A DNA stretch of 64,000 nucleotides from Candidatus Hydrogenedentota bacterium (GTDB lineage: Bacteria; Hydrogenedentota; Hydrogenedentia; Hydrogenedentales; JAEUWI01): the NCBI GenBank assembly GCA_034669905.1, contig JAXMOL010000001.1, forward strand, positions 96,001 through 160,000, given 5' to 3'. This document shows, one piece after another, positions 1 to 64,000 of the stretch. A model generated the notes under the pieces. The model was not told the origin of the DNA. It was given only the letters and a program-made list of their open reading frames with translations, and did no database searches. A program made the position numbers and the translations under genes. Numbering within the stretch: position 1 is the first letter of the stretch; each line of letters opens with the position of its first letter.

Positions 1-45
1 TACGTCACCCCCCAAAATGACGTCAACAAAATCGGACTCCGACAC
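1..45 (-). CDS. 5' end of a gene running off the window (MSESDFVDVILGGDV...), possibly the operon partner of the SWIM protein
   Basis: GAGGAGGA RBS followed by GTG at 45 and an open frame to the window edge; only 15 codons visible. Confidence 0.4.
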   Translation of the reverse strand, partial: MSESDFVDVILGGDV

Positions 46-167
46 AGCAATCCTCCTCAGAAATGGCTTAGATCCAACTCTTCCCGGTAGCGCCCTATGC
101 CCCACCGCGTTGCCGCATGTTGCGATGCCGCTGTGGAAACGACAGCGGCCATGCTATGCCGCCGCCC

Positions 168-1508
168 CTACTCTTCCCCCGCCTTCATCCGCGCCGCCAA
201 CACATGCTTGCACGGCCCACGTTGGCCCTGGTGCTTGCCATACCACGGACAGGTACATTTGTCGCCCTCGTCCCGCAGGCGAATAAAGTGGGCCACGTCC
301 GTGCCTATGACTTCCACGTCGATGCCGCCGTCATCGTGGCGGGTGAGGATGGTGACCTTATCCTCGTCGAGCAGTTTTCGCGCGCCCTTGAGCCGGGGTT
401 GCTGCTGCTCCACCTTGCCGAGGTCGAAGGGCAGCTCGCGGTGGAAGAAGAAACCCTGGTGTACGTCGTAGCCCGCGAGACCCCGGGCGCCGAGGGCCGT
501 GAGTGCCGCTTCGATGTCGGCCTGGGGCAGCCCCAGCTCTTCCGCCAGGTCAGCGGCGTGGAGTTCGTTTTGCCAGCGGAGCGAGGCCTGAACTTTCGCC
601 AGATGCTTCTCCCAAGCCCCGGTCGCCAATTGCTGGAGGGCCTGGCCCTCGCCGGAGAGTCCCCGATACAATTCGGGACTGAGCAGCAGAAAAAAGCGTC
701 CACTTTTGAGCACAGGCTCCCACGCCGAAACGCCGGTGGTGTCGTCGTACCAGACGCGCAGAGACTCAATCAGCGGCATGAGGGGCTCCAACACCTTCAC
801 ACGGTGGGTGCCGGAAAACTGGACCGTGCCCGGCCCGGAACGTTGGGTCAGCCGGAAAGTGCGGCCGGTCTGGGTGAGGTAACAGGGACGCTTGGGCGAA
901 TTTTTCGGCAGACCGCGCACGAATCGTCGCGCCTCGGCGGCGGGCAATTCATAGCGCAGGCTGAGCCCCGGCTGGTATTGCTGCACCTCGCTGAAACACT
1001 TCACCCAGCGCACGGGGAGCTTCACCTTCTTCTCGATGACCTCGGTGCCCGCTTTTTCGATGGCCACCGCATCCCGCCCCACGGCGAGGCGTACGTCGTC
1101 GCTGTCCCGGAGGCGTGCCAGGGCATTGCGCATGGGGGTGTTAAAGTCGACGTTAGTGGTACCTCGTTCCATGAGTTCAGTCTTGAAGGATTCGGCGGGC
1201 ACATCGGCACGGGCATAGACCCCGCAACAGTCGCTGAAACCTTCGAATCGGAGCATGGCCTCGTTGCTGGTGACGACGGGGTCGAGGTTGCGCGGCACCG
1301 GCTTGAAGAAGTGGGTACCCACGACCTCGCTCAGGACGAGCAGCAACTGGGCCACATCGCGCGGATGGCGCATGTGGCCCTCAAAAAAGTAGGGGTGCTC
1401 CTTGCGGGCATCGCAGGTGGCGAGATGGAGTCCCAGACCTTTTCCGAGATCTTCGACCCCGGAGGTGTGGGCGTAGAGATAGGTATAGTCACGAATCGCG
1501 CCTGCCAT
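168..1508 (-). CDS. SWIM zinc-finger family protein
   Basis: C-terminal CTCPWYGKHQGQRGPCKH (CxCx(n)CxH SWIM motif); N-terminal DPVVT..LRFEGFSxCCGVYAR motif typical of this family. Confidence 0.8.
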   Translation of the reverse strand: MAGAIRDYTYLYAHTSGVEDLGKGLGLHLATCDARKEHPYFFEGHMRHPRDVAQLLLVLSEVVGTHFFKPVPRNLDPVVTSNEAMLRFEGFSDCCGVYARADVPAESFKTELMERGTTNVDFNTPMRNALARLRDSDDVRLAVGRDAVAIEKAGTEVIEKKVKLPVRWVKCFSEVQQYQPGLSLRYELPAAEARRFVRGLPKNSPKRPCYLTQTGRTFRLTQRSGPGTVQFSGTHRVKVLEPLMPLIESLRVWYDDTTGVSAWEPVLKSGRFFLLLSPELYRGLSGEGQALQQLATGAWEKHLAKVQASLRWQNELHAADLAEELGLPQADIEAALTALGARGLAGYDVHQGFFFHRELPFDLGKVEQQQPRLKGARKLLDEDKVTILTRHDDGGIDVEVIGTDVAHFIRLRDEGDKCTCPWYGKHQGQRGPCKHVLAARMKAGEE

Positions 1509-1662
1509 GGTAGGATTAGACTAGCACGGTCCTGCGCGGCATTCAAACGACTTTGCGGGGTCAACGTGTATCGAAACTGCCGCGTAAAATGAGATGTGGA
1601 GTGGGCTTCGAAGAGCAACGCGCACATTCTGTACAGGCAGGTACGTCAAGGCCTTCAAAATG

Positions 1663-1697
1663 AAAAACCACCGGATTCTGTGGAAGAATCCGGTGGT
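1663..1697 (-). terminator. Intrinsic terminator downstream of groEL
   Basis: 13-bp stem ACCACCGGATTCT/AGAATCCGGTGGT followed by a T run on the minus strand. Confidence 0.75.
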
Positions 1698-1732
1698 ATT
1701 ACGCGTTAATCAGGGGGACGTAAGCCCGAGGC

Positions 1733-3391
<1,659 letters not shown>

Positions 3392-3484
3392 CTAATTCTC
3401 CTTATGCTGCGCACACGGGGTGTGCATCAAAAAAAAGTACAGGTACCGTACCGTTTCAATGGAACTTAAGGCCATCGAGGCCTG

Positions 3485-3511
3485 TTAGCACTCCATCCGA
3501 TGGAGTGCTAA
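3485..3511. promoter_or_regulatory. CIRCE element (HrcA operator)
   Basis: Exact TTAGCACTC-N9-GAGTGCTAA between the promoter and groEL. Confidence 0.97.
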
Positions 3512-3520
3512 CAAGAGCGC

Positions 3521-3549
3521 ATACTAGCATATCGCCACGGGAGTGTCAA
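3521..3549 (-). promoter_or_regulatory. Sigma70-type promoter of groEL
   Basis: Minus strand TTGACA-17 nt-TAGTAT immediately upstream of CIRCE. Confidence 0.85.
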
Positions 3550-3721
3550 GCTTGCGCCCCCCTATCCGGTCCGCATTCGCACCCGGAAATACGCCCGGAG
3601 AGCGTCCCCTAAGTAACTACAAACACTTGCCTTAGTCTATCCCGCCGGGCGAGAGCGCATCCGGCTGGCCCCCAGACGTGCGCCCCTCCCCACCCGGCGC
3701 AGGGCAATAAGCGGGTGACGC

Positions 3722-4414
3722 TCAGGTGCCCTCGGGCAGGCGTTTCCAGGCGTGGGGGGCCAGCGGCTGGCGCAAACCGGCCTCCAGACGCTGCATGAAG
3801 GCCGCACGGGAGATTTCACGGGCTCCGAGCCGTTCCAGGTGGGGATTGGCCACCTGACAATCAATCAGACTCAGCCCCCAGTCCTGCGCGGCCGTCGTGA
3901 GGGTGTGCGCCGCCACCTTGGAAGCGTTAGACTGGTGTGAAAACATGGATTCGCCAAAGAAACAGCTGCCCAACGCGACGCCGTAGAGCCCCCCCACCAA
4001 GCGTTCTCCGGCCCAACATTCGATGGACATGGCGTAACCGGCCTCGTGCAGGTCAATGTAGGCCGCTTCCATCTCCGGGGTAATCCAGGTGCCATCCTGC
4101 CCGGGACGGGGCGTAGCACCGCAGGCCCGGATCACGTCGGGAAACGCCTGATTGAGCGTTATGTTAAACATCTTTTTCTTGATGACGCGCCGTAGGCTGC
4201 GGGAGCAATGGAACTCATCGGGCAGGAGCACCATACGGGGGTCGGGGGCCCACCAGAGCAAGGGTTCCCCTTCGGAATACCAGGGAAAGATGCCGGAGCG
4301 GTAGGCGAGCAGCAGACGTTTACGCTGGAGGTCGCCCCCAACGGCTAACAATCCGGTTTCTGCGGCTTCCACGGGCGGAAAGGCGATTTCATGGGTGAGT
4401 CTGAATACGGGCAT
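3722..4414 (-). CDS. aat: Leucyl/phenylalanyl-tRNA--protein transferase
   Basis: GLLAVGGDL, AYRSGIFPW, LLWWAPDPR, LVGGLYGV, FFGESMFS, NASKVA. Confidence 0.96.
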   Translation of the reverse strand: MPVFRLTHEIAFPPVEAAETGLLAVGGDLQRKRLLLAYRSGIFPWYSEGEPLLWWAPDPRMVLLPDEFHCSRSLRRVIKKKMFNITLNQAFPDVIRACGATPRPGQDGTWITPEMEAAYIDLHEAGYAMSIECWAGERLVGGLYGVALGSCFFGESMFSHQSNASKVAAHTLTTAAQDWGLSLIDCQVANPHLERLGAREISRAAFMQRLEAGLRQPLAPHAWKRLPEGT

Positions 4415-4470
4415 AGGCCACCATGGTACGGATGGGCGAATGGAAAAAGAAAGTCCGTCGGCACACGTTC

Positions 4471-5736
4471 TCAGGTGGGCGTGGTCGCCTTGTGCTGACG
4501 CGCGTGGGCTTCGAGAATATCAGCGGCCCGTTCGGTGGCACCGCCCGCCGTCACTTCGGCCTGGAAGCGGCGCGCGTTTTCGCCATAACGGGGGTCGTTG
4601 ATTAGGGTATCGAGGGCGGCGAGCATTTCTGCCCCCTTCATCTTACGGGGCACCCCTTTCAGCCCGAATTCATGTTCGAGCATGTAGGCCGTACAGAGTT
4701 GCTGCTCCAAATGACCGGGCAGGGCCAGCATGGGTTTCCCGGCGGCCAGGGCCTGATACATGCTGCCGTTGCCCCCATGATGTACCACCGCTGCGCAGTG
4801 CTCCATGATGGCAAGGCCGGGCGCATAGGTGGCAAAGCGGAAGTTGTCCGGTGCCAGGGCCATGCCCGCTTCAGACACCTGGCCGGCCGTGGTAACCACA
4901 AAGCGATAGTCACTGTTACCCAGGGCCTCATAGCAATTACGCAGTAACGGCTCCAACAGCCCCGTGGACCCCATGGTGATATAAATGTTGGTCGTCCCAT
5001 CGTCCAACTCGTCATACCAGTCCGGCAGGGTAGACGGCGGTTCATACAGGATGGGTCCGATGGACTGCCACAAGGGGAAGTCATCGTGGCTCTTGTGGAA
5101 GGCCGGCAAATCGGGCGAGAGCAAGGGGGTTTTGCGCAGCAGTTTGATGCCGTTGACTGGCTTCCGCCCCAGCTTGCGATAAACCCGGGCACGCATGCGT
5201 CCGAAGTGGAGTAATTCCGCGGTGTGAATCAGGAAGTTAAAAAAACTCCACGGGCGCACGAAGTAGGTGTTGTAGGCATTGAAGACACCGGCGGCCGGGA
5301 TACCGAGGATATCCCCCGCAGGCGATACCCCCACGCTGGCATCACCGAGGATCAGATCGGGTTGCTCTTCTTCGCAGACCCGGATGATATCCTCCAGGAT
5401 CTCATCGAGGGGGGCCCACTTGCGGCTGTGTAACACATCCCAGAGGGCGACCAGAATGCCGTAATCGTGAAAACGATCCCAGGCATAGGGCTGGTAGGGC
5501 TCCTTCACTTCCAGCACCCGAAATCCCTGCACCTCGGCCTGGTTCAGTTTGGATCGGGGGTCGCTCGTGCTCACGCCGCCGAAGACCACTTCATGGCCCC
5601 GCTCCCGGAGGGTCTTGGCAATTTCTACGCAACGGCCCACGTGGGCGAGGCCGAAGCCCTGGGGAAAGAACATGAACTTCAACGGGCGGATCGACGGATC
5701 GACCGAAGTAGCCTCGCTTTCTGACGGCTGGGTCAT
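4471..5736 (-). CDS. GT1/MGT-family (UDP-sugar) glycosyltransferase
   Basis: N-terminal GLAHVGR...LRERGHEVVF; C-terminal YITMGS and VVHHGGNGSMYQALAAGKPMLALP..LEQ. Confidence 0.85.
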   Translation of the reverse strand: MTQPSESEATSVDPSIRPLKFMFFPQGFGLAHVGRCVEIAKTLRERGHEVVFGGVSTSDPRSKLNQAEVQGFRVLEVKEPYQPYAWDRFHDYGILVALWDVLHSRKWAPLDEILEDIIRVCEEEQPDLILGDASVGVSPAGDILGIPAAGVFNAYNTYFVRPWSFFNFLIHTAELLHFGRMRARVYRKLGRKPVNGIKLLRKTPLLSPDLPAFHKSHDDFPLWQSIGPILYEPPSTLPDWYDELDDGTTNIYITMGSTGLLEPLLRNCYEALGNSDYRFVVTTAGQVSEAGMALAPDNFRFATYAPGLAIMEHCAAVVHHGGNGSMYQALAAGKPMLALPGHLEQQLCTAYMLEHEFGLKGVPRKMKGAEMLAALDTLINDPRYGENARRFQAEVTAGGATERAADILEAHARQHKATTPT

Positions 5737-6662
5737 CCCAACTCCTCCTGTACCTTGGGCGTCTCCACGGTGCGGTTGGCACGCCAGGCGGCCAGTCCGG
5801 CTTCAATCTCACCCAGAATCGTCTTTCCGAGTATGCCCTTCTTCTTGAGGTCAGCGGCGCAGTTGTGCCGTCCCGAGTCGAGGGGCATCAGGGTTATACT
5901 TGGAATGTCCTTGTGATAGGCCGCCTGGGCGGCATCGGGTGCACACCGCGCACCGAAAATAATAGTGGCCCGTGGCGGTGCCGGCGTTACATCAAGATAG
6001 CATTGGGTGATGTCGGGCACGTTTTCTTCCCCGTGGATACGGCAGATCTTGCGCCATACCAGTTGGGCGCCCAGTGTAACCAACACCACTTCCGCATAGG
6101 CCGCCGGCTCGGTGAGGAGTTTCTTCACATTAAAATAGGTCTTGAGCTGGTTGCGGGGATCGGTGTAGACCCGGGGCGGAAAGCCCGGGGCAAAGGTCAC
6201 GATCTGGTGGATACGTGCGAAGGAACTGACGTAGAAAGCGCCCGCACCGCCGGCAGAGGCCCCGATGGCCACGTTGTAGGAAGAACCCAGCTGCTCCAGC
6301 GTCTCGTTCACGAGGGGCATATAAAAGTCGATGCCACCCGGGCCGCCGGTGGGGTGCTCAAAGTAGCCTGCACGGCGCGGATCCCGCACAAAAACGAGGT
6401 TGTAGTTGTTGTCGTTTTCCTTGAGCATCTGGCGAAACTCAAACTGGGGCATCCCCGCATAGAGCACCGCCATGCCCGCAAAAGAGACGATGGTCACATC
6501 CGAGCCGTTATCTTCCACCTGGATGAAGTGACTCCGATCGAAGTCACCCGAAGAAATCTGGGGGTCGGTGAAATCGAAGGTACCCTCTTGCTCCATGCTC
6601 TTAGCAAGGCTGGGCATGAAGATTCGGCTGAGTAATTTGATGAAAAAGTTCAGAAATGCCAT
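5733..6662 (-). CDS. Hypothetical alpha/beta-hydrolase-like protein, coupled to the glycosyltransferase
   Basis: GASAG nucleophile-elbow motif, late His (GRHNC); 4-bp overlap with the GT gene; start uncertain (6662 or 6710). Confidence 0.55.
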   Translation of the reverse strand: MAFLNFFIKLLSRIFMPSLAKSMEQEGTFDFTDPQISSGDFDRSHFIQVEDNGSDVTIVSFAGMAVLYAGMPQFEFRQMLKENDNNYNLVFVRDPRRAGYFEHPTGGPGGIDFYMPLVNETLEQLGSSYNVAIGASAGGAGAFYVSSFARIHQIVTFAPGFPPRVYTDPRNQLKTYFNVKKLLTEPAAYAEVVLVTLGAQLVWRKICRIHGEENVPDITQCYLDVTPAPPRATIIFGARCAPDAAQAAYHKDIPSITLMPLDSGRHNCAADLKKKGILGKTILGEIEAGLAAWRANRTVETPKVQEELG

Positions 6663-6863
6663 AAATCCGGGGTACTCGATTGCTGCAAGATGTGAACGGG
6701 TTGGGTGCACCCCAGTATACCCGACCTGCCGGGGGACGTTACAGAAGGAAGGCCTGGGCCGCTGGTTCCCCCCGGGTGGAGACCATGAAAAATCGGGCGC
6801 GGGCCATTTGGCAGCCAGCGCCCGATGTCGTTCATCGTTTTGGAGTGTTTCCCGTGACCGGGG

Positions 6864-9779
6864 CTAGTTGGAAAAGATCTCTTCCAACGTGACCTTGCGA
6901 ATCGGCGCCACCTTGGCGAGGGCCTCCAGGTCGATCTTGCTTTCATCGCCCACAATGGAAATCAGCTTGGGCCGTCCCTTAATCACGGACTCGTGAAAAG
7001 CCAGCACGTTGCTCAGGTTGCTTGCCTGGATGGCTTCATAGCGTGCCTCGCGGGGGTCACCCACCAGGCCCAGGTCTTCCCAACCGCGGACGGCACCGAT
7101 GACGCCACGAAAGTCCACTTTTCCGGTGCGGTAGCGGTTGATGAGGGCTTCCCGCGTAATGGCAAAGCGCTCTTCAGATGCTGGCAGGTTGTCCAACAAA
7201 TCGATGAAGGCCTTGGTGGCTTCCACGGTCTTGTCGGCCTGGCTGCCAATGACGCCCACCATGATATTTTCATCATCCAACTCGCTGCCTTCGATATAGC
7301 GGGCACCGGCGGAGTAGGCCAGGGCGCGGGCTTCCCGCAATTCCTGGAAGACAATACCGGCCATGCCGCCGGCAAAGTAGTTGTTGTAGAGCTGGATGGT
7401 GGGATTGAGCCCTTCGGAGTAAAAGCCACTGCCAAACTCCAGACGAATCTGGGCCTGGGCCGCCTCTTTATGGTGGAAGTAGATTTCCGTCTGCTCCGGG
7501 GTACGGGCAAGCCGATTGGCGGCCTCGGGGGCTTCCTTCACGTCCTTGCGTTCCCCATAGAAGGTCTTGATGGCCGCGATCACCTCTTCCAGGGGCAGGG
7601 TACCGACGTAGCTGACGTTCTGTTCATACTGCAGCACGTTCTGGGCATTCTGATAGAGGGACTCGGCAGAGATGCCTTGGATTTCTTCGTTGGTCATGCG
7701 GGTCAGGAAATCCGACTCGTCGCCATAGCGGTTATACTGAACCACCGCCTGGGAAATGCTCTGGGCTTCCTTCTGGGCATCGGCACGCTGTACCAGGACG
7801 ATTTTCTTCAGCTCGTCGAGGGTCTCCGGCGGTGCCTGGGGCGTGTGAATGGCATCGTGCAAGAGGGCCATCGAAGCCGCGAAATTTTCATCGAGACCGG
7901 AGATCGAAATGCTGACGTCTTCATCGCCCGCGCCGAAGCCCATGTTGGTGCCGAGCTTGTACCACTCTTGCTGCAGGGCCTCGGGGCTGAGTTTATCGGT
8001 GCCGGACTTCGTGTAGAGGGCGGCCGCCAGGTTGAGGGTATTGTCGTGACGGGTACCCACCGGGGCATCAATCGAGAAACTGAACAGGTCGTTGAGCGGG
8101 TTCTTCACATAATACAACCGGACGCCTTCCATCGCTTCCACGATCGTGAGGTCCTGGTCCCGGTCCACGAAGGTGGGCTTGATGGGGTCTACCGCTACAC
8201 CGAGCAAGTCGCGGGCAAACTCCGACTCGCGGCGGGGATCGATGTCGATGGCCGCCAGTTCGGGCTTCTCGATATCGGGCACACTGTGGGGCGCGTCTTT
8301 CCGCAATCCGGCCACATAGTTGTCGCCAAAGTACTTGTTAGCCACGCGCACGATATCATCCTTCGTGAGCTTTTCCATGCGCTCAAAGCGGGCGACGTGT
8401 TCGTCCCAGGGCTGGAAGGCTAACCAGGACTGCCGCATGTCGGAGACCCGGGCCGGGTCTGATTCGAGGCCTGCCTTGGTATTCTTCTTGAAGTCATTGA
8501 TGATGGCGGGGACCAGCCAATCGCCGAACTCACCTTTCTTAACCAGCGCGAGTTGCTCCAGCAGCAGGGCTTCCACCTCTTCCAGCGTCTGCTCTTCCTT
8601 GGGAATGCCCCACAGATACTGGGCCCCATAGTCATTGAGCAACATGGGGTTGGAGCCTGCCTGGCGCACCCGCTGCTGTTGATTGAGGTTAAGGTTAATC
8701 AGCCCGGCACTGGCATTGTCGAGAATCATATCAATGAGACTCAAGGCCTCCGCATCTTCGTGATCTTGCGGAGCCGTGCGGAAGGCGAGCAACACAAATT
8801 CTTCGCCTTCATAGGTGCGGACGACTTCCTCTCGTCCATCGAGGGGCGCTTCTTCCCACGTTTTGGGCTCGGGAATATCGGCCGGTTTCCAGCTGGAGAA
8901 TTGGGCATCGATAATATCCATCGTCTCTTTTTTATCGATATCGCCGGAGAGGAAAATGGCCATATTGTTCGGCACATACCAGGTCTCAAAGTATTCGCTG
9001 ATATTCTGCAACGAAGGATTCTTCAGATGCTCTACCGTGCCGATGGTGGGCTGGGTTCCATAGGGGTGCTTCTTGAAGAGCTCCTCATTAACGGCATAGC
9101 GAATAATCCGGTCCTTGTTGTCGAGGGCCCGGTTCATTTCTTCATAGACGGTTTCCAGCTCCGTCTGAAAGAGCCGGAACACGGGATTGGCAAATCGCTC
9201 GGCTTCGAGGCGTGCCCACTGCTCCAGCCGGTTGGCGGGCAGGCTCACCTTGTACACGGTTTCTTCATGCCAGGTGTGGGCATTAACCATCGAGCCCCCC
9301 ATGGACTTGTAGACCCGATCCAACTCGTTGGGCACGGCGTATTCCGCCGCCGCGAGGGAAGCCTCATTGATCTGGGCATAGATGGCCTTGCGCTTCTCGG
9401 GATCGGTTTCGTTGAAGTGCTCCTGATAAAGGGCTTCAATCTTTTCGATATAGACCCGCTCCTTCTCATAATCCAGGGTTCCGAGGTGGGTGGTCCCTTT
9501 GAAGAGCAGGTGCTCGAGGTAGTGGGCCAGGCCAGTGGACTCGGCCGGGTCCTGTTTGCTGCCAGCGCGGACGGCGATTTCGGCATAGAAACGGGGCGTC
9601 TCGTGGTTTTCGGTCAAATAGACTGTCAACCCGTTGTCCAGCTTATAGATAGAGACTGCCATCTCATCGTCGGGATTGGGCGAATTGACCTGCTCATAGG
9701 CACCGTGTGCCTGGGAACCCAGAAGAACACCGGCGGTGAACAGGACAAGGGCCGCGACGCGTAGATACATTCGTTTCAT
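6864..9779 (-). CDS. M16 (insulinase-family) zinc peptidase, secreted
   Basis: Signal peptide; LDNGLTVYL; GLAHYLEHLLFKGT (HxxEH); FQELREARALAYSA in the second half. Confidence 0.92.
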   Translation of the reverse strand: MKRMYLRVAALVLFTAGVLLGSQAHGAYEQVNSPNPDDEMAVSIYKLDNGLTVYLTENHETPRFYAEIAVRAGSKQDPAESTGLAHYLEHLLFKGTTHLGTLDYEKERVYIEKIEALYQEHFNETDPEKRKAIYAQINEASLAAAEYAVPNELDRVYKSMGGSMVNAHTWHEETVYKVSLPANRLEQWARLEAERFANPVFRLFQTELETVYEEMNRALDNKDRIIRYAVNEELFKKHPYGTQPTIGTVEHLKNPSLQNISEYFETWYVPNNMAIFLSGDIDKKETMDIIDAQFSSWKPADIPEPKTWEEAPLDGREEVVRTYEGEEFVLLAFRTAPQDHEDAEALSLIDMILDNASAGLINLNLNQQQRVRQAGSNPMLLNDYGAQYLWGIPKEEQTLEEVEALLLEQLALVKKGEFGDWLVPAIINDFKKNTKAGLESDPARVSDMRQSWLAFQPWDEHVARFERMEKLTKDDIVRVANKYFGDNYVAGLRKDAPHSVPDIEKPELAAIDIDPRRESEFARDLLGVAVDPIKPTFVDRDQDLTIVEAMEGVRLYYVKNPLNDLFSFSIDAPVGTRHDNTLNLAAALYTKSGTDKLSPEALQQEWYKLGTNMGFGAGDEDVSISISGLDENFAASMALLHDAIHTPQAPPETLDELKKIVLVQRADAQKEAQSISQAVVQYNRYGDESDFLTRMTNEEIQGISAESLYQNAQNVLQYEQNVSYVGTLPLEEVIAAIKTFYGERKDVKEAPEAANRLARTPEQTEIYFHHKEAAQAQIRLEFGSGFYSEGLNPTIQLYNNYFAGGMAGIVFQELREARALAYSAGARYIEGSELDDENIMVGVIGSQADKTVEATKAFIDLLDNLPASEERFAITREALINRYRTGKVDFRGVIGAVRGWEDLGLVGDPREARYEAIQASNLSNVLAFHESVIKGRPKLISIVGDESKIDLEALAKVAPIRKVTLEEIFSN

Positions 9780-9840
9780 AGTCAATCGTTCCTTCTGTAG
9801 CAACCAGGGGGAAACCGAATCGGGGCGTTTTTAATAGATT

Positions 9841-9881
9841 CATCGGGGCCGACGAAACCGTGTGCCTCGTCGGCCCCGATG
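9841..9881. terminator. Strong intergenic hairpin (terminator or mRNA-stabilising stem)
   Basis: Perfect 15-bp inverted repeat CATCGGGGCCGACGA/TCGTCGGCCCCGATG just after the oxidoreductase stop; no clear U-tract. Confidence 0.55.
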
Positions 9882-9888
9882 GCATGGA

Positions 9889-11169
9889 TCAGGTGAGTTT
9901 GGGCACTTCAAAACCCTGGCGGTATTCCTTGGTCAACAGTGCGTTGGCTTCGGCGTCGCTCTTAATGAGGTGATTCTCCGCGTCAAAGTGGACGGTGCGT
10001 CCCGTACGGAAGGAAATATCGCCGAGGTGACAAATCGCGGCAGCCTCGAGTCCCTGCTGGGCCGTCGAAGTAATCCGGCTCCGGTCGTCCCCGCGAATGG
10101 CCTCGATAAAGTTGTTGAGGTGCGTATGGGTGGCGTTGACCCGCTCAAAGCCGACTTCATCGGGGATTTCTTCCCCTTTGGTGTTGTAAAACTTACCCTC
10201 GGCCATCCAGCCTTCCGAGCCGTAGAGGAACATCCCGACCTGGGTATTGTGCTCTTTCGGGCTATAGCGGCCCCGAACTTCGTTGACCAACATGGTGCCG
10301 TCGGCGAAGGTCGCCGTGGACACCTGGGTGTTGGGCGTCTCGGCCGGGTCGTCGTAGCCAAAGCGTCCCCCTTCGCTGTGGACCTTGACCGGCAGCCCGC
10401 GGTTAAGCGACCAGTTGGCAATATCGGTGAAGTGCACCAGATTGTTGCCTACTTCTCCGTTGCCATAGCGCCAGAACCAGTGCCAGTTATAGTGCACATA
10501 GTTGGGATTGAAGGCCTGCTCCATGGCCGGCCCCTGCCACAGGGACCAGTCCAGCCATTCCGGGGGCTCTTCATCGGCCACGACCGGCAGGGCATCCCGA
10601 CGGTTGAAGCAGACGCAGCGAGCCAGATAGATATCGCCAATCACCCCACTGTTCCCCCGCTCCACCATCCGTTGCCAGAGGGGTTCGGAGCGGCGCTGGG
10701 TGCCGTGCATGAGAATCTTGCCATACTTCTTCTCGGCCGCGACGAGTTGAAGGCCCTCCCAGTAGGTGTGGCACATGGGCTTTTCCACATAGACATGTTT
10801 GCCCGCTTCCAGGGCCCACATCGCCGCGAGCACGTGCCAGTGATTGGGAAGAGCGATGGTCACGGCGTCGATTTCCGGGTCGGCCAGCACATCGCGCATG
10901 TCGCGGTAGAGCTTGGGCTTCTTCCCCGTTTTCTCTTCCAGGGCCTTGGCTTCCCGCTCCAGCACCTGGCTGTCCACGTCGCACAGGGCGACTATCTCGC
11001 CGTGTTCCGAAGCCAGAACACCCGCGATGTGGGCTCGGCCTCGGTTTTGCACACCAATGGTAGCCACCCGAATCTTTTCGTTGGCCCCTTGGGCTGATGC
11101 GGGAAGAATACTTGCACCGACCGCGGCCACGCCGGTGGCGGCCAGAAAATCTCGTCGGGATAGGGTCAT
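9889..11169 (-). CDS. Tat-exported Gfo/Idh/MocA oxidoreductase
   Basis: SRRDFL Tat motif; ANEKIRVATIG; PNHWH; GKHVYVEKP; GTQRRS. Confidence 0.92.
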   Translation of the reverse strand: MTLSRRDFLAATGVAAVGASILPASAQGANEKIRVATIGVQNRGRAHIAGVLASEHGEIVALCDVDSQVLEREAKALEEKTGKKPKLYRDMRDVLADPEIDAVTIALPNHWHVLAAMWALEAGKHVYVEKPMCHTYWEGLQLVAAEKKYGKILMHGTQRRSEPLWQRMVERGNSGVIGDIYLARCVCFNRRDALPVVADEEPPEWLDWSLWQGPAMEQAFNPNYVHYNWHWFWRYGNGEVGNNLVHFTDIANWSLNRGLPVKVHSEGGRFGYDDPAETPNTQVSTATFADGTMLVNEVRGRYSPKEHNTQVGMFLYGSEGWMAEGKFYNTKGEEIPDEVGFERVNATHTHLNNFIEAIRGDDRSRITSTAQQGLEAAAICHLGDISFRTGRTVHFDAENHLIKSDAEANALLTKEYRQGFEVPKLT

Positions 11170-11290
11170 GATACATTCCTCAGTCGTTTTGTGAATTGTG
11201 ATGCCCGCCTGATGGGGTATATATAGAGAGGAAATGGTACACCATGCCCTCCGGCCCTGTAAAAAAATATAAGTGCCCCCCGTGCCCCCA

Positions 11291-11328
11291 ATAACAACGC
11301 CGCAGCACCCGGGTGGGCACTGCGGCGT
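11291..11328 (-). terminator. Probable intrinsic terminator after the giant CHRD gene
   Basis: ACGCCGCAG/CTGCGGCGT stem followed by TGTTATT on the minus strand. Confidence 0.55.
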
Positions 11329-11348
11329 CAGGCCGGTCGCTTCGTTAA

Positions 11349-14300
11349 TCAGGGAATCGTGGTGGGGTCACTCGGATCAAAACACGTCAGGTTGCCCCGA
11401 ATGGTCGCTTCCGGGTCCGCGCTGCTGATTTCCACGTAGACCCCTTCCGAATCGAGTAGTAATGCGGCATCCTCTGGACCGAAGCCCACCCGAATCGGGC
11501 TGGTCGCCGTACCCAGGTCAATTTCCACATCGCCGGTCTCGCCCGGTGCACCCAGATGGAGGGTGGCCGACAGGGCATCGGGCACGTCATGGACGATGTG
11601 AATCCGTACGCCATCCTCCTCGGTTCCGTCAAAGACGGTGAAGAGTCCCAGACCACGAAAGTCGTTGTTCGTAGGTGGCACGACGTCCCCGCCACTGAGG
11701 AAGGAGTCACACACGATGGGCGCGGGCTCGTTGGGGCTGAAGCAATTGAACTGGCCCCGAATTTCCCCATCGACATGGGGGATGCTTGAAATCTGGACAT
11801 AGAGGCCAAAACCCCGATTCTCGCCCAGTAAGGCCAACTCTTCGCGGGTCAACATAACCTCAATGGGGCTTTCCGGGTTGCCCAAATCGACCAGAATCTC
11901 CCCGTCTACACCGGGGAATCCGACGAGAATCGCAGCGTCCAGGGCATCTTCGATGGTGTGTTCCAGATACAGGAAAGCACTCAGCCCCGTCCCATCAGCA
12001 TCACGAAGAATATCCAGATAGGCAAAACCTTCGGCATCGGTCTCGACGGGTTCAAAGAACTGGGTGCCATCGAGGTAGGTATCGCAGCCCAACACCAGGT
12101 CACCGATACCGATACCGAGAATCGTTTCCAACTCCACCAGGTCCACTTCACCGTCCCCGTTCAGGTCCAGTAAGTCGAACTCCTCGCCGAGCAACATGGC
12201 GATGGCTTCCTGGGCTTCTTCCAGGCTGAGGCTTCCGCTCATGTCGGTATCGAGGTCCTCAAAGTCGGGATAGAGGGCGTCTGCGATGGCGCCCACGCGT
12301 GGCGTTCCCGACCCGGGCACACCCCGACCGGCGCAGTCCAACTGTCCCCGAATTTCCCCACCGGGGAAGCTGGCACTGTGAATGTTGACGTAGAAATCCA
12401 TGCCGTTCGAGCCATCAAAGAGGATATCCAGGTCTTCTGGCGTGAGGTCAATCTCGATGGGACTGGTGGGATCCCCCAGATTAATCACGACCGGACCATT
12501 CTCTTCGGGGCCACCCGTGTGGATGTGGGCCGCCGAAACATCGGCCACCGAGTGTTCAACGAATAGTTTGGCATGGACGACCCCCGTGAACTGGTTTTCG
12601 AAGACATCCAAATAGGCAAAACCCGTGGCTTCACTCTCGTTGGGCGGGTTCGCCTGGTCGCCACTCAGCGCCGTGCCGCAGGAACTCACCAGCACTTCAT
12701 CGAAGAAGAAGCAATCCAGCTGACCACGGATCTCACCATCCGGGAAGGACGGGCTGTGAATGTTGAAGTACGCTCCCCCTTCCAGCGCGGCGAGGAGTTC
12801 TTCCAGGTCGTCCCCATCAACTTCCACCTCAATGGGGCTGGTCGCATCACCGAGATCGAAGATAACGTCGCCGTTATCATCCGGTCCTCCCCCGTGGATA
12901 TGGGCCGCCGTGGCACCGGACACACTGTGCTCGATGAAGATTTCCGCCTTCAGCGCGCCGGTGAGGGGGTTGCTGACAATGTTGAAGAAGGCACTACCCC
13001 GCGCGCTGCTCGCGTTGGGCGGCAGCTCCCGGGCACCGGCGAGGTCGCTGGAGCAGCCGCCAATGAAGACTTCCTGCTCGAAGTTCAGGGCAGCGATGAG
13101 CTCGTCCTCATCCAACACCCCATCCCCGTTGGTATCGAGTTCATGGAAGACATCTTCGGTGAACCCGGGGTCAAACTCCTGAATCTCGGCAAGACTCAGT
13201 CCGCCGTCTTCATCCAGATCCAGGGAGACGAACAACTCGAGCAAGTCACTGGCCAGCTCTTCGAAATCGCCCTCGGGATGCTCCACTTCAATGCATTCGA
13301 GCTGACCACGAATTTCCCCGCTCGGGAAGGCCGTGCTGTGCACGTTCACATAGATGCCTGTTTCCAGGGCACCGAAGAGGGCCTCAATCTTGGCCTCATC
13401 CAGTTCCACCTCGATGGGACTCGTGGGGTCACCGAGCTCGAACAACACGGAGCCCGATTGACCGGGCCCCCCGGTGTACACGAAGGCGGCGGTCGGATTA
13501 TCCACATCGTGCTCGATAAGGATGCGGCCCGTGCGGGCACCGACGAGCGCGGAATAGCGCACTTCCAGGCGCCCATCGCCCTTCGCCGTGCTGCTATTCT
13601 GCGGCACAATGTTTGCCCCTTTCAGGTCGAAGTCACACTCCGTCAGGAGGATGTCGTCGTCGAAAAGGAAGCAATCCAACTGCCCGCGAATCTCCCCGTC
13701 AGGGAATTCGGGGCTGTGAATATTGACATAGACACCCGAGGGCTTGGCCTCGAGGAAGGCCCGCAACTGTTCGCCGCGCAAGACCACTTCAATCGGCGAT
13801 GAAGCGTCGCCCAAGTCCACCACGACGTCACCGTTTTCTTCGTCACTGCCGATATGGAGGTGGGCACCCGTCGCGTTCTCGACGTTGTGTTCAATATAGA
13901 CCCGGGCACGCTGCTCCCCACTGAAGGCATCGGAGAGCAGGTCGATGAAGCCCCACCCATCGCGATCGCTGTCATTGGCGGGAATCTCCTGATCGCCAGA
14001 GAGGAAGACCTCACAACCACCCAGGTAGATATCCGTTTCGATCCCCAGGGCCAGTAAGAGCTCACGCTCTGTCAGGCCACCATCCGCCTCGTCGTCGAGG
14101 GCGTTAAAGATGGCCGCTGTAATGGGGCTGTCCGCCAACTCATCCAGGCTCAACGCCCCGTTGCCATCGGTGTCCAGTTCTTCGAAGCGGTCCAACAGAG
14201 TACCGGCAATCCGGCCGAGGTCCCGTTCGTCGCCCTCTTCACCTTCCTCTCCCCCATCATCACCGTCTCCCGCAGGACATCGGAAGGCGCCACGAATTTC

Positions 14301-17300
14301 ACCGTTCGGATGGCTGGTGCTGTGCACGTCGACGTAGACGCCACCCAATCGGGCCTCTTCGAAGCGTTCGAGTTGCTCCTCGTCAAAACGCATTTCGATG
14401 GGCTCGCCGTCGGCACCGACCTCCAGCTCGAAAAGAATTTCGCCGTTGGTGCGGGGTTTACCCCGGTGGATGTGGATGGCGGTCACGTTGTCTACGTCAT
14501 GTTCCAGGAACAAATGACCCGTGGTTTCACCGGTCAACTCGTTGAAGAGTACGTCGAAATAGCCATTGCCGAAGGCACCACTGTCGGTCGCCGGGCTCAC
14601 CTGTTGACCATCCAACTGCACGTGGCACGAATCCACCACGAACTCGTTGAAGAGATAGCAGAAGAGATCGCCGCGAATTTCACCCATGGGGAAGTCGGGG
14701 CTGTGGATATTGAAGTAGATTCCTGTTTCCTGATGGCTCAGCAGGGCTTCTACCTGTTCCTCATCCAGCGCCACTTCAATCGGGCTCGTGGGTGCACCGA
14801 GGTCCACCAAGACGTCGCCATTTACCCCGGGTGCGCCGGCATGAATGTGGGCGGCCGTGGCATTGCGCAGGTCGTGCTCGATGAAGACCTTGCCCGACAC
14901 CTCGCCCGTGAAGGGGTCCACGAAGATATCGACGAGACCAAAGCCCCGCTTGCGACTGCCATTGGGCGGCACTTCCTGGCCACCACCCAACTGGGTATCG
15001 CAGCCACCGAGGAAGACATTGTCGTCGATTCCGATAATGGTGCGCAGTTCATCTTCGGTGATGACGCCGTCTTCATTCAGATCCAGTTCGGCGAAGAGTT
15101 CGGCATCCACGTCGGTGAATTCCAACTCGTCCAGGTCCAGACCACCGTCTTCATTTTCGTCGAGGAAGAAGAAGTCTCCAAAGAGCCGGTTGGCCAGCTC
15201 TTCCAGCTCTTCACCGGGACGCCCGGCACACAAGAGGGCACCGCGAATCTCGCCATCCGGGAAGTCGGTGCTGGCCACCACCACGTAGAGTCCCTTTTCG
15301 CCGTTGCGGAACAGGGAGTCGACCTGCGTGGCGCTCAACTCCACCTCAACGGGTGAGGTGGCATCACCGAGGTCAATCAGCACGTCACCCTCTTCACCGG
15401 GCATTCCGATGTGGAGCGTCACGCCCGTGGCATTGTCTACCTCATGCTCCAGGCGGAATTTCCCGCCCAACGCACCACTCTGGCCACTCAAGGACACCTC
15501 AATGGTGGCGAAGCCGGTGGCCTCAGAGCCGCTGGGCTCGGTGAGTTGGTCCCCATCCAGGGGGATATCGCAGACGTCGAGAATGGCTTCATCGATGAAG
15601 TCGCATTCCAACGGGCCACGAATCTCTCCATCGGGAAAGGCGTCACTGTGGATGTTTACATACAGGGAAGTTTCACTGTTCAGGATGAGGTTGGCGAGTT
15701 GGGCATTCAGCTCGACCTCAATGGGACTGGCCGCATCGCCCAGTCCAATGAGCACATCGCCATTTTCACCCGGACCGCCGATATGGATATGGGCACCCGT
15801 CGGATTATCGACATCGTGCTCAATATAGACCATGCCCCGTTTGCGATTGGTCAGCGTGTTCTCGAAGATGGCCACGTAGCCTTCACCAACGGCTTCGCTG
15901 TTATTGGACGGCACTTCATTTTCGCCGGTCAATTCGACTTCGCATTTACTTAGTTCAATCTCCGGGTCAAAGCCCAGGGCCTGGAGCAGTTCGGCCTGGG
16001 TCAATTCCGTGTCTTCTTCGATGTTCAGGGCATCAAAGGCTTCCTGCGTCGCGTCGGGGAAGCGGGCCTGAATCTCCATGAGACTGAGGCCACCGCTGCC
16101 GTCCGTATCGAGGCGCATGAAGGAATCCAGGAGATCGTCCGCCAGGTCGGCCGGATCGGTTTCCGGTGTTTCATCGAGACGACAGCGGATGGGACCGCGA
16201 ATCTCGCCATTGGGGAAGCGTTCGCTGTGCACATTCACATAGAAGGGACCCGTGGAAGGATCCAGATAGAATCCCAACGCTTCTTCCGTGAGGCGTACGC
16301 GAATGGGGCTCTTCCCATCACCGAGCGCCAAAACGACAGGTCCGTTTTCCTGCGGCGTACCCTGGTGGATGTGCGCCGCCGTGGGATTTTCCACATCGTG
16401 GAAAATCGTGAGTTCACCGGAGAGACTGCCGGTCAACTCGTTCTTAATGATTTCAATGCGGCCTTCACCAAAAGCAGGACTGTTGTTGGCCGGCTTTTCG
16501 TTGCGTCCGGTCAGTTCCAATTCGCATACATCTAAGACAAACTCATCGAAGAAGAAGCAATCCAACGCACCGCGAATTTCTCCGGCGGGGAAACTATCGC
16601 TGGCCACTTGAAGGTAGAGTCCCTCTTCCAGCGCATCCAAGAGCCGGTCCACGTCCTCTTCTTCCAATTCGAATTTCATCTCGATGGGACTTTGCCCATC
16701 GCCCAGATCGAAGATAACTTCGTCCGTGGCGGCCGCGCGCAGCGTGGCACCCGTGGCGCCCTGAACGCGGTGATCGATATAGATCTTCGCTACCGTCTCA
16801 TCGGTAAACAGGTTGCTAAACAAATCCACCACGCCCCGACCTGTGGCCGTGCTGATGGTGGGCGGATCGACTTGATCGCCGGTCAGTAAGACGTCACATC
16901 CGCCGAGGAATACCAGGGGGTCAAAGCCCTGGGACAACTCAATCTCTTCACCATCGATTTCGCCATCCCCGTTCATGTCGATGGCGTCAAAGAATTCTTC
17001 CTGGAAATCTTCGAGTTCGGCCAGAATCTCTTCCAGCGTCAATACGCCATCTTCATTCGCATCCAACAGGAGAAACAATTCCGCCAGGGTTTCGGCGGCC
17101 GCTTCCACGCCTTCGGAACCCGTTTCGGCGGGATTGAACGAGCCACCGATCAGCCCATCCGGCGCGGCTTCCGTGGTAATGATAATATCCGCGCCCAGCT
17201 CGTAGCGCGCAAAGAATTGGTCCAGCGCATCATCATCGAGTGTCACTTCCAGGGGGCTGGTGCCGTCGCCCAGATCGATACGATCGCCTGCTTCCGAGCC

Positions 17301-18494
17301 ATCACCCAGGAGCAGGAAGGCCCCCGTCGGTGCGCCCATATCGTGCCGCGCCGTCAGCACGCCTCGGACCCGACCGGTTAACTCGTTGAGCAGTATTTCC
17401 AGACGGGCCTCACCGGTGTCTCCACTCCCGGAGGGGGGCTCCACGCCGTCGCCGTCCAGTTCGGCTTCAAAGACTTCGATTAACAGTGCGCCAAACAGTT
17501 CGCATTCCAGCTGACCACGAATCTCGCCGTCCGGTGCTGCTTCCGTCTGTATTTCGGCGTAGATGCCGCCTTCGGCGTTCTCCAGCAACAACGCGAGCAC
17601 CGCGTCGGTCAGATCGACTTCAATGGGACTCGTCGCCTTACCGAGATTGATCAGGATATCCCCCACTTCACCGGGGGCACCGGCACGCAAATAGGCCGCT
17701 GACGGACTCTCCACATCGTGGCGGAGGAAAAGCTTGCCCCGTTTTTTCCCATTGACCGGGTCAACGAGCACCTCGATTTCGCCTTCACCGATAGCCGCGC
17801 TACCGCTATCCGGAACGACCTGATCCCCGGTCAGCGTGATGAAACAACTTCCCAGGAAGACCTCACGGTCGAGTCCCAGCTGGTTGAGGAGTTCTTCCTG
17901 CGAAATGATACCGTCCCCATTGGTATCCAGCATGTCGAAGAATTCATCGGAGAAATCGACAACCCGCTCCATGGCTTCCTCGCGGGATATACCGTCGTTG
18001 AAGTCGGCGTCGGCCTCGTCGAAGTCGCCCAGCAGGGATTGGGAGAGGGAGCGCAGCGTTACTTCGCCTTCGCCTTCGCCTTCGCCTTCGCCTTCGCCTT
18101 CGCCTTCGCCTTCGCCTTCGCCTTCACCTTCACCTTCACCTTCACCTTCGCCTTCACCTTCGCCCTCACCTTCGCCTTCGCCTTCACCTTCACCTTCACC
18201 TTCACCTTCGCCTTCACCACCCACGCCCGCGGCCGCATCCAACTCGGCGGAGGATAGTAGGCCATCGTTGTTGGAATCGATAGCATTAAACTGCGCTTCC
18301 GTCAGGGCACTATTGGCGGCCTGGGCCTCCTGAAACGACAATTGGCCGTCACTGTTGGTGTCGGCCGAAGTAAGTTGGTTGCGCAGGTCAGAGGCGACCT
18401 CTTGCAGGGTTGCCGCAGGGGGTTCGCAGCCCGAAAAGACCAGCACGCAGGCGAGTCCCAGGAAAAGTACCTTGGTCAGGAAATGCAGTTTCAT
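11349..18494 (-). CDS. Giant lipoprotein with 14 CHRD domains and 8 EF-hand pairs
   Basis: GGAGG RBS; lipobox VFSGC; repeated AAHIH...YVNIHS..FP.GEIRGQL (CHRD) and DxDxDGxxxxxE (EF-hand) motifs; very acidic. Confidence 0.85.
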   Translation of the reverse strand: MKLHFLTKVLFLGLACVLVFSGCEPPAATLQEVASDLRNQLTSADTNSDGQLSFQEAQAANSALTEAQFNAIDSNNDGLLSSAELDAAAGVGGEGEGEGEGEGEGEGEGEGEGEGEGEGEGEGEGEGEGEGEGEGEGEGEGEGEVTLRSLSQSLLGDFDEADADFNDGISREEAMERVVDFSDEFFDMLDTNGDGIISQEELLNQLGLDREVFLGSCFITLTGDQVVPDSGSAAIGEGEIEVLVDPVNGKKRGKLFLRHDVESPSAAYLRAGAPGEVGDILINLGKATSPIEVDLTDAVLALLLENAEGGIYAEIQTEAAPDGEIRGQLECELFGALLIEVFEAELDGDGVEPPSGSGDTGEARLEILLNELTGRVRGVLTARHDMGAPTGAFLLLGDGSEAGDRIDLGDGTSPLEVTLDDDALDQFFARYELGADIIITTEAAPDGLIGGSFNPAETGSEGVEAAAETLAELFLLLDANEDGVLTLEEILAELEDFQEEFFDAIDMNGDGEIDGEEIELSQGFDPLVFLGGCDVLLTGDQVDPPTISTATGRGVVDLFSNLFTDETVAKIYIDHRVQGATGATLRAAATDEVIFDLGDGQSPIEMKFELEEEDVDRLLDALEEGLYLQVASDSFPAGEIRGALDCFFFDEFVLDVCELELTGRNEKPANNSPAFGEGRIEIIKNELTGSLSGELTIFHDVENPTAAHIHQGTPQENGPVVLALGDGKSPIRVRLTEEALGFYLDPSTGPFYVNVHSERFPNGEIRGPIRCRLDETPETDPADLADDLLDSFMRLDTDGSGGLSLMEIQARFPDATQEAFDALNIEEDTELTQAELLQALGFDPEIELSKCEVELTGENEVPSNNSEAVGEGYVAIFENTLTNRKRGMVYIEHDVDNPTGAHIHIGGPGENGDVLIGLGDAASPIEVELNAQLANLILNSETSLYVNIHSDAFPDGEIRGPLECDFIDEAILDVCDIPLDGDQLTEPSGSEATGFATIEVSLSGQSGALGGKFRLEHEVDNATGVTLHIGMPGEEGDVLIDLGDATSPVEVELSATQVDSLFRNGEKGLYVVVASTDFPDGEIRGALLCAGRPGEELEELANRLFGDFFFLDENEDGGLDLDELEFTDVDAELFAELDLNEDGVITEDELRTIIGIDDNVFLGGCDTQLGGGQEVPPNGSRKRGFGLVDIFVDPFTGEVSGKVFIEHDLRNATAAHIHAGAPGVNGDVLVDLGAPTSPIEVALDEEQVEALLSHQETGIYFNIHSPDFPMGEIRGDLFCYLFNEFVVDSCHVQLDGQQVSPATDSGAFGNGYFDVLFNELTGETTGHLFLEHDVDNVTAIHIHRGKPRTNGEILFELEVGADGEPIEMRFDEEQLERFEEARLGGVYVDVHSTSHPNGEIRGAFRCPAGDGDDGGEEGEEGDERDLGRIAGTLLDRFEELDTDGNGALSLDELADSPITAAIFNALDDEADGGLTERELLLALGIETDIYLGGCEVFLSGDQEIPANDSDRDGWGFIDLLSDAFSGEQRARVYIEHNVENATGAHLHIGSDEENGDVVVDLGDASSPIEVVLRGEQLRAFLEAKPSGVYVNIHSPEFPDGEIRGQLDCFLFDDDILLTECDFDLKGANIVPQNSSTAKGDGRLEVRYSALVGARTGRILIEHDVDNPTAAFVYTGGPGQSGSVLFELGDPTSPIEVELDEAKIEALFGALETGIYVNVHSTAFPSGEIRGQLECIEVEHPEGDFEELASDLLELFVSLDLDEDGGLSLAEIQEFDPGFTEDVFHELDTNGDGVLDEDELIAALNFEQEVFIGGCSSDLAGARELPPNASSARGSAFFNIVSNPLTGALKAEIFIEHSVSGATAAHIHGGGPDDNGDVIFDLGDATSPIEVEVDGDDLEELLAALEGGAYFNIHSPSFPDGEIRGQLDCFFFDEVLVSSCGTALSGDQANPPNESEATGFAYLDVFENQFTGVVHAKLFVEHSVADVSAAHIHTGGPEENGPVVINLGDPTSPIEIDLTPEDLDILFDGSNGMDFYVNIHSASFPGGEIRGQLDCAGRGVPGSGTPRVGAIADALYPDFEDLDTDMSGSLSLEEAQEAIAMLLGEEFDLLDLNGDGEVDLVELETILGIGIGDLVLGCDTYLDGTQFFEPVETDAEGFAYLDILRDADGTGLSAFLYLEHTIEDALDAAILVGFPGVDGEILVDLGNPESPIEVMLTREELALLGENRGFGLYVQISSIPHVDGEIRGQFNCFSPNEPAPIVCDSFLSGGDVVPPTNNDFRGLGLFTVFDGTEEDGVRIHIVHDVPDALSATLHLGAPGETGDVEIDLGTATSPIRVGFGPEDAALLLDSEGVYVEISSADPEATIRGNLTCFDPSDPTTIP
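18062..18218 (-). repeat. 6-bp tandem repeat encoding an (EG)n linker
   Basis: (CCTTCG/CCTTCA)n on the plus strand, about 26 units. Confidence 0.95.
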
Positions 18495-18724
18495 TGTCGA
18501 TCCTCCCACGCCGAGTCCCATAAGTGACGTGTTTTGGCCATCAGGCCGTTTACAGTCTCACTCAATCTCCGGAATCACGCCCGTATACCCCACGCCCCAC
18601 GTGAGATATACCGTACAATACTGCACGCTGTTTCCAAATTAACCGATAGGAGCAATTCTGTCAAGAGTTTTCTAGAGTAAGGAAGAAGGGCCACGGGGAT
18701 ACGGCGTGTCCGGGCTCGGAAGCC

Positions 18725-19594
18725 CTATTGGAGGTAGGAGGGACCGCCCAGATTGTGCATCTGGCCAAGCACCCAGGCCTGGCGCTCACGCAGGTACTCG
18801 GTCGGTTCGAGTGGGGAGCGGGCCCGCGGTGCCGGGAGGACGGTGACGAGCAGGGCGCTCTCTTCGCGGGTCAGTTCTATCGCGGTCTTGCCGAAATAGT
18901 GGCGTGCCGCCGACTCGACCCCATAGATACCGGGACCGAATTCGGCCACGTTGACATACATTTCCAGGATGCGTCGCTTGGGCCAGCAGACCTCGATAGC
19001 CACGGTGAAGTAGACCTCCAGGCCTTTTCGTATCCACGAGCGATTGGGCCAGAGAAAGAGGTTTTTGGCCACCTGTTGGCTGATAGTGCTCCCACCCCGG
19101 AGGTTACCGCCATCGAGATGGGTCTCAATGGCCGCCTGGATCTGTTTTACGTCGAAGCCACGGTGCTCAAAAAAGAGTTGGTCTTCCGCCGCCACCACAG
19201 CCAGCAGGAATTCGGGGGAAATCTCGTCGTAACTGCGCCAGCGGTTGCGGATATCTTCTTCTTCCTGGAAGTGGCGCAGGAGCATGAGGGGCGTCGCGGG
19301 CGGATTCACAAAGAGATAGGCAAGCACCCAGCAGCCCGTAATGGTCACGAAGATAAGTCCGAAGACAAATCCGGCCTTGAGTCCAAACACGAGTGCGCGC
19401 TTGCCGCCCAGGGAAGGCATGGACCGGCGCGGCCCCGACGAAAGGGGTGCGGAATCCCCTTTTTTTCCGGTAGCAGGGGCCTTTTTGGCGGTGCTGGCCT
19501 TTTTCTTGGCAGACGCCTTCTTTTTCGCAGCAGGCTTCTTCGCCGTGGCTTTCCGCTTGGCACGGGGTTTCTTTTCCGCCGCCTCGGGGCTCAT
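18725..19594 (-). CDS. mtgA: Monofunctional peptidoglycan transglycosylase with Lys/Ala-rich N-terminal extension
   Basis: AVVAAEDQLFFEHRGFD, RGGSTISQQVAKNLFLW, RKGLE, KRRILEMYVNVAEFG; likely start MSPEAAEKK. Confidence 0.92.
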   Translation of the reverse strand: MSPEAAEKKPRAKRKATAKKPAAKKKASAKKKASTAKKAPATGKKGDSAPLSSGPRRSMPSLGGKRALVFGLKAGFVFGLIFVTITGCWVLAYLFVNPPATPLMLLRHFQEEEDIRNRWRSYDEISPEFLLAVVAAEDQLFFEHRGFDVKQIQAAIETHLDGGNLRGGSTISQQVAKNLFLWPNRSWIRKGLEVYFTVAIEVCWPKRRILEMYVNVAEFGPGIYGVESAARHYFGKTAIELTREESALLVTVLPAPRARSPLEPTEYLRERQAWVLGQMHNLGGPSYLQ

Positions 19595-19613
19595 CGTCTG
19601 GATCCCTTGCGGC

Positions 19614-20108
19614 CTACCATTGGTAATTCCACTGGACGGGCCAGTTCTTGCAGTCGGCCGTGCCGTAGAAACGACCGGTATTGGAATCGAGAATCGTGAC
19701 GTGACGCCGGCCGGGCTTTTCCTGGTAGGTGGCCCAGAAGCCCGTACCGGGCTCGAGACGTCCGGAGTGGAAGCGCTTGGACTTGGACTGGAACCACTTG
19801 AGCATTTCCTGGGCCCGCACGACCCGCCCGGCACCACAGGTGCAGCGCTCGGTAATCAATTCGGAATCGAGTAATTCGGTATAGCCCGCGCGAATGAAGG
19901 CGTCGGAGAGGAAGTGGGCGCAATTGTTCGATTCCCGGTCGCCGCCGACGCAGGTCTGGGTGTAGGCCATGGCCACTTCTTTGAGGGTGGGCTCGAAATT
20001 GGCTTGGGCACCACGAAGGTCCCGGTCATGATGGCGCCTGGCGCAACCCGGTACTATTGTCATCACCAGGGCGAGCAAAAGGGGGAAAATAAACGTGCGG
20101 TTAAACAC
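19614..20108 (-). CDS. Small lipoprotein, putative papain-like (Tae4/NlpC-P60-type) amidase
   Basis: Lipobox IVPGC; NNCAHFLSDAF and a later RHVTI His. Confidence 0.5.
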   Translation of the reverse strand: MFNRTFIFPLLLALVMTIVPGCARRHHDRDLRGAQANFEPTLKEVAMAYTQTCVGGDRESNNCAHFLSDAFIRAGYTELLDSELITERCTCGAGRVVRAQEMLKWFQSKSKRFHSGRLEPGTGFWATYQEKPGRRHVTILDSNTGRFYGTADCKNWPVQWNYQW

Positions 20109-20280
20109 CGGAGGCCTTCCTGCTTTTAATACGGAGAATACTTACTTTCGACAAGCAATTATAGCAGAAAGCGGGGCGATACGTCTAAATATTGTATCTG
20201 TGAGCCCTGATAGATACAACCCCTAGACACGGAGGGCTTGGGGTGGCGCGCTTGGTGCTGACCACGGAATGGGCGCGGTG

Positions 20281-20964
20281 TTGAACCACGAATGGACACG
20301 AATTAACACGAATAAGGGATTTCGGGGCCACCCCGCTGGGAAATGCTGATTTTCGCAGACGAATGGATTAATTGAGTCGGTTGAATCGGTGATTACGTCG
20401 GCCGGAATCGCGTCGCGGAAATTTTTTTCCCGTGAATTTCCGTGCTTTCCGTGGTCAACTTACAAAACGATTTCTACCACGGAATGCACAGAAGGGCACG
20501 GAAAAACTTTCTCTTCGAACACGTGCAAGAGCCCGTTACGATCACATATACATCCCAAAACTATTCGTGTTGATTCGTGTCCATTCGTGGTTCAACCTCC
20601 CCTTTTTTCCGCGTGGTCAGTGGGCTGCCTCTGCTTCTGGCGCCGCCTCCCCGCGGGGAAAGGCTTATTCTCGTGGAGGAATGGATTAATTGAGTCGGTT
20701 GAATCGGTGATTACGTCGACCTGCATCGCGTCGCCGGAATTGTTACCTTCCGTGTATTTCGGTGGATTCCGTGGTCAATTTATAAAAACGTTTCTACCAC
20801 GGAATACACGGAAGGGCACGGAAAAACCACGGTGGAAACGGTTACCCACCTCACCATGAATTGACTCACGTATCCATTCCAAAACTATTCGTGTTGATTC
20901 GTGTCCATTCGTGGTTCAACTTCCCCTTTTTTCTGCGTGGTCAGTGGGCGGCTTCTGCTTCTGC
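20281..20964. repeat. Intergenic array of nested decamer palindromes with a ~320-bp diverged tandem duplication
   Basis: Units start at 20361 and 20679 (GAATGGATTAATTGAGTCGGTTGAATCGGTGATTACGTCG); (CACGAAT)x3 at ~20285 inverted at ~20563 and ~20887. Confidence 0.9.
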
Positions 20965-22803
20965 TTCGGGAGCCGCTTCCTCGACCGGTGCCGGGGGCAG
21001 TTCATAGCACACCGCCTCGGAGTCATTGCGCACGAAGAGCTTTCCGCCCGATACGACGGGATGGTTCCAGGTCTTGCTGTTCAACGCCTGCATGCGGGCC
21101 ACGATGTTCCCCTCTTCGGGGAAGGCCGGGATCATGAGCACCTCGCCCGACTCCGTGAGCACCAGCAGCATCTCAAACTTCGAGAGCAGCAAGATCTGAC
21201 CCCCGACCCGATCGCCCGTCCAGCGCACCTTGCCGTCCGTCGTATCCATACAAGCCAGCCGGTTGCCGTCGAAGCCGTAACAATAGCCATAGTAATAGAC
21301 GAAGTCATTGAAATAGGGCCGGAAGCGGTCACTCGTCCACATGGTCTTCGTCGTCCAGACGTTGGTCTCGGCGTCCACTTCCGCCTTGATAAGGCGGGCA
21401 CCTTTGCCCTGTCCCCCACCGCCGATGACATTGTAGAGATCCATTACAAAGGGCTGGGCGACCCGGGGGTTACTCCGAATGTCCCACTCCTGATCCCAGA
21501 GGGGCGTACCCGTCTTGGGGTCGAAGGATTCGATACCGTAGTTGCTGCTGATGAGCACCTGGGGCCGAAGGGCCACCTCGCCAAACTGGGGCGACACATA
21601 ACCATTGCCCCCCTTGCCGGCCGTCCAAACGGGTTCGCCCGATGCCGCGTTGTAGGCCAGCAGGCTCTTGCCGTCGCCCGCCGCCGAATAGGTGATCACC
21701 AGGTCATTCACCACCAGGGGCGAGCTGCAGAAGCCCCACGTGGGGATACGGGTATCCGCATCTTCCGCGATGTTTCGTTGCCATTGGGTGACCCCGGTGG
21801 CCGCATCGATACACTGGAGTATGCCCGTGGCCCCCTGGGTGTAGAGCAATCCCTTGTTAAAGGTGGGCGTAGCCCGAGGACCATTCCCCATACGCTCGAC
21901 GAACTGCGCCTCCACCAGATTAACCCACACTTGCTCGCCCGTGGCGACGGCGTAGCACACGACCGCTTCCTGCTCACCCCGTTGCTCCTGGGTGAAGCAA
22001 TAATCGCCCACGACGGCAAAAGAGGACCAGCCGGGTCCGACGGGTCGACGCCAGAGCTCCTTGGGCGGATTGTTTTCCCAATCGAGCCCAAAGGTATCCA
22101 CCCGGTTGCGCCCTTCCCGCTCCGCACCGCGAAAACCGGGCCAATCGGTGGGTGCGGCCGTCTTCGGCACCGCCGCTACCTCGTTTTCCTGGACGGCAAT
22201 GGGGTCGGCCCCCTCCCAGCGCCAGCCCAGCAAGGGCGCCATGTTTCCGTTGACGCCGACGACCTGCAAGAGGCTGAAAGCGACGGTACAACAACCCAGG
22301 GCGACGAGCAACCCTTTACGCTGTGCCTCCCAGGCCATGCCCCGGGTACAGACTGTCATAACCACCACGGCGGTGGTGACGGCGGGCAACAGATAAATCA
22401 GGAAAAAGATATCGAAAGGCCGGGCCGTGAGCAAGGGAATGGCTATCGCCAGGGCAGCGAGACCCACCCCCATAAGCCTATCCCTGAGGGGAATCGACAT
22501 GGAGAAGAGCCACCAGCCCAAGAGAAGCACGGCCGCCACCAACGGCACGATGCCAATACCTACGTAGGTTCGAAAGGGCGTCGTGCTTGTTTCGATGAAG
22601 TAAAAGGTCGTGGCCAGGTGGACCACCGCGACGAGCAGGGGAAAGACGACGGACAGACGCGGTATGCGGGGTGCGGAGGCTTCGACTTCGGTGGCCGCTT
22701 CCTCGGCGGGACTATCACTTTCCACCGTTGACTCCGCACCCTCAGAATTTTCGGGCGTTTCGGTGGCTTCCGTTTCCGGGGTATCTTTCTTTTCGTCGGT
22801 CAT
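20941..22803 (-). CDS. Membrane-anchored PQQ-like (BamB-type) beta-propeller protein
   Basis: Several N-terminal TM segments; DWPGFRG, GPGWSS, GPRATP, WGFCSSP, KTWNHPVV..GKLFVRN. Confidence 0.85.
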   Translation of the reverse strand: MTDEKKDTPETEATETPENSEGAESTVESDSPAEEAATEVEASAPRIPRLSVVFPLLVAVVHLATTFYFIETSTTPFRTYVGIGIVPLVAAVLLLGWWLFSMSIPLRDRLMGVGLAALAIAIPLLTARPFDIFFLIYLLPAVTTAVVVMTVCTRGMAWEAQRKGLLVALGCCTVAFSLLQVVGVNGNMAPLLGWRWEGADPIAVQENEVAAVPKTAAPTDWPGFRGAEREGRNRVDTFGLDWENNPPKELWRRPVGPGWSSFAVVGDYCFTQEQRGEQEAVVCYAVATGEQVWVNLVEAQFVERMGNGPRATPTFNKGLLYTQGATGILQCIDAATGVTQWQRNIAEDADTRIPTWGFCSSPLVVNDLVITYSAAGDGKSLLAYNAASGEPVWTAGKGGNGYVSPQFGEVALRPQVLISSNYGIESFDPKTGTPLWDQEWDIRSNPRVAQPFVMDLYNVIGGGGQGKGARLIKAEVDAETNVWTTKTMWTSDRFRPYFNDFVYYYGYCYGFDGNRLACMDTTDGKVRWTGDRVGGQILLLSKFEMLLVLTESGEVLMIPAFPEEGNIVARMQALNSKTWNHPVVSGGKLFVRNDSEAVCYELPPAPVEEAAPEAEAEAAH

Positions 22804-23004
22804 TACCGAAGGATCTCCGTAGCTGCGGGGGGACAAGAAACGTGGGCATAGTAAGACCATTCAGACACGGGTATCAAATGAGGTCGCTGTACCAGCCGTT
22901 CAAACACGAACTCCTGACGGACGAGCGGGAGTGGAAAAGTACCCAACAGGTTACTGGTACAGGGCCACGGAACTAATCACCCAATGTCCACATGAAACCT
23001 GCTG

Positions 23005-24462
23005 CTACGCCAGCAAGGGCCTGAGCACCCGGCCATGCACATCGGTGAGCCGCATGTCGCGACCTCCGAAGCGATAGGTCAATTGCTCGTGGTTCATCCC
23101 GAGTTGGTGAAGAATCGTAGCGTGGATGTCGTGAATATCGACGAGGTCTTCCACGGCCGACATGCCCATTTCATCGGTCGCTCCGTAGGTCATCCCCCCC
23201 TTGATACCGCCACCGGCCATCCAGACGGTATAGCCACTGACATGGTGGTCCCGCCCGTCGCCCCCGCCGCTGTGGGGTGTCCGGCCCATTTCGCCGGCCC
23301 AAAGCACGAGGGTTTCGTCGAGGAGGCCCCGGGCCTTGAGGTCCATCAACAGGGCGGCCACGGGCTGGTCGGTGATGCGGGCGTTTTCTTCGTGGCGCAA
23401 CTTCAGTTCGCCATGCTGATCCCAGGGCGCGTTGTTGGGGTGGGTCAGGGGACAGGTAATCTCCACGAAGCGCACGCCAGACTCCACCATGCGCCGGGCA
23501 CGGAGGCATTGCAAGGCATAGAAGCGGTCATAGTCGTCTTTTCGGTCGACCCCGTAGAGGGCCAGCGTCGCCTTGGACTCGCCGGACACATCGCACAAGT
23601 CCGGCACAAGAGACTGCATGTGGGCTGCCGTCTCGTAGTTGCGAATGGCTGATTCGATGGCATGAGAACCGCCTCGCGCCTCCGCCACAGCCCCGTCCTG
23701 GGCGCGGAGAAAGTCGAGCTTGGCCCGTTGCACGGCCGCGGGATCAGCGGGGATGATGTTGTCCACCGGATCGCCCTGGGCGCGCACGACGGCGGCCTCG
23801 TGGGTGGCGGGCAACCAGGCACTCGCAAAATTCTGCGCACCGCCATTGGGCACCCAGTCGTTGTTCAGCAGGACATAGCCCGGAAGCTGTTCGTTATCCG
23901 TTCCCAGGCCGTACGACACCCAGGCCCCCATGCTCGGGGCCGCACCGATGCTGCGCCCTGTGTGGAGCAGAAGATTCTGCGCCCCGTGAAGGGGCGTCTC
24001 CCCCACCACCGAACGAACCACGCACAGGTCATCGGCGACGCGGGCCACGTGGGGAAAAAGGTCACTGACCCAGAGGCCCGACTCGCCCCGTTGCTTGAAG
24101 GCCCAGGGACTCTTCAACCATTTCCGCGAGGGGCTGATACTCTGGGAGCCTTTGTCGGCTACCCAGTCCGCCTGCTGGCCGTCCCGCTTGTCGAGTTCCG
24201 GCTTGGGGTCGAAAGTATCCACGTGGGACACGCCCCCATCCATGAACAGAAAAATCACATGTTTCGCTCTGGGCGCGAAGTGGGGCGTCACGGCGTGGGA
24301 CTCGGCCGCGGCCCATTGATTCGCCAGTCCGCCGAAAGCCAGCATGCCAAAGCCCATGTTGCTCCGCTTCAGGAAGCCCCGGCGGCTCATGACCGGCGTG
24401 TCGAAGCCGGGGCATCGGGGGTTTCGTGAGTCTACGCCCGGGAGCGTGCGCTTACTGGACAT
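23005..24462 (-). CDS. DUF1501 family protein (Tat, sulfatase-like)
   Basis: SRRGFL; AKHVIFLFMDGGVSHVDTFDPKP; GEMGRTP; GRDH; RLTDVHG. Confidence 0.92.
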   Translation of the reverse strand: MSSKRTLPGVDSRNPRCPGFDTPVMSRRGFLKRSNMGFGMLAFGGLANQWAAAESHAVTPHFAPRAKHVIFLFMDGGVSHVDTFDPKPELDKRDGQQADWVADKGSQSISPSRKWLKSPWAFKQRGESGLWVSDLFPHVARVADDLCVVRSVVGETPLHGAQNLLLHTGRSIGAAPSMGAWVSYGLGTDNEQLPGYVLLNNDWVPNGGAQNFASAWLPATHEAAVVRAQGDPVDNIIPADPAAVQRAKLDFLRAQDGAVAEARGGSHAIESAIRNYETAAHMQSLVPDLCDVSGESKATLALYGVDRKDDYDRFYALQCLRARRMVESGVRFVEITCPLTHPNNAPWDQHGELKLRHEENARITDQPVAALLMDLKARGLLDETLVLWAGEMGRTPHSGGGDGRDHHVSGYTVWMAGGGIKGGMTYGATDEMGMSAVEDLVDIHDIHATILHQLGMNHEQLTYRFGGRDMRLTDVHGRVLRPLLA

Positions 24463-27400
24463 AAATGAATTCCTTGAGATTGAAGATGGCGTGGGCCACA
24501 TCCTGCCACACGGGCTGACTCGATAGCAGGGCTTCCATGGGCACGCCGCGAAGTTCCGCGCATTGCCCGGCAAAGTCCACAAAGCGGGCCGTCTCTTCCG
24601 CCGAAGGGGGGCGGGCAAAGGCGGTGTTGAACATCGTAGATACCCGCGCAGCGACTGTTTCGTCTTCGGTGGCGACCACCTCCCCACTCCACCTGGCCGC
24701 CATCGCCATGACAAAGGGGTCGTTAAGCATGGCCAGGGCCTGGTTGGGCACGTTGGTCGTGTCACGGCGGCCCGTCGTCAACATGGGGATGGGCTGGTTA
24801 AAGAGGGCCAGGAATCGGGGCATCTCCATGAGGGTCATTTTCTGGTAAATGCTGCGACGGCCCAGCCCATCGAGGGGACCGGCATAAAGGCGTTTGGTCG
24901 AATCTTCGGCCACGCGGTAGGGATTGATGGGCGGTCCGAAGAGATCCGGCTCCAGCCGCCCCGAGGCCGCGAGCATGGCGTCCCGGATGGCTTCGGCTTC
25001 CAGACGGCGGAGGGGCATGTGGTGCCACAGGCGGTTTTCGGGATCCACCGTCACCCCTGCTTCCGTGGGCACGCTTCCCTGTCGCCACGTGGCGGAGGTG
25101 ACCAACCGTGTAATCAGTTTCTTGGTTGACCAGCCTTCTTCCACAAAGCGGTGGGAGAGCCAATCCAGCAATTCAGGGTGGGAAGGTTGCTCTCCCAGAT
25201 GGCCAAAGTCGTCTACCGTGCGCACGATGCCCGCGCCGAAAAGGTGGTGCCAGATTCGGTTGACGTAGACCCGTGCCGTGAGGGGATTGTCCGCCCGGGC
25301 GAGGTTCTGCGCCAGTTCCAGACGACCACTGCCGGTGGAGACCCCCTCCACGCCGGGCGCGTCCAGAAAGCGAATGGTCCCCCGGGGCACTTCCTCGCCC
25401 AGCGCGGTATAGGAACCCCGAATACCAATCTTCGCATTCTCACCATCGTACCAATCATCCGCCGAGCCCACGGTGCGCTCGGGCTGGAGCCGGGCCTCGG
25501 TTTCACGGTAGCGGGCGACCAGGGCTGCGAGGTCGGGGTGCTCGGCCGTGGTGTTCGGTAGCCACCCGGCGATTAACACCTCGTTTATGAGTCGCACATC
25601 ATCTTCATCGCAGGTACCGACCCGCCAATGCTCCACGGCGGCCATGACCGACGCGGTGATACGGGATGTGGCCTCCGCCATCGTCGCGGGCGGTGACGAC
25701 AGGGCAAACAAGGACGCGAGGTACCCCCATTCGTCGACGGGGGTATAGCCCGGTGTCACATTATAGGCGTGGGTTACGCCAAACCAGGAGCGGGGATCCG
25801 CTTCGATGGCCTGTTTCAAGCCGCCGTAGTTATCCCGGGGCGGATAGTAGTTGTTGAGGGATTTGGTCACCATTTCGAGATAGACCAATCGCGGCGTATT
25901 ATCCGGACCACCGGCCAGGGCAGCGTGGTTCCCGGCCGTGAAGGTCAGCCATCCCATGGTGGGCTGCTTGAGAAACTTCATGCGCTCGCTGTGAAAGGCA
26001 TTGTCCACCACCAGCGATTCGGCGGCGTAATCACCCCCCGCGTAGGCCAGGGCCAGGGTCGGCGGTGGGTCCTGGGGCAACAGATCACTGCGCAAGGCAC
26101 CCGCCAATCGTTTGGACCACACGTGGGACCAGCGCCCGGCGGGCAGGAGCTGTGCCACGAGGGCATCTCCTTCGTCCGCCACCACGAGGGCACCGTGATC
26201 GACAAGGCCATGCTTCATTCCCAGCCCGTCCGTGCGCCACCCCTCGGGCACCGCCTCTCCCGTGAAGTCGGCGGTGAGCGTCAGGTTTTTCTGGTTACCT
26301 GCCACCCGTGCGGCCCGCTCTTCGCGATAGCGGTCTGCCAGGGTCGTCCAGACGGATTCCACCGTTTCTCCCCCTTCCACCGCCTGCAACAGGTAGTCAC
26401 GGAGGGCCACGACCTGCGCCGGGAAAGGCACTTCTTCCGGGGCGGCCTGCACTTTCTTCGCCGTCTTCTTCTCATCTTCCTCGGGCACCGGCGGTGCCGT
26501 GGCGATACGTGATTCCACCAGGCTCCGGGCATCGGACCAGAACCCGCCAAGCGCCTGCTTCATTGCCGATTTAATCGTCGCCAACTCTTCGAGGACGGGG
26601 CCATTCGGGACCTCCGCCTCGGCACTGCGCACAGTCCACCGCGAACTCATCAGGACACCCGCGAGGCTGTAGTAGTCCCGTTGCGCCACCGCGTCCAGCT
26701 TGTGGTCATGGCATTGGGCACAGGCCACGGTGGTGGCAATAAAGCTCTTGCTCACCGTGTCAATCATGTTGGCAATGGCTTCCTGGGTGACCCCCTCGGC
26801 CGCCGCATTATCGCCGTGACGTCGTTCCCCCATCCGCATGGACATGGGACCAATCATGGCCTCGTTGAGGCCCGTTTCCTGGTCCACCCGGGGGGGCAGC
26901 AGGTCCCCGGCGATTTGCTCAAGCACCAGCTGACGATAAGGCACATCGTTGTTATAGGCCCGAATGAGGTAATCCCGATACCGCCACGCATTCTTCGCAG
27001 GCGCATCCCATTCGTAGCCGTGGGTGTCGGAATAGTGGACCACGTCCATCCAGTGGCGTGCCCAACGCTCGCCGAAGTGTGGGCTGGCCAAATAATGTTG
27101 CACGAGGGCCTCGTAGGCGGCATCGGTGGGATTCGCGGCATAGTCCGCCACTTCCGCAGGCGTGGGTGGCAATCCCGTGAGGGCGAAACTCAATCGTCGC
27201 ACGAGGGCCCGGGGCTCGGCTTCGGGCACCGGGGTCAACGCGGCAGCCGTGAGGGATGCGAGTATGAAGGCATCCACCTCATTACGCGGCCAGGACGAAT
27301 GGGTCGTTTCGGGGGGCGTAACCGATGCGACGGGCTGGAGGCTCCACCACGCTTTTCGCTCCTGGTAGAGGGCCTCCCATCCGTCGTCCGCGGTGGCCCT

Positions 27401-27823
27401 GAGCTCCGTAAGGGGACGGGTGTCCATGGCCCCAGCCTCAATCCATTCGATCAACGTGGCGATTTCTTCCGCCTTCAGTTTGGCCTTGGGCGGCATCTGA
27501 AATTCTTTGTCGATGTGCTGCACCGCTGTGATAATGCGGCTTGCTTCGGGCTCTCCAGGCACCAGGATGGGCCCCCCTTCACCGCCGCGCACGATACCGG
27601 AGCGGGAATCGAGGGCCAGGCCTCCCTTGATTCTATGGGCGTGGCTGTGACATTCGAAGCAATTGGCCTCCAGGATGGGCCCTACCCGGGTGGCAAAGAA
27701 ATCCTCCGAGACCCCGACTGGCGCGGCGAGCAGGAGGAGCACGACGCCAAGCCCAGCGGGCCAACGGGTCCAGAAAAGGGCTTTTGAGCCCTGAGGGGGT
27801 GGGGTTATCATCATTGTGGCCAC
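24452..27823 (-). CDS. PSD1 / planctomycete cytochrome c domain protein (DUF1549/DUF1553)
   Basis: CFECH; GERWARHWMDVVHY; CAQCHDHK; NPLTARVYVNRIWHHLFG; PSHPELLDWL; RRLEAEAIRD; overlaps the DUF1501 gene. Confidence 0.92.
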   Translation of the reverse strand: MATMMITPPPQGSKALFWTRWPAGLGVVLLLLAAPVGVSEDFFATRVGPILEANCFECHSHAHRIKGGLALDSRSGIVRGGEGGPILVPGEPEASRIITAVQHIDKEFQMPPKAKLKAEEIATLIEWIEAGAMDTRPLTELRATADDGWEALYQERKAWWSLQPVASVTPPETTHSSWPRNEVDAFILASLTAAALTPVPEAEPRALVRRLSFALTGLPPTPAEVADYAANPTDAAYEALVQHYLASPHFGERWARHWMDVVHYSDTHGYEWDAPAKNAWRYRDYLIRAYNNDVPYRQLVLEQIAGDLLPPRVDQETGLNEAMIGPMSMRMGERRHGDNAAAEGVTQEAIANMIDTVSKSFIATTVACAQCHDHKLDAVAQRDYYSLAGVLMSSRWTVRSAEAEVPNGPVLEELATIKSAMKQALGGFWSDARSLVESRIATAPPVPEEDEKKTAKKVQAAPEEVPFPAQVVALRDYLLQAVEGGETVESVWTTLADRYREERAARVAGNQKNLTLTADFTGEAVPEGWRTDGLGMKHGLVDHGALVVADEGDALVAQLLPAGRWSHVWSKRLAGALRSDLLPQDPPPTLALAYAGGDYAAESLVVDNAFHSERMKFLKQPTMGWLTFTAGNHAALAGGPDNTPRLVYLEMVTKSLNNYYPPRDNYGGLKQAIEADPRSWFGVTHAYNVTPGYTPVDEWGYLASLFALSSPPATMAEATSRITASVMAAVEHWRVGTCDEDDVRLINEVLIAGWLPNTTAEHPDLAALVARYRETEARLQPERTVGSADDWYDGENAKIGIRGSYTALGEEVPRGTIRFLDAPGVEGVSTGSGRLELAQNLARADNPLTARVYVNRIWHHLFGAGIVRTVDDFGHLGEQPSHPELLDWLSHRFVEEGWSTKKLITRLVTSATWRQGSVPTEAGVTVDPENRLWHHMPLRRLEAEAIRDAMLAASGRLEPDLFGPPINPYRVAEDSTKRLYAGPLDGLGRRSIYQKMTLMEMPRFLALFNQPIPMLTTGRRDTTNVPNQALAMLNDPFVMAMAARWSGEVVATEDETVAARVSTMFNTAFARPPSAEETARFVDFAGQCAELRGVPMEALLSSQPVWQDVAHAIFNLKEFIYVQ

Positions 27824-28054
27824 TCACGCTAATAGGGCACGCCACCACCACGGCCCGCCACGTCCTGGTCGGCAACCCTTCCCTTGAAAAACTAACAATA
27901 CCATCATGCCAATATAATGCCACTTTTGCAATGGACCTGTCTGATAAGCCGGTAGGACGCCGTCCTGCTCGCAGGCGGGCGTTGCATTGCCTCCCGCTGC
28001 TTGCCATAATCCAATGCATAAGCAACTGTAACGTTATCTTCCAAGGAGTCCCCC

Positions 28055-28969
28055 ATGCGTAACTGGAATTTCTCCCCGATAGTATCGGGAGCGGTTGGCG
28101 GGCTTGTCGCCCTCCTCAGCCTCGTTGGATGTGCCACCGCCAACACGGAGGGGAACGCACCCGCAGCACAGGCCCAATCCGTCGCACCGGGCTCGCTGGT
28201 ACTGGCCGTTACGGGCGATGGCCCCCGGGGCGAAGAGGACTGGACCCTCCTTCCCGAGTATTTTGAGGCGGAAAAGGCCGATGGCCGGGCGAAATATCTC
28301 ATCCACACGGGGGATCTCTGTAAGGGTTCCCAGCTCTTCGATGCCGGTTACAGCGCCAAAGTGGCCGCCCTTTACCGCCGTTCCCCGATACCTGTCATCT
28401 TTGTGGTGGGCGATAACGAGTGGAATGACCAGCCCGATCCCGACGCCAGTTGGCCCTTGTGGGAAAAAGATTTCATGCGCCACTACGAGGCCTATCCCAA
28501 TGGCCCGAAGGTAGCGCGCCAGGAAGGCTATCCCGAAAACATCGCCTGGATGGAAGACGGCGTGCTCCTCATTGGCATCAATCTCGTCAGTGGTTTCATG
28601 CACGATGCAGAAGAGTGGGGCTATCGCCACCGCGCCAATGCGGAATGGGTCGACCACAACCTCGCGCTCCATGGTGACGACGCCTATGCGGTCGTATTAA
28701 TCGCCCAGGCCGCCCCCAAGCGCGTGCATGAAGACTTCCTGACCCCCTTCGTGGAGTCGGTGGCCGCATACGGGAAACCGGTCCTCTATGTTCACGGCGA
28801 TGGCCACGTATGGCAAATCGAAGAAAACTGGCGTGCCCCTAACCTGACCCGGATCCAGGTGGACCAGGTCACCCGCGCGCGGCCGGTCCATATTATTGTA
28901 TCCCCGGAAAACCCCACTCATCCCTTCTCTTACGACCGCCACGGTGCGGGCATGGACACGAAAGAATGA
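28055..28969 (+). CDS. Calcineurin-like metallophosphoesterase lipoprotein
   Basis: Lipobox LVGC; GD, HTGD, GDNEWND, HGDGH motifs. Confidence 0.8.
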   Translation: MRNWNFSPIVSGAVGGLVALLSLVGCATANTEGNAPAAQAQSVAPGSLVLAVTGDGPRGEEDWTLLPEYFEAEKADGRAKYLIHTGDLCKGSQLFDAGYSAKVAALYRRSPIPVIFVVGDNEWNDQPDPDASWPLWEKDFMRHYEAYPNGPKVARQEGYPENIAWMEDGVLLIGINLVSGFMHDAEEWGYRHRANAEWVDHNLALHGDDAYAVVLIAQAAPKRVHEDFLTPFVESVAAYGKPVLYVHGDGHVWQIEENWRAPNLTRIQVDQVTRARPVHIIVSPENPTHPFSYDRHGAGMDTKE

Positions 28970-29766
28970 TATCGATGAAACACTGCTGTACCCCCCTCCT
29001 TCTCGCCTTTTTTACCCTCATTGCCACCGGCACCACTTCGGCCCAGGAACAGGATGGAATGACCACCGGCTTTGTGAACAAGACCATCACCGTGCATTCC
29101 ACCGAGGAACGCTATGTTGTTTATGTACCGGAAAACTATACGGCGGAGACGGCCTGGCCGCTGATTGTCTTCCTGCACGGTGCCGGCGAACGGGGTGACG
29201 ATGGCGTTGCCCAGACCATTGCCGGTATCGGACCGGCCATCAAGAAAGACCCCTCTCGCTTCCCGGCCATCGTGCTCATGCCCCAATGTCCGAAGGAGCA
29301 GGTGTGGAATACCCGGCATGACTTCCTGGAAGCGGAGCTGGAAGCGACCCTGAAAGAATTTAACATCGACCCGAAGCGCATCTACTTGACCGGTCTCTCC
29401 ATGGGTGGCTACGGGGCCTGGCTCTGGGGCGCCCTCCATACCGATACCTTTGCGGCCATCATGCCCATCTGCGGCGGTGGCGACCCCTATGAAATCCAGA
29501 AGCTTCTCAACGTGGGCGGTGGCAACCCCTATGGCAGCCTGGCCTCCCGCGTGCGCGCCCTCGCCACGGTGCCCATATGGGCCTTTCATGGCGGGGCCGA
29601 TGGCGTGGTCCCTCCCGAGCGCACCCGTGAAATGGTGGCCGCCATCAAGGCGCAGGGCGGCAACATCCAACATACCGAGTATGAGGGCGTAGGGCACAAC
29701 TCCTGGGACAAAGCCTATCAGGAGAGCGAAGGCATCCCCTGGCTCCTGTCCCAGAAAAAGCCCTGA
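28966..29766 (+). CDS. Secreted alpha/beta hydrolase (esterase/peptidase)
   Basis: PLIVFLHGAGERG, RIYLTGLSMGGYG, WAFHGGAD, GHNSW. Confidence 0.88.
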   Translation: MISMKHCCTPLLLAFFTLIATGTTSAQEQDGMTTGFVNKTITVHSTEERYVVYVPENYTAETAWPLIVFLHGAGERGDDGVAQTIAGIGPAIKKDPSRFPAIVLMPQCPKEQVWNTRHDFLEAELEATLKEFNIDPKRIYLTGLSMGGYGAWLWGALHTDTFAAIMPICGGGDPYEIQKLLNVGGGNPYGSLASRVRALATVPIWAFHGGADGVVPPERTREMVAAIKAQGGNIQHTEYEGVGHNSWDKAYQESEGIPWLLSQKKP

Positions 29767-29844
29767 TGGCGTGCCCACAGTAGGCATAATTCCGGTCTTG
29801 ACAGAAACCTTGCACAGGAAAACGTAGATTGGTTCCGATTCCGT

Positions 29845-30297
29845 ATGTACGAATACTCCCATCCGCGCCCCATGGTCACCACCGATGTCGTGCTCTTTCG
29901 CAATCACGAAGACACCCCAGAGGTTCTGCTGATTAAACGGGCTAAAGAGCCCTTCGCCGGTCAGTGGGCATTCCCCGGGGGCTTTGTGGATGAGGGCGAA
30001 GACCTGGAAGCGGCCGCACTCCGGGAATTGCAGGAGGAGACGGGCCTGACTGCGGTGACCTTGTTTCAGTACCGTACTGTCGGGACGCCGGGCCGGGATC
30101 CCCGGGGCCATACCATATCCGTAGTCTACGCGGGGATGTGCCCCTTGGAAGACAGCGCGGTCACCGGGGGCGATGATGCGGCCGAGGCCGCCTGGTTTCC
30201 CCTGGGCGACTTGCCCGAGCTGGCCTTTGATCACGCCGAAATCCTGGCCACCATGCGCCACGGAAACCTGGAGGAGTTGGACGATGAAAGTGAATGA
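29845..30297 (+). CDS. NUDIX hydrolase (ADP-ribose pyrophosphatase/NrtR-like Nudix domain)
   Basis: Nudix box GGFVDEGEDLEAAALRELQEETG; RDPRG; LAFDH. Confidence 0.9.
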   Translation: MYEYSHPRPMVTTDVVLFRNHEDTPEVLLIKRAKEPFAGQWAFPGGFVDEGEDLEAAALRELQEETGLTAVTLFQYRTVGTPGRDPRGHTISVVYAGMCPLEDSAVTGGDDAAEAAWFPLGDLPELAFDHAEILATMRHGNLEELDDESE

Positions 30298-30856
30298 CAC
30301 CGACGCCCTGATTGTGGTTGATGTGCAAAACGACTTTTGCCCCGGCGGTGCCTTACCCGTCCTCGGGGGCGAAGGGGTTGTCCGTGTCATCAACCCCCTC
30401 CAGCTCAAGTTTTCCCGCCTCTATTTCACGCGGGACTGGCACCCCCAGGACCACTGCAGCTTCAGCGATTCGCCCACCTTCCAAGACGGCAGCTGGCCGG
30501 AGCATTGTGTGCAGGATTCACCCGGGGCCGAGTTTCACGGCGACCTGCACGTGCCATCTGATGCCATCATCATCAGCAAAGGCACCGATTCCAACGCGGA
30601 AGCCTACAGCGGTTTTCAGGGCACCGACCTCGCGGAACGTCTCCGGGCGGCGGGTACGACCCGGGTCTTTGTCGCGGGACTGGCCACCGACTACTGTGTG
30701 AAGGCAACGGCACTGGACGCCCTGGCCGCAGGTTTCGAAACCGTGTTGATTGAAGATGGCTGCCGCGCGGTAAACGATGCGACCGGCCAGGCGGCCCTGG
30801 CAGAAATGGAGGCCGCCGGTATCCGTCGTTGCCGTGGGGTGGAGGTAGCACCATGA
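30284..30856 (+). CDS. pncA: Nicotinamidase
   Basis: ALIVVDVQNDFCPGGAL, DWHP, WPEHCV, EAYSGF, GLATDYCV. Confidence 0.93.
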   Translation: MKVNDTDALIVVDVQNDFCPGGALPVLGGEGVVRVINPLQLKFSRLYFTRDWHPQDHCSFSDSPTFQDGSWPEHCVQDSPGAEFHGDLHVPSDAIIISKGTDSNAEAYSGFQGTDLAERLRAAGTTRVFVAGLATDYCVKATALDALAAGFETVLIEDGCRAVNDATGQAALAEMEAAGIRRCRGVEVAP

Positions 30857-32319
30857 GCACCGGCAAGAACCCCTGGTTTCGCCGGGAAGGGCTGGCCCTT
30901 CTGACCGACTTTTATGAACTGACCATGATGGCCGGTCAGTGGAAAGAGCAGCGCTCCGAGCAGCGGGTCACCTTCAATTATTTCTTTCGCAGTCTGCCGC
31001 CCCACACCGGATTCGCCGTCTTTGCCGGGCTGGAATCCTTCCTCGACTACCTCGAACACCTGCGCTTTGGCGACGACGACATCGACTATCTTCGTTCACT
31101 CGGCATTTTTGGCGACGATTTCCTCGCCCATCTCCGCACCTTTACCCCGACCTGCACGGTGCAAGCCGTTCCGGAAGGCACGCTGGTTTACCCCTATGAG
31201 CCCATACTCCAGATCGAGGGGTCCATCTTCGAGACCCTGCTCATCGAGTCGGCCCTGCTCAACCTGCTGAATTTTCAGACCCTCATCGCCACCAAGGCGG
31301 CGCGCATCTGCCTGGCGGCCAACGGCGACCCCGTGATGGAGTTTGGCCTGCGCCGGGCCCATGGCCCCGATGGCGGCGTCAGCGGCTCGCGGGCGGCCCA
31401 CATCGGTGGCTGCAATTCCACCTCCAACGTTCTGGCGGGCAAGACCTTCGACATTCCCGTAGGTGGTACCCACGCCCACAGCTGGGTCATGAGTTTCCCA
31501 TCGGAACTCGAAGCCTTCCGTACCTTCGCCCGCCACTACCCGGACCGCTGCGTCCTGCTGGTGGACACCTACGACACGGAAACGAGTGGCGTACCCAATG
31601 CCATCACGGTGTTTAAGGAAATGCACGCGGCAGGTATCAACGTCCGGCCGGCCATCCGGCTTGACTCCGGCGACCTTTCGCGGCTCAGTAAGATCGCCTA
31701 TCAAAAGATGACCGAGGCCGGGTTGGAAGACCCCCTGATCGTGGCCTCCAACGATCTGGATGAGGAGTTGGTGGCCGATCTGAAACGTCAGGGCTCCAAA
31801 ATCAATGCGTGGGGCGTGGGCACCCACCTGATTACGGCCTACGATGCCCCGGCCCTCAGCGGCGTCTACAAGCTCGTGGCCATCCGCGAAGGCGACACCT
31901 GGCACAGCCGCATGAAGATTTCGTCCAACATCGAAAAAGCGACGGATCCCGGACGGAAACAGCTCATCCGCTATTTCGACAGCAACGACCACCCCCTGTG
32001 CGACGTCATGTATCTCGATGGGGAAGAGTTCCACTCGGGAGGCCCGGTCACGGGACGAAGCCGCACCTGGCCCCATCGCAAGGTCCACGCCGCCTCTCCC
32101 GCCTGGCAGGAAGAATTGCTCCAAACCGTGGTGATGGACGGCAAGCGGATCCACGAATCGCCGCCTATTGCCGACATACGCGCCCGGGCCCTGGCCCAGA
32201 TCGCCGCCTTGCCCGAGGAGTTCAAACGGATGCGTAATCCGCAGATTTACGACGTCATGCTCTCCGAATCCCTGGGGCAGCTGAAGGATTCGATGCTGAG
32301 CAATCCCGACCTGGCGTGA
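30853..32319 (+). CDS. pncB: Nicotinate phosphoribosyltransferase
   Basis: LLTDFYELTM, EFGLRRAHG, GTHAHSWV, LVDTYD, IRLDSGDL, GVYKLV. Confidence 0.96.
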   Translation: MSTGKNPWFRREGLALLTDFYELTMMAGQWKEQRSEQRVTFNYFFRSLPPHTGFAVFAGLESFLDYLEHLRFGDDDIDYLRSLGIFGDDFLAHLRTFTPTCTVQAVPEGTLVYPYEPILQIEGSIFETLLIESALLNLLNFQTLIATKAARICLAANGDPVMEFGLRRAHGPDGGVSGSRAAHIGGCNSTSNVLAGKTFDIPVGGTHAHSWVMSFPSELEAFRTFARHYPDRCVLLVDTYDTETSGVPNAITVFKEMHAAGINVRPAIRLDSGDLSRLSKIAYQKMTEAGLEDPLIVASNDLDEELVADLKRQGSKINAWGVGTHLITAYDAPALSGVYKLVAIREGDTWHSRMKISSNIEKATDPGRKQLIRYFDSNDHPLCDVMYLDGEEFHSGGPVTGRSRTWPHRKVHAASPAWQEELLQTVVMDGKRIHESPPIADIRARALAQIAALPEEFKRMRNPQIYDVMLSESLGQLKDSMLSNPDLA

Positions 32320-32428
32320 AGTGCGTTCGGGGACGATGGGGGAGCTCGCGGGAATTTGTGGTCCTGAACGCGCTATACTTCCGGGGTAAAAACCTTTCCC
32401 CAACGACCCGATTTGAGACCTGTACCCG

Positions 32429-33022
32429 ATGGAATCCCAATTACTTTTTCGTGAGGACCAGCGCTTTCGTAGCCCTTTTCTCTGGATCCCCCTCTTCGGG
32501 GCCACTGCGTTTTGCTGCGGCACCATCCTCTGGATGGTTCAGCGTCAGGTCATTCAAGACATCCCCTTCGGGGAAGACGCCATGTCGAACAGCCAGATGC
32601 TGCTTCTCGGCGGCGCCATCATTCTGCTTGATCTCTTGTTTCTCGGCTTTATGGCCTCGCTGAAACTACAAACCGAAGTCACGACAGAAGGTCTGTTCAT
32701 CCGTTTCTGGCCCCTTCACCGGAAGACCCGCCTCATCGATATGGAAGACGTGGCCTCCATTGGTGCCGTCGAATACCGCCCTGCCATGGAATATGGCGGG
32801 TGGGGTATCCGCTATGGGCGAAACGGCCGGGCCTACAACGTCACCGGCAACCTCGGTGTCCGCATTGACTACGGCAGTGGCTACCACCTCCTTATTGGCA
32901 CCTGCCACCCCCAGGAGCTGGAAGCCGCCCTCGTGGCCATGATGGCAGCCCAGGGCAAAGAAGCGGTGCCGTCGGACGACGTGCCGGAGCTTGATGCCAG
33001 CGAAGGCCCCGACGAAGCATAA
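32429..33022 (+). CDS. Two-TM membrane protein with PH-like C-terminal domain (DUF6141-like)
   Basis: FREDQRF, two hydrophobic helices, EYGGWGIRY, AYNVTGNLGV. Confidence 0.65.
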   Translation: MESQLLFREDQRFRSPFLWIPLFGATAFCCGTILWMVQRQVIQDIPFGEDAMSNSQMLLLGGAIILLDLLFLGFMASLKLQTEVTTEGLFIRFWPLHRKTRLIDMEDVASIGAVEYRPAMEYGGWGIRYGRNGRAYNVTGNLGVRIDYGSGYHLLIGTCHPQELEAALVAMMAAQGKEAVPSDDVPELDASEGPDEA

Positions 33023-33068
33023 GCCGTGCGCCCGGGGGCGCATTTGAACATTTCGGAGAAGAGGACCC

Positions 33069-34994
33069 ATGCAACTGGTGCGAATCGGAACGGCCGCGGT
33101 TTCCGTCAAGGTAGGCGACTTCGCCTGGAATGCGGGTCGCCTTCGTGCGGCCATTGAAGCGGCGCGGGAACAGGGCGTTCACCTCCTGGTCACCCCCGAG
33201 CTGGCTATCTCGGGCTACAGCCTGGAAGACCGCGTCAGTTGGACGGATATCACCCGTCACAGCTGGGCCACCCTCGTGGAACTGGCGGAGCACTGCCACG
33301 ACATCGCCGTGGTCATCGGGCTCCCGGTTCGGGTCGGCCCTCTGATCTACAACGCGGCCGCCCTGGTGGCCGGTGGCAAGGTGCAGGGCCTGGTCCTGAA
33401 GCGCCACCTCCCGATGTACAGCATCTTCTACGAAGGCCGCAACTACACGGCCTGGACCGGTGGCACCACGACCATCAACGGCGTGCCCGCAGGCGATCTC
33501 ATCTTTGACCTGCCCTTTGGCATGGTTTCTGCCGAAATCTGCGAAGACCTCTGGTCCCCCAATTCTCCCGCGCGGGAGCGGGTACGGGCCGGTGCGGAAA
33601 TCATCTGCAACCCCAGTGCCTCACCTTTCATCCCCGGAAAGAATGAAGAGCGCAAGCGCCTCGTTCACCAAGCCGCTTCCGGCCTCAAGGCAGTCTATGC
33701 CTATGCCAACCTGCTGGGCTGCGACAACAGCCGCCTCATCTTCGATGGCGGGGGCCTGGTAGCCGACCCCGAAGGCCTGGTCGCCGAAGGGCGCATACTC
33801 AGCAAACACTCCTGGTCGGTCAGCAGCGGGGTCGTCGATTTGGACAACCTGGCCCGGATTCGGGGTGAAAACACGACGTGGCGGGAAGGCAACACCTTCG
33901 ACGAAGAGAACGCCCGCATCAAGGTCATCCCCGTCGAGATGCCCTTCACCCCCGCCCCGGTTTCGGCCTATGCTGACCAGCTCCCCGACAATTTCTATGT
34001 ACCCACCCTGACCGAACGACGCGCCGACCGAAACCCCTATCTCGACGATCTCTTTGATGCCCTCGTCCTGGGACTGCGCGACTATTTTGAGAAGGTGGGT
34101 GTCTTCGAACGATTCATCATCGCCTTGTCCGGCGGGCGGGATAGTGCCCTGTGCCTCCTTATGGCGGTGGAAGCCGCGAAAGCGCTGGAGGAAGGGCGTA
34201 AGGCCGATGCGTATGCCAAACGCATCAATACGGTCTACCTGCCTAATTCGAAATTCAGCAGCAGCGGCACAGAAAACGCCGCCCGGGATCTGGCCGAAGA
34301 ACTGGGCGTGCCCTTCCAGGTCGTGAGTATCGATGATGAGTCCCGCATTGCCTTGGAGAAACAGATCGAACTCCTGGGCGACAAATCGGCTATCCACCAC
34401 CTCGCCAAGCAGAATCTACAGGCCCGCGTCCGGGGCAATATGATTCTCAACTGGGCCAACAGTGCCGGCGGCCTGGTGCTGGTAACCTCCAACCTGAGCG
34501 AGATGGGCGTGGGCTACAGCACCACGGGCGGGGATAACCAGGGCGGTTACTCCCCCATCGCCAACGTGCCTAAGACCCTCGTTTCGGAGCTCCTCGACTA
34601 CATTTCCAAGCGGGACGGCATACAATCGCTGCAAGACGTGTTGGCCATGCCGCCCAGTGCGGAGTTGGCCCCCGACCAGCAGGACGAAACGGATCTCATG
34701 CCTTATCCCGTGCTGGACGACTTGCTCTACCTCTATGCCCGTCGCCGCATGTCTCTCGTGGATTGCTGGCGGGTGTTATGCACCCGTCATGAAGCCTATG
34801 ATGCCGAAGATCTCCGCTCGTGGGCACGGGACTTCGCGGTTCGCTTTTCCGCGAATCAGTGGAAACGGGACCAGCACCCGGTGGCGCTCAAAGTCATGGA
34901 CCTGGATCTGGATCCCAAGACGGGCTTCCGCTTCCCCGTGACCCAGAGCATTCAGTATGAGCTGGATGAGCTGAAAGACGCCCCGCGGGACTGA
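33069..34994 (+). CDS. nadE: Glutamine-dependent NAD+ synthetase
   Basis: Nitrilase domain (TPEL, K, EICEDLW) plus synthetase domain (ALSGGRDS, QNLQARVR, PPSAEL). Confidence 0.95.
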   Translation: MQLVRIGTAAVSVKVGDFAWNAGRLRAAIEAAREQGVHLLVTPELAISGYSLEDRVSWTDITRHSWATLVELAEHCHDIAVVIGLPVRVGPLIYNAAALVAGGKVQGLVLKRHLPMYSIFYEGRNYTAWTGGTTTINGVPAGDLIFDLPFGMVSAEICEDLWSPNSPARERVRAGAEIICNPSASPFIPGKNEERKRLVHQAASGLKAVYAYANLLGCDNSRLIFDGGGLVADPEGLVAEGRILSKHSWSVSSGVVDLDNLARIRGENTTWREGNTFDEENARIKVIPVEMPFTPAPVSAYADQLPDNFYVPTLTERRADRNPYLDDLFDALVLGLRDYFEKVGVFERFIIALSGGRDSALCLLMAVEAAKALEEGRKADAYAKRINTVYLPNSKFSSSGTENAARDLAEELGVPFQVVSIDDESRIALEKQIELLGDKSAIHHLAKQNLQARVRGNMILNWANSAGGLVLVTSNLSEMGVGYSTTGGDNQGGYSPIANVPKTLVSELLDYISKRDGIQSLQDVLAMPPSAELAPDQQDETDLMPYPVLDDLLYLYARRRMSLVDCWRVLCTRHEAYDAEDLRSWARDFAVRFSANQWKRDQHPVALKVMDLDLDPKTGFRFPVTQSIQYELDELKDAPRD

Positions 34995-35016
34995 GCGAAA
35001 GGGGGCGGGTCCTTTT

Positions 35017-35376
35017 TCAGCTGAAGAAGGACACGATACCGTAGATGAAGAAGAATATCACCAGGAGGATGGCGATACAGCCACTCGCGCAGCAGCCCCG
35101 TCCATCGGTGTTGATGTTGTCGATACGGACACTGCGTCCCCAGACCTGATCGCCCGTTGCGGGTCCCTGGGCCTGGGGGTTGAAAAAGGGATCTTCTTCG
35201 TAGCGAAGGGTTTCTTCCTCGTCGCCCACGGCCTCGGCGTGCACTTCAATCACCTGGGCCGACGCGGGTACGGGGACCGTGTTAGACGCGCCGCACTGGG
35301 GGCAGATAACGATTTGGCCCGCCAGTTCTTCGGGGGCCTCCAGGAGGGCCTGGCACTGTGAACAAACTACTTCCAT
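35017..35376 (-). CDS. Small zinc-ribbon protein with C-terminal TM helix
   Basis: CSQC...CPQC and a hydrophobic C-terminus. Confidence 0.7.
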   Translation of the reverse strand: MEVVCSQCQALLEAPEELAGQIVICPQCGASNTVPVPASAQVIEVHAEAVGDEEETLRYEEDPFFNPQAQGPATGDQVWGRSVRIDNINTDGRGCCASGCIAILLVIFFFIYGIVSFFS

Positions 35377-35519
35377 GAATACATTCTCTTGGTTTAATAA
35401 CTAAGCCAGCCCCCGCGCATTAGACTATTCGCGGAGACCGGCTGTGTATTTCAATCCGAGGTGCCAAAGCACCGGCTCTGTAAGCTACCACAACGGGCAG
35501 GGGTTTATTCACCCTCGTG

Positions 35520-37220
35520 TCAGCTTCCGGGGGGCGTATTGTCGTAGCCATCCACCCGGAAGGACTGACCACCTGTCGTGCTGTAGATGCTGTTATCAAT
35601 ATAAACCGTGCTGAAAAGCGGGTCGGTTTCACCCAGCAGACTGTCGTAGGTAACCCGTAGCAAGGGGCCGAACGTGCCAAAGGGTATAGGGTTCCCGGGA
35701 CTCTCGAAAAAGAGGGTCACGCCCCCGTTCTCCGTATCGGGCGTCTCGGTCATGGTCCACCCGGCAAAGAGCCCGTCATTGTCCCCATCCACCGCGCTTA
35801 CCGTGAATCCCGTGTCGCTGTTCAGGTAGATGCTGAACTGGCGAATGAAGCGCGGTACGTAGTCGGCACGCAGGAAAACCGTGGTCGCCGTCTCACTGTC
35901 GGACGTCACAAAGCGCAGCCGGCCTTCCAGGACCCCGTTACCTGCGTAGCGGGTGGGCACAAAGTTGTCGGTGGCCGTATAGCTCACCGAGTCCCCCCGG
36001 AGGCTCAGGGTAAAACCGGGCATGAAGGGGTTGGCATCCCGCGCGAGGGAGGCCCACCGGATGGTGTATTGACCATCCAAATCCTGCACGATACGTTGGA
36101 AGGAGCTGTCCAACTCCGAGACGGACTCGGCGCTGAAGAGCATGCCCTCCGTGCGGGAGGTTAACTCCTGCAAGTCGGTCGCCAGCCCACCCGTTCCGAA
36201 ATTGATGGCGTAGATGCGCACGCCCCGGTTCGTCGCGAGATTCACCACGTCGTTGGTCGTGGCCACACTGGAGGTGTCATTGCCATCGGTGAAGATGATG
36301 ATATAGCGGTCTTCCTCCACCACCGAGCCCGCAGCAAAGGAACCCGCGGCGTCGAGCACCGCATCAAACATGCGGGAGGCGGCGGAGAATCCCTGCACCA
36401 CCTCGGATTGAATGGCGTCAATACGCTCCCGGGTATAGGCCCGATCCACGGTGAAGGGCACCACCTGGGTCGCCTGAAAATCTTCCCGGTGGAATTCGGT
36501 CACGCTAACCAGCGCATCTTCGTTGAGGGACGAGAGCAACGTGTCTTTCGCCGCCGCTTCCATGGCCGCAATGGCGCCATTGGTGGACTGCATGGAGAGG
36601 GTGTAGTCGAGCACCAGGGCCACCTTGAGCTGTCGGGCCGTGCCCCGCTGAATATGTACACCGGTCTCACTGCCTACTGCCCGGGAGCCTTCCCGGGCCG
36701 ACACAAAGAATTGCCCCGGATCCCGGACCACAGCATTGCCATCGGCATCGTGGAGCGAAAAGGCGAAGTCAATCAGATAAGGGGAAGAAAAGAGGACGAA
36801 AGGATTCACCACATTGAGGGTGTCCGTATTGCCATCCGTGTCCTGGGTAACCGTGACGGCCACTTCCTCGGTGACGATGCCGGGCGCGGCAAAGACGATA
36901 CTGCCCGTATGTTGCCCTGCCGTGAGCCGGCTCCGGTTGATAGACACCTGGACGGTCTGCCGGTTATTGGGCCCCGTACTGGTGACGGAGCCGGTATTCA
37001 CGATGATCCAGGACGCCGACGGTGTCACCGAAAGGGTGAGGGAATCCACATTGGGGTTGTCATTCCAAACCTCAAGGAACCGGGGCAACTGGCTGCGCTC
37101 GAAATCGAGGCTCGTGTTGGAAAAGGCAATGGCCTCCTGGGGCTCCGGCGGACAGCCGGCAATAAACAGGCCGAAGGAAAGCATCAAAACCACGTTGGCA
37201 ACTCGCATCAATGACGACAT
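35520..37220 (-). CDS. Lipoprotein with BACON-like and VWA domains
   Basis: Lipobox FIAGC; SASWIIV BACON-like motif; LVLDYTLSM and IIFTDGND MIDAS-like motifs. Confidence 0.78.
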   Translation of the reverse strand: MSSLMRVANVVLMLSFGLFIAGCPPEPQEAIAFSNTSLDFERSQLPRFLEVWNDNPNVDSLTLSVTPSASWIIVNTGSVTSTGPNNRQTVQVSINRSRLTAGQHTGSIVFAAPGIVTEEVAVTVTQDTDGNTDTLNVVNPFVLFSSPYLIDFAFSLHDADGNAVVRDPGQFFVSAREGSRAVGSETGVHIQRGTARQLKVALVLDYTLSMQSTNGAIAAMEAAAKDTLLSSLNEDALVSVTEFHREDFQATQVVPFTVDRAYTRERIDAIQSEVVQGFSAASRMFDAVLDAAGSFAAGSVVEEDRYIIIFTDGNDTSSVATTNDVVNLATNRGVRIYAINFGTGGLATDLQELTSRTEGMLFSAESVSELDSSFQRIVQDLDGQYTIRWASLARDANPFMPGFTLSLRGDSVSYTATDNFVPTRYAGNGVLEGRLRFVTSDSETATTVFLRADYVPRFIRQFSIYLNSDTGFTVSAVDGDNDGLFAGWTMTETPDTENGGVTLFFESPGNPIPFGTFGPLLRVTYDSLLGETDPLFSTVYIDNSIYSTTGGQSFRVDGYDNTPPGS

Positions 37221-37641
37221 GAACACCCCTTTCTCTGGGAATACCGGCCCAACCGCAGACCACGTCATTATAGAGCAGCCTCCGCCTGGATAGCCACGCA
37301 GGTGGCTGGTCTCTATTCTACCCTTTCCCACGCGTTTCGTTGCTTTTTCCCGCACTGGCTCGGTATACTACCCGGACTTGATTTTGGAGGAAAGTATTCA
37401 AAATCAACGGGTCCGGGTTCCCGCGTGGTCACTATGACTCACGTCAGATACGGGGACAGACCCGGGCAGGAAGGCACGCCCTCTCTCTCACAACCCCTTA
37501 ACTCTCAATTGGTTAGGTGTGGAGTAGTGTGCAACCTTCCCGCTCAGGCTATCATTCATCGTTACCGGTGTGGTTCCTATTCTGCTCACGCAGCGGGCCC
37601 CCCACCACCAACCCGCAGTCAGCTGGAAGAAGGTTTTCGCC

Positions 37642-38658
37642 ATGATTATCATAATGGCCTCTCGCGAAAAAAAGGATGTCGACCACGTAGTGGAGAAGGT
37701 CGAAGCCTTCGGATATCGCGCCCATATCATTGAAGGGGTGGAGCGGACTGTGGTTGCTGCGGTCGGCGACGAACGGGGTAAAGAACGCCTCCATGCACTG
37801 GAGAGCCTGGCCCACGTGGAACAGGTCGTCCCCATCCTCAAGCCCTACAAACTGGCCGGTCTGCAGGTCAAAGCAGAGCGCTCGGTCGTCTCCTGCGGCT
37901 CCGTGAAAATCGGCGGCGGCAACTTTTGCATCGTCGGCGGCCCGTGCTCGGTAGAATCCCGCGAGCAGATCCTCGAAACGGCGGAAATCTGCAAGAATGC
38001 CGGGGCGAATATTCTCCGAGGCGGTGCCTACAAGCCCCGCACCTCGCCCTACAGCTTCCAGGGCATGGAAGAAGAAGGCCTCATCCTCCTCGAAGAAGCC
38101 GGCAAGGCCTTCGATATGCCTGTGGTGACGGAAGTCATGACCGTGGAACAGGTTCCGTTGGTAGAGAAGCACGCCGACATGTTCCAGATCGGTGCCCGTA
38201 ACATGCAGAACTTCGGATTACTCAAGGCCGTGGGCAAGTCCCGCAAGCCGGTCTTCCTGAAGCGTGGCATGATGTCCACCATCCAGGAATTCCTCATGTC
38301 CGCCGAATACATCATGTCGGAAGGCAACCCCAACGTGGTCCTCTGCGAACGGGGTATCCGTACCTTCGAAACCGAGACCCGAAACACCCTCGACATCCAG
38401 GCGGTGCCCGTGCTGCAGAAGCACACCCACCTGCCTGTGGTCATCGACCCCAGCCACGCCGCCGGGCAGTGGGACCTGGTCGCACCGATGTCGAAGGCCT
38501 CCGTTGCCGCCGGTGCCGATGGCCTGATGATCGAAGTACACCCCCGTCCGGAAGAAGCCTTCTCCGACGGCCCCCAGTCGCTCAAGCCCCAGCGCTTCGT
38601 CGATCTGGTAAACGACCTGAAGCCCTTCCTGGAACTCATGGGCCAGAAAGTCAGTTAA
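37642..38658 (+). CDS. aroF: DAHP synthase (class I-beta, N-terminal regulatory domain)
   Basis: GPCSVES, RGGAYKPRTSPYSFQG, QIGARNMQN, LCERGIRTFE, DPSH. Confidence 0.95.
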   Translation: MIIIMASREKKDVDHVVEKVEAFGYRAHIIEGVERTVVAAVGDERGKERLHALESLAHVEQVVPILKPYKLAGLQVKAERSVVSCGSVKIGGGNFCIVGGPCSVESREQILETAEICKNAGANILRGGAYKPRTSPYSFQGMEEEGLILLEEAGKAFDMPVVTEVMTVEQVPLVEKHADMFQIGARNMQNFGLLKAVGKSRKPVFLKRGMMSTIQEFLMSAEYIMSEGNPNVVLCERGIRTFETETRNTLDIQAVPVLQKHTHLPVVIDPSHAAGQWDLVAPMSKASVAAGADGLMIEVHPRPEEAFSDGPQSLKPQRFVDLVNDLKPFLELMGQKVS

Positions 38659-38767
38659 TTCCCCTTAGTTTTTGTTAGAATACCGCGGCAGCGGGCCATA
38701 GCGTCCGCTGCCCTTTTTGTTCCACTCCATACGGTAGTTGTTTACAACCAGCTAAGCGATTTATATC

Positions 38768-39973
38768 ATGGCACCTGCAGATGAAGAGACGGACGTAACA
38801 TCGGAATCCATCGACGATGAAGTCGCATCCCCCGAAGAGGTGGTAGCGGACGAGGCAGGCGTCTCCGAAGAAGCAGACGGGCTCGACGAGTCCGACGAGT
38901 CCGACGAGTCCGACGAGTCTGATGACGCCGATGACGCCGATGACGCCGGTGAAGCCGACGAGTCCGATGAGTCCGATGAGTCCGATGAGTCCGATGAGTC
39001 CGATGAGTCCGACGAGTCCGACGAGTCCGACGAGTCCGACGAGTCCGATGAGTCCGACGAGTCCGACGAGTCCGACGAGTCCGATGAGTCCGATGAGGCC
39101 GATGAGTCCGACGAGGCCGATGAGTCCGACGAGGCCGATGAGTCCGATGAGTCCGATGAGTCCGATGAGGCCGATGAGGCCGATGAGGCCGATGAGTCCG
39201 ATGAGGCCGATGAGGCCGATGAGTCCGATGAGTCCGATGAGTCCGATGAGGCCGATGAGTCCGATGAGGCCGATGAGTCCGATGAGTCCGACGAGTCCGA
39301 CGAGTCTGATGACGCCGATGAGGCCGACGAGTCTGATGACGCCGATGAGTCTGATGCAGCAACCAAGACCACTGCTGCGGACGAGGCAGAAGACGAAGAC
39401 ACGATGGACGGCGATGTAGACGACGAAGAGCCGGAGGAGCTGGGTCGGGACGAAATGCGTCAGGCCCTCTACGCGCTTCTTTTCGCGAGTGACCGTCCGA
39501 TGAACGCCACCCGTCTGGCAGAAGCAATCGCCGATGAGATGGATCCCGAAGTGGTGACTATGATCATCGAAGAGCTCCGGGACGATATCAACGGCCGCGA
39601 CGAGCTCCCCTATTTTCTGAAGGAAATCGGCGGTGGCTACCAGTTGATGACCAAATCGGCCTATGCGCCTTTCATCCGTCGCCTTTACCAGATCAAAAAG
39701 AGCAAACGGCTCTCCAAGGCCGTGTTGGAGACGCTGGCCATTATCGCCTACAAGCAGCCCACGACCCGTGCTGAAGTAGAGGCCATCCGTGGGGTAAGTG
39801 TCTCCCACGCCTTCGAGCAGCTCCAGGAAAAGCGCTTTATCAAAGTATCCGGCGTCGCCGACAGCCCGGGCCGCCCGAAACTCTACCGCACCACGGAAGA
39901 TTTTCTCCTGCAGTTTGGTATGGGCAGCTTGAAAGAGCTCCCCACCCTGGAAGAACTTCAGGAAATGCGCTAA
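38768..39973 (+). CDS. scpB: SMC-Scp complex subunit ScpB with long acidic N-terminal extension
   Basis: ALLFAS, GGYQL, LSKAVLETLAIIAYKQPTTRAEVEAIRGV, GRPKLYRTT..FL..FG. Confidence 0.93.
   Translation: MAPADEETDVTSESIDDEVASPEEVVADEAGVSEEADGLDESDESDESDESDDADDADDAGEADESDESDESDESDESDESDESDESDESDESDESDESDESDESDESDEADESDEADESDEADESDESDESDEADEADEADESDEADEADESDESDESDEADESDEADESDESDESDESDDADEADESDDADESDAATKTTAADEAEDEDTMDGDVDDEEPEELGRDEMRQALYALLFASDRPMNATRLAEAIADEMDPEVVTMIIEELRDDINGRDELPYFLKEIGGGYQLMTKSAYAPFIRRLYQIKKSKRLSKAVLETLAIIAYKQPTTRAEVEAIRGVSVSHAFEQLQEKRFIKVSGVADSPGRPKLYRTTEDFLLQFGMGSLKELPTLEELQEMR
38885..39355 (+). repeat. 9-bp tandem repeat encoding (DES/DEA/DDA)n
   Basis: GAYGAGTCC/GATGAGGCC units, roughly 50 copies. 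Confidence 0.97.
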
Positions 39974-39976
39974 GCC

Positions 39977-40690
39977 GTGGAACGCCTCCAAAAATACCTG
40001 GCCCATTGCGGCGTCGCCTCCCGCAGAAACGCCGAAAAGCTTATCGAAGCCGGCCGGGTCACCGTCAACGGCGAAACGGCGACCTTGGGGTGCACCATTG
40101 AACCCCGCAATGACCTCGTCTTACTCGACGGGGAGCGGGTCGGCCGCGAGGCCCCGGTCTATGTGCTGCTCAACAAGCCTCCCGACGTGGTCACCACGGT
40201 CAAAGATACCCATGGCCGGGAAACCGTGCTGGATTGTCTCGAAGGGGTTTCAGCGCGGGTCTATCCGGTAGGTCGCCTGGACATGGATGTGGGCGGCGTC
40301 CTGCTGCTCACCAATGACGGCGAGCTTGCCAACCGACTCATCCACCCGAGCTACCAGATACCCAAGGTCTACCTGGCCTGGGTATGGGGACGGGTCGACG
40401 ACGAATCTCTCCAGCAGTTGCGTGACGGCGTGGAACTGGAAGATGGCAAAACGGCGCCGGCCCAGGCCCGCATCGTGGAGCGCGGTAAACGGCAGACCCT
40501 TCTTCGTCTCCAGATCCATGAAGGCAAAAAGCGGGAAGTAAAACGGATGTGTGATGCCGTGGGCCACCGGGTGGATACCATGAAACGCATCGTCTTCTGT
40601 GGCCTCCAGGTGCGCGATCTGGAGCCGGGTGAATGGCGCTACCTCACCGACGAAGAAGTCCAGGCCCTCCGGGACGCGACCGGCAGCTAG
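39977..40690 (+). CDS. rluB: rRNA pseudouridine synthase (RluB/RsuA family)
   Basis: ERLQKYLA..GVASRR S4 domain; YPVGRLD; LLLTNDGELANRL.HP; EGKKREVKRM; follows scpB. Confidence 0.88.
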   Translation: MERLQKYLAHCGVASRRNAEKLIEAGRVTVNGETATLGCTIEPRNDLVLLDGERVGREAPVYVLLNKPPDVVTTVKDTHGRETVLDCLEGVSARVYPVGRLDMDVGGVLLLTNDGELANRLIHPSYQIPKVYLAWVWGRVDDESLQQLRDGVELEDGKTAPAQARIVERGKRQTLLRLQIHEGKKREVKRMCDAVGHRVDTMKRIVFCGLQVRDLEPGEWRYLTDEEVQALRDATGS

Positions 40691-40825
40691 GCCCGGGACC
40701 GGCTCCGTGCCTCTCCGACCGTTGCGGATGACTTCTGGCAGTTTCTATTTCGCTTCGCTATAATCGGAGCATAGCGCTCCAACGCGCTGAGCGCCCATCT
40801 GGAAACCGCACGCGAAGGCCCCGCC

Positions 40826-41185
40826 ATGTTGAGCCCCGAAGACATTGAGCACTACAAGACATTGCTCCTCCAGCGCCAGCAGGAGATCTCGGACCAATTC
40901 TCTCAACTGGAGGAGATGTCTCAACCCGTCTCACCCGATCCCGCCATCGGGCGTCTGACCCGTCAGGACGCCATGCAGCAGCAACAAATGACCTTGGAGG
41001 CACGTCGCCGCCTCGAACTGCACGGCACCCAGTTGAAAACGGCACTCCAACGCATCAACGATCAAAAATTCGGGATATGCGTCCTCTGCAAGACGCCTAT
41101 CGCCACCGCCCGGCTTGAAATCGTCCCGGAATCCCCCCTCTGTGTCCCCTGCCTCGAAAAAAGAAGTAAGGAAAATCCCCGCTAG
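40826..41185 (+). CDS. TraR/DksA C4-type zinc-finger protein
   Basis: IGRLTRQDAMQQQ; ALQRI...FGICVLC...RLE..P....CVPC. Confidence 0.85.
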   Translation: MLSPEDIEHYKTLLLQRQQEISDQFSQLEEMSQPVSPDPAIGRLTRQDAMQQQQMTLEARRRLELHGTQLKTALQRINDQKFGICVLCKTPIATARLEIVPESPLCVPCLEKRSKENPR

Positions 41186-41257
41186 TCGTCTTTACTATGT
41201 TCAGGTGACCCCGTTGTCACCTTGTTGCTATCCCCCGTCCTGAAGGAGTTGCCCACG

Positions 41258-43432
41258 ATGCCCCGTACCCCAGCCTTCATCGCCCTATTACTCGCGGTGT
41301 GTGCACTGAACCCCACCCCTGCCGAAGATCTTTCGGAATTACCCTTTCCCCTATGGAATGTGGTCCCGCCACTGACCTACAAACACGATGTCGCTATCGT
41401 GGAGTCTCGCCCCGCCGACCGCCTGCCCATTGTCGTCCCTCCCTTCGAGGAGCATGTCCGCCAGGCGGTACCAGATACCATTCCGGTGGCCCCGATCGAC
41501 GCGGTGACCTTGCAGAAAAACACCCTGGTCCTGGGCACGGGCGACAAGACCCTGACGGTCGATACGAGCACGTGGGCGCCGCCGGCTTCGGCCGAAGCGG
41601 TACCCGACCCCCTCCTTTCTCCCCGGGTGGCCATGGGATTAAGCGTGGACGGACGCACCCGCCTCGCCGCCCATCGGGAAGTCCTCGAATCGGAACCGGG
41701 ACTGCGCATCCTGGACAGCGCCGAAGACTCGGAATACGTGTGGCTCGCCACCAACCGCGGCCTTTATTGTCTGACCCGAAACGAACTGCAGTTCCACCCC
41801 GAATATGGAGTCGGTGGTCCGCTGGCCACCCACGTCACCGCGGTCTCCATCGACAACCGTGGTGCCCTTTGGACCGGATCGCCCCTGGGCCTCAGTGTCC
41901 GTGACGTAGACGGCACCTGGCGTGCCATTCGCGGGCGCGATGGCCTGCCCGTCGAATCCATCACGGCCATTGCCGTGGATGCCAATGACCGGCTATGGGT
42001 CGGCACGGGCCACGGGCTGGTGCACTATCGTCCCTACGAATCCGGTCGGCAGTGGTTCTATCGCGAGGGGCTCCGGTATCTTCCGGGCAATTCCATTCAC
42101 GATGTGGCGGTGACGCCGGAGGGGCGCACCATCTACACCGCCACCGACGCGGGCCTGGGCCGATTGGAAATCATCACCACCACGTTGCTCGAACGGGCGA
42201 GCACCATTGAAGAACGTATCAACACACACCATCGTCGCCTGGGCCTGGTGGCCGCCGCCGAACTGGCAGACAAGGAAGATCCCGATTCGTGGGTTATCCG
42301 GGATGATGATAATGACGGCCTCTGGACCTCGTACCACATCGTGGCCATGTCTCTTGCCTATGCCACGACAGGCGATGAGGCGGCCAAAGCGTCGGCCCGG
42401 GAAGGCATGCACGCCCTGTACATGTTGCAGAATGCCTCGGGCACGCCTGGACTCGTCGCCCGCACGGTGCTCCCCCTGGAGGAAGCGATCGCCGCTGGCA
42501 AGGACAAGGATGAGCAGTGGCGACTCACGCCCGATGGCCAGTTCTATTGGAAGAGTGACACGTCTTCCGATGAAATCGACGGTCACTACTACGCCTTCTA
42601 CACCTATTGGGAACATATTGCGAAGAACGACCCGGCAGAACGGGAACGCTGCATCAAGCAGGTTCGCGACCTGACCAATTACATCGTCGACAATGGCTAT
42701 GTCTTGCTGGACTGGGACGGCGAGCCAACCCGCTGGGGTATCTGGTCCCCGGAACGACTCAATGACGACCCAAACCGTTACCTCGAGAACGGGCTGAACA
42801 GCCTCCAGCTTCTCTCCTTTCTCAAGACCGCCTACTACATTACCGGGGATGAGAAGTTTCAGCAGCACTACATGAAACTGATTACCGAGCACCATTATCT
42901 CGCCAATGTGCTGCTGGAAAAGAAGGTCTTCCCCGATTCCGAAAACCACTCGGACAATCAGCTGGCCTACGTCGCCTGGTATCCCATTCTCCAGATAGAG
43001 CAGGACCCCGCTATCCGCGACACGTTACACAAGGCGGTGCGACGTCACTACAAGACCCTCGATCGGGACCGGAGCAGTTTCTTTTACTTCGTGACGGCCA
43101 CCATCGACCCGGGCATGGTCGATCTGGAGTCCGCCGCCTTGAATCTTCGCCGCATCCCCACGGACCGACGGCAGTGGCAGCAGTTGAACAGCCACCGGGC
43201 CGATGTGGTCTTTGACCCACGGATCGACCGTTTTGGTAAAGAACAGTTGATCACGGCGCTGCCCGTTGATGAACGTCAGTTTGGCCGCTGGAATCGGAAT
43301 GTCTACCTGCCCGAGGAAAAAAACTCCAATCACCGCATCGAGACGGGGGCCGATTTTCTCATGCCCTACTGGATGGGCCGCTACCACGGTTTTATCGCCG
43401 AAGCTGCCGTTGCCAAGACGCCGGAGCCCTGA
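41258..43432 (+). CDS. Secreted protein: beta-propeller repeats plus putative (alpha/alpha)-toroid glycoside-hydrolase-like domain
   Basis: Signal peptide; WLATNRGL, LWTGSPLGL, LWVGTGHGL repeats; DNDGLWTS and WKSDTSSDE motifs. Confidence 0.6.
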   Translation: MPRTPAFIALLLAVCALNPTPAEDLSELPFPLWNVVPPLTYKHDVAIVESRPADRLPIVVPPFEEHVRQAVPDTIPVAPIDAVTLQKNTLVLGTGDKTLTVDTSTWAPPASAEAVPDPLLSPRVAMGLSVDGRTRLAAHREVLESEPGLRILDSAEDSEYVWLATNRGLYCLTRNELQFHPEYGVGGPLATHVTAVSIDNRGALWTGSPLGLSVRDVDGTWRAIRGRDGLPVESITAIAVDANDRLWVGTGHGLVHYRPYESGRQWFYREGLRYLPGNSIHDVAVTPEGRTIYTATDAGLGRLEIITTTLLERASTIEERINTHHRRLGLVAAAELADKEDPDSWVIRDDDNDGLWTSYHIVAMSLAYATTGDEAAKASAREGMHALYMLQNASGTPGLVARTVLPLEEAIAAGKDKDEQWRLTPDGQFYWKSDTSSDEIDGHYYAFYTYWEHIAKNDPAERERCIKQVRDLTNYIVDNGYVLLDWDGEPTRWGIWSPERLNDDPNRYLENGLNSLQLLSFLKTAYYITGDEKFQQHYMKLITEHHYLANVLLEKKVFPDSENHSDNQLAYVAWYPILQIEQDPAIRDTLHKAVRRHYKTLDRDRSSFFYFVTATIDPGMVDLESAALNLRRIPTDRRQWQQLNSHRADVVFDPRIDRFGKEQLITALPVDERQFGRWNRNVYLPEEKNSNHRIETGADFLMPYWMGRYHGFIAEAAVAKTPEP

Positions 43433-43514
43433 AGACCGGGCAAGCACCTACTGAATTGATACCGCCAACGGGGTCGTTGACCCGCCCCGAAAAATTTCAT
43501 CTGAAATCAGATTT

Positions 43515-43598
43515 ACTCCCCTCCTTGGAGGGGCTGGGGGTGGGTCAAGGCACGGACAACGTCGCGAACCCACCCCTGGCCCCTCCCGGGAGGGGAAT
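43515..43598. repeat. REP-like palindromic intergenic element
   Basis: CTCCCCTCCTTGGAGGGGCTGGGGGTGGGT...ACCCACCCCTGGCCCCTCCCGGGAGGGGA inverted pair; partial copy at 57149. Confidence 0.75.
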
Positions 43599-43763
43599 CG
43601 TCCTGGACGCCAGATGAAAGTCGCTGGTGTGATAGATGTGCCCATCGTTGCATCAAGCCAATCCCCCGGCCCGCCCGCACGCCACTTGGCCTTGCAGGCG
43701 GGTTCTCGCTATAGTAGCCCCTTCCAATCCAATCCTTGCGGCTGCCAAATGAAGGAGTTCCCC

Positions 43764-45251
43764 GTGTTCCGTCGAATCTATTTTACCCTTGCCCTCGTAG
43801 TCCTTTCCTGCCCCCCGGCCCTGGCCCAGGTCAACGATGTGCCGGGCCTCACCCCTGTCACACCCCTGATTCGGGTCGTCGATCTCAACGTGGGTGAGAG
43901 CACAATCGTAACCCTTCACGACGGCCGTAGCGTGACGGTCACCCTTTCACACCTGGCCGAGCATGCGGAGCCCATCCGCAAGGCCATCCACAGCAGCACG
44001 CTGAAGTTAAAGGTGGATGAAGAGGAAGTCACCCTGGAAGCAGGCCCCTACCGGTTGCCCGTTACAATCGGCCCGGTCCAGATCGATTGTTCGGTGACCA
44101 AGGGCCTGAATGGAAATGGCACGCCGGCCTTCTGGGGACTGGACAAAGACGCCCGCCTTCGCCTCTGGCCCAAGGACTCCCCCTACCTCCATCCCGGCTC
44201 CATGATTTACCCCGTGAAGCAGGGCTGGTACTCCACCCGCACCTGGTTCGACAACGAGCCCGTCCATGGTGGCAAGAGCATTCTCCCGAAGATCTATTAC
44301 CATGCGGGCATGGACATTGGCGCTTCCGAAGGCCTGGCCCCCGTCATTGCCGCCACCGATGCCCTCGTGGTCCAGCGGGGCATGGACGTGCTGGAAGGCC
44401 ATGGCGAAGACACGCCCACCAGCCCGCGCTATGATGTGGTCTATCTGATGGATGGTCGCGGCTGGTATTACCGCTATTCCCACCTGAAAGAAATCGCACC
44501 CAACATCCAACTCGGCGCCGTCATCAAGCAGGGCGACCCGGTCGGTATTGTGGGCAAAGAAGGGGCCAGCGGTGGCTGGTCGCACCTCCACTTCGAGATC
44601 AAGAGTCGTCAACCTTCGGGGAAATGGGGCAGCCAGCCCGCCTTTGCCTTTCTGCACGAAGCCTATGTAAACGAATTTGGTATGAGCCTCTATGCCAATG
44701 CGCGGCCTATGCAAATGATTACGGCGGGCGAGACGGCCCACCTCGACGGGCGGCGCTCCTGGAGTGCCAACGATTCGATTACTTCCTATGAATGGACACT
44801 CTTCGACGGCACCAAGGTGGCGGAAGCCTCGGTGAAAAAAGTCTACCCCACGCCCGGGTTTTACTGTGAGACCCTGAAAGTGACGGACCGCGCGGGTCAG
44901 GTGGCCTATGACTTCGCCTATGTCATGGCGCTCGATCCCGCGGACCTGGAACACTACACGCCCAACGTCAACATCAACTACTACCCCACGCGCAATCTGA
45001 AGCCCGGCGATCCCATCACCTTTAAGGCCCGTGCCTTCCGGATACAGGGCGGTGAAGAAATCTGGGACTTTGGCGACGGCAGCCCGACCCAGACAACCCG
45101 CTCGCCGGAAGACGCCAAGCCCCTGGCTCCCGAGGGCTATGTGGCGCTGGAACACCGCTACGAAAAGCCCGGCGATTACATCGTGAAAGTGTCACGAACG
45201 CACGACAATGGCCAGACTGCCCACGCGAAAGCCTGGGTGCACATCGACTAG
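43764..45251 (+). CDS. M23 family metallopeptidase with two C-terminal PKD domains
   Basis: AAGGAG RBS and GTG start; HAGMD, YSHL, HLHFE; YEWT and WDFGDG..Y.KPG.Y PKD motifs. Confidence 0.85.
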   Translation: MFRRIYFTLALVVLSCPPALAQVNDVPGLTPVTPLIRVVDLNVGESTIVTLHDGRSVTVTLSHLAEHAEPIRKAIHSSTLKLKVDEEEVTLEAGPYRLPVTIGPVQIDCSVTKGLNGNGTPAFWGLDKDARLRLWPKDSPYLHPGSMIYPVKQGWYSTRTWFDNEPVHGGKSILPKIYYHAGMDIGASEGLAPVIAATDALVVQRGMDVLEGHGEDTPTSPRYDVVYLMDGRGWYYRYSHLKEIAPNIQLGAVIKQGDPVGIVGKEGASGGWSHLHFEIKSRQPSGKWGSQPAFAFLHEAYVNEFGMSLYANARPMQMITAGETAHLDGRRSWSANDSITSYEWTLFDGTKVAEASVKKVYPTPGFYCETLKVTDRAGQVAYDFAYVMALDPADLEHYTPNVNINYYPTRNLKPGDPITFKARAFRIQGGEEIWDFGDGSPTQTTRSPEDAKPLAPEGYVALEHRYEKPGDYIVKVSRTHDNGQTAHAKAWVHID

Positions 45252-45392
45252 GCCCTGCCACCTGCAGACCTGTCGCTTCGTACAGAATTGGCTCATTGGG
45301 AGCGCTGGCAAACCGCCTGCGCTCCCAAGCCCCCATTCGAGAAGATGGCGGCCGAACGACCTGGAGAATGTCCGAGCTGACACTTCGCCTAT

Positions 45393-46025
45393 TTAGAGGG
45401 CGGATAGCATGCGGACTATCTGCTCGTGCCCCTCTTTCCTGGCGACATCGGCTGCCGTGTCGCCTTCGTTGTTCTTGATGGCGGTGTCGGCATGGTGATC
45501 GAGCAGGACCCGCACGACGCTTTGGCCTCCGTTGTGGGCCGCCCGGTGCAGTGCCGTATCCCCGGTCTGGGTCTGTGCATTGATAGCGGCCCCCGCATCG
45601 AGCAGCGTCTGGACGACCTTCGCGTTTTCCCGCGCGGCCGCATAATGCAACGCGGTCCAATTGGCGCGGGTGCGTGCATCGACCTCGGCACCATGTTCCA
45701 GAAGAAAACTGACATCGTGATCATGGCAACGGGCGGCGGAAATGTGGAGGGGAGTCAAGCCCCAGTCATTCACCGCATTCACATCTGCCTGCCGCTTCAT
45801 CAGATAGGCCATAATATCGAGATTGCCCCATGCGGCCGCAGAGTGCAGGGGCGTCATCCCATATTCACCGCGGCTGTCTATGGGGATACCTTCATCCAGA
45901 AGTGCCGCCACATCGCGGGGCGTACCATCCGTGACGGCTTCATGGATGGTCTCAAAACGCACTTCCGGAGTCACGCAACTGCTGAGCCCCAAGGCCAGCG
46001 CACCTAGTAGGACACGTGATTTCAT
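45393..46025 (-). CDS. Ankyrin-repeat lipoprotein
   Basis: Lipobox LSSC; GMTPLH, GLTPLH, TALH, GDTALH repeats. Confidence 0.9.
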   Translation of the reverse strand: MKSRVLLGALALGLSSCVTPEVRFETIHEAVTDGTPRDVAALLDEGIPIDSRGEYGMTPLHSAAAWGNLDIMAYLMKRQADVNAVNDWGLTPLHISAARCHDHDVSFLLEHGAEVDARTRANWTALHYAAARENAKVVQTLLDAGAAINAQTQTGDTALHRAAHNGGQSVVRVLLDHHADTAIKNNEGDTAADVARKEGHEQIVRMLSAL

Positions 46026-46112
46026 GACCACTCCTTTCCGCCCCAACCCGGGGCAACCGGGTATCGGAGGAGACGCCATTGCATTCCGCACGCCTCCATC
46101 GCTCAACCGCTA

Positions 46113-47549
46113 CTAAAGCCCCAGCACACCCAGTATCTCCGGATTCTCCTCCTGCCACGTAACCACGTTGTGGCAACTCGTGCAGTCCTGGCTGATGATG
46201 TTTGCGCCATCGCGGCTGCTGTGACCATCATCGTGGCACCGAAAGCAGCCATCGAACTGGGTATGCCCATTGTGGTCCGGATAGGTCCCCCAACCAATAT
46301 CCATTGCGGGAAATATATTCTTCCGATAAATATCCTGAATCGCACGAATCGCTTCGTCCAGGGACTCGGCCCGTTCTGCCACAATCTCACCGTGGTTCTC
46401 CGCATAGAAGCCTTCCAGATGGGATTGGATGAATACCGTGGCATCTTCGGCATCAAGCGCCCCCTCCAGGGCGGCCAGTCCCGCCATTTTTACAGAGGGC
46501 AAGGTCTTATCAATCCGTCCTTCATCCAGGGCCTCGTTGAGTGCGGGCCCGGGCATCTTGAAGCGGTGGGTGGCCCGATTATGGCAGTCCGTACAGTCCA
46601 TTTGGCGGAGCGCCTCTTCAGGAATCTCGTTGCCCTCCTGAGAAAATCCGTCGGCATAATATTCGACGACCGAGCCATCCGGATTTACCGAGCGTATGTA
46701 GCCGATTTCCTCCCGTTTGTCGTCGGTGGAGTAATAGCGTATTTCCCGGCCTGGCGCCAGGTGCCACGTATGAATACCGGAGCCCGCGGCGTCGCGGCCT
46801 CCCACGTGCATGAGCAGGACGGACGTCAGGGGCGTATTGTTTTCGTCGGAGGCATAATCCGTGGTCACCTTCAGCACATCGCCCAAATCCATTTCGGGAT
46901 TGTGACACTCCCCGCAGGTTTCCTCCGCCTGGGCCAGGTTGTGAACGGGCACGGGTATGGGGGTTTCGTAGCTTCCGGTAAGCACCCCATAGACCTGATT
47001 GAGCCCATTCAACTTCGCATGGACCAGTGCGGGTACCCCCGGCCCGATGTGGCAATCCACGCACTTGACCATGGCGTGGGGAGAATTCATATGGGCGGTA
47101 AATTCAGGTTCCATCACCGTGTGACAGGTTGTCCCGCAAAACGCGACAGACTCCATATAGACGGCCCCCTCGTAGCTGATAAGGGAGATCAACATGAAGT
47201 TGAAGGCGGTCAGAAAACCGACGATGATGGCGAGCCGTTGAATGCGCGGGCTGTTGAAATCCAGTTTGATGTGGGCGGGTTCGTCGCTGTTGAGCGCCCG
47301 GCGACGGCGGCGGTCCCACCAGGCCCCCACGGGGATTATCAGCAATCCCAAGACGAATACGGCGGGCAACAGCAGATAGGTCAGAAGCCCGATGTAGGGC
47401 GAAAGGGGCACGCCTAAAAGGGTCATCACCATAAATACCAGAATGGCAAGGGCGCTCACGGTGGTCAGGCTACTACCGAATAGGGTAATCCAGTTACGCC
47501 AAATCAACTGCCCTGCGGCTCCCAGCCAGCTTTTCTCTGGACGATTCAT
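46113..47549 (-). CDS. NapC/NirT-like membrane-anchored multiheme cytochrome c
   Basis: Three N-terminal TM helices; FCGTTCHTVM.PE; CVDCHIG; CGECH, CTDCH, CFRCH, CTSCH (6 heme motifs). Confidence 0.85.
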   Translation of the reverse strand: MNRPEKSWLGAAGQLIWRNWITLFGSSLTTVSALAILVFMVMTLLGVPLSPYIGLLTYLLLPAVFVLGLLIIPVGAWWDRRRRRALNSDEPAHIKLDFNSPRIQRLAIIVGFLTAFNFMLISLISYEGAVYMESVAFCGTTCHTVMEPEFTAHMNSPHAMVKCVDCHIGPGVPALVHAKLNGLNQVYGVLTGSYETPIPVPVHNLAQAEETCGECHNPEMDLGDVLKVTTDYASDENNTPLTSVLLMHVGGRDAAGSGIHTWHLAPGREIRYYSTDDKREEIGYIRSVNPDGSVVEYYADGFSQEGNEIPEEALRQMDCTDCHNRATHRFKMPGPALNEALDEGRIDKTLPSVKMAGLAALEGALDAEDATVFIQSHLEGFYAENHGEIVAERAESLDEAIRAIQDIYRKNIFPAMDIGWGTYPDHNGHTQFDGCFRCHDDGHSSRDGANIISQDCTSCHNVVTWQEENPEILGVLGL

Positions 47550-47590
47550 CCGTCTATTTTCTCCCCGCGTTCCGTATGCTTTTAGGGGAA

Positions 47591-47617
47591 GGGGAAGGTG
47601 AACGAGTCACCTTCCCC
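47591..47617. terminator. Intergenic hairpin between the decaheme and NapC-like genes
   Basis: GGGGAAGGTGA/TCACCTTCCCC 11-bp stem. Confidence 0.5.
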
Positions 47618-47639
47618 ACACTCCATTAACCTTGTGCTA

Positions 47640-49751
47640 TCACGGCCCCATATTGTGGACATCAATGACGGCGAAGTCCGCGCCGCTGTCGTGACAAACG
47701 GAGCAGGATTCTACCCGTGCACCGGGATCCGTATTGAGGATGGCGTGCACTTCGGCCACCAGACTATCGTGACAGGATGTGCAGGAGGCGCGCTCCGGCA
47801 ACTTCTCGGAGACGATTGTGGTGCCGTCAGAGATAACGGTCGAGATGGCATCCATGGACAGGGGAATCTCGAAAGAACCGTCCACGTGACACATCTCACA
47901 GTTTCTCAAATCACCGGGGAATTCGATCTCGGTGAAGTCGTGGGCCGTACCGCCGAATCCGAAGACCGTAAACGCCATCTCCAACTCGGAGCCACGGTGA
48001 ATCTTATGGATCATGTCTTTGAAGTTAATCGTCTCCGGCGGCAATTGCTCCTCCGTGCGCCGTGCGATATCGGTCCCATTGGGGTTGTGGCACATCACAC
48101 AGCTATCCACACCGACCCGAAGGCTTCCGTGGAACCGCAGCTCGCTGTGACAGGCGTTGCACTTGGCGTCATCGATGATCTGACGACGTTCCACCGGCTC
48201 ACTATTGTTCACCGTGAAAATCATCCGTCCATTGGACGCCGTCCCCTGGGTAATCGTCTCTCCCAGGAGGTCAAAGCGCACCCGACCTTCCATCGCTACC
48301 GCGAAGGTCGCTTCGCTGTCGACCGGCACCTGTTCTGTGAACGTGTAGCTGAAGGTGCCATCCCCGTTGTCCGTCGCGTTGGCCGCTGTGATCGTTTCGC
48401 GGAAAGCCTGTTCATAATCGCTTACCGGATAGGCCAGGGTCGCGGCAACGGTAGCCAGCTCGCTCAGGTCGCCATAGGCTTCCCCAGCGCCATTTTCCGC
48501 CGTGAAATTTATCGTAACTGCAGCACCGGTCTCCAGGGCTTCGGTGGTCACGCTATTCACGGTCAAGGACAGGCCCGGAGCAATCGGGCTATCGGTAGCA
48601 AGACGGTGGGCCTCCAGAATGGGGGCAGGCCCCGGGGCCGTGGGGGTGTGACACAGTGCGCACAGACTGTTGTCCACCTGCTGGCCCGCCACGTGGTTGG
48701 TGAAGCCCTCCGGCGTGGCCAGGGGCTCGCCAAACCAGGCGCGATCATGACAGGAAGCGCAGCCTTCGATGGTCGGTGTCGTCATGTAAATGTCGGACAT
48801 GGCCGCATCGGTATGACACGCCGTACAATTCTCCACCGGCTGGGGAAAATGCACGTCGGAATAGTCATGCACCGAATTGCGGAAGCCAATAATCTGATAG
48901 GCCACACCTGCCTGCACGCTTGGCAGACCGGCGCCCTGGTGAATCTTGTGGATCATCTCGGCAAAGTCAACGCTATTGCCGGAATTCGCATCCACGGAAC
49001 CCTGATTATGGCAGAGGATACACAACTGGACTTCCCGACGGGCACCGCCGTGGATTGCCAACCGGGTATGACATACGTTGCAGGTCTCGGTATTCACGAT
49101 CTCCCGTGAACCCAACGCTGTGCCTCCATCGGGACGGAAAGCCAGTACCGGATTGGCGGGATACTCTAATTCATCAATCGGGAACAACCGTTCCAACTGT
49201 CCCCCCACCTGATGCGTCGCATCCCGCGGGTAGTCGGCGGGCAGGCTGCTTGCAAAGCGGTAGGAAAATTCCCCGTCATCGCCCTGGACCACTCCGCCCA
49301 GTCGGGCGCTGTCGTAGGTCGCTTGCGTGCCCTCGTCACCGGTCCCCGCGGTCCCGTCGGGGTCTTCGGTTTGGGAAATGTAGCTCACATACCGCGCGCT
49401 ACTGCCTTCGGGCGGTGCCTGCTCCAGATAGGCCAGAATGAAACGGACGTCGGAAAGCTCACGAAGGGGAATCGGTTCACCCGCGTCATCCTGCGCCGTA
49501 AAGTGCACCACCGGGCGCAAGTCAGCGGGAATCTCGACCGACAGGATATCCACCTGTAGCCCCGGCGAAGTCGAAACGGGCGTTACCATCACCGGATCCG
49601 GGTCGGGATCGGGGTCGGGATCAGGGTCCGGATCGGGGTCGGGGGTCGTTATCAGAGGACACCCGGCCAGTAACAGGACCGCGAGCAACGGGGTCCAGAG
49701 GCCCCACCATCCCCCGTTGCGTTCATGTGTTTTCGGTGTATACCCAATCAC
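47640..49751 (-). CDS. OmcA/MtrC-family decaheme cytochrome lipoprotein
   Basis: Lipobox LLAGC, (PD)n linker; 10 CxxCH in two pentaheme blocks separated by a beta domain; MIHKIH twice. Confidence 0.9.
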   Translation of the reverse strand: MIGYTPKTHERNGGWWGLWTPLLAVLLLAGCPLITTPDPDPDPDPDPDPDPDPVMVTPVSTSPGLQVDILSVEIPADLRPVVHFTAQDDAGEPIPLRELSDVRFILAYLEQAPPEGSSARYVSYISQTEDPDGTAGTGDEGTQATYDSARLGGVVQGDDGEFSYRFASSLPADYPRDATHQVGGQLERLFPIDELEYPANPVLAFRPDGGTALGSREIVNTETCNVCHTRLAIHGGARREVQLCILCHNQGSVDANSGNSVDFAEMIHKIHQGAGLPSVQAGVAYQIIGFRNSVHDYSDVHFPQPVENCTACHTDAAMSDIYMTTPTIEGCASCHDRAWFGEPLATPEGFTNHVAGQQVDNSLCALCHTPTAPGPAPILEAHRLATDSPIAPGLSLTVNSVTTEALETGAAVTINFTAENGAGEAYGDLSELATVAATLAYPVSDYEQAFRETITAANATDNGDGTFSYTFTEQVPVDSEATFAVAMEGRVRFDLLGETITQGTASNGRMIFTVNNSEPVERRQIIDDAKCNACHSELRFHGSLRVGVDSCVMCHNPNGTDIARRTEEQLPPETINFKDMIHKIHRGSELEMAFTVFGFGGTAHDFTEIEFPGDLRNCEMCHVDGSFEIPLSMDAISTVISDGTTIVSEKLPERASCTSCHDSLVAEVHAILNTDPGARVESCSVCHDSGADFAVIDVHNMGP

Positions 49752-49892
49752 AACGACCTCCCTTCACAGAATCACTATCTGATTCTCGTAGTGCCAAGAT
49801 TCGCTCTCAGCGCGGCGATTAAACGGCTCCCGGGCTCTGGAAAGTGCCCACACGAACGACCTTGAGCATCTCCCTACTGTCATATAGAGGAA

Positions 49893-49909
49893 AGCTTAAG
49901 TCGTGCCAA
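49893..49909 (-). promoter_or_regulatory. Putative sigma54 (-24/-12) promoter for the decaheme/NapC operon
   Basis: Minus strand TTGGCACGACTTAAGCT (GG-N10-GC), about 140 nt upstream of the start codon. Confidence 0.55.
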
Positions 49910-50015
49910 CTTTCCTGATATACCCCGATCTCGTTCCGGACCCTGCGACATCGCCCAAAGAAGGGGCGATGCCATGGCATTGGCGGAACGTCCGGGTGTG
50001 CCAAGAGTGTCCATT

Positions 50016-50031
50016 AGTACAGTACTGTACT
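50016..50031. promoter_or_regulatory. Perfect 16-bp palindrome, candidate regulator site
   Basis: AGTACAGTACTGTACT in the divergent intergenic region. Confidence 0.45.
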
Positions 50032-50081
50032 GCCCACAATTGCGCAAGTACCATCTTAAGCCGATGCGCGGAGGGAAGCCC

Positions 50082-50110
50082 TTGACAGCATACCCGAACC
50101 GTGATAGCGT
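50082..50110 (+). promoter_or_regulatory. Putative sigma70 promoter for the porin-cytochrome operon
   Basis: TTGACA-17 nt-TAGCGT with extended -10 TG. Confidence 0.5.
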
Positions 50111-50284
50111 GAGTGGACGTTACAGGCGGGCGCACCAGTGTCCTGTTGGCACGGAATTCTCTATAGCGACTTACAGATCGACGTACGCCACGTGATATTT
50201 CACGATACTCGGAAGTCTTTTACACGACCGAATCGGAGGTTGTCGTGTCAATGTGTCGGTACCACGTAGAGGGAATGGTGTGCC

Positions 50285-51325
50285 GTGAGCAATACAGCTG
50301 ACAAGCGAACTGGACGGGCCATCGCTTCGGGGATTCGCCGGGGGAGTTGGGTCCTTTGCCTGCTCGTTCTGGGAGTCTTTTCCCTGGGGGCAGACAGCTG
50401 TCAGAACTCTTCGCTCGGGCCCGGCGAAGTGGGTAGCGCCACCTGTCTGGCCTGTCACGATGGCCGTAGCGCCAGTAACCACCTGGAATTTCTGGACAGC
50501 CCTCACCAGGGTTTGTCGTGCGAGTCTTGCCATGGCCCCGGCCTGACCCACGTGCAACAGGGGGGCCGATTGGGGCTCTTCATCGACAATCCCAATCGTT
50601 ATCCCTTTGACACGCGGCACACGGCCTGCATCACCTGCCACAGCGACATCGTCTCGCCCGTTGGAATCGGTGCCCAGGGCTTTCTTGCGACCAACCATTT
50701 CCTGGAAGGCGCCGCAACCTGCACCGATTGCCACGATGTGCACAAGCAGGGGGGCATGCTGATCAGCAGCACGTCACCCGCACGGTTCGGGAATGCAAAC
50801 TACGCCACCCTCTGCGGGAGCTGTCACGTCGATCAAGTGGAACAATTCTCGCTGAGCGGCCATGCCCAAAAAGACGTCGCGACGTGCTCCAGTTGCCACG
50901 ACATGCACGCGGGTGACATGTTCCGTGCAGACCCCACAACCAATCGCCTTTGCCTCCAATGCCATCAGAGTTTTGCCCTGGGATTTCAACGGGATGTGGA
51001 CGTGGATTTCCATACGGGCGACATGCACCCCGTCGATCCGGCAGGTTCCGGTTCAAGCCGATGCACCGGGTGTCACTTGCCACCCAACGCAGGCAGCTCG
51101 GCGGTTCAGCCAAGCCATGATCACACCCTCTTTACAATCCCGCCGATTGCCAGTAATGACGCCGTCGCAATGGGTGTGGAACCCGCTCCCCCCAATTCCT
51201 GTGCAGGCGTAACGGGGTGTCATGATCCCGTACAGCCGAATTCCGGTCCCCCTTACGACGAAAATGACCTGGAAAGCAATACGCGACTGCAGTCGCTCTA
51301 CGAAATCATCGGAGCACGGCCATGA
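50285..51325 (+). CDS. Multiheme cytochrome c (8 CxxCH plus one CX5CH), DmsE/MtrA-like N-terminus, possible lipoprotein
   Basis: VGSATCLACH, CESCHGPG, CITCH, CTDCH, CGSCH, CSSCH, CLQCH, CTGCH, CAGVTGCH. Confidence 0.85.
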   Translation: MSNTADKRTGRAIASGIRRGSWVLCLLVLGVFSLGADSCQNSSLGPGEVGSATCLACHDGRSASNHLEFLDSPHQGLSCESCHGPGLTHVQQGGRLGLFIDNPNRYPFDTRHTACITCHSDIVSPVGIGAQGFLATNHFLEGAATCTDCHDVHKQGGMLISSTSPARFGNANYATLCGSCHVDQVEQFSLSGHAQKDVATCSSCHDMHAGDMFRADPTTNRLCLQCHQSFALGFQRDVDVDFHTGDMHPVDPAGSGSSRCTGCHLPPNAGSSAVQPSHDHTLFTIPPIASNDAVAMGVEPAPPNSCAGVTGCHDPVQPNSGPPYDENDLESNTRLQSLYEIIGARP

Positions 51326-52977
51326 AGGGTGTCCCAAGCCCACTATCCCCGAGGAGACCCTTTGGCAGAAAAATCGTTACGGAGCTGAACGCCCTGAACT
51401 CGTACCTGGGAAAAGGATTGGGGGCCATACTGCTTTGCCTGCTCCTGCTTACCTGCTCCCCCGCGCCGTGCTTCGCCGAGGCGGAAGACGGGGCGCCCGC
51501 AGCGGAGGCCACAGAAAACACCCAGGACGACACCGCCTCGGACACAGCGGAGGAGGAGGCCGTGCTGCCAACGGACTCGGACACTGCGGCAGGCAACGGA
51601 ACACGACGTTGGTACCGGGGCACCTTTGAAACGGAGATGGACACGGTTTTCTCTCGCAGCGACGAGGACATCGATTTCAGTCAGTTTCTCCGGTTAGAGG
51701 TAGACCCCCCTCAATACAGTCGCCTGCACCTCCGGGGCTCGCTCTGGCTACATCAGGATTTGAGTTCGGATAGGGACAAACCAAACACACTGCGGGACAT
51801 CAACGATGCTTCGAGTGCCGATGTTCAGGCGCGCTTGCTCTATCTCTACGCGAAGATCGACGATGCCCTGGGTACCAACTCCGAGTTAAGAATCGGACGT
51901 CAGCGGATCCAGGAGGGCGCCACCTACAATCGTATCGACGGGCTCTATGGCCGAAAGCGCGTCGGGCAGTGGGAAGGCTATGCCTTTGTGGGAGCCCGCG
52001 CCTCGATATACCGGGACACCACCGATGATCTGGTGCTCGGTGGTGGCCTTGCATGGATCCCCACGCCCCATACCCGTATTGCCCTGGATGGTTACTATGC
52101 GGAGGAAAGTCGCTACGGAGTATCCGACAGAAGTCGCCGGTTCGGGGGCTGGATACGCCCGGTGGCGTCGGAGCTTAATGACAGTAAGACGACCCTGAGT
52201 CTGTGGCACAATTTCGGTGTGAACACCCGGCTCTTCGCCCGTATCGGTATGTTGGGTAGTGACGTGGACGAGCTGTCGCTGAGTCTGAATGGGTACATAC
52301 CCCGGCTGGACCTCCTCTACGACCTCCACTACCGCCAGCTGTTTGAAACGACGGGCGACACCACGGCCGACCTCTCCCCCTTCTACCAGATTCTCGGTCA
52401 GTACCGGGAACACCAGACCCTCTACCTGGGCCTCCACCGCCCCTTGACGGAGTCGGTCACCCTTACCCTGGAAGGTGAGATTCGCAATGCAGAGAACGAT
52501 GACTTTTACTCGGGAAACCGAGACTATGTTCGGGTTGGCACCGTGTTGTACGTGGATGACGTCTTTCAGGAGGTCGACGTCTCGACTTCCCTGGAGTACT
52601 GGGATGTCTCTGGCGGTGAAGGCACCTGGACAGTGACCGGAGAAATAAGCCGCTCGTGGGGCACCGTGGACGGGCGCTTCGGCGTCGATTACGTCCGCTA
52701 CAAGGATCGTGTCGTGGAGTATGACCAGCGCGCGGCCCTGGTAGACGCGGCCCTGGTGGCCTTTGTACCCGGCATCTATCCCGGCTTCTCTTACGCGGCC
52801 CGCAGGGCCAGCACCCGGATTGTGGATACCCGGGAAAATGTCTACAGCGTGTATGCCGAGGTGGAGTGGGCCTTTCAGGAGGATCAGGATGTCTACACCA
52901 AGATTTCCTTTGAAGAGGACGATAGCCCCGATTCGCCCTATTGGCGAATCCGCGCCGGCTATCGGCTGCGTTTTTAG
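51322..52977 (+). CDS. Predicted outer-membrane beta-barrel (porin of a porin-cytochrome complex)
   Basis: Signal peptide, amphipathic beta strands, LRIGRQ, C-terminal YRLRF; lies between two multiheme genes. Confidence 0.78.
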   Translation: MKGVPSPLSPRRPFGRKIVTELNALNSYLGKGLGAILLCLLLLTCSPAPCFAEAEDGAPAAEATENTQDDTASDTAEEEAVLPTDSDTAAGNGTRRWYRGTFETEMDTVFSRSDEDIDFSQFLRLEVDPPQYSRLHLRGSLWLHQDLSSDRDKPNTLRDINDASSADVQARLLYLYAKIDDALGTNSELRIGRQRIQEGATYNRIDGLYGRKRVGQWEGYAFVGARASIYRDTTDDLVLGGGLAWIPTPHTRIALDGYYAEESRYGVSDRSRRFGGWIRPVASELNDSKTTLSLWHNFGVNTRLFARIGMLGSDVDELSLSLNGYIPRLDLLYDLHYRQLFETTGDTTADLSPFYQILGQYREHQTLYLGLHRPLTESVTLTLEGEIRNAENDDFYSGNRDYVRVGTVLYVDDVFQEVDVSTSLEYWDVSGGEGTWTVTGEISRSWGTVDGRFGVDYVRYKDRVVEYDQRAALVDAALVAFVPGIYPGFSYAARRASTRIVDTRENVYSVYAEVEWAFQEDQDVYTKISFEEDDSPDSPYWRIRAGYRLRF

Positions 52978-52994
52978 TGAGTAAAGGAGCAACC

Positions 52995-54068
52995 ATGACG
53001 CACAGGCCTGGATTTCGCGGGATCGCGTTGGCGATGATCGCATTGTTTGGCGTCACCGTTGCCTCCGATGCGGCCCTGTTCGGCCGATCGGGGAAATCGG
53101 TGGACCGCGGCCTGAAATCGGGCCACAATGCCCACATCGAGCAGCAATTGGACTGTGCCACCTGTCACGTGTGGGAAGAAAACCGGCATGTAATGCCAGG
53201 ACACAACCTGTGCAGTATATGCCACGAGATCGATGAAACTGCGACCGACAAGGCTTCCTGTAACTTCTGCCACACCCGGGAGGACCAAAGTGTCGGTCCC
53301 GTCATCAAACGGATGAGTGTGGAAACGATTTTTGGGCATGAAGCCCACCTGGACGTTTCTCTGGATTGTATGGAATGTCACAAGACGCCCGGTGAAATAC
53401 CGGATCTGCCGAAGGGGCCACTCATGCCCTGGTGCATGACCTGCCACGCGACGTCAGAACCACCCAAGCTGGAATCGGGCCTGCCCGACCGGGCCTTTGC
53501 GTCGAATGACTGTGCCGTCTGCCACCGCGAACTCAGCCTGGAAACGCGGCCCCAGTTTCGGGGCGGCGCCCGGATCGCCCACGATGCACCCGATATCTGG
53601 TTGAAGACCCACGGCCGGGAAGCCCAGTTTGACCCCCAGTATTGTGCGATGTGCCATGATACGGTCGCGACCTGTGAAGATTGTCACAGCCGCATGAAGC
53701 CCGACAACCACACGATAGCGTGGCGCCGTAAACCCCACGGATTGCGGGCGGTCATCGATCAGAACAACTGTGCGGTTTGCCATGAAGAAGATTCGTGTAT
53801 CAAGTGCCATGAAAAAACCAAACCGACCAGCCACCGGGCTGGATTCGGCGGCTCGCTCAACCGACATTGTGTCTCGTGTCACTATCCCCCCCAGGAAAGT
53901 TCCTGCACCGCATGTCACCAGAATATCGAGCACCGTAAGGCCCGCCGGTCGCCCCATGGACTGGGCATCTACCCGGTCAACTGTGCCGCCTGCCATCCGG
54001 GCGGCCTGCCCAACCGCGCGCCCCATCTTGTAAACAATTCGGTAAGCTGCCGGACCTGCCATGAATAG
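52995..54068 (+). CDS. Periplasmic 14-heme cytochrome c (c3/c7-like)
   Basis: AAGGAG RBS; signal peptide; 14 CxxCH motifs; FGHEAH. Confidence 0.88.
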   Translation: MTHRPGFRGIALAMIALFGVTVASDAALFGRSGKSVDRGLKSGHNAHIEQQLDCATCHVWEENRHVMPGHNLCSICHEIDETATDKASCNFCHTREDQSVGPVIKRMSVETIFGHEAHLDVSLDCMECHKTPGEIPDLPKGPLMPWCMTCHATSEPPKLESGLPDRAFASNDCAVCHRELSLETRPQFRGGARIAHDAPDIWLKTHGREAQFDPQYCAMCHDTVATCEDCHSRMKPDNHTIAWRRKPHGLRAVIDQNNCAVCHEEDSCIKCHEKTKPTSHRAGFGGSLNRHCVSCHYPPQESSCTACHQNIEHRKARRSPHGLGIYPVNCAACHPGGLPNRAPHLVNNSVSCRTCHE

Positions 54069-54138
54069 CTTGTTACTTAGTTACCGCGTCTGCCCTGCGG
54101 GACTGCCCGCTCGGGTCGGCGCCAGGAAAGGAAAACCT

Positions 54139-54738
54139 ATGCATACGCTTTCACGGAATGCCCTCATCACCCTCAGCCTCCTGCTTGCTGCCAGCCTGGT
54201 CCAGGCCGAGGAGGCCAAAGACTTCATTGGCCATGACCAATGTAAAGTCTGCCACAACAAGAAGCCGGAAGGAGCCCAGTGGGACGTCTGGAAGGCGATG
54301 AAACACGCCAACGCCTTTGAAGCCCTCAAGAGTGATGCAGCCAAGAAAATTGGGGAAGAGCGGGGCCTCGCCAAGCCCCCCCACGAAGCCCCGGAATGCG
54401 TGAAGTGCCACGTGACGGGCTATAATCTGGAAAAAATGGAAGTGCCCGCCAAGATCAAGATGGCCGACGGCGTCCAGTGTGAAACCTGCCACGGGGCGGG
54501 GGCCGCGCATGTGGCCGACGGTCGCGATGTAATGTTTAAGAAGAAGACCGCAGACGAAATCGACTGGACGGCCCACCTGAAGAAGGTGGAGGAAGCGACC
54601 TGCCTGGCCTGCCATAACGAAGAGAGCCCCACCTGGAACCCGGAACAATTTACCCGGGAGGATGGCACGAAGGTGGGATTCGACTTTGAGCAGGCCAAGG
54701 AAATCGTTTCCCATCCCAACCCAACCAAGGCCAAGTAA
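54139..54738 (+). CDS. Tetraheme cytochrome c554-like protein
   Basis: Signal peptide; FIG...CKVCH, W...KHA.A, CVKCHVTG, GVQCETCHG.G..H, CLACH. Confidence 0.85.
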   Translation: MHTLSRNALITLSLLLAASLVQAEEAKDFIGHDQCKVCHNKKPEGAQWDVWKAMKHANAFEALKSDAAKKIGEERGLAKPPHEAPECVKCHVTGYNLEKMEVPAKIKMADGVQCETCHGAGAAHVADGRDVMFKKKTADEIDWTAHLKKVEEATCLACHNEESPTWNPEQFTREDGTKVGFDFEQAKEIVSHPNPTKAK

Positions 54739-54910
54739 AAGGTGGTCAGGCCCCTCGCGGAGCGATAGGGCGACGGAACGCCGGACGGACGGGCTAAGTG
54801 GCGCATGCCCGGGTCCGGCGGGGCGAACACGCATTTCATGGATAGTTCAAGCGGCCAAGGTACGCAACCGTTACCTTGGCCGCTTTATTCATTAAGGTCG
54901 CGAAAGCGTA

Positions 54911-55900
54911 TCAGGGGAAATCACTTCCCGGCCACATCACGCTTTGATAGAACCCACTGGCAATACCCTCCTCGCCGGGTGCGAAGATGTGGTTCGCAAT
55001 GTGCAGAGCGATGCCTGCCGCATTGATGGGGAACTGGCCGCCGGTGGGCAGGGGCGCGCTTTCGAATACCACCGTACCCGTCGATTCTCCCGGATACTTG
55101 AAGAAGGCCACGTGCCCGTCGGCAAAGAGCACATTGGCACCACCCGGCACATGGTTGAAGCTCTCGGCCGCATCCGCAATGTTGTCAAGCATAATTGCCA
55201 ACGTCGATTGCGAAGCTGCCGACGCAGCAGGGTTATTGATGTCGGTTATGAAAAACCGTTCAACCCCTTCCCGGAGCCGCAGCGCGCGATCGTAGCCACC
55301 GGGCAAGGGCACCGCGAAGTCCCAGTCTTCCTCGACCCGATAGACATTCTCGTAGATGCGCGCACCGAAGTCCTGCACACTGGCGTAGAACGCGGCCGAC
55401 TGGGCCGGCGTTTGAACCATTTCGTTACTGATGGCCCATCCCAGGTAGGTGTAGGGATGACCCAGGAACTCACACGGCTCAATGGCGCCACTGTTGGTGA
55501 ACCCGGGCGTATCCACGTAATTATCGGAACCCACGTTTCCCCCATCATAGGTGCTCAGTGCATCGCCGGTCGTTGAGGCGGCACTCGGGCAAATGAGGAT
55601 GTTGGCATCATTCATGTATTCGGGATAGACCTGCTCTCCATCGAAGATGGTGTCGAGGGAAGAGACAGTACCATCGCATCGTCTGGTCTTAATGGCGGGA
55701 AACTTTTCTCCCCGGCTTTCGTTGGCATACATCTTAAAGATGATCCCAAACTGCTTCAGGTTATTCTGGCAGCTTGCCCGACGGGCTGCTTCCCGGGCAC
55801 GGGCCAGGGCCGGCAGCAGGATGGCTGCGAGAATTCCAATGATGGCAATGACCACCAACAATTCGATCAGGGTAAATCCCCGGGTGGAATGTTTCTTCAT
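54911..55900 (-). CDS. DUF1559 prepilin-type N-terminal methylation protein with H-X9-DG C-terminal motif
   Basis: [60 protein letters not shown]. Confidence 0.93.
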
Positions 55901-55905
55901 GAAAT

Positions 55906-56041
55906 CGCTTCCTTGGAAATAGCCGTGCGGACGCACCACGGTTCCATACCCGTGTTGGTCGACGTTACGCACGGCAGACGATCGGACCCAAGATGGTCCG
56001 GCAAGTGAATAAATCAGCGTGTCTGCATCCAAAGAGAAGCG
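55906..56041 (-). promoter_or_regulatory. Predicted SD-sequestering RNA structure controlled by the upstream RAPP leader
   Basis: CGCUUCUCUUUGGA (56041-56028) can pair with UCCAAGGAAGCG (55917-55906, includes the SD); inner stems GCCGTGCG/CGCACGGC and CGGACC/GGTCCG. Confidence 0.65.
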
Positions 56042-56457
56042 GGTGGTGCCCGGGCCTGCCGGGCTGTGGAAACGCCCCGGCCCCGGTGGTCGACATAAGC
56101 CCCGTGTCCGACTGGGCCAACGTCTATGGCCGCCGTTGCCACCGTGCCCGCACCGACGTGCAAGACCATGGTGGCCGCACTGAAATAGGTGTTTTGCAAG
56201 GGCTCGGGTGTAGGCTCCGGCGTGTCCTCCCGGGCTGGAGTTGTGGGCTCCGGCGCGTGATGGTGGTGGGGCTCGCCCTCCCCATGGCGGTGCACCATGC
56301 CCCCGGCACCATGTTCGTGAACCAACGCGCCGTGGTGGTGGGGCGTGGAAAAGAGCGAGAATCCCGTAAGAATCCGAAACGCCAGCAGGACCACGACCAG
56401 GAAAACAATGTCGGAGAAGTCAGCGCTGCCCGCACGCGCCCTGGCCCCACGAAGCAT
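56014..56457 (-). CDS. His-rich membrane-anchored leader peptide with C-terminal RAPP arrest motif (DUF2946/CruR/CutF-like architecture)
   Basis: [57 protein letters not shown] eight residues before the stop; start uncertain (56457 or 56502). Confidence 0.7.
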
Positions 56458-57148
56458 CGTGGACACGGCAAGGGTAGTACGGGGGACAAATTTCAAGGTC
56501 ATGCCTCTCTGGATGGCGCACACGTGGTCTTCATGCGGGGCGGGTTGGTTTTTCCACTCTGCCGGGGTGGAACGGGACGGGCTCGCTGAACCACCCTCCC
56601 CTAAACTGTATCGGCACGTCAGCGATGCGCCGTGCTCCGACGCGAATCGCCACCGTATTCTGAAAAATTCGAAGGGGTGCCCACCGGGGTGTAACACAGC
56701 GCCCGGGTGGGTGCACTACCTTGTAGAACGCAGCGAAACTTTAGCGACGCTGCGGGGATAAATAACCCAATACAACACAAAATTGAATCGACACCATGCA
56801 CCCGCTTTCCGTACCGCGGGTTTCTCCAAACAACGCCTGCCGTATGCAGGCTAACGGGCAGACCAGTCCCTTCGACGTCTCTCCAGGCAGGGGTTCGGCC
56901 TATCTCCACCGACTCCCCTGTTGACGTGTGTACTGGCAACGCTTGACCAGCGTGTTGCTGCCCACATCCCCGCCTGGCTCCGGTACTCCTCCCCCTCCCG
57001 TACCCACACCACCGCCGGAGCCAGGCACTCCCTTTTCAGGCAAGGAGGTGCCATCCATTAGCGACGTAGAGGATGCCCGCGCTAGTGGTTTGAATCATGC
57101 GGATGAGCGATTATTTTGCGGCGGAGCATTCACCAAATTCGATAATAT

Positions 57149-57183
57149 ACTCCCCTCCTTGGAGGGGAATGGTTAGGCGGGTC
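57149..57183. repeat. Partial copy of the 43515 REP-like element
   Basis: ACTCCCCTCCTTGGAGGGG identical to 43515-43533. Confidence 0.6.
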
Positions 57184-57232
57184 GAATAAACGCTGCTGGC
57201 AGAATAAACTCCCCTGACTTTGATTCAGACCA

Positions 57233-58171
57233 TTAGTCTGACTTCAGCAAGCCCGCTTTACGCTTGCGCCAGGTGTCGTAGAAGACCAGCGCCACAATCA
57301 ACACGCCCACCAGCACTTGCTGCCACGACGTGTCGATATCTTCCAGGTTGCAAAAATTCTGCAAGACATACATGATCAGCGCACCGGCCACGGCCGCGAT
57401 GGCTCCGCCTTCACCGCCCATGAGACTGGCCCCACCAATGACGCAGGCCGCAATCGTATGCAGCTCGTACATTTCGGCCGCCGTGGGTGAGCCAATACTG
57501 GTCTTGGCGGCCAACATCATGCCGCCGAAACCGGCCATCAGGCCACAGAGCGTATAGGCCCGAATCAGCACCCAATCCACCGGGATGCCCGAGAGCCGTG
57601 CGGCCTGTCGGTTCCCCCCCACGGAATAAAGAGAACGGCCGAATCGGGTGAAGGCGAGCATGAGGGCATAGCCCGTTGCGAAGACGGCCACGATGACCAC
57701 CGGAATACGCCAGTCGCGGGTCTCACTGAGCCAACTCAGCGAGTCGGGCAATCCGAAAACCGGGTTGCCGCCAGAGACCCAGAGGGCGAGGCCCCGGGCC
57801 ACCATCATCATACCCAGCGTAACGATAAAGGGTGCAATGCGGCCCTTCGCCACCAGGACGCCGTTGGTGAGGCCACAGGCCGCCCCCACGCCGCAGCCGG
57901 CGAGAACACCCACGGGCATGGGCATACCGGATTTCATGGCCAGACAGCCCACCACACCCGCCAGCGCCGCCACACTCCCGACGGACAAATCGATGCCCGC
58001 CGTGAGTATGACAAGAAGCTGGCCAAGGGCGATAATGCCCACCACCGACGCCCGGCCCGCCACGGACTGGAGGTTGCCGCTGGTGCGGAAACTCTCCGAG
58101 TACAGGGCCAGGCAAATACAGAGACCCGCCAGGATAAAGAGCGGCGAGTGTTTGGCTATAAACTGCTTCAT
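57233..58171 (-). CDS. Sugar ABC transporter permease (RbsC-like)
   Basis: ILTAGIDLSVGS, PFIVTLG, TRFGRSLYSVGGN..AARLSGI, YEL..IAACVIGGASL.GG. Confidence 0.92.
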   Translation of the reverse strand: MKQFIAKHSPLFILAGLCICLALYSESFRTSGNLQSVAGRASVVGIIALGQLLVILTAGIDLSVGSVAALAGVVGCLAMKSGMPMPVGVLAGCGVGAACGLTNGVLVAKGRIAPFIVTLGMMMVARGLALWVSGGNPVFGLPDSLSWLSETRDWRIPVVIVAVFATGYALMLAFTRFGRSLYSVGGNRQAARLSGIPVDWVLIRAYTLCGLMAGFGGMMLAAKTSIGSPTAAEMYELHTIAACVIGGASLMGGEGGAIAAVAGALIMYVLQNFCNLEDIDTSWQQVLVGVLIVALVFYDTWRKRKAGLLKSD

Positions 58172-58196
58172 CGAATGGGTTTAACCTGTACGTCCG

Positions 58197-59225
58197 TTAG
58201 TTGAAGGGGAGGGCGACGGGTTTGCCCGTTTCACCGGACTGGTCGGCCGCGTAGCAAATCTCGTGCGACTTGAAGGCGTCGGCGATGTTGGCGTGGGACT
58301 CCACATTATTCTCGATGCAGTCGACCAGGTGAGAAGCCAGATCGCTGAAGGGGTGGTGGGTCACGTCGCCGCTATCGGGCATGATGGTGGGTACGGTCGC
58401 CCAGGTGGTCTGTCCCGGAAACTTGGTAGGAGACCAGATCTGGTTGTTCTTAATGGTGCCGTGGGTACCCACGAGATTGATGTTAAACACATAGGGCTGG
58501 ACACACTCGATGCAGGAAGCCACCTTACCAATCCGGCCGTCCGCAAACTTGAGGATGGTGCAGGTCGTGGGAGGGTATTCGTAGGCCTTGAAATGTTCGC
58601 CGCCGCCCGAGGTGGCATACTGGGACACTTCGGCCACTTCGCCGCCCATGAAGAAACGGAGCGCGTCCAGGGCATGGCAGCCGGCGGAAAGGAGGGAGCT
58701 CGCGCCCACTTCCTTCTTCACGTTCCATGCGTATTGGCCATACCAGGGGCCGATGCCGTGGAAGTAATCCACTTCGCCCATGAACACCTTACCGATGCTG
58801 TCATCTGCGATTTGCTTGCGAATAATATCGAAGAGGGGATTCCAGCGCAGCACAAAGCTTACGGCGGATTTCACGCCGGCTTCCGCCACGGCATCCCGAA
58901 TGGCCTTGGCATCGTCGATGCCCGTGGCCATGGCTTTTTCAAGCAGGATGTGTTTCCCCGCCTTGGCCACGGCGACAGCCTGGGCCTTGTGCACGTGGGG
59001 CGGCGTGGCGACTACCACGATATCGATGCCGTCCTGTGCGAGGAGGGCGTCCAGGTCGGTGTAGGTCTTGCACGTGAGGCCGAGCCCATCGGCGAAGGCC
59101 TGGGTACGCCCGGCATCCCGACCACAGACGGCCCGCACTTCGGTGCGCGCGTCGGCGTGAAAGGCTTTGACATGCTCTCCGGCGACCCATCCGGTCCCCA
59201 GGATTCCAACACCTAATTTTTCCAT
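58197..59225 (-). CDS. Gfo/Idh/MocA oxidoreductase
   Basis: GILGTGWVA, VVATPPHVH, AGKHILLEK, GCHALD. Confidence 0.9.
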   Translation of the reverse strand: MEKLGVGILGTGWVAGEHVKAFHADARTEVRAVCGRDAGRTQAFADGLGLTCKTYTDLDALLAQDGIDIVVVATPPHVHKAQAVAVAKAGKHILLEKAMATGIDDAKAIRDAVAEAGVKSAVSFVLRWNPLFDIIRKQIADDSIGKVFMGEVDYFHGIGPWYGQYAWNVKKEVGASSLLSAGCHALDALRFFMGGEVAEVSQYATSGGGEHFKAYEYPPTTCTILKFADGRIGKVASCIECVQPYVFNINLVGTHGTIKNNQIWSPTKFPGQTTWATVPTIMPDSGDVTHHPFSDLASHLVDCIENNVESHANIADAFKSHEICYAADQSGETGKPVALPFN

Positions 59226-59461
59226 GGGTCTATCTCCTTAAATTTTCTGACGACGAGCGCCACGTTATCGTTCCGCTAAAACACCGAGTGTACCATTCGA
59301 CGCCGTGTCAACACATCCCCGCCCCGATGCCTCCTTGTTTACCTTATCAATCGGCAATGTTCCTGTAAGGTATTGGCCCCCCTGGCCCCTGTATGCTCCC
59401 ATCAAGATACTGGAACCCGGAATGAAGACCCATCCCTGCTGCGCACACGGTGGTACCCCCA

Positions 59462-59756
59462 ATGCACGACGAATCCCCTTCCCCCCAGAAGATGCTCCTG
59501 CTGGCTCTTGGACTGACCATACTGACAGCCCTTTCCTTCCAAGGCAGCCGTGGTCTCTACGAATCCACCGAAGGACGCTATGCCCAGCACTCTCCCTTCG
59601 GGCACGCTCCTTCTCGCCCGGAGCAAGCACCTTGATGCAGTGTCGGCCTATCTCCCTGAAGACGCTTTTTCCACCCGCTACGAAGATTCCTACTGGTGCC
59701 TGGCCCAACTGAATCGCCCCCTCGTATCGGAAAAACTGGGTACTTGGTTGAAATAG
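59462..59756 (+). pseudogene. Remnant of an ArnT/PMT-like (GT-C) glycosyltransferase, apparently internally deleted
   Basis: TM helix plus RGLYESTEGRYA (resembles the ArnT N-terminal motif), then frame change and early stop. Confidence 0.55.
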
Positions 59757-60146
59757 ACTTTCCAGGTAAGCGTTGGTGTAAGCCTCTGTCCTCAGGCGTC
59801 TGCATCGGCCGCTTTCCATCGGCAGGTTCCGTGTCCCATCCCGGGGAAAGTTTTTTGTGACAGGGTCGCCAAGGTTGATGACCCATTTCCGAGATCAGGA
59901 CCAGCCACCCATGCGTATCCAATCGGCGCCGCAGTAGAGGAGCCCGAAAACGTCCCCATCGCCGATTTCCCTGGTACCGGGCATCGCAATGCGGCGTGCT
60001 CAACCTGCCAGGAACCTGCAAGTAAATCACGAATTGCCCTGAGGCGGTATCCATGGCATAATGCGTTTTACGTGGGTGCTCATCGCAGTATTAATTGGGT
60101 AGTGGCCAAGGGGGCCATACGGTGAGACTCTCAGGAGGCAATCGGT

Positions 60147-62072
60147 ATGCGGCAGGTATTTCTCGGGCAATTCAGGGGTATTCCCTCTAAGTCCTTACTC
60201 CTATGTAAGCGATGTCATATCGGCATAATGCTCAGCCTCTTATTGAGCATCGGTGTTATGCCAGACGTTTATGCACAGGATTTGTTGTTGGGTTTTGCGG
60301 GATCGATTGGCGGGAGCGGCACCGATTTAAGTCAGAGTGTCGCCGTCGACAGTGTGGGGGCGGTGTATGTAACGGGTAGATTTCAGGGCACGGTGGATAT
60401 GGACCCCGGCCCAGGCGTGTTAACCGTTACAAGTGCCGGTGACTACGATATGTTCGTGTACAAACTGGACGCTGCGGGCGTCTTGCAGTGGGCGACAACT
60501 TTTGGTGGAACTGGCCGAGACGCAGGCTTAGACATTGCCGTGGATGATTTCGGCGGGGTTTACCTCACGGGCACCTATGTCGGACCGGTGGATTTTGACC
60601 CGGGTGCGGGGGTTTACGAACTTTCGAACATCGGGGGCTTTGTCCTGAAGTTAGACGCTACGGGAAATTTTCATTGGGTTGGCAATTGCGGCACTGAACC
60701 CAATAGTCTCGCCCTGGATTCATCCGCGAACGTCCATGTTGCGGGATCATTTCGGGGCGCAGCCGACTTTGATCCCGGGCCCGGTCTGGCGAAGTTAACG
60801 AGCGCGGGTATGAACGACAGTTTCGTATGCAAGTGGGATACCTCGGGCACGTTTCAATGGGTCGGGGCCATTGGCGGGAGCAACATCGTCCTTGGCACAG
60901 GCATATCCGTTGATGCCTCCGGGGGCGTTTACATCACCGGGCCATTCACCGGTACGGTGGATTGCGATCCCGGAGTCGGAACCTCCTTCCTCACCAGCGC
61001 ATCAGGCTTCGAGACATACATCAGCAAACTGAATGCTACGGGCGCATTTCAATGGGCCGGCGCTATGGGGGGCGTTGCAAACAGCTATGGGTCGGCGATT
61101 GCGGCAAGTAGCGCGGGTGACGTCTATGTCACCGGCGGGTTTAGCGCGACGGTAGACTTCGACCCCGGTCCTGGAAACTTTTTCCTGTCGCACAGCGGCG
61201 GAAATCAGGATAACTTTATTTGTAAGCTGGACGCCTCCGGCGCGTTTCAGTGGGTCCGCTCCCTGGGGGGCAGTGGGGAAGAAATCGGCCGAGGCATCGC
61301 CCTGGATTCCGCAGACAATGTCTATTGTGCCGGGCTTTTTTCCGGCACGGCAGATTTTGATCCCGGACCGGGAGTTTATTCATTCACGAGTGTTGGCTGG
61401 GATCATTTCGTCTGGAAGTTGGATTCGGCGGGCGCCCTACTGTGGGCCGGGCCAATGGGCGGGGGACGGGACGGTTTGCTCACCGGGGCCACGGGACACG
61501 CCGTAGCGCCTGGGGCCGCTGGTAATGTCTACAGCATAGGCTGGTTCAAGGGCACGGCCGACTTCGACCCCCATTCGGGTGTGTATAACCTCCGTGGCGC
61601 CGGAGGCTTTGATGGCTTTGTGTTGAAGCTCGAGCCCCAATCTATACCGGTTGCCACAGACGACATGGGAGAAACGGACGCCAATATACCGCTCTCCAGA
61701 TTAAGTATGCCCACGAATTCCAGCGTCCTGGCGAATGACACGGACCTGAACTCCCTCGCCGCGCTCTACGTGTCTGCCTACGACGCGACGAGTGTGTTGG
61801 GAGCGCGTGTCACCGTCAACCCAGATGGGACTTTCAATTATGACCCGACTGCGGTCGGCGCACTACAAGCCATGAGTTCCGGGGATTCGATGACCGACAG
61901 CTTCACCTATACCGTCAGTGATTCTATGGACACCGCAGTTGCTACTGTGACGATTATCGTTTACGGGCCCGGAACCTCGCTGCCTGCCACGTCGATGGGG
62001 ACCACTGTTCTGTTGTGCCTGGTATTGGTACTCGCAGCGATGTGGACACAGCGTCGGGCCTCGTCATCGTGA
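60147..62072 (+). CDS. Secreted SBBP-repeat beta-propeller protein with Ig/VCBS-like domain and C-terminal sorting-type TM
   Basis: AGGAGG RBS; repeated IAVD..G.VY.TG.F.G..DFDPG.G motifs; VLANDTD...DGTFNYDP...DSFTYTVSD; LPATS-TM-RR tail. Confidence 0.85.
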   Translation: MRQVFLGQFRGIPSKSLLLCKRCHIGIMLSLLLSIGVMPDVYAQDLLLGFAGSIGGSGTDLSQSVAVDSVGAVYVTGRFQGTVDMDPGPGVLTVTSAGDYDMFVYKLDAAGVLQWATTFGGTGRDAGLDIAVDDFGGVYLTGTYVGPVDFDPGAGVYELSNIGGFVLKLDATGNFHWVGNCGTEPNSLALDSSANVHVAGSFRGAADFDPGPGLAKLTSAGMNDSFVCKWDTSGTFQWVGAIGGSNIVLGTGISVDASGGVYITGPFTGTVDCDPGVGTSFLTSASGFETYISKLNATGAFQWAGAMGGVANSYGSAIAASSAGDVYVTGGFSATVDFDPGPGNFFLSHSGGNQDNFICKLDASGAFQWVRSLGGSGEEIGRGIALDSADNVYCAGLFSGTADFDPGPGVYSFTSVGWDHFVWKLDSAGALLWAGPMGGGRDGLLTGATGHAVAPGAAGNVYSIGWFKGTADFDPHSGVYNLRGAGGFDGFVLKLEPQSIPVATDDMGETDANIPLSRLSMPTNSSVLANDTDLNSLAALYVSAYDATSVLGARVTVNPDGTFNYDPTAVGALQAMSSGDSMTDSFTYTVSDSMDTAVATVTIIVYGPGTSLPATSMGTTVLLCLVLVLAAMWTQRRASSS

Positions 62073-62680
62073 TGTGAGGCGTGAGGTCAATGTCGGCCCG
62101 TGACCTTCACTCCTGAAAACTCCGGGGAGCACATGCGCGTGGCACATTCTGAAGGGTGCCCACTGCACCGATAAGCTCCAGAGCGGGCATCTATTCCGGG
62201 GCCATGACCGTGTGCCTGGGGTGAGTGCGTGGAATGCGCGGCACGGGTCGCGGGCGCCCTTTTGAGGGAGCAAGTGCTTCCGAGCCATTCTTACCGTTGG
62301 ACGCTCGACGCGCTGGGAAGATGGCCGAGCGCGCCCGGCCGCCCCGTCACCACACTTGCCAAAAGAAAGCAAACATTCCTGTTGTTTTTTATGCTTAACA
62401 GGTGTATACTTTCACAATTCTATGTTAACAACCACCCCATGCGACAAGAGGATTAAACAGGCGGGCACGTCGCACCCCACCCGGGAAGCCTCGGAGGAGT
62501 CCCCACCCCGGCCTTGAGACAATTGCGCTAACGGCCCGTGAAGCCTGGCGGCAGCGTCTTCCAGGCCCTATCACAAAACAACTACCCTCAAAAAAAGTAG
62601 CCGAGCCTGCGGCCACCCATTGCGATCCGGCAAGACTTCAATGGAATGGTACGTGCAGGCCCGACTGGGAGAACGTAATT

Positions 62681-63652
62681 ATGAAGATCCAACGTGGATT
62701 CACGCTGATCGAGTTGTTGGTGGTTATCGCCATTATAGGCATTTTAGCCGCCATCCTTCTACCTGCCCTCGCCCGCGCACGGGAAGCCGCACGCCGCGCC
62801 TCCTGCCAGAACAACCTCAAACAGTGGGGCCTGGTCTTCACCATGTATGCCAACGAGAGTGAAGGCGAAACGTACCCCCGCATGCAGACCTCGTGGGAAG
62901 CCATCCATGACTGCGACACGGACACCGAGGTGTATCCGGCCGTCCCCTTCGTCGGCGCACCGACCCATTGGCTCAATCCCCAGTTTGATTCGGTCTACCC
63001 CGAATACCTCAGCGATGGGGGTATCGTGGTCTGCCCCTCCAATTCCAGCTGGAGTCCCGACGACTTCTTCCAGGGCGCCCGTGGCATCAATGAAGTCAGC
63101 AAAGTCTGCTTTGCGCCCAATCCCGGACCCAGCTTTGGCCAGTTTGACAATAAACGGGGCCTGGCCCAGGTGGCGGAAAATTATTTCTACACCGGCTATG
63201 TGCTCGACCAGGTCGATGATTTCTCGCCCCAGGAAGCCATTTCGGTCCTCGAACCAGCCTCCACGGAAACCGGTCCGGCCCAGCTGATCTGGACCATGAA
63301 CCTGGCCATTGGCCACTTCTTCGGCGACGTGGTCGGACAGGACATTGAGCTGGGCACTACGGCGCCAGGTGCGGGTAACGCAGGGGGCGACACGGTCTTA
63401 CGCCTCCGCGACGGCATCGAGCGCTTCCTCATCACCGACATCAACAACCCGGGTGCCAGCGCGCAGGCCCAGAGCACGGTGTGGGTCATGGGGGATCGAC
63501 TGAGCACCTATGCAGCCGAATTCAACCACATCCCCGGTGGGGCTAACGTGCTCTACATGGACGGCCATGTGGAATTTATTCGCTATGAAGACGCCGCCCC
63601 CGCCGTTTCGGGTGTCGCCAAGGTCTTCGGCGAGCTTTCCCTTCACAGCTAA
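62681..63652 (+). CDS. DUF1559 prepilin-type protein with H-X9-DG motif
   Basis: [25 protein letters not shown]...; [17 protein letters not shown]. Confidence 0.93.
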
Positions 63653-63662
63653 GGACACCATC

Positions 63663-64000
63663 ATGCATTACCCCTCCTTCTATCGCCTTGTCGGCTTCGC
63701 GGCCCTCTCAACCCTCATGGTGGCCCTGCCTGCCGCAGCAGCCCACCGGATCATCAGCACGGACGGCATTACCACCGAAATCCTGTTCGCGCTGGGCGCC
63801 GGTGATCAGGTGGTGGGCCGTGACTCGGGCTCCCTCTACCCGGAAGCGGCCGCCCAATTGCCCGATATCGGCTTGGGCCATCAGGTCAATCCGGAGTCGA
63901 TCCTCCAGATGAAGCCCACCATCGTCATCGGGCGGGATCGCCCCATGAGTCAGCCCGCTTTTCAGGTCCTGGAGTCTACCGGCCTGAAGGTCTTCCGCAT
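63663..64000 (+). CDS. Heme/siderophore/B12-type ABC substrate-binding protein (HmuT/BtuF-like), truncated by window end
   Basis: Manual translation from ATG 63663: signal peptide, RIISTDGITTEILFALGAGDQVVGRDSGSLYPEAAAQLPDIG...NPESILQMKP. Confidence 0.85.
   Translation, partial: MHYPSFYRLVGFAALSTLMVALPAAAAHRIISTDGITTEILFALGAGDQVVGRDSGSLYPEAAAQLPDIGLGHQVNPESILQMKPTIVIGRDRPMSQPAFQVLESTGLKVFR

Follow-up and report, generated by a model that had tools for sequence, protein, structure and literature searches.

The porin–cytochrome (Pcc) system of Geobacter sulfurreducens is described as comprising the porin OmbB, the 8-haem cytochrome OmaB and the 12-haem lipoprotein OmcB (PMC4245776, Shi et al. 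2014). As the cited sections of that survey present them, Pcc clusters encode a porin of 18–22 strands, a cytochrome of 5–14 haems and a lipoprotein cytochrome often with atypical motifs, and IALB_1837-1840 of Ignavibacterium album encodes an atypical-motif outer-membrane cytochrome, a 14-haem cytochrome of 400 aa, a porin and a periplasmic cytochrome (PMC4245776). A two-gene Pcc layout is reported for kuste4024/4025 of Ca. Kuenenia (PMC4245776; bioRxiv 10.1101/855817), and the porin-multihaem clusters EET1-4 are reported, with transcript data, from peat Acidobacteriota and Verrucomicrobiota (bioRxiv 10.64898/2026.05.27.727921).

Here we analysed a window of 64,000 nucleotides (the whole stretch of DNA, from whose first letter positions are counted) that holds an 8.6 kb locus of an uncultured Hydrogenedentota bacterium. 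The locus consists of two divergent operons, B-A(-G) on the minus strand and C-D-E-F on the plus strand, encoding five multi-haem cytochromes and one unannotated predicted outer-membrane barrel (Table 1). In general Hydrogenedentota, an uncultured phylum, are portrayed as living by fermentation or by polymer degradation. The six open reading frames of the original prediction were all present where it had placed them, and its estimate of about 42–43 haem motifs agrees with our count of 41 CXXCH, one CX3CH and one conserved CX5CH (41 canonical and two atypical motifs). Across the bacterium's genome (7.44 Mb, 95.7% complete), stop-to-stop frames of 80 aa or more that carry at least three CXXCH number only 16, with 111 motifs in total, and because five of these frames, holding 41 of the motifs, fall inside the locus, this clustering is not due to chance. 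Every gene of the locus is single-copy in the genome, which also encodes ResB, a system-II cytochrome maturation protein. Near-identical DNA occurs in sequencing runs that include plastic and sediment metagenomes.

The region between the divergent operons contains a perfect 14-bp palindrome at 50017-50030, for which no conservation was found in relatives, and a simple scan of this region revealed no sigma-70-like site. Directly downstream of A lies G, whose homologue adjoins A only in the three closest loci (L002, L004 and L024), and G is a possible member of the B-A operon.

Table 1. Features of the locus, in window positions
Label	Feature	Position	Strand	Remarks
G	ankyrin-repeat lipoprotein	45393..46106	-	ankyrin Pfam matches; signal peptide with LSSC
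A	ImcH-like inner-membrane multihaem cytochrome, predicted quinol oxidase	46113..47549	-	478 aa; 5 CXXCH + 1 CX3CH
B	OmcA/MtrC-family decahaem lipoprotein, predicted cell-surface terminal cytochrome	47640..49751	-	703 aa; 10 CXXCH; lipobox LLAGC
	intergenic region between divergent operons	49752..50284	none	533 bp between divergent starts
C	8(+1)-haem cytochrome, distant MtrA/DmsE relative, probable lipoprotein	50285..51325	+	346 aa; 8 CXXCH + CX5CH at residue 306
D	predicted 22-strand outer-membrane beta-barrel, porin-like sheath, unannotated family	51322..52977	+	551 aa; no haem motif
E	14-haem cytochrome of c7-type modules, predicted haem wire in D	ORF 52941-54068; gene 52995..54068	+	357 aa
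F	c554-like tetrahaem cytochrome, predicted soluble periplasmic shuttle	ORF 54061-54738; gene 54139..54738	+	4 CXXCH

The cytochrome families named in the original prediction were borne out by profile searches and motif counts. Its MtrC/OmcA-like decahaem lipoprotein, B, scored 445.9 bits against TIGR03507 (cut-off 209.3), with residues 79-699 on profile positions 7-672; a genome-wide search with this profile returned the same score for B and no second copy. B also matched PF22113 (8e-58, in two stretches), MtrF (3pmq, E 3.3e-35, over both halves) and OmcA (4lmh, E 2.1e-29). Its haem motifs form two pentahaem groups, at residues 224, 244, 309, 331 and 364 and at 531, 551, 618, 657 and 683, and together with the lipobox these account for all 21 of its Cys (20 and one, respectively). 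The lipobox is followed by a (PD)n linker and, of seven full-length orthologues, recurs in all five whose N-termini were compared (those other than L007 and L025). By sequence, B is a genuine member of the OmcA/MtrC family and a decahaem lipoprotein. Its surface location is predicted, and both the lipobox and a GspD secretin found over cut-off in the genome fit with this. When the genome was searched for other partners, PF11854 (MtrB/PioB) gave no match and TIGR03508 (MtrA/DmsE) nothing over cut-off, so there is no alternative candidate in this genome for a trans-outer-membrane partner of B.

The NapC/NirT-like 6-haem membrane protein of the original prediction, A, matched PF03264 over residues 108-210 (29.9 bits, cut-off 24.1), a stretch spanning its third helix and first haems; TIGR03153 (NrfH) matched residues 114-218 below cut-off. 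Hydrophobic segments at residues 20-80 (two helices) and 103-127 give three N-terminal transmembrane helices, with CX3CH at residue 138, next to the third helix, and CXXCH at 163, 212, 319, 435 and 456. This equals the ImcH homologue definition as worded in the cited sections of PMC6295460, namely three N-terminal transmembrane helices, CX3CH by the last of them and 5–9 CXXCH. A is thus specifically ImcH-like, a likeness of layout compared with ImcH by description. It has at least 7282 relatives at E<=1e-20, of which the named ones come from Hydrogenedentes and Acidobacteriota and are annotated 'NapC/NirT family cytochrome c'. F, with a probable start at ATG 54139, is c554-like: it scored 70.2 bits against PF13435 (cut-off 20.8) and aligned to Nitrosomonas c554 (1bvb, E 9.8e-10) over residues 29-189, and its signal peptide ends in VQA with no lipobox Cys. 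Orthology with Nitrosomonas c554 itself was rejected, F reaching 52.6 bits against the NF043010 equivalog cut-off of 400.

C carries the eight CXXCH and one additional motif that had been foreseen, the latter a CX5CH (PNSCxGxxGCHD) invariant in all 22 aligned orthologues. It scored 71.2 bits against TIGR03508 (MtrA/DmsE decahaem; cut-off 192.2) and 94 bits, below cut-off, against NF041028. Its best PDB sequence match was 6r2q chain A (E 3.8e-8; labelled cystathionine beta-synthase in the match table), which we take to be the MtrA chain. We rejected C as a true MtrA and regard it as a distant homologue only, given the score below the TIGR03508 cut-off and eight CXXCH plus one CX5CH against ten haems. 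The Cys after its signal peptide is conserved in orthologues and the lipobox, GADSC, is non-canonical; by these sequence features C is a probable lipoprotein. E, which probably starts at the ATG at 52995 behind AAGGAG, has the predicted 14 CXXCH within its 357 aa. Its family profile matched ACIII ActA pentahaem subunits (E about 1e-19) and, in three stretches, 3ov0_A (E 2.1e-18), presumably the Geobacter 12-haem cytochrome GSU1996; its structure model was poor (pLDDT 65). Because C and not E is the closer MtrA relative, and because most orthologues of both have a lipobox-like Cys (lost in the E of the 64-kb window), the sequences leave the topology ambiguous as to whether C or E would lie inside the barrel.

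D had been expected to be a beta-barrel, and its AF2 model (mean pLDDT 76.6) predicts 22 strands across residues 98-550, a C-terminal YRLRF ending in Phe and, at the N-terminus, a signal helix followed by a disordered acidic linker at 47-92. The description of a porin shorter than MtrB also fits, with 22 predicted strands against 26 in MtrB and no sequence signal of MtrB: D found nothing in Pfam and NCBIfam at E<=0.01, PF11854 (MtrB/PioB) included, and its family profile, run against PDB sequences, gave no match at E<=10, not even to MtrB of 6R2Q. The best structural matches of the model were outer-membrane barrels, led by 22-strand TonB-dependent receptor barrels (Cir, Z 18.9, 373 residues aligned); MtrB (6r2q_B) ranked 21st, below these receptors (Z 16.3, rmsd 6.0, 353 residues), so that on the model the likeness of D to MtrB is one of general barrel fold and nothing more specific. 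A function cannot be read from a barrel fold by itself, and D could be an ordinary solute or polymer channel beside cytochromes that stay in the periplasm, for example in nitrogen or sulfur redox reactions, with no wire across the outer membrane. Its structural neighbours (TonB-dependent receptors, ushers, AlgE and Occ channels), the name 'TonB-dependent receptor' given to one homologue in an NCBI record, and the resemblance of F to c554 of nitrifiers would all suit such a channel. We nonetheless consider this highly improbable, as D has neither a plug domain in its model nor a Pfam match to TonB-dependent receptors, its start codon overlaps the stop codon of C (ATGA at 51322-51325), Pfam and NCBIfam searches found no catalytic nitrogen or sulfur enzyme encoded in the locus, and a 14-haem E (13 or 14 haems in Brocadiales-type relatives) always follows D, in two phyla.

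Synteny in relatives had been proposed as a check, and C-D-E proved to be conserved across 24 public loci, 22 of which include downstream DNA and 22 upstream DNA. E lay directly downstream of D in all 22 informative loci, each time with 14 CXXCH, C lay upstream of D in 21 of 22 (the exception being L015), and F followed E in 11 of 22. B and A were each found in eight of the 24. Among loci with at least 4 kb of upstream DNA, B was near an 8-haem C in 8/9 cases (divergent and adjacent in seven) and near a 6-haem C in 1/7; the two types of C coexist in two MAGs (L008 with L021, and L013 with L022). The 8-haem C thus goes with B, although the loci are related, the backbone of the E tree is unresolved and the cases may not be independent events. 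Distant relatives of D were found in Brocadiales/Planctomycetota, where a 13- or 14-haem homologue of E (31–33% identity) followed D in all eight loci examined (28 fetched); BLAST for C in these eight found no match. Since the pair also occurs in Brocadiales-type Planctomycetota, D-E is probably, on sequence grounds, the conduit core.

A survey of 135 Hydrogenedentota genomes revealed barrel D in 61, OmcA/MtrC over cut-off in 56 and an A-like (ImcH-like) gene in 58. By hand tally of the result tables, 54 genomes had both barrel and OmcA/MtrC, seven the barrel only, two OmcA only and 72 neither; the A-like gene and the barrel occurred together in 55. The locus is therefore no one-off and reflects a design conserved across the phylum and present in almost half of the genomes. 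The lineage had been predicted not to be known as a model electroactive organism, a view to be refined insofar as a FeGenie survey (2024), in the part cited, already lists Hydrogenedentota genomes as putative iron reducers (PMC10809760). The two operons might still be functionally separate. B-A would then be a module of the surface and inner membrane, and its neighbour C-D-E-F a periplasmic redox module or a conduit with no relation to B-A. In genomes with both, barrel and OmcA lie on one contig within about 13 kb in 33/54 and on different contigs in 21/54 (hand tally); the latter figure, the 6-haem-C loci mostly without an adjacent B, and the Brocadiales-type D-E pairs without B, C or A would favour such a separation. 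The tight co-occurrence at genome level, the divergent adjacency of B and C-D-E kept across 42–72% identity, and the lack in this genome of another candidate partner for B argue against it, and we judge it very unlikely.

We think it likely that A, F, E, D, C and B together form a porin-cytochrome conduit, along which electrons would leave the quinol pool for extracellular acceptors. At the inner membrane, menaquinol would be oxidised by A, and F would serve as the periplasmic electron shuttle. The wire through the outer membrane would be E inside its sheath D, and from there C and B, located at the surface, would hand the electrons on to oxides of Fe(III) or Mn(IV), to humic matter or to other solid acceptors; from the genes we infer where these proteins reside, how they dock and which way electrons flow. 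The same complex could instead work inward, as MtoAB and PioAB do, with Fe(II), Mn(II), reduced humics or a syntrophic partner as electron donor and the quinone pool or the oxidases as recipient. Such inward flow, with metal oxidation, is conceivable because the genome has two haem-copper oxidases, and porin-cytochrome conduits can in principle run in either direction. Cyc2-type iron oxidases are reported in Hydrogenedentota MAGs in the cited part of PMC9769843, and the plastic and sediment metagenomes with near-identical DNA may also suit this direction. Surface decahaems of the OmcA/MtrC family are, however, typical of reducing pathways. To our knowledge MtrC is absent from the oxidising systems MtoAB and PioAB, which also counts against inward flow. 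ImcH homologues, in the cited sections of PMC6295460, are found only in Fe(III) reducers and read as quinol oxidases. On balance we regard inward operation as unlikely.

On our main reading D-E is an ancient core common to Brocadiales-type Planctomycetota, with C, B and A as add-ons that Hydrogenedentota kept linked. We tentatively suggest, as a possibility somewhat short of even, that D-E, a barrel paired with a 14-haem lipoprotein, represents an undescribed family of trans-outer-membrane wires in Hydrogenedentota and anammox-type Planctomycetota, to which Hydrogenedentota added an MtrA-like adaptor, an MtrC-type surface decahaem (in a genome lacking MtrAB) and an ImcH-type quinol oxidase. 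If so, cytochromes of the MtrC family would be portable end-pieces that fit unrelated conduits, and mineral or humic respiration would have gone unrecognised in nearly half of a 'fermenter' phylum. A conserved single-copy conduit in 61/135 genomes would give a large part of the phylum a respiratory link to iron, manganese and humics in sediments, aquifers and biofilms. In this locus an MtrC-type surface cytochrome stands apart from MtrAB, its canonical partner. The locus also points to an unannotated barrel family missed by current marker sets (Pfam, NCBIfam), and the D-E pair, with only two genes, is a compact candidate conduit that could be studied structurally or moved into chassis organisms.

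The original prediction had proposed a hybrid conduit with all tiers in one locus; the gene content supports this, with an Mtr-type B beside a non-MtrB barrel D, and 'complete' is to be read as a genomic inference. As in Shewanella MtrCAB/CymA (6R2Q), the predicted tiers are a quinol oxidase, a periplasmic shuttle, a barrel-sheathed cytochrome and a surface decahaem lipoprotein, B belonging to the same family as Shewanella MtrC, OmcA and MtrF and C being a distant homologue of MtrA. The locus differs in having no MtrB-family barrel (D has 22 predicted strands against 26 and no PF11854 signal), no decahaem MtrA, an additional 14-haem cytochrome E, and a quinol oxidase of ImcH type rather than CymA. 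Shewanella OmcA/MtrC proteins have a conserved CX8C disulfide in domain III; B, unlike these decahaems, offers no pair of Cys beyond those of the haem motifs and therefore lacks this disulfide.

EET1-4, as described in the cited part of their report, are likewise conserved syntenic clusters of uncultured phyla with MtrC-like, MtrA-like and other cytochromes, divergent porins and low identity to model systems; they come from other phyla, and their porins and cytochromes are compared with D and E by description. The Brocadiales-type pair, D followed only by a 13- or 14-haem E, has the reported two-gene layout of Kuenenia, a comparison of layout. The I. album cluster has the same parts list as our locus, matched by description, and no I. 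album protein was among 117 homologues of E. Unlike our locus, neither the Kuenenia nor the I. album cluster has an OmcA/MtrC or ImcH partner in the cited descriptions.

Set beside the cited account of Geobacter Pcc, the locus likewise has a small barrel (18–22 strands there, 22 predicted here) flanked by 8- and 12–14-haem cytochromes, one of them a lipoprotein with an atypical haem motif (here C, by prediction), with further inner-membrane and periplasmic cytochromes encoded nearby. By the Pcc criteria of Shi et al. (2014), D has 22 predicted strands, E has 14 CXXCH, and C has its CX5CH and post-signal Cys, with its localisation predicted. The order is C-D-E here as against porin-periplasmic-outer there; D matches no curated family and is compared with OmbB by description, no named Geobacter protein being among the relatives of D or E. 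Unlike in Geobacter, both C and E are lipoprotein-like in most orthologues, and genes for an OmcA/MtrC decahaem and an ImcH-like protein accompany the cluster in linkage. Our best reading, held with good though not full confidence, is that of a Pcc-type porin-cytochrome conduit for extracellular electron transfer into which a surface cytochrome of MtrC type and a quinol oxidase of ImcH type were recruited.

We read the locus, from the sequence of its genes, as a porin-cytochrome cluster (Pcc)-type conduit for extracellular electron transfer. The original prediction had named six open reading frames in two divergent operons with a total of 42–43 haem motifs; all six were found where it placed them, and we counted 41 canonical and 2 atypical motifs, in agreement with that total. 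The stop codon of the MtrA-like cytochrome gene C and the start codon of the barrel gene D overlap as ATGA, and the ATG codons tabulated for the cytochromes E and F are their most likely starts. Of all stop-to-stop frames of 80 aa or longer in the 7.44 Mb genome, only 16 contain at least three CXXCH motifs, and five of these are in this locus, so that its CXXCH density far exceeds the genome background. All genes of the locus are single-copy within the genome. Other multihaem loci of the genome lie at C44:21932-33896 and C14:116084-135325, and neither holds a D relative or an OmcA/MtrC score over the cut-off. One multihaem group of the genome encodes 5-, 4- and 10-CXXCH proteins of 687, 355 and 1022 aa; contig C14 carries a TPR-tailed protein of 798 aa with 8 CXXCH and a 383-aa frame with 13.

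Features of the locus and its immediate neighbours, in window coordinates
Feature	Position	Strand	Description
G, ankyrin-repeat lipoprotein	45393-46106	-	signal peptide ...LSSC; directly 3' of A
A, ImcH-like inner-membrane cytochrome	46113-47549	-	478 aa; 5 CXXCH + 1 CX3CH
B, OmcA/MtrC-family decahaem lipoprotein	47640-49751	-	703 aa; 10 CXXCH
C, MtrA-like cytochrome, probable lipoprotein	50285-51325	+	346 aa; 8 CXXCH + CX5CH at residue 306
D, predicted outer-membrane barrel	51322-52977	+	551 aa; no haem motifs
E, 14-haem cytochrome	probable start ATG 52995, AAGGAG upstream	+	14 CXXCH
F, c554-like tetrahaem cytochrome	probable start ATG 54139	+	4 CXXCH
DUF1559 / H-X9-DG prepilin-like gene	54911-56032	-	directly downstream of F, opposite strand

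A simple scan for promoters and terminators gave no signal above shuffled background that would define the operon ends. The divergent B/C promoter region contains a perfect 14-bp palindrome, GTACAGTACTGTAC (window 50017-50030), which recurs once with 2 mismatches at 18613-18626; it was rejected as an operator since GTAC-N6-GTAC is absent from the intergenic regions of relatives. The ankyrin-repeat lipoprotein G, which may be an assembly factor, is kept next to the ImcH-like gene in the closest three loci (L002, L004 and L024) and in no others. Sequencing runs matching the locus comprised 14 DNA runs in 8 studies: metagenomes of plastic, sediment, estuarine and marine origin, and one run under a coded organism name; the same search returned zero RNA runs, a count that carries no information on expression.

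At E<=0.01 neither Pfam nor NCBIfam returned a match for the barrel D, and a search of PDB sequences with its family profile came back empty even at E<=10. An AlphaFold2 model built with 41 homologues as input had a mean pLDDT of 76.6, with values above 90 in most strand blocks, and showed a signal helix at the N-terminus, an acidic, disordered linker over residues 47-92 and 22 beta strands (residues 98-550) ending in ...YRLRF, the final Phe of which is invariant. Foldseek matched the model to outer-membrane barrels only, and in a search independent of Foldseek the top-ranked structures were 22-strand barrels of TonB-dependent receptors (Cir, Z 18.9 over 373 aligned residues), with MtrB of 6R2Q at rank 21 (Z 16.3, rmsd 6.0, 353 aligned). 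The model thus predicts for D a large outer-membrane barrel that lacks a plug; it is smaller than MtrB, with an MtrB relationship undetectable, in line with the beta-barrel of non-MtrB size that had been proposed. The barrel fold alone indicates no function. A TonB-dependent receptor was considered and rejected, the plug domain and any Pfam match to such receptors being absent. One D homologue (P0025) bears the name 'TonB-dependent receptor' in its NCBI record, probably a misannotation from barrel likeness because D lacks both of these features.

B scored 445.9 bits against TIGR03507 (cut-off 209.3), matched the MtrC/MtrF domain II/IV Pfam family in two stretches, and aligned directly with MtrF (E 3.3e-35) and OmcA (E 2.1e-29); its lipobox, LLAGC, is canonical and precedes a (PD)n linker. 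B is a genuine OmcA/MtrC-family decahaem lipoprotein, as first proposed. A CX8C disulfide is conserved in Shewanella OmcA/MtrC-family proteins; B lacks it, because its cysteines are those of the haem motifs and the lipobox, with none besides. In two relatives (L007 and L025) the B orthologue begins with a long extension and its linker is (GE)n in place of (PD)n, and the membrane tether therefore appears to vary. For A, which had been called a NapC/NirT-like 6-heme membrane protein, the six motifs and the NapC/NirT match stand, the latter, like the NrfH match, confined to about residues 108-218; the overall layout is that of an ImcH homologue, with three hydrophobic helices at the N-terminus, a CX3CH immediately behind the third, and five CXXCH. 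Exactly this layout defines ImcH homologues according to Zhong and Shi (PMC6295460), and A would be ImcH-type by its architecture. F agrees with its earlier description as a c554-like tetraheme protein (PF13435, 70 bits; Nitrosomonas c554, E 9.8e-10), and has a signal peptide and no lipobox Cys.

D has 49 close homologues, the named ones being from Candidatus Hydrogenedentes. Among species-representative genomes, 24 loci with a D relative (15 under names beginning Hydrogenedent-, 5 Nitrospir- and 1 'FCB group') were surveyed by ORF calling and BLAST. Synteny in relatives, to which the original prediction had looked for support, was evident: an E homologue with exactly 14 CXXCH lies directly 3' of D in all 22 loci with downstream DNA, and a C homologue directly 5' of D in 21 of the 22 with upstream DNA, while homologues of F, B and A were found in 11, 8 and 8 of the 24 loci. 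The exception, L015, has in C's place an ORF that is truncated by the contig end and holds 21 or more CXXCH (L015:2-1285). In another locus an OmcA/MtrC fragment and C are separated by two additional large cytochromes, with 19 and 11 CXXCH (L017:1187-6326).

Across the phylum the barrel family occurs in 61 of 135 genomes (41/86 high-quality genomes; 36/66 genera), OmcA/MtrC over the cut-off in 56 and an A-like protein in 58. By hand tally of the 135 genomes, 54 hold both barrel and OmcA, 7 the barrel only, 2 OmcA only and 72 neither, and 55 hold A and the barrel together; these counts are descriptive and carry no test because related genomes are non-independent. Barrel and OmcA lie within about 13 kb on one contig in 33 of the 54 genomes with both. 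The genome studied here (95.7% complete) has no MtrB/PioB match and no MtrA/DmsE over the cut-off, the best sub-threshold match being C itself, which leaves B without an alternative candidate trans-outer-membrane partner in this genome.

An exhaustive profile search extended the D family to 533 cluster representatives at E<=0.001 (48 at E<=1e-30), and the named members of distant clusters are hypothetical proteins of Candidatus Brocadiales, Candidatus Wunengus, other Planctomycetota, Omnitrophota and one deltaproteobacterium. We fetched 28 metagenome loci with a Brocadiales-type barrel and examined the eight with enough flank. In every one the gene directly after the barrel encodes a cytochrome of 340-380 aa with 13 or 14 CXXCH; full-length identity is 23% between the barrel and D and 31-33% between the cytochrome and E. 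BLAST gave no match to C in any of the eight. Barrel and 14-haem cytochrome thus form an old two-gene unit. The Brocadiales-type E homologues have canonical lipoboxes (e.g. LLGGC), as do most distant Hydrogenedentota orthologues; the lipobox Cys of E is lost in the clade of the window, L002, L003 and L024. Downstream of the barrel and 13-haem pair, L037 (6673-8656), L041 and L055 encode two proteins whose pairing recalls NrfH/NrfA: one of 156 aa with 4 haems, which weakly matches the NapC/NirT-like region of A, and one of 479 aa with 5 haems. E is an assembly of c7-type modules; its family profile matched ACIII pentahaem subunits (E about 1e-19) and, in three stretches, chain 3ov0_A, which we take to be the Geobacter 12-haem cytochrome GSU1996. 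The AlphaFold2 model of E was poor (pLDDT 65) and had no Foldseek match in the PDB at E<=0.001, the best being ACIII ActA (E 0.15).

C is a distant MtrA/DmsE relative that fell below the family cut-offs. Its best PDB sequence match was 6r2q chain A (E 3.8e-8; labelled cystathionine beta-synthase in the search table), presumably MtrA. The additional '+1' haem first proposed for C is probably real, because the motif PNSCxGxxGCHD is invariant across all 22 aligned orthologues. C occurs in two forms, with 8 CXXCH in 11 loci and the window and with 6 in 10 loci, which differ by an insertion of ~50 residues bearing two haem motifs. When the comparison was limited to loci with at least 4 kb upstream, B was nearby in 8 of 9 loci with 8-haem C (7 divergent and adjacent) versus 1 of 7 with 6-haem C, which suggests that C contacts B. 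In the E orthologue tree 10 of 20 inner branches are unresolved, and independent events of this association are not countable. Two MAGs hold both forms, as two C-D-E copies each (L008 with L021; L013 with L022); it therefore seems that 6- and 8-haem C mark paralogous types of conduit and are more than lineage variants. In both MAGs the 6-haem-C copy has no adjacent OmcA/MtrC gene and the other copy has 8-haem C; in L022 an OmcA/MtrC gene adjoins the 8-haem-C copy.

In the conduit we propose, quinol oxidation at the inner membrane would fall to A and electron shuttling through the periplasm to F; E, housed in D, would bridge the outer membrane, and C and B would have their role on the surface; the localisation of B, C and E is predicted from signal peptides only. 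A GspD secretin over the cut-off and a system-II cytochrome maturation protein in the genome provide supporting context. We lean towards E inside the barrel because the D-E pair is invariant across two phyla, because 14 closely spaced haems should span the barrel while a 6-haem C may be too short, and because the association of 8-haem C with B suggests contact between those two. That C occupies the barrel instead has a little under an even chance, C being the closer MtrA relative and the E tree too poorly resolved for independent events to be counted. We infer outward electron flow from the ImcH-type and MtrC-type parts; the two haem-copper oxidases of the genome leave room for an inward, metal-oxidising role.

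Porin-cytochrome conduits are known, and the idea of their modularity is published (PMC4245776; PMC8805035). OmcA/MtrC genes reported from beyond Proteobacteria are accompanied by MtrAB (PMC12133095), peat Acidobacteriota and Verrucomicrobiota have divergent hybrid porin-cytochrome clusters (bioRxiv 10.64898/2026.05.27.727921), 15 Hydrogenedentota MAGs from hadal sediment are counted as iron reducers from FeGenie hits (PMC10809760), and a paper with Hydrogenedentota MAGs mentions only Cyc2 (PMC9769843). In the literature searched we found neither this architecture described nor the D barrel family, nor the D-E unit that Brocadiales also have. IALB_1838/1839 of I. album were absent among the 117 E and 49 D homologues, which came from shared-word searches that distant homologues may escape. 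Shi et al. suggested that a large cytochrome may cross the outer membrane by itself, with no additional cytochrome on the outside (PMC4245776). The barrel and 14-haem pair has the same two-gene layout as Candidatus Kuenenia kuste4024/4025, described in that source.

Follow-up and report, generated by a model that had tools for sequence, protein, structure and literature searches.

In a 64,000-nt stretch of DNA from Candidatus Hydrogenedentota bacterium (assembly GCA_034669905.1, contig JAXMOL010000001.1, positions 96,001-160,000 of the forward strand), hereafter the window, we characterized a small open reading frame, P0001, that lies on the minus strand at 56014..56502, encodes 162 aa and belongs to no Pfam family. 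P0001 is the first gene of its unit and is separated by a 113-nt spacer from a gene for a DUF1559 / prepilin-type N-terminal methylation protein, P0002 (54911..55900; 329 aa); all features described below are on the same strand unless marked (+). The start codon of P0001 is ambiguous, being either the ATG at 56502 or the TTG at codon 3, of which the TTG is better spaced to a GAGAGG sequence. A first-pass annotation had described here a small minus-strand frame with a hydrophobic segment, a cluster of 11 His and a RAPP motif at 56052-56041, and all of these were recovered within 56014-56502. The hydrophobic segment (I32-L50; 56353..56409; Kyte-Doolittle mean 2.56) is predicted to be a signal anchor with N-in/C-out orientation, is preceded by three K/R in 15 residues and followed by none, and contains an arginine, R43, that is invariant in alignments A1 and A8 (14 sequences in A8). 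Just beyond it, the His cluster (H55-H82; 56257..56340) consists of a core H-x-H-G-x3-H-x-H-x2-G-G-x2-H-x-H and a following HHHH, and residues 55-82 account for 11 of the 14 His in a protein that has no Cys. From the last clustered His to R151 the gap is 68 residues, in line with the ~65-aa spacer given earlier. The residues Y106-F107-S108 (56179..56187), 42 residues ahead of R151, share a MAFFT column with the second Cys of the CxxC (CAFC/CWYC) found in a set of Cys-containing leaders, described below as Cys-type.

The predicted arrest site, RAPP, is encoded by the codons CGG GCA CCA CCC at 56041..56052 (residues 151-154), and the leader stop UGA (56014..56016) stands eight codons past it. 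By analogy with the toeprint of CruR in PMC12992588, we assigned the P site to 56046-56044 and the A site to 56043-56041. Of the 79,921 segments of 50 aa or more in a six-frame translation of this genome, 400 (0.5%) have an R[AG]PP motif within their last 35 residues. Judged by its sequence, P0001 is an export-signal leader with a C-terminal RAPP and has the layout of the RAPP/RGPP arrest peptides (ApdA/ApdP class), with arrest itself a prediction.

Since open frames arise readily in G+C-rich DNA, we considered whether P0001 is a gene at all. Overlapping frames are present on both strands, including one of 198 aa at 55993-56589 (+), and gene callers seldom call the leader, as a word search of 5.8 billion proteins returned three His-type leader proteins. 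The antisense frame at 55993-56589 (+), however, has no Pfam match and no counterpart of at least 80 aa in the related genome G007. P0001, in contrast, has orthologues in four related Hydrogenedentota genomes (G007, G003, G001 and G013). A search for TM-His-rich-RAPP frames ahead of DUF1559 genes in related genomes, proposed in the first-pass annotation, found the orthologue upstream of an orthologous DUF1559 gene in 4/4 of the other genomes that have it. Between the window and G007, the frame of P0001 is kept at 61% nucleotide identity with a dN/dS of 0.22. Together with the orthologues, this indicates by sequence comparison that P0001 is a real, conserved coding gene; the conserved frame and motifs refute a chance origin, to which we give almost no credence.

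A full HMM search of 1.84 billion representatives placed P0001 in a family of 29 clusters or proteins at E <= 0.001 (22 at E <= 1e-10), here called His-type, that gene finders mostly miss and Pfam does not see. Across the 29 members, H55, H57, G58, G67, H71, R151, P153 and P154 are invariant, and the core His motif was matched by a regular expression in 20 of 30 sequences. The distance from Y-[YF]-[CS] to R[AGD]PP is 42-43 residues in 30/30 His-type sequences. Over 31 rows the spacing from sensor site to RAPP is 41-47 (42-45 in 29/31), with one of the two outliers dropped as a false match and the other doubtful. RAPP is followed by 1-11 residues to the leader end in 25/26 modules of leader and DUF1559 gene, and by up to 32 among His-type sequences. 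At the spaced site itself, the G003 and G001 orthologues retain one Cys (YFCL and YYCA). A search of genome contigs based on alignment A1 yielded a single locus, L057, in a Hydrogenedentota MAG near G007, and a search of the ESM Atlas gave unnamed clusters only. In metagenome contigs, a degenerate DNA pattern modelled on the His motif picked out 119 stretches, and 80 loci were fetched; none of these loci had the leader architecture and they proved to be generic His/Gly repeats, which the chance estimate for the pattern had ignored, and the candidates were rejected.

Conservation of this kind could also be that of a small, stable membrane protein, perhaps acting in the periplasm as metal-binding partner or chaperone to the DUF1559 protein, with RAPP at most pacing translation and no switch. 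The His motif is conserved in the manner of a metal site and P0001 is under purifying selection; moreover, according to the title of the first CutF paper, CutO maturation requires the cutF product (PMC8456105). The pattern of variation speaks for a different constraint, however. Outside the motifs the family varies almost freely, at 22% mean column identity, and between the window and G007 the leader cassette is 40-71% identical in nucleotides. The spacing to RAPP is constant to within one residue and RAPP is always near the stop, as in a ruler between sensor and ribosome rather than a folded domain, and the peptide past RAPP is unconserved, yet the complementarity of its RNA to the downstream Shine-Dalgarno (SD) region recurs among relatives. 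We regard a stable protein as quite unlikely and prefer to read P0001 as a regulatory leader. The window and G007 form a natural experiment in this respect, in which the leader cassette has diverged, the flanks remain alike (76-99% nucleotide identity) and every functional mark is retained.

We compared P0001 with the leaders CruR and CutF. CruR (Bp2923), which precedes bfrG in Bordetella pertussis, is described as the prototype of Pfam DUF2946, a family whose defining features are CXXC and RAPP at a distance of 45 residues that varies by no more than 1-2, with an N-in/C-out export signal in over 95% of members, and is reported to act through Rho-dependent termination relieved by Cu (PMC9426467). 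RAPP and RGPP are given as robust arrest cores, and in vitro CruR is reported to arrest when its two Pro codons occupy the P and A sites (PMC12992588). For CutF-cutO of Rhodobacter capsulatus, stalling is reported to open a stem-loop that shields the ribosome-binding site (bioRxiv 10.1101/2025.02.05.636593). Read as control through an SD, the earlier statement that both leaders regulate copper genes in the same way agrees with the published account of CutF and not with that of CruR. P0001 resembles CruR in its export signal, fixed distance between sensor site and RAPP (42 residues against 45), RAPP near the stop, long spacer and position as first gene. It differs in having YFSA in place of CXXC, an anti-SD helix where CruR is reported to use Rho-dependent termination and Cu relief, and no match to PF11162. 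With CutF it shares, as predicted here, an exported leader, a periplasmic metal motif, a C-terminal proline arrest motif and opening of the ribosome-binding site. CutF, as described, senses Cu through CxxxC and further Cys, carries an EF-P-dependent PPP and controls a multicopper oxidase, whereas P0001 has no Cys in its mature part, a membrane-adjacent His motif, RAPP and a pilin-like DUF1559 gene as putative target. Between the His motif and the arrest site there are 80-100 residues, and this geometry, which differs from that of the CxxC, speaks against an equivalent role.

Of the features that define DUF2946, P0001 has RAPP near the stop and a hydrophobic segment with the appropriate K/R bias, but the aligned site reads T-Y-F-S rather than CXXC. 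PF11162 (gathering score 23.7 bits) did not match P0001 at E <= 1 and gave three weak matches among the 29 His-type members (best E 0.0087), while Cys-type paralogues in the same genome scored 24.0, 21.7 and 15.0 bits. Profile comparison of His-type with Cys-type leaders by hhalign returned probabilities of 0.3% (E 0.21) and 2.3% (E 0.02), over the RAPP end only. The fixed His-type spacing of 42-43 is 2-3 residues shorter than that of CruR and starts from a site where CxxC has been lost; Cys-type leaders from this phylum have the second Cys of their CxxC 44 residues from RAPP. These Cys-type leaders carry R-A-[FL]-[IV]-P-G-x-C-A-T-Q ... CC ... C-A-[FL]-C, and 4/13 of them touch PF11162. They share with the window type the RAPP end, the ruler, the genomes and the kind of downstream gene, but the window type lacks CxxC and has the H-x-H-G ... 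G-G-x2-H-x-H motif. By its sequence, then, P0001 is a cysteine-free variant of the CruR/CutF leader layout, while neither Pfam nor hhalign supports sequence membership in DUF2946. The first-pass description of a His-based variant of the copper leaders holds for the architecture (export signal, site at fixed distance, R[AG]PP, spacer, first gene).

The combination of a TM segment with a C-terminal RAPP is also the signature of ApdA and ApdP (PMC7897499, PMC10987492), which are described as upstream ORFs with a RAPP core and an N-terminal membrane or signal segment (PMC7897499, PMC10951233). P0001 could accordingly be a force-sensing monitor of export or insertion, like SecM, MifM, ApdA and ApdP, that has no metal input and reports Sec/YidC or prepilin capacity, the more so as the downstream product is itself an exported prepilin-type protein. 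ApdA and ApdP, however, are reported to monitor SecDF/YidC-type genes and to lack a metal motif (PMC7897499, PMC10951233), and the gene downstream of P0001 is no component of a localisation machine. Moreover, the five invariant His/Gly residues, the CxxC sisters, and the heavy-metal ATPase and TonB receptor among the neighbours indicate a ligand, and we hold a pure force sensor to be highly unlikely.

The downstream protein P0002 matches DUF1559/SBP_bac_10 at 48.1 bits (cut-off 23.3) and N_methyl at 36.6 bits (cut-off 21.2) in Pfam, as well as TIGR02532 and TIGR04294 in NCBIfam; it has an H-X9-DG motif and is 92% identical to its G007 orthologue. An AlphaFold2 model built with 24 sequences reached a mean pLDDT of 67.5; Foldseek comparison of the model with the PDB found nothing at E <= 0.001 and pilin helices only, and in a PDB sequence search the N-terminal pilin helix was the sole match, so that neither a function nor a metal role could be deduced from these searches. 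Planctomycetes-like genomes are described as having DUF1559 among their largest paralogous families without a known function (74 genes in R. baltica, 68 in P. limnophila), and its pairing with a leader would tie a regulatory input to it. We collected 26 modules in which related DUF1559 genes are headed by leaders of both the Cys type and the His type. In a quick tree (branch supports by SH-aLRT only), the DUF1559 proteins behind Cys-type leaders fall in one neighbourhood with the protein behind the window leader, to which they are 43-54% identical. A search upstream of five leaderless DUF1559 genes in leader-associated clades revealed no missed leaders. The first-pass annotation had taken the pairing of a RAPP leader with DUF1559 to be undescribed. 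Fujiwara et al. 2025, however, already list the pairing, with 112 RAPP against 68 AAPP upstream ORFs (PMC12992588, supplement file 8); within that survey, DUF1559 appears in the source data only and never in the main text. Two His-type paralogues from our analysis match that list letter for letter.

We then examined the RNA between the arrest site and the DUF1559 start. In the unconstrained minimum free energy (MFE) fold of 55885-56065 (-), the anti-SD arm CGCUUCUCUUUGGA (56028..56041), made up of the third base of the second Pro codon and of codons +1 to +5, pairs with the SD arm UCCAAGGAAGCG (55906..55917), which contains the Shine-Dalgarno sequence AAGGAAG of the DUF1559 gene. Positions 56041-56035 pair with 55906-55912 and 56032-56028 with 55913-55917, which makes 12 base pairs interrupted by a bulge of 2 nt (56034-56033). 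Two internal stem-loops within 55922..56000 join the arms (56000-55995/55988-55983, and 55975-55968/55929-55922 with an inner hairpin). The fold thereby reproduced both the helix and the two internal stems that had been proposed from the letters. Its MFE of -67.3 kcal/mol (z = -2.37) was equalled by 4/200 dinucleotide shuffles. Compared with 128 other leader and spacer windows, the 34 nt from the R codon form the top complement of the SD region (ATG-22..+2), and 2% of dinucleotide shuffles of these 34 nt matched that complementarity. In a 98%-identical contig (run X3), the three substitutions all fall at unpaired bases (55921, 55942 and 55948). A search of sequencing runs turned up 16, none of them of RNA.

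Folding with and without the ribosome footprint, a check put forward with the original proposal, gave a probability of being unpaired for AAGGAAGC of 0.02 in the free mRNA and 0.48 with a ribosome at RAPP, and the SD is thus not open regardless of the footprint. In the window, the entire partner mass of the SD (1.0) lies inside the footprint of a ribosome at RAPP, the SD pairing nowhere else, and placing the ribosome there lowers the computed opening cost of the ribosome-binding site from 10.8 to 5.1 kcal/mol. Even then, a weak pairing of the SD core with UUCC in DUF1559 codons persists. The window is predicted from this modelling to fit an SD-sequestering leader switch of the CutF-cutO and SecM-secA type, in which the SD is paired in the free mRNA and its partner lies within the footprint of the arrested ribosome.

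Across relatives, the anti-SD recurs with differing letters. Over the switch stretch G000 and G007 are 51-57% identical; in each, of 129 segments compared, the one that opens with the final base of the second Pro codon complements the genome's own SD best. In G013 an anti-SD of different sequence is present, with 7% of 123 other windows equally good, and by complementarity ranking the G003 and G001 orthologues have none, or none of significance. The anti-SD helix is clear in the window and is no rule for the family as a whole. Full folding of the G007 RNA did not sequester the SD, with an opening cost of 4.1 in the free state and 5.0 when stalled. Among the 26 modules, the RAPP-adjacent window is the single best SD complement in 7, spread over at least six DUF1559 lineages, which makes the anti-SD a recurrent rather than a universal element, and the opening cost drops by at least 3 kcal/mol in only 9.

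The same arrest peptide could instead have a transcriptional output, as in CruR, with a stalled ribosome barring Rho and its release leading to termination before the DUF1559 gene. The Rho mechanism is reported as demonstrated for CruR, the family prototype (PMC9426467). The 60 nt past RAPP have a C/G ratio of at least 1.9 in 9/26 modules (95th percentile of the genome, 1.92), and the G003 orthologue, which is without an anti-SD, has a C/G of 2.3 past RAPP. In the window, by contrast, these 60 nt have a C/G of 1.1 (27% C, 23% G) and are mostly base-paired, which would make them a poor Rho loading site, and the anti-SD helix is specific and strong. We consider termination by Rho unlikely as the output of this locus, and translational control by the SD helix remains the reading that we develop below. 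A promoter and terminator scan found no promoter-like sites and two terminator-like sites (3.0 expected), none of them within the spacer. Rfam models RF01090 (21.9/45) and RF01704 (16.3/33), the only two hits on 54500-57500, scored below their gathering scores and were taken as chance matches. A separate structured RNA in the 546 nt past the permease gene, a stretch that had seemed unusually conserved, was also dropped, because its first 154 nt are REP/REPIN-like repeats and conservation of the remainder does not exceed that of the genes on either side.

We propose that the leader probably turns on DUF1559 translation upon ribosome stalling, as the folding models suggest. The peptide would be exported co-translationally and, through its conserved C-terminal RAPP, would arrest the ribosome that makes it. 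As long as the mRNA is free, the codons immediately past RAPP would keep the DUF1559 Shine-Dalgarno region closed by pairing with it; a ribosome stopped at RAP/P would cover the anti-SD nucleotides and make DUF1559 translatable, by the same logic as in CutF-cutO. The length of the arrest is probably governed by the fate of the exported N-terminal part, where the His motif just outside the membrane would stand in for the CxxC of CruR/CutF. Because this strictly conserved His motif replaces CxxC, the input is likely a divalent transition metal, for which Zn, Ni, Co and Cu(II) are indistinguishable by sequence, and the metal may either lengthen or shorten the arrest. Taken as a whole, this reading, an exported leader whose self-arrest at RAPP frees the DUF1559 SD for a time set by its exported His part, is one that we lean towards somewhat more than away from. 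To our knowledge, the arrest peptides so far known to sense a metal are two, CruR and CutF, both responsive to copper and both cysteine-dependent; a family with the ruler and RAPP but with His for Cys would mean that the sensor is exchangeable and that the principle reaches other metals.

A further-reaching interpretation, which we offer tentatively and regard as doubtful, is that His-type leaders are a separate, unannotated family of TM arrest peptides that derived from CxxC (DUF2946-like) leaders by sensor exchange and sense a divalent metal other than Cu(I) (Zn, Ni, Co) outside the cytoplasm. The cassette would then be a hypervariable island that retunes sensor and anti-SD jointly. The DUF1559 'pseudopilins' would handle metal, with C-terminal tails that match the sensor chemistry, rich in Met where the leader is of the Cys type and rich in His after some leaders of the His type. 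If sensor exchange and metal handling by DUF1559 proteins were true, they would provide a first functional handle on this very large family.

Leaders of DUF2946 stand ahead of copper-homeostasis genes; for P0001, which precedes a DUF1559 gene of no known function, the link to metals comes only from gene neighbourhoods in two related genomes, G003 and G014. The G003 module orthologous to that of the window follows immediately on a heavy-metal P1B ATPase (TIGR01525, 551 bits; TIGR01512, 488 bits) that scores below the cut-off for the Cu subfamily, and a second His-type module immediately precedes the same ATPase. The layout classically seen for CruR, a leader ahead of a TonB-dependent receptor, is present in G014 with a leader of the His type.

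The leader is a 162-residue ORF on the minus strand (56502 to 56014) that begins with a basic N-terminus and a hydrophobic segment (I32-L50; three Lys/Arg before it and none after), followed by a stretch with 11 His (residues 55-82), a Pro/Glu/Thr-rich linker, the site Y106-F107-S108 and a mildly hydrophobic stretch. Its RAPP motif occupies residues 151-154 (56052-56041, minus strand), after which come eight codons and UGA. A spacer of 113 nt separates it from the DUF1559 gene (55900-54911, minus strand; 329 residues), whose product matched the Pfam models for the prepilin-type N-terminus (36.6 bits) and DUF1559 (48.1 bits), as well as TIGR04294 (H-X9-DG motif). Converging on this gene is a multihaem cytochrome cluster with MtrC/MtrF-like domains (46113-54738), in which 47640-49751 matched PF22113 with 195 bits.

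The leader ORF pointed out in the first-pass annotation is a conserved gene upstream of DUF1559. Searching 41 related genomes, we recovered it in G007 (52% identity), G003 and G001, and a profile search added an orthologue from G013, a second genus; in all four an orthologue of the window's DUF1559 gene lies directly downstream (78-92% identical where measured). Against G007, dN/dS was 0.22 for the leader, with dS saturated at 1.66, and 0.05 for the DUF1559 gene. When 1.84 billion representative proteins were searched by full HMM with ten His-type leaders (those with the His motif and without CxxC) as query, 29 were recovered at E ≤ 0.001, 22 of them at E ≤ 1e-10, whereas a word-seeded search of 5.8 billion found three only; the His-type family is therefore seldom called and poorly connected. 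Among the 29 aligned members mean column identity is 22%, with H55, H57, G58, G67, H71, R151, P153 and P154 invariant and Y106 nearly so. The most telling feature of the family is a ruler: in each of 30 sequences Y-[YF]-[CS] precedes the R of R[AGD]PP by exactly 42 or 43 residues, though the intervening positions vary freely. Tandem leader-plus-DUF1559 modules, first GYYSP-type and then NYYCA-type, occur on one strand of G001 contig C388 (L007/L019).

We then considered the RNA following RAPP. A 12-pair helix with a two-base bulge had been proposed between the RNA next to the RAPP codons (the anti-SD) and the Shine-Dalgarno (SD) region of the DUF1559 gene, together with two internal stem-loops. 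Both stem-loops appeared in the unconstrained minimum free energy (MFE) fold of 55885-56065 (minus strand), as did the helix, as an exact match (56041-56035 with 55906-55912, and 56032-56028 with 55913-55917). This fold has an MFE of -67.3 kcal/mol (z = -2.37; 4 of 200 shuffles were as good). The SD core GGAAG is partnered by bases +8 to +12 (numbering from the start of the first Pro codon), which fall within the mRNA channel of a ribosome whose P and A sites hold the two Pro codons, the position of the arrested ribosome in the CruR toeprint as described in PMC12992588. Folding with and without the ribosome footprint agreed with the proposed opening of the SD: in the partition function the SD was closed in free mRNA (2% unpaired) and 48% unpaired with a ribosome at RAPP, the rest then pairing weakly, as a local hairpin, with UUCC among the DUF1559 codons, and the computed cost of opening ATG-16 to +4 fell from 10.8 to 5.1 kcal/mol. 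Judging from the coordinates, the anti-SD arm would already be free in its 5' half once a ribosome reached the leader stop codon, so that the helix would be positioned to signal pausing at RAPP and not normal termination. A contig from sequencing run X3, 98% identical, carries three spacer changes, all on unpaired bases, which may lend weak support to the predicted structure.

Comparison of the window's genome (G000) with G007 revealed an abrupt change in conservation. The permease gene, upstream intergenic DNA and DUF1559 gene flanking the leader are 76-99% identical, and 56703-55929, comprising ~190 nt 5' of the leader (promoter region), the leader and the spacer as far as the SD, is only 40-71% identical to the G007 locus (L006). 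This stretch is a hypervariable island or replaced segment. The post-RAPP peptides are wholly different (ASLWMQTR in G000, GNFQTHTS in G007), and in each genome the RNA beginning with the final base of the second Pro codon is the best complement to the SD region of its own DUF1559 gene (CGCUUCUCUUUGGA with UCCAAGGAAGCG in G000; GGCAACUUCC with GGAAGUUACC in G007). Of the comparative evidence, this complement to its own SD, kept in each genome despite the diverged peptide, argues most strongly for the helix. REP/REPIN-like repeats (13 matches in G000, 17 in G007) lie at 57082-57235, directly 3' of the ABC permease gene.

Among 54 G000 genes with pilin-type N-termini identified in a genome scan, six have an upstream frame ending R[AG]P[PG], five of them convincing (R[AG]PP occurs in the last 35 residues of 0.5% of six-frame segments); the window's second DUF1559/N_methyl gene (62681-63652, plus strand) is not one of the six. 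The convincing leaders are His-type in the window and on contig C43, CC...CAFC on C12 and C19, and HHHEGDEHCWYC on C60, and the three of these with a CxxC gave scores of 15.0, 21.7 and 24.0 bits against Pfam DUF2946 (cut-off 23.7). Of the 135 genomes in the phylum sample, 11 were matched by a mixed profile and 7, all of one family, by a His-only profile. These loci yielded 26 distinct leader-plus-DUF1559 modules; one row is doubtful (L036, plus strand; HDYCG, spacing 47), and a VCLSL row at L025 was dropped as a false match. Outside the 26, leaders precede DUF1559 in G013, a TonB-dependent receptor in G014 (Plug 46.1 bits) and a 468-residue ORF of no known kind on G006 contig C19.

In each of the 26 modules, we asked how well the 34 nt beginning with the R codon pair with the SD region relative to every other 34-nt window of leader and spacer. 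No other window was as good in seven modules (the window, L006, L018, L024, L026, L033, L035), and in two more fewer than 6% of windows matched the RAPP-adjacent stretch; for the G013 and G014 leaders the figures were 7% and 5%. The anti-SD cases span at least six DUF1559 lineages and three taxonomic families. The remaining modules gave no anti-SD signal in this comparison, and in 14 of 26 >30% of windows were as good. The opening cost falls by at least 3 kcal/mol in 9/26, and the footprint is the main location of the SD partner in 9/26. The 60 nt after RAPP are C-rich and G-poor in nine of the modules (C/G ≥ 1.9, the genome's 95th percentile), which would suit a Rho mechanism as in CruR, but the window's C/G there is 1.1 and not of this kind. 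Among orthologues of the window's leader, a RAPP-adjacent complement is found in the window, G007 and G013 and, within leader plus spacer, not in G003 or G001, and full folding of G007 does not favour the helix. An arrest-peptide/anti-SD metal switch is plausible for the window and supported in part in silico; the anti-SD is not general.

We also asked how the His-type leaders relate to DUF2946. In MAFFT alignments their YFS/YYC shares columns with the second half of CAFC/CWYC of the Cys-type (CxxC-bearing, CruR/CutF-like) leaders, and site-to-RAPP spacing is 44 in Cys-type and 42-43 in His-type leaders; as described by Roy et al. (PMC9426467), CXXC and RAPP of DUF2946 are 45 residues apart, varying by one or two, and DUF2946/CruR has a few members in Planctomycetes. 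A quick maximum-likelihood tree built from 70 DUF1559 proteins nests the window clade (four His-led, support 100) in an 18-row clade (support 96) with nine Cys-led, seven His-led and two leaderless members, and the starred branches of this quick tree force at least three leader-type changes. Our reading is that the sensor was exchanged within a single evolving module. Pfam gave no PF11162 match for the window ORF, PF11162 matched 3 of the 29 His-type members weakly, and hhalign of His-type against Cys-type leaders returned probabilities of 0.3% and 2.3%. Direct sequence homology is not demonstrable, and the window ORF is therefore not filed as a DUF2946 member; in architecture it resembles one, and it most likely acts in the same way. 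CruR has the gene order leader plus TonB receptor, and the same order occurs in G014 (L182, contig C311, 1291-3474), but with a His-type sensor (HAHGGRTHAHADGGYAHGH ... DYCS ... GRAPPAA).

The pairing of a RAPP leader with DUF1559, of which the first-pass annotation knew no description, is already contained in the Figure 4B source data of Fujiwara et al. 2025 (PMC12992588), where 'DUF1559 domain-containing protein' has 112 RAPP vs 68 AAPP upstream ORFs (adjusted p 1.05e-31); two His-type paralogues are among the upstream ORFs listed. 'DUF1559' and 'pilin' are absent from the main text of that paper, as are 'Pilin' and 'SBP_bac' from the main text of PMC9426467. None of the four papers found with 'DUF1559' in their full text treats regulation or metals. 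We know of no description of a Cys-free, His-type form. The leader/DUF1559 pairing and the switch principle are already known; the sensor exchange, exact ruler and hypervariable cassette are new.

The chemistry of the invariant motif and the genomic contexts of the G003 P1B ATPase and the G014 TonB receptor point to a divalent metal as the putative input. In G003, a His-type module whose DUF1559 ends HEAGEGGHHHP is followed by the ATPase and then by the orthologue of the window's module. This enzyme is a heavy-metal ATPase of Zn/Cd/Co type (TIGR01512, 488 bits, above cut-off), scoring 334 bits against the Cu subfamily, under the cut-off of 397. The locus (L056, contig C13, 2845-11050) reads ABC ATPase, ABC-2 permease, 335-aa protein, His-type leader, DUF1559, P1B ATPase, A-type leader and A-type DUF1559, and on G000 contig C43 the module follows the same ABC, ABC-2 and TPR-like genes. 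The putative metal may either prolong the arrest, as in the CutF model (bioRxiv 10.1101/2025.02.05.636593), or relieve it, as in the CruR model (PMC9426467). DUF1559 tails are Met/Gly/His-rich behind 6/6 CAFCN leaders (L024, L032, L033, L046, L047, L050) and HEAG(H/E)G(G)HxHP behind 4/4 PYYCP, AYFCG and CWYC leaders (L020, L022, L025, L026); the window's own DUF1559 is without such a C-terminal tail. These putative metal-binding tails may be matched to the sensor type, a lead only, as they come from few lineages of kin. On metagenome contigs (L101, L106, L113, L117), proteins of 278-572 aa without the leader architecture carry HxHGGxxHxHxHGGxxHxH-like motifs close to that of the leader.
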